This document shows, in pieces, positions 1 through 21,408 of a stretch of DNA of 21,408 nucleotides; position 1 is the stretch's first letter, and each line of letters begins with the position of its first letter. The translations under genes were made by a program, and so were the position numbers. The notes below the pieces were generated by a model that made no database searches, was not told the DNA's origin, and saw only the letters and a list, made by a program, of their open reading frames with translations. Origin of the DNA: Myxococcota bacterium (GTDB taxonomy: Bacteria > Myxococcota_A > UBA796 > GCA-2862545); the NCBI GenBank assembly GCA_039208735.1, contig JBCCQY010000166.1, positions 1-21,408 of the forward strand, written 5' to 3'.

Positions 1-1270
1 CGCGGGGGTCGCGCGTCGTGGGTTCGAGGCCCAGCTGTTTGGCGGCAAGCTCCACGATTTCGGGGTCCGCGGGCACCGGGGTTCGGCCGAAGTAGCCGAG
101 CACCATCTTGCCGTAGCCATTGGCCATGCGCTTCCAGGGCCCAAAGATGACGTTGTTGAAGGCTTGCTGGAAGTAGAACTGGCTCACCGGAGTGACCGAC
201 GTGCCAAACCCGCCCCGCCGAACGACCTCGCTCATGGCGGCAATGACCTCGGGGTACCGGTCAAGGGTGCCCGAATCCCGCATCATTTGGGTGTTTGCGG
301 TCAGGGCACCCCCAGGCATCGGGGAGTAGGGAATCATGGGCTCGACGGCCAACGCTTCGGGCGGCACGAAGTAGTGGCTCAGGCAGTCCTTCAGCACCGC
401 TTCGGCCTCAAGGACCTTGTTGACATCGATGCCAAGGTCCCATTCGGTGCCGCGCAACGCCTGCCACATGACCACGAAGTCGGGCTGACTGGTTCCTCCG
501 GAGACCGGGGACATGGCCAGGTCGATTCCGTCGGCGCCGGCTTCGAGGGCCGCGCGGTAGCATGCGACGCTGATGCCCGCGGTCTCGTGGGAGTGCAGCC
601 GCAGGTGGACGTCGTCGCCCAACAATTGACGGGCGGCCTTGATGCTGTCGTAGACGATGGACGGGGGGGTGGTGCCCGAGGCGTCCTTGAAGCACACACT
701 GCTGAAAGGGATGTCCGCGTCGAGAATCTGCCGCAGGATCGACGTGTAGAACTCGGGCGAGTGGGCCGCGTGCCGCTCGCCGTCATCGGCTTCGTACACC
801 CCCTCGGTGCCTGGCGGGAGGCCCATGAGCGCGACGACGACCTCATGGTTGAGTCCCGCGTCCGTGATGCATCGACCTGAGTACGAGAGATTTCGCACGT
901 CGTTCAGCGCGTCAAAATTTCGAATAGTCGTGATGCCGTGCTTCTTGAACAGCTTGGCGTGAAGATCGATGATGTCGGAACTTTGGCTGTCCAAGCCCAC
1001 GACGTTGACGCCCCGCGCCAAGGTTTGGAGGTTGGCATCAGGTCCCGCGGCCTCGCGGAAGGCGTCCATCATCTCGAAGGCATCTTCTTGACAGTACAGG
1101 TACAGCGCTTGGTATCGGGCGCCGCCGCCGGCTTCAAAATGGGTGAACCCCGCCTCGCGTGCGGCCTCGACCGCCGGAAGGAAGTCCTTGCGGAGCACGC
1201 GCGCCCCAAACACCGATTGAAACCCGTCTCGAAACGCCGTGTTCATCACGGCAACGGTGCGCTTGGTCAT
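1..1270 (-). CDS. oadA: Oxaloacetate decarboxylase alpha / pyruvate carboxylase subunit B-type carboxyltransferase (runs off the left edge)
   Basis: Absent from the ORF track because no stop lies in the window. Manual translation from ATG 1270 gives MTKRTVAVMNTAFRDGFQSVFGARV...FEAGGGARYQ...NLQTLARGVNVVG...RNFDALND...CFKDASG...LHSHETAG...MPGGALTANTQMM...GGFGTSVTPVSQF. The RDGxQS, FDALND, KDxxG, HxH and VTPxSQ motifs are those of the HMGL-like/OadA carboxyltransferase. Its start overlaps the oadG stop (ATGA). Confidence 0.9.
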   Translation of the reverse strand, partial: MTKRTVAVMNTAFRDGFQSVFGARVLRKDFLPAVEAAREAGFTHFEAGGGARYQALYLYCQEDAFEMMDAFREAAGPDANLQTLARGVNVVGLDSQSSDIIDLHAKLFKKHGITTIRNFDALNDVRNLSYSGRCITDAGLNHEVVVALMGLPPGTEGVYEADDGERHAAHSPEFYTSILRQILDADIPFSSVCFKDASGTTPPSIVYDSIKAARQLLGDDVHLRLHSHETAGISVACYRAALEAGADGIDLAMSPVSGGTSQPDFVVMWQALRGTEWDLGIDVNKVLEAEAVLKDCLSHYFVPPEALAVEPMIPYSPMPGGALTANTQMMRDSGTLDRYPEVIAAMSEVVRRGGFGTSVTPVSQFYFQQAFNNVIFGPWKRMANGYGKMVLGYFGRTPVPADPEIVELAAKQLGLEPTTRDPR

Positions 1271-1521
1271 GCTTGCCCCCCGCGTCGGGCCGCGACCGCG
1301 GCCAGCACCACCGCAATCGCAGCGTCGTCATCGGCGACTGGACTCGCCGAGGGTTCGAGAGGAGGTTCCTCGGGGGCGATGGCCTGGGCGATGGCGCGGT
1401 TCGCATGCATGGCGAGCACAAGGATCCCCAGGAATGCAAAGACCGTGGTCATGCCGACTACCATGAGCCGGACCCCTTCGAGCAACACGTTTCCTCCAAC
1501 CCTTTCGAGGTCGGCGAACAC
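1267..1521 (-). CDS. oadG: OadG-family gamma subunit of a Na+-transporting decarboxylase
   Basis: EGVRLMVVGMTTVFAFLGILVLAM single TM, a Pro-rich linker, then DDAAIAVVLAAVAA: the typical OadG architecture. Translationally coupled to oadA. The exact start is uncertain. Confidence 0.85.
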   Translation of the reverse strand: MFADLERVGGNVLLEGVRLMVVGMTTVFAFLGILVLAMHANRAIAQAIAPEEPPLEPSASPVADDDAAIAVVLAAVAARRGGQA

Positions 1522-1562
1522 GACCAGCCCCGGTGGGGCCCCATCCTAATCGATGGGAGGGC

Positions 1563-2498
1563 TCAAGGGGTCGATGCTTGGGCGGTCGGAGGAGCCTCCT
1601 CCTTGAGCCTCGGCACGAGTACGATCTCGATGCGGCGGTTGAGCGCTCGCGATGCCGCATCGTCATTGGACGCCGCGGGCCGATGTTCGCCGTAGCCGAC
1701 ACTGGCAATGTTCAGTGGATCGACGCCCTCTTTGACCAATAGGGCCACCACGTGGCTCGCTCGCAGCGACGACAGCGCCCAATTGTCGGGAAAGGGGGCG
1801 CCGGAACGCACCGGAACATTGTCGGTGTGCCCCTCTACACGAATCTCTCGATCGTCCACCCGAGCGAGGATGCTCGCCACCCGCGTGAGGGCGGCCACGC
1901 CCTCGGGCTTGAGGTTCGTCTGGCCTGACGCAAAGAGAATGCGGTCGGAGACGTTGACGGTGAGCTTGCCCGAAAGCTCGGTGATCGTGACCGCTCCGGC
2001 CTCGATTTCAGACTTCAGCTCCTCGACGAGGGCGTCGTATTCGGCTGTCCGCTGTTCAAGGGCAGCCTTCTCTTCCGCGAGTCGCTCTCGTTCTGCGGCG
2101 AGTTCTTCGCGCTCCTCAGCAAGAGTGGCGGCGCGGTCTCGCGCCTCCTGGGCTTCGGCCTCGGCTTCCTCAGCCTCTTCGCGAAGCTTCGCCATCAGAT
2201 CTTCAAGCTCGGCTTTCTCGCCCCGCTGGGTGCGATTGACGGCCGATAGATTGGTCACTTTCTCGGCTAACGCCTGGAGCTTGTCGTTCTGCGCGGCATT
2301 CTTCGCTTCGAGCGTCTCGGTGAGGTCACCGAGCGATGCGTTGGTGGCTTCGGCGTTCGCCAGGGCTTTTTTGAGGTTGGTGACCTCGGCGTTCAGTCCT
2401 GCTTCGGTCGACGCAGCGGCCTCAATCAGCGCATTGTGCTTCTTCTTCCCTACACAGCCGGTGATGAGCAACGCGGCGATCCACATCGTTCGGCCCAT
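1563..2498 (-). CDS. OmpA/MotB-family peptidoglycan-binding lipoprotein with long coiled coil
   Basis: ATG 2498 follows a GGGAGG RBS. Lipobox-like LLITGC, a long heptad-rich helical region, and a C-terminal OmpA_C/MotB domain (ILFASG, IRVEGHTDNVP, NWALSSLRA, GYGEHRP, NRRIEI). Confidence 0.9.
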   Translation of the reverse strand: MGRTMWIAALLITGCVGKKKHNALIEAAASTEAGLNAEVTNLKKALANAEATNASLGDLTETLEAKNAAQNDKLQALAEKVTNLSAVNRTQRGEKAELEDLMAKLREEAEEAEAEAQEARDRAATLAEEREELAAERERLAEEKAALEQRTAEYDALVEELKSEIEAGAVTITELSGKLTVNVSDRILFASGQTNLKPEGVAALTRVASILARVDDREIRVEGHTDNVPVRSGAPFPDNWALSSLRASHVVALLVKEGVDPLNIASVGYGEHRPAASNDDAASRALNRRIEIVLVPRLKEEAPPTAQASTP

Positions 2499-2552
2499 GG
2501 CACCCCTCCCATACAAGATTCGGGGTGAAGAGAGCCCGATGCCGTCGCGGGG

Positions 2553-5500
2553 TCAAGCGCGGGGCGACGCCGCGAGCCCCTCCCGAAGGCGTCGTGCCCG
2601 GGCGGCGAATCCCAATCCCTCAAGCTCCTCGATGAGGCGAAGGACGGGTTCCGTAGGAGTCGCGCCCTGCCATGTCGCGGCAAGGGCCTGCAACGCGCGG
2701 GCATGAACGGCGAATCCTCGCATGGGCTCGAGTTCATGAGCGTGAATCGCGTTGGCTCGTTCCGCGAGCGTTACGGCATCGCGATCGAGCATCGCCAATT
2801 CGGCCCACCGCAAGGCGACTTGGGCTTTCGCCCAGGTATCGGCGGACGCCTCAGCATCGACGACCGCCTGCTCCAACGCCTCTTGGGCATCTGGCTGGCC
2901 CAATCGTCGGCGAACCACACCCAATTCGAGCACGGCCATGGATCGAAGCATGGGCTCGCCGATCGAAAGGTTGCAGGCTTCTTCTGCGGCTTGGAGCGCT
3001 TCTTCCTCCCGGCCAAGCTCCGACAGCGCCTGCGCTTTGACCGCCAACGAAGGTACGCGCTGGGCGAGGCGTCCCGTGGGCATTCCGGCACTCACCTCGA
3101 CGTTGGCCTGGGCTCGTTTGAGTGCACGGTGAGGCTCGTCGCCCTCGAGCGCAAGAAGCGCGAGTTGCAGGTTCACGCTACCCATCTGCCGTTTGGCGTC
3201 CACCGTTTCGAACCGACTGCGCGCTTCGTCGACCCGTTCCCGCGCCTTGCTCAGGTCGCCGAGCCGAAACAGCGTGGCGGCGAGGTTCAAGGTGGTGATG
3301 GCAGCACCGATCCCATCGCCCATGTCGTTTTCGACGGCCCGCGCGGACTCGAGGCGGATCTGGGCTTCGATCAGGTCGCCTGAAATACCGGCTACGATCG
3401 CCAGATTGCTGAGCGACACGACCTCGTCTCGGCGCCGACCCAATCGGCGGTACACCGCAAGCGAGGCCAGGTAGTGCCGGCGTGCCTCATCGAGGTTGCC
3501 GACGAGCCGTTCGACGGTGCCCAACGTGTTGCGCGCGCTGGCGTTGTGGGTGGGCAGCGATTCGGCGGCATCGATGGCCTGAACCAGCCAACGTCGTGCA
3601 CCATCCAAATCATCGCCGTCCAGCGCGTGGCGACCGAGCTGGACCAATGCCTCGGTGTGGAGCGTCGGAGACTTGCTGCGTCGGCCAAGTCGCAGGGCAT
3701 ACCCGAGCATGCCGCGCGCATCGGGCCGTTGAAGCGCTGACAACGTTCGTCCGAGCGATAGCGCGACCTGACCCTCGAGCTGGGGGTTGCCGATCTGTCG
3801 GGCCTCGCGTAGGGCGCGTTCGAGCGTTCCGCAGGCCTCGACAAGCCGCTTGTCCCGATGCTGCATTCGGCCCAGCACGTGTCTTGCGTCTGCGCGCTCC
3901 CGGGGATCCCGGGCCATGGCCAAGGCGCGTTCGGCCCAAACCAACGCATCCGGCTCGCCCATCTGGGTCCCGATGCGGGCGGCTGTCGTGAGCAGGCCCG
4001 GATGGTCGGGGGCGACGGTGAGGGCTTGCCGCGCCAGTTCGAGCCCCCGTTGCACCGGTCCTCTTGCCATCAGCACACGGCCTGCCGCCACCGTACAGCG
4101 TGCGGCGGTCTTCGCCTCGCGCGCCTCGATCGCGGCTTCGGCTCCCGCTTCGAAGTTGCCCAAATCGCGGGCCAAGGCCGAATCGACCGAGCCCCAAGGG
4201 GTCATGACGATGGATTCGGGACGGCCCCGACGACCAAACCATCGGGCGTGCCGCAGGGCCGTATCTCGAGGATTGTCGAGGTGAGAATATGCGAACAGGC
4301 GAATAGACTCGTAGAGGTGAAAACGAGGTTGGCCCGAGGACGTCGTTCGGGCCACGACAAGCGATCGGTCGAGCAACGTGCTCAACAAGTCGAGCACATA
4401 GGGGCGGGTCTCGCTGTCGTTGAAGGTGACGACACCTTCGGCATCCTCCACCGCGAACCCTTCCCGAAACACCGCAAGCTGCGCAAGCAGGGTCCGTTCA
4501 TGGACGCCAAGCTCCTCCCAGGATTCACGAAGGACGTTTTCAAGCGTCTTTTCGCCACCGGCGTTTGCAAGGACCCGAAATCGGTCGTCGAGCCGCTTCA
4601 GCAGTTGATCGGGGGTCAGCACGCGTGCCCGGGCCGCGGCAAGTTCAATGGCCAGTGGAAGCCCGTCGAGGCGACGGGCCAACTCATCAAGCACCGGCTC
4701 TGCGCTCGACGTGGTCCACATCAGACCCGCACGTCCTGCCGCATTGGCTCGGTCCCGCAGAAGATCCACCGCGTCGCGAGAGGCGAGCGGGCCCAGTTCG
4801 ATCACGGTCTCCTTGGGATGCCGAAGACGCTGACGGGAGGTCACGACCACTCGCATCCGGTCCGCGATCGGAAACCAAGTGTCGAGGGCGCGTTTGGTGG
4901 CATCCAAAGCGCGGTCCACGCCATCGAGGAGGATCACCAATTCACCGCGAACCCGCAACTGGTGGCCGACCTGAACCAGCACGGCCTCTTCGGTCTCGCC
5001 ATCCAACGGCAAGTCAAAGGCGCCGGCCACCGCACTGCAGAGGGAGGTCACGTCGGTAGCACCACTGGCATCGCACCACCACGCGCCCCCGGTGAACTGC
5101 CGAGCCGATGTGGCGCCATACCGTTGCACCAACGCAGATTTTCCCATGCCCCCAGGACCGTGAACCGTCACCAAGGAGCTGTTCTGCACCGCAGCCTCAA
5201 GGCGGGCCAGGTCTTCGGCGCGGCCAAAGAGGCTGTGTTCGGCAAACTCGATGTTTGAGGGTCCAATGGCGAGGGATGTGGCGTCGTCGTCGAGCTTGAC
5301 GCCCTGTCCGGAACTCACCTCGTGGACCCAATCCGCGAGTTCGGCTCCCTCCACCGAAAGTGAAAGCACGGCGTGTCGCACGGCGGCGCAGGTGTCGAAG
5401 CGGTCCGCCGGATCGAGAGCCAAACAGCGAGCCACGATGTCGCCAAGACCTTCGATGGCCGCATCCAGTTGCCGTTGGAGCAGCCCCTGCGCGATCTCGT

Positions 5501-6212
5501 CGGCGATGCGACGGTGTCGTGCACGGACATCCTCGATGGTTTTGCCGCGAACCATTCGACGCCCGAGTGCCATTTCGGCAAGAAGGATGCCCAAGGCGAA
5601 CTGATCTGCCCGAGGTCCCACGGCCCCGCCATGGACGAGCTGTTCAGGCGCCATGTAGCCGGGGGTTCCGATCGGCACGTCGGGTACTGCGCCCGCCAGC
5701 GTAGCCAAGCCGAGGTCGGCAACCTTCACCATGGCCGAGGGGGTCACGAGCACGTTGCTGGGCTTCAAGTCGCGGTGCACGATCGGATGGTCTCGACCAT
5801 CGATGGCGAGATTGTGGGCGTGATCCAACGCGCTCGCCAATTGACCCGCGAGTTGTTGCAGGGCCAGACCAGGCATGGCGCCAACGTTCTGGAGGAGTTC
5901 GAGCAACGTCGGCCCGGGCACCCACTCCATCGCAATGAGCCACCACGGGCCTTCACGGGCGAGGTCGTAGATTCCGACGAGATTGGGGTGGTCGAGCAGC
6001 GCGCCCAAACGAGCTTCAGAGACGCCTTCGGTCGTCGAGGTGCCCTGGATCAGCTTCAGCGCTAGGCGCTTACGAAACCCCGCGGGTCCGTTCAGGGTGG
6101 CCAAGTAGACCACCCCGGCCGCTCCGCGACCTACGACCCGCTCGAGCGTGTACCGACCGAGCGTTGTGGGGAGATTCTCGGGGGGCTCGGCAGGGGAGGA
6201 GGAGATCGCCAT
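2553..6212 (-). CDS. Ser/Thr protein kinase fused to AfsR-like STAND (NB-ARC-like) ATPase and TPR repeats
   Basis: Kinase motifs GRGAAGVVY, LALK, HRDLKPSN, DLG, GTPGYMAPE, ADQFALG. Walker A GPGGMGKS, Walker B VILLDG, and GLPLAIELAAAR. C-terminal helical TPR repeats. ATG 6212 is preferred over the track start at 6281. Confidence 0.92.
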   Translation of the reverse strand: MAISSSPAEPPENLPTTLGRYTLERVVGRGAAGVVYLATLNGPAGFRKRLALKLIQGTSTTEGVSEARLGALLDHPNLVGIYDLAREGPWWLIAMEWVPGPTLLELLQNVGAMPGLALQQLAGQLASALDHAHNLAIDGRDHPIVHRDLKPSNVLVTPSAMVKVADLGLATLAGAVPDVPIGTPGYMAPEQLVHGGAVGPRADQFALGILLAEMALGRRMVRGKTIEDVRARHRRIADEIAQGLLQRQLDAAIEGLGDIVARCLALDPADRFDTCAAVRHAVLSLSVEGAELADWVHEVSSGQGVKLDDDATSLAIGPSNIEFAEHSLFGRAEDLARLEAAVQNSSLVTVHGPGGMGKSALVQRYGATSARQFTGGAWWCDASGATDVTSLCSAVAGAFDLPLDGETEEAVLVQVGHQLRVRGELVILLDGVDRALDATKRALDTWFPIADRMRVVVTSRQRLRHPKETVIELGPLASRDAVDLLRDRANAAGRAGLMWTTSSAEPVLDELARRLDGLPLAIELAAARARVLTPDQLLKRLDDRFRVLANAGGEKTLENVLRESWEELGVHERTLLAQLAVFREGFAVEDAEGVVTFNDSETRPYVLDLLSTLLDRSLVVARTTSSGQPRFHLYESIRLFAYSHLDNPRDTALRHARWFGRRGRPESIVMTPWGSVDSALARDLGNFEAGAEAAIEAREAKTAARCTVAAGRVLMARGPVQRGLELARQALTVAPDHPGLLTTAARIGTQMGEPDALVWAERALAMARDPRERADARHVLGRMQHRDKRLVEACGTLERALREARQIGNPQLEGQVALSLGRTLSALQRPDARGMLGYALRLGRRSKSPTLHTEALVQLGRHALDGDDLDGARRWLVQAIDAAESLPTHNASARNTLGTVERLVGNLDEARRHYLASLAVYRRLGRRRDEVVSLSNLAIVAGISGDLIEAQIRLESARAVENDMGDGIGAAITTLNLAATLFRLGDLSKARERVDEARSRFETVDAKRQMGSVNLQLALLALEGDEPHRALKRAQANVEVSAGMPTGRLAQRVPSLAVKAQALSELGREEEALQAAEEACNLSIGEPMLRSMAVLELGVVRRRLGQPDAQEALEQAVVDAEASADTWAKAQVALRWAELAMLDRDAVTLAERANAIHAHELEPMRGFAVHARALQALAATWQGATPTEPVLRLIEELEGLGFAARARRLREGLAASPRA

Positions 6213-6346
6213 CCCAGAGACGATACCAGCCTCGGTGACGGCCTGGGGGCTCGACCGGCCGAGAACCGACCAAGATGACAAAAGCGGGCGGACATGTCAG
6301 TTTGTTTCGAGCCGAACACAGGCGCACCGCACGCTTGGGGGGCCAC

Positions 6347-6955
6347 TTGCCTCGAATCAACCCCCGAACGAGCGAGATCACCTGCAAGGTGGTCTACTAT
6401 GGGGCAGGAAATAGTGGAAAGACCACCAACCTCATTCAGTTGCACTCGCTATCCGACGCCGAGGCACGGACCAGCCTCGTGGGGGTTTCGGCCGAGGCCG
6501 AACGGTCGGTCTTCTTCGAGTACTTCGCGGCCGATCTTGGGCGCGTGGCCAACTACCGATTGCGGGCTGAATTTTACACGGTGCCCGGGCAAGCCTATTT
6601 CACGTCGACCCGCCGCCTGATCCTCGACCAGGTTGATGGAATCGTGTTCGTCGTCGATAGCGATCCCATGCGCTTTCGAGACAACGAACGTTCGCTTGAT
6701 GACCTGCGCAACGATCTCGGTAGCTACGGCCGGTCCGTCGAAGAGGTACCCCTGGTTGTCCAACTCAACAAGCGAGATTTGGTCGACGCAATGCCGGAGG
6801 CGGAACTGGCTCGCCACTTCAATCCGCTGGGCCGCCCTGTGCGGCCAGCGAGTGCGCGTCAAGGAGATGGGGTGGAAGCCACGCGCGATGCCATTCTTGC
6901 CTCGGTCTTTGAGGACCTGAAGCGGCGGGTTCAGCGAGGTCGGCCGAATGTCTGA
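6347..6955 (+). CDS. mglA: MglA-family Ras-like small GTPase
   Basis: From TTG 6347: MPRINPRTSEITCKVVYYGAGNSGKTTNL (G1), ERSVFF (switch I), YTVPGQ (G3), VDGIVFVVDS, QLNKRDL (G4), SA (G5). This closely follows the Myxococcus MglA layout. Probably a paralog rather than the motility ortholog. Confidence 0.88.
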   Translation: MPRINPRTSEITCKVVYYGAGNSGKTTNLIQLHSLSDAEARTSLVGVSAEAERSVFFEYFAADLGRVANYRLRAEFYTVPGQAYFTSTRRLILDQVDGIVFVVDSDPMRFRDNERSLDDLRNDLGSYGRSVEEVPLVVQLNKRDLVDAMPEAELARHFNPLGRPVRPASARQGDGVEATRDAILASVFEDLKRRVQRGRPNV

Positions 6956-7679
6956 AGCGTTTCGGGCGCGTGCGGAACACTGTGACTTGTCGGTCGTCTT
7001 GCAGCTCGTATCGGCCCAGTGGCTCACCGGACGCTTGGTGGTGGAGTCGGAACTTGCCGTCGAAGGAACCATCGAGTGCTTCGAAGGCTTGCCGGTGGGA
7101 GCCTCCTGCGGGAGCCTAGAGGGACTTCTGGCGTTCTACGAGACCTTTCTGGTTCCGCAGGTTCAGCTCGCGTTTTACGTCCAAGAGGTCAGCGAGCCGG
7201 GCCAGGGCCCGCTTGGCGAGGTCATGGTGCTCCTCCTTGAGGCCTGTCGGCGGCTCGACGAGTGGCGTTCACTGGGGCCACAACACCTTCGCGCGACCAG
7301 CCCTACACCCCAGGATGAGGCGGAAGCGGCCTTATGGCACGCGCTCGACGGCTCCCGGACGCTCGCTCAAGTGGTGGAGCATCAGGGGATGCCTTGTTCG
7401 AAGGTGGTCGACGTGGTGCGAGGGTGGCTGGATGAAGGGCGAGCGCTGGCTCTTGACGCACCGGATACCGAGCCGCCACCCCGGGAGTCTGCGCGGCCCG
7501 ATACGGTCGCGGTCCTGGCGCGGGGACGCGCTCAGGTACGCAGCGGAGACATCCGCGACGCCATCGCGTCGTTCCAAGAGGCGATGGCCCTCGATCCTCA
7601 CCACCTGTTGGCCCAGCAGCATCTGCTGCGACTTCGCCAGCTCCACCCCCACCTCTTCGACCCCGGAGACTCCCAATGA
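6948..7679 (+). CDS. DUF4388/PATAN-like domain protein with C-terminal TPR
   Basis: DLSVVLQLV...LTGRLVV...GTI.CFEG...GLLAFYE...LLLEACRRLDEW fits DUF4388. LDGSRTLAQV follows as a wHTH-like segment, and the C-terminal GDIRDAIASFQEAMALDPHH is a TPR. Overlaps the mglA stop by 8 bp. Confidence 0.72.
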   Translation: MSEAFRARAEHCDLSVVLQLVSAQWLTGRLVVESELAVEGTIECFEGLPVGASCGSLEGLLAFYETFLVPQVQLAFYVQEVSEPGQGPLGEVMVLLLEACRRLDEWRSLGPQHLRATSPTPQDEAEAALWHALDGSRTLAQVVEHQGMPCSKVVDVVRGWLDEGRALALDAPDTEPPPRESARPDTVAVLARGRAQVRSGDIRDAIASFQEAMALDPHHLLAQQHLLRLRQLHPHLFDPGDSQ

Positions 7680-8041
7680 CGGGCCCCCAAGACGACTGGT
7701 TGTCCGAGTCCGACCTCGATGCCCTCGTGGATGCAGGGCAGATCGCCCCGGCGGCTCAATCGCCCGTCGCCGCTCTCGCAAGCCAAGTGGTGGCACAGCT
7801 TGAACGGACGCTCGGGGGGCTGGGCGCAACCCTATCGGATGCCGCGTGGAACGCCGACGTCGCGGCCCTTGAAGCGGTACGAGGCCGCGTGGACCGACTG
7901 GCGTACGCGCCCGATGCCATGGCCCTACCCGCCTTCGACGCGTTGCTCGGTGAACTCGAACGAGCCGGCCAGGTGGACTTCGTGGTTCGGTTGCAGTCAT
8001 GGTGTAGCGAGGTTGACCAGCAGCTTGGGGAGCGGCGCTGA
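7676..8041 (+). CDS. Small helical hypothetical protein in the Mgl-like operon
   Basis: 121 aa, ATGA-coupled to the upstream gene, ending 1 bp before the next ATG. N-terminal WLSESDLDAL motif. No family recognised. Confidence 0.65.
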   Translation: MTGPQDDWLSESDLDALVDAGQIAPAAQSPVAALASQVVAQLERTLGGLGATLSDAAWNADVAALEAVRGRVDRLAYAPDAMALPAFDALLGELERAGQVDFVVRLQSWCSEVDQQLGERR

Positions 8042-8042
8042 C

Positions 8043-8417
8043 ATGGATGAAGCAGCACGGATGGCCATCATTCAGCAAACCCTGGATGACTTGGTGGCTT
8101 CGGATCGGATCGTGGGCTGCGCGGTCATCACCCTCGACGGGTTCGTGGTTGCGGTTGCAGCAAACCCAGCGTTCATCTCGCAGGTTGGCGATGTCGGAGC
8201 TCGCTTGCACGGCATTGGCCAGCGAGCAAGCGTTGCTCTGGAGCTTGGAGAGGTCGAGGAACACGTGGTCGTCGGTCAACGCGGTACGGTGATGATCCGT
8301 CCCCTCGATCGCCGAGAGATGATTGTTGTGGTCGCGGCCGAGGGGGCCCCGCTAGGATGGGTTCGCGTCTTCGCCGAAAAAGCGAGCGTTACGTTGCGAG
8401 CGGGTACGGCTGGCTAG
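8043..8417 (+). CDS. Roadblock/LC7 (MglB-like) protein
   Basis: ATG 8043 in the frame of ORF 7719..8417 gives 124 aa: IVGCAVITLDGFVV, ELGEVEEHVVVGQRGTVMI, APLGWVRV. These fit the roadblock fold signature. Confidence 0.85.
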   Translation: MDEAARMAIIQQTLDDLVASDRIVGCAVITLDGFVVAVAANPAFISQVGDVGARLHGIGQRASVALELGEVEEHVVVGQRGTVMIRPLDRREMIVVVAAEGAPLGWVRVFAEKASVTLRAGTAG

Positions 8418-8445
8418 CCCGTTCCGGACCAAAGGGGAGGTTGCC

Positions 8446-8823
8446 ATGAGCATCGAGTCGATCATCGATGACTTTCGAGGAGAAATCCCGGGATTCGTCT
8501 CGACCGACATTGTCCACATCGAGTCTGGGATGTCGATCGGGGGAGGGTCGGTCGATCCGAACTTCGATGCTTCCGTCGCGTCGGCGAGCTACGCCGAGGT
8601 CGTCAAAACGAACAAACGAGCCCTTGAACTGCTCGGCCTTGATCCCCACAGCACCGAAGACATCCTCATCACCACAGATCAGGTCTATTTGCTGATTCGG
8701 ATGCTTGGGACTGACTATTATCATGGCTTGGCCATTGCTCGTTCCGGAAACCTTGGCCTGTGCCGCGCGATCATCAAGAAGTACGCGACGCGTTTTCTGG
8801 ATGAGATCGCCAATCTAAGCTGA
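8446..8823 (+). CDS. Second, divergent roadblock/LC7-like protein
   Basis: Strong GGAGG RBS, 125 aa. EIPGFVSTDIVHIESGMSI, EDILITTDQVYLLIRML and GNLGLCR are typical of MglB-related roadblock proteins. Confidence 0.78.
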   Translation: MSIESIIDDFRGEIPGFVSTDIVHIESGMSIGGGSVDPNFDASVASASYAEVVKTNKRALELLGLDPHSTEDILITTDQVYLLIRMLGTDYYHGLAIARSGNLGLCRAIIKKYATRFLDEIANLS

Positions 8824-9654
8824 CTAGAGGGGGCATCGGGCGGTGGGGAGCGCGGAGGCCAGAGCGTCCATACCGGCCTGAAGCTCCCAAGCGGGTGTGC
8901 GCGTCAGGCGGCCCTCGCCACGGACGAGCCCCGCGAGCGGGGTGGGTCCACGGCGTGAACTCCATCCATCGATCACAAGTACGGAAAGGTCGATGCCCGA
9001 CGCTTCAGCCCGATCCCCGAACCGATCGAGCGCGGCATAGGTGAATCGCCCTTCGGCATTGCAGTCGTGCAAGCCATCCACGACGAGCCAGAGGCTTCGC
9101 GTGCGTGAAGGGCTTTGTTCGAGCTGTCGGAGTGCGACCTCGAGGCCCAGCGCCACATTCGCACAGCGTCCCAACGTGGCCTCGATGTCCGTGGGGAGGA
9201 CCAAGTTGTCGACAGGGTCGTCGAGCGTCACCCAAGGGGCCGAATCGGGCTCCACCGTGCCCTGCCCATCCGACCACGAACGCTGGGCAAAGCCCACGAG
9301 ACCGAGCCGGCCGTCACGCGGGAGTCGCGAGGGAACCGTCGACAGTACGCCAAGGAGTTCTTCTTCGGAGAACCGCGCGGTGCTGCGCATGGACTCGGAG
9401 AGTTCCTGGGCGATGACCACGTCCGTGCCGTCATCACACCGAGGCTTCACGGAAGCCCCTACCGCGCGCTCCAGGTTGGTCAGTACGCCACGGCTCTCAA
9501 ACGTCGGCTCCTCGGGCACGGAGGGCGGAGGGGGGACGGGAACGGGTTCGTCGGCCACCACGGGGCCTGCGTCCAGCCCCCCTGGGTGCGTGGCAAAGAG
9601 CGCAGCGGGCAACGCGAGCGCCGCTAGGATGGCCGTCAGATAGTGCCGCCGCAT
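8824..9654 (-). CDS. Exported or membrane-anchored von Willebrand factor A (vWA) domain protein
   Basis: N-terminal signal/TM, Pro-rich linker, then DVVIAQELSESM (MIDAS-like), RLGLVGFA, NVALGLEVAL, LWLVVDG, GIDLSVLVI: a Rossmann vWA pattern. GAGG RBS. Confidence 0.7.
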   Translation of the reverse strand: MRRHYLTAILAALALPAALFATHPGGLDAGPVVADEPVPVPPPPSVPEEPTFESRGVLTNLERAVGASVKPRCDDGTDVVIAQELSESMRSTARFSEEELLGVLSTVPSRLPRDGRLGLVGFAQRSWSDGQGTVEPDSAPWVTLDDPVDNLVLPTDIEATLGRCANVALGLEVALRQLEQSPSRTRSLWLVVDGLHDCNAEGRFTYAALDRFGDRAEASGIDLSVLVIDGWSSRRGPTPLAGLVRGEGRLTRTPAWELQAGMDALASALPTARCPL

Positions 9655-9708
9655 CGGTTCCTCGGGTGGTGACGGCCTTGTCGGATCGTCGAAAGTGAGC
9701 GTCCCTCT

Positions 9709-11388
9709 CTATTTGTGAGAATTCGGGTTTCGGGGATTGCGGCGGTGCTCATCCAGGCGAATGATGCGGCCCTGAAGGCCTCGGCCGAGATGGACTCGCT
9801 TCCAACCGATTCGCGCGCTTTGGCCGGATTGGGAAAGTGCCTTGACGATGCGACCTCGTTGACGGGCCGGACTGTCCACCGGAGGCGTTCGAATCGCCTC
9901 TCTAATGTCCTCGGGCTCGACGAGTCTCGTCACCAGCTCGGCTCCGTCGAGCCACGTGAAGTACCCCGCCTCTCCAAGTTCGTGGTAGCGCAGGTCGATC
10001 TTCTTTTGTGCACCGTGGTCCAGTGGTCCGGCGCGTTCGACCAGGGTCTGCTTGGTGATCCAGTCGAGCTGGCCAAACAGGCGGCTCGGGTCGGATTCAA
10101 GCGCATCGAGGGTCTGCGACCACAACTTCACCAGCTGATGCGCCTCGACCGGCGCAGCGACCTCTTCGATCCAGGTTTGGGCACGTTCGAGGTAGGTTCG
10201 CTGTAGCTCGAGGGCGCTGGCTTCCCCGCCGCCGCGCAATGGAACGCGCACTTGCAGGGTGGCATCGTCCGAAATCGCACGGGCGGCGGCGACGGGGTCG
10301 CGGGGGCGCGGGGCATCACGAAGCACCCCCGCTTCGACCATGTCGAGCACCAGGGCCGTTGTGCCCAGCTTGAGGTACTCGGCGACGTCACATCGGTTGG
10401 CGTCCGACATGCCGATCTGCAGGCGCTGGCGCTTCGCGAACGCGTCGGCAAAGCTCCGCCAACGCAGCAAGGCGAGCCATTGCAAGGGTTTGACGAGGTG
10501 CCCCGTTTCAAAGAGCCCTCGGTCATGTCGGCCGATCGTGAGTCGCATCACCCGGCGAAGGTCCGCCATCTTTTCGGACAACGCCCAGCGGCCGTCCGGC
10601 TTGCGAGTGCCTGCTCCACTGACGATGCACCGGCTGACGAAGAACCCCATCGCTCGACGTTGGTAGGGCCGGTAAGCGAGCAGGCTGGCTGCACTGCTTG
10701 TGATCACAAACGAAGGCTGAAAAAGCAAGATGACGAAATCCTGCATCACCGAGGCAACCCGGGAGGGTATTTCGTCCACATCGGGCTCATCCCGTCCCGC
10801 GAGAGCGGCGACGATCGTGGCCACAAACAACACCACGACAACCAACAGGAGGGTCGTGACCAGCATGGTCAGCGTGATGGCAGCGGCGCCAAGCGCCAAG
10901 GGAGCCGCGCTTAGCAGGGCCAATCGCCAAAGCCAAAGCCTGGGCCCTCGAGCGACGAACACCTCGTAGCTCTCTTGGGCTCCGTACACGTTGCCCTGCG
11001 CGTCTCGACAGTTCTTAAGCAATCCCAATCGCGCTTCGACACCCTCGTTTCTAAGCCGTTCCTCGGCGAGTCGAACCGCGTTGGCGAGCAGCTGGTCTTG
11101 TGCCCGCTGGTACAGGAGGACCTGCGCAGGGCCTCGGCATTCGGGAGTGCCCGCCTCGAACAGTCCACCCTCTTGGTCGGGCAGCACGTGCTCGAACATG
11201 AAGGTGCCCCCGTTCTCGGTGAAGAACCGGGTGGAGACTTGTGCCTCGGCGAGGCGGGTGTGCACAAGGTCCCCCGCCGCGCTGGCAATGCGTTCGAACA
11301 GTTCCTCATTGCCGGGATGAGGGGTCGTCACCGGGGCTTCAAACCGAATGGCGTATTCGGTCTCGGCGCCCATCAGCCGGTCGAGCAC
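9709..11388 (-). CDS. PafA/Dop-family (Pup-protein ligase-like, GS/GCS fold) protein with internal transmembrane insertion
   Basis: Motifs colinear with PafA/Dop: LMGAETEY, FTENGG, EAGTPEC, KNCRDAQGNVYGAQESY, FFVSRCIVSGAG, RLQIGMSDAN, LKLGTTALVLDMVE, SALELQRTY, LDWITK, IDLRYHEL, PPxDSxAxxRG, W near the C-terminus. Hydrophobic block at aa ~151-198 and a weaker one at ~211-239. Confidence 0.88.
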   Translation of the reverse strand: MLDRLMGAETEYAIRFEAPVTTPHPGNEELFERIASAAGDLVHTRLAEAQVSTRFFTENGGTFMFEHVLPDQEGGLFEAGTPECRGPAQVLLYQRAQDQLLANAVRLAEERLRNEGVEARLGLLKNCRDAQGNVYGAQESYEVFVARGPRLWLWRLALLSAAPLALGAAAITLTMLVTTLLLVVVVLFVATIVAALAGRDEPDVDEIPSRVASVMQDFVILLFQPSFVITSSAASLLAYRPYQRRAMGFFVSRCIVSGAGTRKPDGRWALSEKMADLRRVMRLTIGRHDRGLFETGHLVKPLQWLALLRWRSFADAFAKRQRLQIGMSDANRCDVAEYLKLGTTALVLDMVEAGVLRDAPRPRDPVAAARAISDDATLQVRVPLRGGGEASALELQRTYLERAQTWIEEVAAPVEAHQLVKLWSQTLDALESDPSRLFGQLDWITKQTLVERAGPLDHGAQKKIDLRYHELGEAGYFTWLDGAELVTRLVEPEDIREAIRTPPVDSPARQRGRIVKALSQSGQSARIGWKRVHLGRGLQGRIIRLDEHRRNPRNPNSHK

Positions 11389-11397
11389 GGCCGTGGA

Positions 11398-11574
11398 CTA
11401 TTCGCCGCCGCCGGGCACTTCGGTGGCCCGGAGGTAGTCTTCGGGGCGGTCGTTCGCATCATCGCGGACCCGCTCGATCACACGTTCGAGCCGGTCACGT
11501 CGTGAGGGCGGGATTTCGGACGGCGTCGGCCGCGGATCCGTTTCGACCTTGCGGGCTTCGTGGGGCTTCGGCAT
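11398..11574 (-). CDS. Pup/UBact-like small protein modifier (58 aa, C-terminal GGE)
   Basis: GGAGG RBS then ATG 11574: MPKPHEARKVETDPRPTPSEIPPSRRDRLERVIERVRDDANDRPEDYLRATEVPGGGE*. Disordered N-terminus, helical middle, EDYL resembling Pup EEFV, and terminal GGE. Its stop is 9 bp before the ligase start. Confidence 0.8.
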   Translation of the reverse strand: MPKPHEARKVETDPRPTPSEIPPSRRDRLERVIERVRDDANDRPEDYLRATEVPGGGE

Positions 11575-11632
11575 GCAGACCTCCAGACGCATCCGATCGT
11601 AGTACCGCGTCCAGAAGCGATCGTCTGCCCTG

Positions 11633-12382
11633 TCAGCTACGAATGTGCGTAGGTTGCTGTGCGAGGTCGACGCTTCGGGGACTGGGACCGCTGCGGAGCC
11701 TGTCCGGGTCGTGCAGCAGCATGATCTTTTGCCAGACTTTGCGGCCGAGACCCGTCGTGAGGGTCTCGAGGTCGTTGACGGCAGCTACCACCTCGGTATC
11801 GCGCGTGCGCTCCCCGTAGACGGCGGCCAGTTTGCCGACGATCGAGAGCATCTCGGTGCAGTAGTCGAGGTAGCGACCCAGTTCGAACACGGACATGTTC
11901 CGCGCGGGCGACGAGGCGGTGGGCGCGCCGTTGGAAAGGATGACCGTGGGATCCTTGGTGAGCTGGTGCATGTCGACGATATGGGCCAGGGAGCGCAGCT
12001 CGTGGAGGCGCTCCAGGACCTGACGCCGTCGCATGCGCTGTTCGAGCGTGACCAAAAACCAAATGGCCGTGCCCGCAAGGATCATGAGGTTTGCGCCAGC
12101 TTCCAGGCTCGTGGTTTCCAAGGTGATGCTGTTGGTGGTGATCAGGTGGTTGACCACCCAGCCAAAGCTCGCCAAGGCGCCGCCGATCACCAGCAAGACG
12201 AGCATCCGCAGCCAGAGATTCGGACGGGCGATCCGATTGGCCCGGCGTCGGGTCTGCTCTGCGGTGGACTGCAATGCCTTACACAGCGCGAGCAGACTTG
12301 ACTCCGGAAACCGTTCGGCCACACGCTGGGTGAGCCGGGAGGCGGTTTCGGCGACTTTGGTGACTTTCAATCCGAGCGCCAT
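11633..12382 (-). CDS. Hypothetical membrane protein (two TM helices plus cytoplasmic helical domain)
   Basis: GAGGAG RBS then ATG 12382 (MALGLKVTK...). Two hydrophobic helices, then LHELRSLAHIVDMHQLTKDP and RYLDYCTEMLS. Function unknown. Confidence 0.75.
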   Translation of the reverse strand: MALGLKVTKVAETASRLTQRVAERFPESSLLALCKALQSTAEQTRRRANRIARPNLWLRMLVLLVIGGALASFGWVVNHLITTNSITLETTSLEAGANLMILAGTAIWFLVTLEQRMRRRQVLERLHELRSLAHIVDMHQLTKDPTVILSNGAPTASSPARNMSVFELGRYLDYCTEMLSIVGKLAAVYGERTRDTEVVAAVNDLETLTTGLGRKVWQKIMLLHDPDRLRSGPSPRSVDLAQQPTHIRS

Positions 12383-12411
12383 TGTACGCTCCTCGATGGG
12401 ACCAAACCCTA

Positions 12412-12930
12412 CTACGCAACGTCCAGGGCCATGGCGATCCGGGGCTTCACATCGAGGCCTGCGGCGGCCTCTTCCTTCCGGATCTGGGCAAGCCAATTGG
12501 GCAACGTGTCGGGCGGCAACACCACGAAGCCGTAGCGAGTGTAGAACGGACCGTTAAACGAGACATCTCGGTATGTTGTGAGGGTGACCCGTCGGGCCCC
12601 TTGGGCGCGCGCCGTGGTCGCCACATGGCCGAGGAGACGACGCCCAAGGCCTCGACCCTGTAGCTGCGGCATCACGCCGAGTTCGTGGAGGTGGAGCGCA
12701 TCGCCGTGGGTCTCGCACAGCGCGAAGGCGATGGGCACATCTGCCTCATCAGCCAGGACGAACAGGCGGTCGGCGTCGATGGACTTCGCCATGAGCGTCC
12801 GGTCCATTCCGCTGAATTGGGAGTCATCGATGCCCACCTCGACGAAGCGAGTGCCCGCCTCGCGCTCGATCTCCAAGAGGCGATCCATCTCGTCGAGTCG
12901 GGCGAACCTAAGTGGATAATCGTCGGCCAT
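12412..12930 (-). CDS. GNAT-family N-acetyltransferase
   Basis: LHLHELGVMPQLQGRGLGRRLL (acetyl-CoA-binding motif A) and VTLTTYRDVSFNGPFYTRYGF. Confidence 0.92.
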   Translation of the reverse strand: MADDYPLRFARLDEMDRLLEIEREAGTRFVEVGIDDSQFSGMDRTLMAKSIDADRLFVLADEADVPIAFALCETHGDALHLHELGVMPQLQGRGLGRRLLGHVATTARAQGARRVTLTTYRDVSFNGPFYTRYGFVVLPPDTLPNWLAQIRKEEAAAGLDVKPRIAMALDVA

Positions 12931-13033
12931 AGACCCGACTCTATGCGGGGGTTGCCGAACCTGCGAGGGCTTTGTCGCGATCGTGAAGTGATAGGTCTGC
13001 GGGCCGCGGTCGCGGGACCTTCAGGAGGAGCCA

Positions 13034-15526
13034 GTGACGACTAGCGTGGCGTGGTGGATCGGCGCGTGGGCGGTGGCGTTTGGCCAGGATGCCGGCGGAT
13101 TGCTGACCGAGGTCGACCAGCTTGGGGTGGTGGGCAGCGTGCTCTACGTGGCTGCGCATCCCGACGATGAGAACACTCGGCTCATCCATTGGCTTGGCCG
13201 CGAGCGTGGCCTGCGAACCGCCTACCTTTCGATGACCCGCGGAGGCGGCGGGCAGAACCTGATTGGCTCGGAACGGACGGAGCGGCTTTCGGTGCTTCGC
13301 ACCGGTGAATTGCTCGCTGCACGAGCCATCGACGGGGGCCAGCAGCTCTTCACCCGCATGCGCGACTTTGGGTACTCGAAGTCACCGGAAGAAACGCTGG
13401 CCCTTTGGGGCCGTGATGAGGCATTGGACGACGTCATTCGGGCCATCCGGACGTTTCGCCCCGATATCATCGTCACGCGCTTTTCGGCCGATGGAGGTGG
13501 CCACGGTCACCACACCGCTTCGGCGAGGTTAGCGGCGGAAGCCTTCGAACGAGCTGCCGATCCCACCTACGAGATGCCGGGGCTGCCGCCGTGGCAGGCC
13601 CGTCGATTGCTGCGCAACGAGAGCACCTGGCGCCTGAAGGAGGATGACCCCATTCCCGAGGCCTGGATGGGCGTCGATGTAGGCACCTACGACCCCCGTG
13701 CCGGGCAATCCGCAGGAGAGGTCGCCGCACGTGCGCGTAGCCAGCACAAGTCCCAGGGGTTTGGAAGTGCTCCCCGTATCGGGGTTATCGACGAGTACTT
13801 CACGTTGACCGCGGGCGAGCCGGTGGTCGATGGGGATCCGTTCGGGGGCCTCGATCTGTCTTGGTCTCGCTTCGACCAGTCCAAGCGAGTGACCGCCTTG
13901 CTCGAGAAGATCGGCAAGCGCTTTGATCTTCGGGCCCCCGAGACCGTGTTGCCCTTGCTGGCCCGACTCCATCGCGAGTTGGACGCCTTGGAGGATGGCC
14001 ACTGGCGCCAGGTCAAACAGCGCGACGTGGAACAGCTCATGCGTCACTGCGCTGGGATCTACCTTTCTGCTCGCACGTCGGTGATGGCTGCCGCGCCTGG
14101 CGACCGCATTTCTGTCGTCTTGCGGGCCGCGGCCCGACGCGAGGGCTCTGTCGAACTGCGAGGCGTCGAGGGGCCAAGCTTCGCCTCCGAAATCCCTTCC
14201 TGGACGGCGAAGCTCGGCAAACACCCAGCCGAACAGACGGTGGAGCTCGTCCTCGACGCGGATGCTCCGATCAGCCAACCCCATTGGCTCATCACGTCGC
14301 CGACCCCTACGCGCTACGCCGTGGACGACCCTGAACAGAGGCTCATCGCGGATCGTCCGCCGGTTGCCGTCACCATGACCCTCGACATTGCCGGCGTTCG
14401 TCAGGCGGTCGACGTGACGGTGGTCCACGCCATCACCGATCGGGTTCGCGGTGAAGTGCTGCGCCCGTTCGAGGTGCTGCCAAGGCTCACGACGACCTTT
14501 GGCGCACGCGGGGTCCTCGTGCCCCGTGGCGGGTCGGTGGAGGTTCCCGTGACGCTGACCGCTCCCACGCTGACCGAAGGAACCGATGCCCTCACTGCGG
14601 CATGGACCATCGAAGCGCCCGTGGGGATCACGGTGACGCCCACGCCCTGGCCCGTCACGCTCACGCCAGAGGCACCGGAGCGCGTCGTCCACTTGCGGAT
14701 CATGGCCTCTGACGACGCAACGGCGGGCCCCGTGACGCTGCGAATTGCCGGTGAACCTGCCTACCAACGGCATCGCATCGCATACCCGCACGTGCCCGAG
14801 CGCACGGTCTTGGCGACGGCTGCGTTGCGCGTGACGCCGGTGTCGCTCGATCGGGGAGCCGTGACGCGGGTGGGCTATCTCCCAGGTAGCGGAGACGACG
14901 TGGCCGAGGTGCTGCTGTCGGTGGGCTACAACGTCGAAATCTTAGACGAGACCCAACTGACCGCGAAGGGGTTGCAAGGCTTCGATGCGGTGGTTTTCGG
15001 CGTACGGGCTTACAATACGCGCCCTGGTCTGATCGCGCATCAATCCGCACTGTTGGAGTACGTCGCTGGTGGTGGCACCCTGATCGTCCAGTACAACACG
15101 TCACGACGCTGGACGACGCTTTCCGATGCCATTGGTCCGGCCGCGCTGCAGGTAGGTCGGGGGCGGGTCACCGATGAAATGGCTCTGGTGACCCTGGAAC
15201 ATCCCAAGCATCCGATGATCCTAGGACCGAATCGCCTGACCGAAGCCGATTTTGAGGGGTGGGTACAAGAGCGTGGGCTGTACTTCGCGGAGTCTTGGGA
15301 CGATGCCTACGTCCCGTTGTTCAGCATGGCCGACCCTGGCGAGGACGCCCAGCTGGGATCGACCCTGGTCGCCGCGCACGGCAAAGGCACCTTCATCTAC
15401 ACGGGATTGTCCTTCTTCCGACAGCTCCCTGAAGGCATCCCTGGCGCCATGCGGCTGTTCGCCAACCTGCTGGCCGGCGCCAATCCTCGCGCGACCGCTC
15501 AGCGCCGCAGGCGGTCTCGCCGGTAG
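13034..15526 (+). CDS. Secreted PIG-L/LmbE-family deacetylase with Ig-like middle region and C-terminal class I glutamine amidotransferase-like domain
   Basis: AGGAG RBS. AAHPDDEN, TRGGGGQN, DFGYSK, HGHH, SQHKSQGFG. C-terminal VGYLPGSGD...GVRAYNT...GGTLIVQY...WVQERGLY...FFRQLPEG. Confidence 0.9.
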   Translation: MTTSVAWWIGAWAVAFGQDAGGLLTEVDQLGVVGSVLYVAAHPDDENTRLIHWLGRERGLRTAYLSMTRGGGGQNLIGSERTERLSVLRTGELLAARAIDGGQQLFTRMRDFGYSKSPEETLALWGRDEALDDVIRAIRTFRPDIIVTRFSADGGGHGHHTASARLAAEAFERAADPTYEMPGLPPWQARRLLRNESTWRLKEDDPIPEAWMGVDVGTYDPRAGQSAGEVAARARSQHKSQGFGSAPRIGVIDEYFTLTAGEPVVDGDPFGGLDLSWSRFDQSKRVTALLEKIGKRFDLRAPETVLPLLARLHRELDALEDGHWRQVKQRDVEQLMRHCAGIYLSARTSVMAAAPGDRISVVLRAAARREGSVELRGVEGPSFASEIPSWTAKLGKHPAEQTVELVLDADAPISQPHWLITSPTPTRYAVDDPEQRLIADRPPVAVTMTLDIAGVRQAVDVTVVHAITDRVRGEVLRPFEVLPRLTTTFGARGVLVPRGGSVEVPVTLTAPTLTEGTDALTAAWTIEAPVGITVTPTPWPVTLTPEAPERVVHLRIMASDDATAGPVTLRIAGEPAYQRHRIAYPHVPERTVLATAALRVTPVSLDRGAVTRVGYLPGSGDDVAEVLLSVGYNVEILDETQLTAKGLQGFDAVVFGVRAYNTRPGLIAHQSALLEYVAGGGTLIVQYNTSRRWTTLSDAIGPAALQVGRGRVTDEMALVTLEHPKHPMILGPNRLTEADFEGWVQERGLYFAESWDDAYVPLFSMADPGEDAQLGSTLVAAHGKGTFIYTGLSFFRQLPEGIPGAMRLFANLLAGANPRATAQRRRRSRR

Positions 15527-15538
15527 GTCCATCGCTGC

Positions 15539-16666
15539 CTACGGCAGCCCCCCGTCGGACTCGGTTCGCGACACGGGGGGCAGGAAGATGGGATCGGGTT
15601 CTCGAACGCCCCCATCCGGAGGGCTTGGCACCGAAGAACTCGTGCCCCAAGTCACGTTGAGCGCTTCGGAGAGCGCGTCGTGAGGACGAACCCGGGGCTC
15701 GGTGGTCCAGAAGTCTCGCAGCCCAAGCAGGGCCCCCTTGCCGTCAAACAAGAAGCTGCCGGGCAACATGGGGGCTTCGATGACCAAGGTGCGCGGTGTC
15801 TCATGGAGCCGAAAGCCTAGCAGTCGCGTGCGCACACGACCCTGGCGGGGATGCCAACCGAGGGCCGGCTCACGAGCCCGAGGGATTTGCGTAGCCACCT
15901 CGGTGCACGGGGTCTGTGGCCCGGTGGGCACGGCAAGCATGGCCACATCGAGTTCAGCCGACGCGGCCAGCCAGCGCGCTTCGGTCGTTCCGGAGGCCGT
16001 TCTTACGACGATGGGGGCCGGCGGAACTGGAATGGCGTGGGCCGCGGCCCACACAAAGCCATCGGGGCTCACCACCACCGCGGCTCCTGCACGTCCGCCA
16101 CGCCCCACGCGGGCTCGGCCATGGGTGCCCGGGGTGAGGCAACGACGCAGCACGAACGGGCCGTCACTTGCCTGCTGACGGCGCTTTGCGATCAACAACG
16201 CACGGTCGAAGGCTGCACTGGCGACGAGCCGTTGAAGGCCCTGTTCCAACGGAGCGAGGGGGCGGTCGGGGACCTGAGGCACCGGGGTGCGGGCTTCGAA
16301 GGTCACCACTCCATCACGGCGATCGACGAGCTGCCAGCGAACCGTGGCTGTCGCATCGGAGGCTCGTCGCACCTCGCCAAGCAGGACGAATCGGGCCTCA
16401 ACCGTACGATCGGGCCCCGAGGCCTCCGCCCCCAGCACCGGCAACCCGCGCGATCGCAGATCGTGAAGAAGGCGACGACGAGTGGGACCTTCTTGACCGG
16501 TGAGCCCCGCGTGACGCAAGTCGATCTCGGCGAGGGTGAAGCGTACCGGCTCCCAGCGCGCAGGGGGAACGACCGCCGACGTAGCGCGACGGGTTCGAAC
16601 GTCGGGTGTGCGGGTAGGGACCAAGCCTCCCGACCACGCCACCGCTCCGATCAGCCACATCACCAT
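15539..16666 (-). CDS. Putative exported protein with degenerate trypsin-like (S1C) domain
   Basis: GAAVVVSPDGFVWAAAHAI (His motif), ELDVAML (Asp motif), PMLPGSFLFDGKGALLG (Ser-motif region, degenerate). The ORF fills the space between flanking genes. Confidence 0.55.
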   Translation of the reverse strand: MVMWLIGAVAWSGGLVPTRTPDVRTRRATSAVVPPARWEPVRFTLAEIDLRHAGLTGQEGPTRRRLLHDLRSRGLPVLGAEASGPDRTVEARFVLLGEVRRASDATATVRWQLVDRRDGVVTFEARTPVPQVPDRPLAPLEQGLQRLVASAAFDRALLIAKRRQQASDGPFVLRRCLTPGTHGRARVGRGGRAGAAVVVSPDGFVWAAAHAIPVPPAPIVVRTASGTTEARWLAASAELDVAMLAVPTGPQTPCTEVATQIPRAREPALGWHPRQGRVRTRLLGFRLHETPRTLVIEAPMLPGSFLFDGKGALLGLRDFWTTEPRVRPHDALSEALNVTWGTSSSVPSPPDGGVREPDPIFLPPVSRTESDGGLP

Positions 16667-16756
16667 AAAAGCGGCCTATCGTGAGATCATCAGCCCGGCT
16701 GGCCTGGGTTGTGTAACGCCGCGCGTGGGCCGATGTCGGGTCACTAGGAGGCCGTG

Positions 16757-17203
16757 ATGACGTCAATGCGTGGGTTGTCGGTGTGGTTCAGTGGGGTCGC
16801 GTTCCTGGGCCTTGTGGCCTGTGGTGGGCCTGTGGGTGAAGGCGATGGGGTTGTCGACGACACCGAAATCCCCGGAGTAGGGTGGGAAGCCGTGTTCGAG
16901 ACGTTCTCCCACGACGTGGCAGGGCGCGCGGTGATCGTGGATGAACAAACCATCGAGCTGCAGGATTTCACCTACGATGGTGGAGGGGTGAATGCGCGTT
17001 TGTTCCTGCTTCCTGCAGGGGGGGACTTCACCGACGACTTCGAACTGACCGACAACTTGGTGGGCACTGAGTTCGACAACGACACGCTCGTGATCGATAT
17101 TCCCGAAGATGCCCCATTCGAGGACTGGAACCTCATCACCTTGTGGTGTGTGCCGTTCCGGGTGGACTTCGGCAGTGGCGTGTTCCAGCCCCCCGAGGAG
17201 TGA
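16757..17203 (+). CDS. DM13-domain lipoprotein
   Basis: GGAGG RBS at ~16747 and lipobox LVAC. HDVAGRAVIVDEQTIELQDFTYDGGG...ITLWCVPFRVDFG matches the DM13 pattern. The start could be 16754, 16757 or 16766. Confidence 0.8.
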   Translation: MTSMRGLSVWFSGVAFLGLVACGGPVGEGDGVVDDTEIPGVGWEAVFETFSHDVAGRAVIVDEQTIELQDFTYDGGGVNARLFLLPAGGDFTDDFELTDNLVGTEFDNDTLVIDIPEDAPFEDWNLITLWCVPFRVDFGSGVFQPPEE

Positions 17204-17204
17204 C

Positions 17205-18134
17205 ATGAGCGACCGCATCACCGTGGCGATTGTCCAGACGACCCCTCGTTTCGACGACCTCGAGGGTTGCCTCGAGCGGCTCGAGGTCCGGACGCGGGAT
17301 GCGGCGGCGCAGGGAGCGGACCTGGTGACGCTCGGGGAGACCTTTGTACCAGGCTATCCGGCGTGGCTGGACGCCACGCCGGGAGCGGCCCTTTGGGACA
17401 GCGAACCGGTGAAGCAAGTCTTCGCTAACCTCCGTCGAAACAGCGTCGTGGTCGGGGGAACGGCCACGCAGCGCATGTCGGCGTTGGCTCGGGAACTCGG
17501 CATCACGCTGGTCGTAGGGGTCCACGAACGGGTGGAGCGAGGGCCTGGGGCGCACACGCTGTACAACAGCCTGCTCACCTTCACGCCGAACGGACAGCTC
17601 GCCAACCACCACCGCAAGTTGGTGCCTACGTATACCGAGCGCCTCGTGTGGGGGCCGGGGGACGGTCGGGGGCTGCGGGCCGTCGATGTGGACGGGACCC
17701 GCGTGACGTCGCTGGTCTGTTGGGAGCATTGGATGCCTTTGGCGCGGCAAGCGCTGCATGAAGAGGGCGAGCACGTTCACATTGCGGTGTGGCCAACGGT
17801 GCATGACCGCCATCAGCTTGCAAGCCGGCATTACGCGTTTGAAGGGCGTTGCTACGTGTTGGCGGCCGGGCAACTCGGTCGGGTGAAGGACTTGCCCGCC
17901 GGAGTACGGCCCACGGACCGCGACCCAGACGACTTCGTGTTGTCCGGAGGTAGCTGCATCTTTGCTCCCGATGGCAGCACGATCGTCGAACCGGTCTTCG
18001 AAGAAGACACGACCTTGCTCGCCGAACTCGACCTGTCGCGCGTCGACGCTGAAGCGATGACCCTCGATGTCACGGGGCATTACCATCGGCCCGATGTCTT
18101 TGACTTTACTGTGAAGGACCCCAAGGGCCGCTGA
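17205..18134 (+). CDS. Nitrilase (carbon-nitrogen hydrolase, branch 1-like)
   Basis: ATG 17205, 1 bp after the DM13 stop. Catalytic triad E (LGETFVPGYP), K (HHRKLVPT), C (VCWEHWMPLAR), plus YAFEGRCYV and LDVTGHYHRPD. Confidence 0.93.
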   Translation: MSDRITVAIVQTTPRFDDLEGCLERLEVRTRDAAAQGADLVTLGETFVPGYPAWLDATPGAALWDSEPVKQVFANLRRNSVVVGGTATQRMSALARELGITLVVGVHERVERGPGAHTLYNSLLTFTPNGQLANHHRKLVPTYTERLVWGPGDGRGLRAVDVDGTRVTSLVCWEHWMPLARQALHEEGEHVHIAVWPTVHDRHQLASRHYAFEGRCYVLAAGQLGRVKDLPAGVRPTDRDPDDFVLSGGSCIFAPDGSTIVEPVFEEDTTLLAELDLSRVDAEAMTLDVTGHYHRPDVFDFTVKDPKGR

Positions 18135-18137
18135 GAC

Positions 18138-19316
18138 TCACTTGCGAGCTGGCCAATGCCACGAGGGCTTGTCGAGCAGGCCTTGCCCTTCGAGCTGGGT
18201 CTCCCCGAAGTCTTTGACGAGGACGTGATGCAGGGCCTCGGGATGTTCGAGGAGCGCATCGGCAAGCGAGGTCGCGTGGGTCACCACCATCACCTGGCTG
18301 CGCTCGGCGGCTCGGCGGATCAAGCGCCCTAACGCCGGCAACAGATCGACGTGAAGGCTTGATTCCGGTTCGTTGAGGACCAACAGATCGGGCGGGTAGG
18401 CCGAAAGTAGGGCTGCAGCGAGCATCAAGAACCGCAGGGTCCCTTCCGACAACTCCGCGGCCGACAACGGACGAAGCATGCCCGGTTGGGTCATCTGAAG
18501 GCGCAAGAACGCCATGTCTTCATGAATCTGAACCGAAGACCCCGGAAACGCATCGTCGATGACCACACTAAACGCCTTGTACGCCCGATCGTGATCCGTG
18601 AGCTGCAGCGTGCGGATGGCCGCCGCAAGGTCCGAGCCATCTGCCGCCATCACCGGAGTCCAGGTGCCGACCTGGGGTCGTCGGCTCGGGGCTTCCCGGT
18701 CCGCCCGAAGCTGATCGTAAAAGCGCCACTCCCGGATGCGTTCGCGCAGCACCAGCACCTCGGGCGTGCGCACCGGGTCTGCGATGCGGGTCAGCAGGCT
18801 CTCGAACATCGGAACGTCGCGCTCGACCTCGGTCCACCGGCCCTCGTCGTCGGCCGAGAGCAACAGGCGTCGCTGTCGATCGGCAAGGGCGTTGTGGCGG
18901 TTTAGCGAGGGGCCGGCCCAAATCACCTCTCGTTTGATTTCAGGGTCCAGGTCGAAGGCGCGAGCGGTGTTCCTTGGGGGCGGTCCAAGTTCGAGGCTGT
19001 AGCCAAAGTCGTCCGAAGAGAAACCCAACCGCAAGTGGATGGGTTTCGTGCGGACCGTGCCTTGGATGGGCACTTGGCCGGTGCGCATGGCGCGGCTGAT
19101 CGTCTCAGGACCCGCCCACAACGTGGATTGCAGCCCTCCCTCTTGAGCCAGAGACCGGACGAGGCGGCCGTGGGCGGCGTCGTGAAGGAGGGTGAGACAG
19201 CGATAGAGGCTGGACTTTCCCGATCCGTTTGCGCCCGTGATGACCACGAGCGGTCCCAAGGGCACCAAAAGGTCACGCAACGACCGGTAGTTCGAGACGG
19301 CGAGGGTTCGCAGCAC
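18138..19316 (-). CDS. Predicted ABC/AAA_21-type ATPase (COG4637-like)
   Basis: From GTG 19316: MLRTLAVSNYRSL, Walker A GANGSGKS, signature LSEGTLRF, Walker B LLVLNEPE, H-loop VVTH. Confidence 0.88.
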   Translation of the reverse strand: MLRTLAVSNYRSLRDLLVPLGPLVVITGANGSGKSSLYRCLTLLHDAAHGRLVRSLAQEGGLQSTLWAGPETISRAMRTGQVPIQGTVRTKPIHLRLGFSSDDFGYSLELGPPPRNTARAFDLDPEIKREVIWAGPSLNRHNALADRQRRLLLSADDEGRWTEVERDVPMFESLLTRIADPVRTPEVLVLRERIREWRFYDQLRADREAPSRRPQVGTWTPVMAADGSDLAAAIRTLQLTDHDRAYKAFSVVIDDAFPGSSVQIHEDMAFLRLQMTQPGMLRPLSAAELSEGTLRFLMLAAALLSAYPPDLLVLNEPESSLHVDLLPALGRLIRRAAERSQVMVVTHATSLADALLEHPEALHHVLVKDFGETQLEGQGLLDKPSWHWPARK

Positions 19317-19477
19317 CCGATTCGGTAGCCGCTTGTACCGGTGTCGACCAGGCCACATGAAAACGACCGTTAGGGGTCGAGCCCGCAACGAATGTGTCAG
19401 CTGGACAATCTCTTGACAATGCGACGCTCGTGAAACCACCTGAGTCATGCGTCAGGATGCCGACCAGCACTCGCATC

Positions 19478-19493
19478 TAGACCACCTGGTCAA
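19478..19493. promoter_or_regulatory. Candidate palindromic transcription-factor operator
   Basis: TAGACCACCTGGTCAA (GACCA-N2-TGGTC) in the divergent intergenic region. A related TTGACC-GAATT-GGTCA lies at 19605-19620. Confidence 0.35.
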
Positions 19494-19631
19494 TCAGTGT
19501 CCGGCTTCTCATCCGTGCGTCAGGTCCGCAGGCGTTAGTTCACGCGCCCGAGGCAATGACCGTGGATCGTGGAAATTGCACGGAGCAGCTTAAGGACAAC
19601 CAGATTGACCGAATTGGTCAGGAGCACACTC

Positions 19632-21408
19632 ATGGGAACAAAGCGTGCGCTCGTCGCGATGCTTGCCCTCGCATTCATGTCCTGCGAGGGTGACGTCAAG
19701 GTCGATGACCCGACGGGCGAAACTGGCTTTCCGAGCCTCGACCAAGATGGCGACGGACTGACGGACGAAGAAGAAGACAAGCTTGGGACCAACCCCTTCG
19801 TCGCCGATACCGATGACGATGGGTTGACCGACTTCGAAGAAGTCAACGATACCAATACCGATCCCCTGGATGCCGACACCGACGGGGATGAGCTTGAAGA
19901 TGGGGAAGAGGTCAACACGACCTCCACCGATCCGCTTGATGCCGACAGCGATGACGACACACTAAATGATGGTGCCGAGGTCAACGACTTCGGTACCAAC
20001 CCGTTGGATGCCGATACCGACGACGACGGCCTGGATGATTCGGTCGAAGTCATGGGGCCGACCAATCCGATCGACGCCGACACCGACGACGACGGACTAA
20101 ATGATGGACGCGAGGTCAACGACACGCTGACCGACCCGACGGACGCCGATACCGACGCCGACGGTGTGATGGATGGCGAAGAGGTCGACAACCTCGAAAC
20201 GGATCCGCTCGACCCAGATACCGACGACGACGATGCGACGGACGGGGCCGAAGTTGCGGCCGGAACGAACCCCAAGGTGGTCGACACCGATGGGGGCGGG
20301 GCTGGCGATGGCCTCGAGTTGAGCATCGGCCTCGACCCCCTCGATGCCTCTGACGATGCTGGCGCGCTTGACGACGATGGTGACGGGGTTTCGAACCAGG
20401 TCGAACTCAACGAAGGCACCAACCCGAACGAGCCCGACACCGATTCGGATGGGCTCGACGACGGGCAGGAGCTGAACGTCTACAACACGGACCCGCTCAA
20501 CCCCGACAGCGATGGCGACACGCTGCTCGACGGCGATGAGGTCAACAACCTCAACACCGACCCGTCGAGCACCGACACCGATTCCGATGGTCTTGACGAC
20601 AACGTCGAGCTGAACGACACCCTCACCCGGGCCGACGTGTTCGACACCGACGGTGACGGGCTCGGTGATGGTGACGAGGTCAACATCCACGGTACGCTCC
20701 CGCTCGTCGGCGACACGGATGCGGATGGCCTTAGTGATGGTCAAGAGGTCAACCTCTTCCCGACCAATCCGCTCGACCCTGACTCGGACGGCGACGGTCT
20801 GCTCGACGGCGTGGAAGTCTCGACCTCGGCGACGAACCCGGTCGATGCGGACTCCGACGACGACGGGCTCGAAGACGGGCGTGAAGTCAACGATACGAAC
20901 ACCGACCCGAACGACCGAGACAGTGATGGTGACGGCCTCGAAGACGGTCCGGAGGTCGATCAGTTCGGCTCGGATCCGAACGATACCGACAGCGACGGCG
21001 ATGGCCTCGATGACGGCGAGGAAGTCAACACCTACGGCTCCGACCCCACGCTGACCGACAGCGATGGCGACAACCTCGACGACAACGCCGAGGTGAACCA
21101 GTTCGGCACGAACCCAGCCCTCGCCGACACCGACGGGGATGGCCTGAACGACGACTTCGAGCTGAATTCGACGCCACCGACGAATGCGTTGCTCGCCGAC
21201 ACCGATGGTGACGGGCTGTCGGACGGTGAAGAAGTCAATGTTCGGATGACCGATCCGAACAACATCGACACTGACGGAGACGGACTCAACGACGGGGCCG
21301 AGGTCAACGCGGTTCCCGAGACGAACCCGCTCCTTGACGATACCGATGGCGATGGGCTGACCGACGGCGTCGAGGTCAACCAGACGGGCACCGACCCGAC
21401 CCTCGACG
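19632..21408 (+). CDS. Large lipoprotein with tandem Asp-rich Ca2+-binding (bacterial TSP3-like) repeats; runs off the right edge
   Basis: Absent from the ORF track because there is no stop. AGGAG RBS, ATG 19632, MGTKRALVAMLALAFMSC lipobox-like signal, then an open frame of DTDGDGLxDGxEVNxxxTDPxxx repeats to the window end. Confidence 0.9.
   Translation, partial: MGTKRALVAMLALAFMSCEGDVKVDDPTGETGFPSLDQDGDGLTDEEEDKLGTNPFVADTDDDGLTDFEEVNDTNTDPLDADTDGDELEDGEEVNTTSTDPLDADSDDDTLNDGAEVNDFGTNPLDADTDDDGLDDSVEVMGPTNPIDADTDDDGLNDGREVNDTLTDPTDADTDADGVMDGEEVDNLETDPLDPDTDDDDATDGAEVAAGTNPKVVDTDGGGAGDGLELSIGLDPLDASDDAGALDDDGDGVSNQVELNEGTNPNEPDTDSDGLDDGQELNVYNTDPLNPDSDGDTLLDGDEVNNLNTDPSSTDTDSDGLDDNVELNDTLTRADVFDTDGDGLGDGDEVNIHGTLPLVGDTDADGLSDGQEVNLFPTNPLDPDSDGDGLLDGVEVSTSATNPVDADSDDDGLEDGREVNDTNTDPNDRDSDGDGLEDGPEVDQFGSDPNDTDSDGDGLDDGEEVNTYGSDPTLTDSDGDNLDDNAEVNQFGTNPALADTDGDGLNDDFELNSTPPTNALLADTDGDGLSDGEEVNVRMTDPNNIDTDGDGLNDGAEVNAVPETNPLLDDTDGDGLTDGVEVNQTGTDPTLD
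19740..21408 (+). repeat. About 24 degenerate 22-24-aa (~69 bp) coding repeats
   Basis: Manual translation, e.g. DTDDDGLTDFEEVNDTNTDPLDA / DSDGDGLEDGPEVDQFGSDPNDT / DTDGDGLTDGVEVNQTGTDPTLD. One longer unit lies near 20285-20370. Confidence 0.9.

Follow-up and report, generated by a model that had tools for sequence, protein, structure and literature searches.

The window, by which we mean the whole 21,408-nt stretch of DNA that was analyzed, carries two adjacent genes on its minus strand. The upstream gene (11398..11574), recognized by reading of its ORF, encodes a Pup-like tag of 58 aa that ends in ATEVPGGGE, and a Shine-Dalgarno sequence read as GGAGG (11580..11584, minus strand) is located 5 nt ahead of its ATG. 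Nine nucleotides separate the stop codon of the tag from the GTG at 11388 that starts a Pup_ligase-family gene (9709..11388, minus strand). Its product, 559 aa from this GTG, was identified by Pfam, AF2 and Foldseek as a PafA/Dop-family enzyme with a glutamine synthetase (GS) fold; residues of the enzyme are numbered here from the ATG at 11373, five codons after the GTG start. The enzyme ORF matched the Pup_ligase model PF03136 with an E-value of 5.9e-77 and covered model positions 1-440. The GC and GC3 content of both genes was in line with that of the neighboring genes, and a scan for promoters and terminators gave chance-level results (1 vs 0.7 and 3 vs 3.4). An earlier note on this DNA had described a 58-aa GGGE-ending ORF with a strong ribosome-binding site 9 bp before a ligase gene, and the GGAGG motif, the spacing and the ORF all stood on re-reading. 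Its statement that the window holds no second PafA/Dop paralog, no ARC/Mpa ATPase and no prcA or prcB was borne out in the 26 ORFs scanned.

The tag consists of a Pro-rich, low-complexity N-terminal half and a conserved C-terminal part of ~30 aa, for which the tag alignment gave the pattern L..I..R...DA...P..YLR.T.VPxGGE with Glu as the terminal residue. In the host genome 81 of 164,740 six-frame segments terminate in GG[EQ], and only the 58-aa ORF matched the tag profile (E-value 2e-16; the runner-up had an E-value of 0.18). A GGE-ending ORF was located directly upstream of the ligase gene in all 24 other genomes with the membrane-insert ligase type described below (counting only loci that include the 5′ end of the ligase gene, and duplicate loci once), so the pairing of tag and ligase is not due to chance. 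All 25 aligned tags, that of the window included, end in GGE. Among 47 metagenome loci, which passed the filter among the top 80 of 522 confirmed matches and include near-duplicates, the tag ended in GGE in 39, in SGE in five and in DGE in one, and two had no tag; four more loci with GGE tags (L093, L102, L116 and L117) failed the filter. One metagenome locus carries a chance CGQ frame beside the true tag. A Gln-ended tag was found in none of the 24 other genomes and at none of the 47 metagenome loci. The gene pair is therefore real and well conserved. The search for small GG[EQ]-ending ORFs upstream of ligase homologs, which the earlier note had put forward as a check, returned tags in 24/24 other genomes and at 45/47 metagenome loci; that their terminus is Glu and never Gln is new here.

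The ligase family comprised 721 proteins at an E-value of 1e-20 or lower among 8000 scored, a number that may include soluble PafA and Dop. Named homolog records came from Myxococcota, Planctomycetota, Acidobacteriota and Verrucomicrobiota. The closest named relatives of the ligase were mostly Myxococcota records and the window also encodes MglA/MglB-like GTPase and Roadblock genes, in agreement with the myxobacterium-like host that had been proposed from the sequence. The distribution of the cassette was patchy: within the genus two of four genomes carry it, and within the family 5 of 36 do. On viral contigs, none of 89 pattern matches was a relative.

The AF2 model of the enzyme had a pLDDT of 94.2 and a pTM of 0.93, and Foldseek ranked Dop and PafA structures at the top (E-value about 1e-26). 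Directly after core strand 4 the enzyme contains an insert of ~100 residues (about 10678-10923): in the model, the strand formed by residues 132-139, which holds the Q133-E-S motif, is followed by helices at 143-192 and 202-232. The spacing between positions 137 and 248 had a median of 124 in cassette ligases vs 21 in PafA/Dop. The first half of the insert contains an uncharged hydrophobic stretch with basic flanks (residues 151-192; 10798..10923, minus strand), detected by hydropathy in an alignment of 99 homologs, in which the longest uncharged run had a median of 42 residues and reached at least 38 in 75 of the 99. The second half is an amphipathic helix (residues 202-232; 10678..10770, minus strand; AF2 and hydrophobic moment) with a hydrophobic moment of 1.14 for residues 202-219 and conserved R208, E/D214, P220 and R230. 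Judged from sequence, residues 151-192 probably form a two-pass membrane hairpin that leaves the catalytic domain in the cytoplasm, and helix 202-232 probably lies on the membrane surface; AF2 draws residues 143-192 as one straight helix, not as a hairpin. Further amphipathic helices specific to the clade (residues 291-311; 10441..10503, minus strand; AF2 and alignment) take the place of the RDEPHAD loop and contain the near-invariant K295, which is Lys in 98/99 homologs.

Within the active site, the ATP/Mg-binding GhExE motif reads G2-A-E4-T-E6 (11356..11370, minus strand), its G, E and E being present in 96/99 homologs with gaps in the other three. Where Dop (D94) and PafA have their catalytic Asp, the window enzyme has E61 (11191..11193, minus strand), which is Glu in 99/99 homologs; by group, Glu was found in 59/59 cassette ligases and 12/12 orphan membrane ligases, and Asp in 17/17 Dop and 12/13 PafA. 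Retained residues include GhExE, E73, E78, N121, D124, E134, R248, R285, R317, D324 and W524. With G2-E4-E6, E61, E73, Q133-E-S135, R317 and Q319-x4-D324 present, the sequence of the enzyme carries the motif set by which carboxylate-amine ligases with a GS fold are recognized as a superfamily; position 135 is Asn in 78/99 homologs and Ser in 21/99, as in the window enzyme. This motif set comprises GhExE, acidic positions in strands 2 and 3, [HQ]x[NH] in strand 4, [QH]x4D in strand 6, and arginine fingers. Several residues that are near-invariant in the PafA and Dop rows are changed in the cassette clade (Acidothermus Dop numbering): D94 to E in 59/59, H155 to Q in 53/59, H241 to Q in 56/59, R90 to A, S or T, and QR to EK, with R227 aligned to Gly and K295 as a new residue. 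The corresponding residues of the window enzyme are Q133 for H155, Q319 for H241, T57 for R90, EK for QR (267-268) and G291 for R227. From these substitutions, the chemistry or the acceptor may be different.

Positions diagnostic for ligases vs hydrolases were taken from the accessible text of Hecht et al. (PMC7947786), where the alpha-loop is the factor that discriminates PafA from Dop and is helical in PafA. The cassette ligases have no Dop-loop: the spacing from G2 to N54 had a median of 53 vs 81 in Dop and 43 in PafA, and the W[DN][YF] motif that holds the Dop-loop Trp was found in 0/59 vs 17/17 Dop. F51 is PafA-like in 58/59, and position 75 is Ala or Gly in 47/59 instead of the Ser of Dop. 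The alpha-loop region was modeled by AF2 as a short strand and loop, nearer to Dop, and position 523 is not the Asp of PafA. The Pro of the TPE motif is not diagnostic, since 13/13 soluble PafA rows also carry it. The NCBIfam models scored the enzyme well below their cut-offs (PafA TIGR03686, 192.9 vs a cut-off of 551.3 bits; Dop TIGR03688, 165.3 vs 492.3), and in a profile search Dop came out slightly ahead of PafA (E-value 1e-63 vs 2e-56). What had been called a PafA-family ligase is thus a member of the Pup_ligase family, as claimed, and not a plain PafA, as it falls below the cut-offs and has a probable membrane anchor and a changed active site. By sequence it is neither PafA nor Dop as curated, nor is its tag Pup as curated.

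The Pup family model (PF05639) matched 0/25 tags, and comparison of the tag profile with a profile of six canonical Pups was not significant (probability 0.9%, E-value 0.064). Despite this, the cassette tag aligns with canonical Pup in the same register, with one more residue between the helix and the terminus. A search of the PDB with the tag profile gave no significant match, and an atlas search with the tag was uninformative (top score 0.81). The tag and the enzyme were also modeled as a complex, which scored 0.86 against 0.02 for the best control; the mark used for such scores was attained by 116/157 solved complexes and by 2/215 mismatched pairs. The runs shared at least 87% of contacts and the pLDDT of the partner was at least 70. 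The modeled interface comprised tag residues 25-58, with the tail (44-58) and enzyme residues E6, E61, G131 and Q133 within it, so that the end of the tag reaches into the active site of the model. As PafA-Pup and Dop-Pup complexes have already been solved (4BJR, 7OXY), the score may reflect likeness to these structures rather than binding.

The host genome (9.4 Mb in 288 contigs, 92.7% complete, 6.15% contamination) was searched for the remaining components of a Pup-proteasome system. The ligase of the window was the single PF03136 match in this 92.7%-complete genome, and the models for the proteasome (PF00227), the ARC OB domain (PF16450) and Pup (PF05639) matched nothing in it while their controls were positive. 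TIGR03689, whose cut-off is 505 bits, scored no higher than 148 bits in the host genome, and a tblastn search of it with canonical queries taken from a different genome (Dop, PafA, ARC and 20S beta) returned only the window ligase and generic AAA domains. The four best TIGR03689 matches were considered as a hidden ARC and rejected: three are FtsH-type, and the other, an AAA frame of 448 aa, has no ARC OB domain as judged by eye. PF10759 (Bpa) had no match in the host genome, and its control likewise matched nowhere, which makes this result uninformative. The host genome encodes three FtsH-type proteases; the same search was positive in 10 of 14 control genomes, and therefore their presence says little. 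Both the checks for dop, arc/mpa and prcAB and the prospect that a complete Pup-proteasome system elsewhere in the genome explains the pair, raised in the earlier note, came out in favor of a self-contained two-gene tagging module, with the pair conserved and no proteasome, ARC or Dop found. Of its proposed HMM searches, Pup_ligase matched the enzyme and Pup matched nothing.

A match was obtained in 87 of the 401 genomes sampled across the phylum. Twelve of them, from two families, carry a second group of membrane-insert homologs that have no adjacent tag. These tagless paralogs retain H, QR, R and H as in the canonical enzymes and share the D-to-E and R-to-S/T changes with the cassette ligases. 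ARC was found in 12/12 and 20S alpha in 11/12 of their genomes, and the one that was checked further contained canonical Dop, Pup, proteasome and PafA; in contrast, neither the ARC OB domain nor 20S alpha was found in any of the 24 other cassette-bearing genomes, several of which are incomplete and whose kin are not independent. In a tree of 103 rows (unrooted, displayed with midpoint rooting, duplicates and partial rows left out) the window ligase fell in a clade separate from the soluble PafA and Dop enzymes (SH-aLRT 99), and the tagless paralogs branched between the soluble enzymes and the cassette clade. As the tree is unrooted, no direction is claimed between the orphan and the cassette ligases. 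The split between tag-bearing ligases without a proteasome and tagless ligases with one is new here and offers a testable idea on the origin of the system; it may reflect very few events, given the non-independence of kin. It is plausible that the tagless paralogs use the Pup and proteasome of their hosts on membrane proteins and that the cassettes are self-sufficient.

No conserved third gene pointing to a target or a reader was present at the loci compared. The gene upstream of the tag (11633-12496) has two hydrophobic segments and no homolog at the other loci; an atlas search matched it to an unnamed family. Apart from a kinase domain, 11 other genes of the window that were compared had no homolog at loci L002-L020. 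Ser/Thr kinase genes adjoined 11 of ~60 loci (two of them duplicates) and occurred in 13% of random 12-kb segments taken from the host genome, and were dismissed as background. Antisense frames of the ligase prevailed in a first clustering of neighbors and were removed. The remaining neighbors were local to clades: YhhN-family genes, presumably lysoplasmalogenases, lie downstream at four loci of one family (three by Pfam, the fourth by BLAST cluster), a PAP2 phosphatase gene adjoins the tag at two loci (L012 and L014), in one small clade (L107, L113 and L131) the gene just upstream of the tag encodes ClpX, and elsewhere DUF456, chorismate synthase and dihydroorotate-dehydrogenase-like genes were found.

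The reading that we consider probable, with some reserve, is a stand-alone, membrane-anchored pupylation-type system for ATP-dependent lysine tagging of membrane-associated proteins, of which we infer the topology, the ligase direction, the lysine targets and the outcome. The hydrophobic hairpin would tether the enzyme to the inner membrane on its cytoplasmic side, and the enzyme would bind the 58-aa tag through the helical, C-terminal half of the latter. ATP and Mg would be used to phosphorylate the side-chain carboxyl of the terminal Glu of the tag, which would then form an isopeptide bond with a lysine on a membrane or membrane-associated protein close by. A deamidase would be dispensable, since the tag already ends in Glu when synthesized; this had been argued from the GGE end of the window tag and agrees with the uniform Glu terminus of the tags recovered. 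Tag removal, if any, could fall to the ligase itself, as in mycobacterial PafA; in the accessible text of PMC5358908, PafA is able to depupylate and transpupylate without Dop. As no proteasome was found, the mark would be either regulatory or read by another protease such as FtsH or Clp. The non-proteolytic role proposed in the earlier note is one possible outcome, and the three FtsH-type proteases of the genome could read the tag.

The alternative that we take most seriously, without thinking it likely, is that the tag marks membrane proteins for degradation as a form of membrane quality control, with FtsH or ClpXP as its reader instead of ARC and the proteasome; it shares its chemistry with the favored reading and differs in outcome, so that the two probabilities overlap. 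The three FtsH-type genes and the ClpX genes upstream of the tag at three loci fit it, as does the co-occurrence of the tagless membrane paralogs with ARC and the proteasome, which would agree with a degradative ancestry. However, the ClpX linkage is confined to a single clade of near relatives, FtsH is equally found in most control genomes, and according to the available text of PMC8223512 Corynebacterium, which has no proteasome subunits, mobilizes iron through pupylation of ferritin. A different enzymatic direction is conceivable, in which the enzyme acts as a hydrolase or serves as a membrane sensor that binds the tag and is catalytically weak. The slight lead of Dop in the profile and fold searches, the non-helical alpha-loop of the model and the several changed catalytic residues point that way, but the Dop-loop is absent, NCBIfam places PafA above Dop (193 vs 165 bits), and the ATP and metal ligands are conserved across the 99 homologs. 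In addition, no Gln-ended tag was found that would call for deamidation and, as a single PafA/Dop-family gene was found in the 92.7%-complete genome, there would be no second member to make conjugates and a pure hydrolase would have no substrate. We therefore consider a hydrolase or sensor quite improbable and read the enzyme as a ligase, because a single enzyme with a Glu-ended tag makes sense only with ligation.

Ligation, in turn, might not end on protein. ATG8 is lipidated, and by analogy the acceptor of the cassette tag might be a membrane lipid amine, e.g., of phosphatidylethanolamine, or another small amine, which would make it a lipidated tag. We hold this to be unlikely, and its specific form, in which a rewired enzyme joins the tag Glu to a lipid amine such as that of phosphatidylethanolamine, to be slightly more so. 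The anchor and the two amphipathic helices would put the active site near the headgroups, the catalytic base and its surrounding residues are changed across the clade, and lipid-related neighbors (YhhN and PAP2) occur in two subclades. Against this, these neighbors are clade-local and absent from the window, and the characterized PafA/Dop enzymes act on protein lysines in the portions of the literature available (PMC2588565, PMC7947786). If lipid-amine ligation were true, the system would be a bacterial, single-enzyme, GS-fold counterpart of ATG8 lipidation that marks membranes in myxobacteria and planctomycetes. Finally, the pair might have been split off from a canonical Pup-proteasome system, the rest of which lies in the unassembled part of the genome. 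Assembly in 288 contigs at 92.7% completeness and the presence of canonical systems in other families of the phylum leave some room for this; on the other side stand the recovery of 20S alpha or the ARC OB domain in 0/24 other cassette genomes, with the incompleteness and kinship noted above, the separation of the ligase clade from soluble PafA and Dop, and a tag that is not canonical Pup. This explanation is already largely refuted, and we regard it as extremely improbable.

Returning to the predicted lysine-tagging system, the cassette shares with actinobacterial PafA and Pup the fold, the GhExE motif, most metal and ATP ligands, the di-Gly-Glu end of the tag and the modeled binding mode; it differs by the membrane insert, the change of the catalytic Asp to Glu and the lack of detectable ARC, 20S and Dop. 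With Dop (TIGR03688) it has in common the fold, the Pro of the TPE motif and the non-helical alpha-loop of the model, and it differs in having no Dop-loop, no Dop-loop Trp motif and no Gln-ended tag. Pupylation of ferritin in Corynebacterium is said to mobilize iron without degradation. The UBact system of Gram-negative bacteria reportedly pairs an enzyme of the PafA/Dop type with a small tag ending in GG[EQ], likewise outside Actinobacteria, and its loci are said to hold proteasome genes and soluble enzymes. Compared with these features, no proteasome genes were found with the cassette, and 0/25 tags matched a UBact-type family in the Pfam copy used, which may lack such a model. The single-copy Planctomycetes PafA/Dop homolog of Hecht et al. 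is, in the accessible text, ~30% identical to both enzymes and appears there only as the outgroup that roots their tree, with no assay of it (PMC7947786); the window ligase is likewise single copy and 28-30% identical to canonical Dop and PafA.

The closest known counterpart was described in silico by Iyer, Burroughs and Aravind in 2008, who, in the text available, reported Pup together with a PafA carrying a transmembrane insert in Plesiocystis pacifica and Rhodopirellula baltica (PMC2588565). The insert follows strand 4, no proteasome is present, and regulatory pupylation of membrane proteins was proposed. As that text describes the class, the window shares with it a lone PafA homolog with a Pup-like gene beside it, no linkage to proteasome genes, and a hydrophobic insert directly C-terminal to core strand 4. 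Four transmembrane segments were counted there, whereas hydropathy here gave two passes, from the 42-residue uncharged run, and a weaker amphipathic helix, which prediction software might score as well; and the "linked membrane protein" of that description is not one conserved family across the loci compared here. Among the members of the cassette clade are proteins with names from Nannocystaceae and Pirellulaceae, to which Plesiocystis and Rhodopirellula belong, and neither of the two species was named among the 240 homologs listed. Compared with the published description rather than with the sequences of these species, the window pair belongs to the membrane-insert class predicted in 2008, and the novelty that the earlier note had implied for a proteasome-free pair does not hold, as the arrangement was already described (PMC2588565). 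The full-text literature searched, whose coverage leaves out most subscription journals, contained no experimental study of the membrane-insert ligases; so far as that coverage goes, this widespread class has stood as a prediction since 2008. If the predicted function is true, the class would tag membrane proteins covalently with two genes and without a proteasome and could, possibly, become an orthogonal tool beside PafA-based proximity labeling. Set against the class as outlined in the available text of 2008, the window copy is not a new kind of system but a clean, intact test case of it.

The tag and ligase genes of the window are flanked on both sides by genes on the same (-) strand. The gene located 58 bp upstream of the tag (11633-12496, -) encodes a membrane protein with two hydrophobic segments, which had no Pfam match and belongs to an unnamed family with Atlas clusters of 74-183 members; its adjacency was not kept beside other cassettes. 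The gene 54 bp downstream of the ligase (8824-9654, -) encodes a signal-peptide protein in which vWA-like motifs were recognized by eye, and its product had no Pfam match either. Elsewhere in the window, consecutive genes at 6275-8417 (+) encode a small GTPase (Arf/MglA-like), a DUF4388-TPR protein and a Roadblock/LC7 (MglB-like) protein. A Ser/Thr kinase-NB-ARC-TPR (STAND) protein (2553-6281, -) and an AAA_21/AbiEii-type ATPase (18138-19448, -) are possible defence genes.

A divergent clade (L107, L113 and L131, at about 2100-3900) had SGE-ending tags with clpX immediately upstream of the tag. For two cassette-clade ligases (L100 and L111, about 3700-4000), no G[EQ]-ended ORF was found in the 330 nt upstream, and the tag may have been lost or be located elsewhere. 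The ligase match at L025 (G132) contained a single in-frame TGA close to its 5' end, possibly reflecting a pseudogene or an assembly error.

Membrane-insert PafA/Dop paralogs without an adjoining tag were present at loci L032-L042 and L044 (genomes G403, G321, G232, G255, G379, G289, G120, G285, G394, G316, G162 and G171). ARC was detected in all 12 of these genomes and 20S alpha in 11, and the paralogs may direct membrane proteins to the proteasome using the host Pup. The membrane ligase of G295 (L043 / L066:7255-8988) lies on a long branch and has its own GGE tag, and its motifs are intermediate between the tagless and cassette groups.

The phylum of the window also harbors the canonical system. 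Matches with the score pattern of locus L056 occurred in ∼75 of 401 sampled genomes, few of these loci having been examined individually. L056 itself (2720-10761, G171) carries a full canonical arc-dop-pup-prcB-prcA-pafA cluster, whose Dop and PafA exceed their NCBIfam cut-offs and whose Pup has GGE at its C-terminal end.
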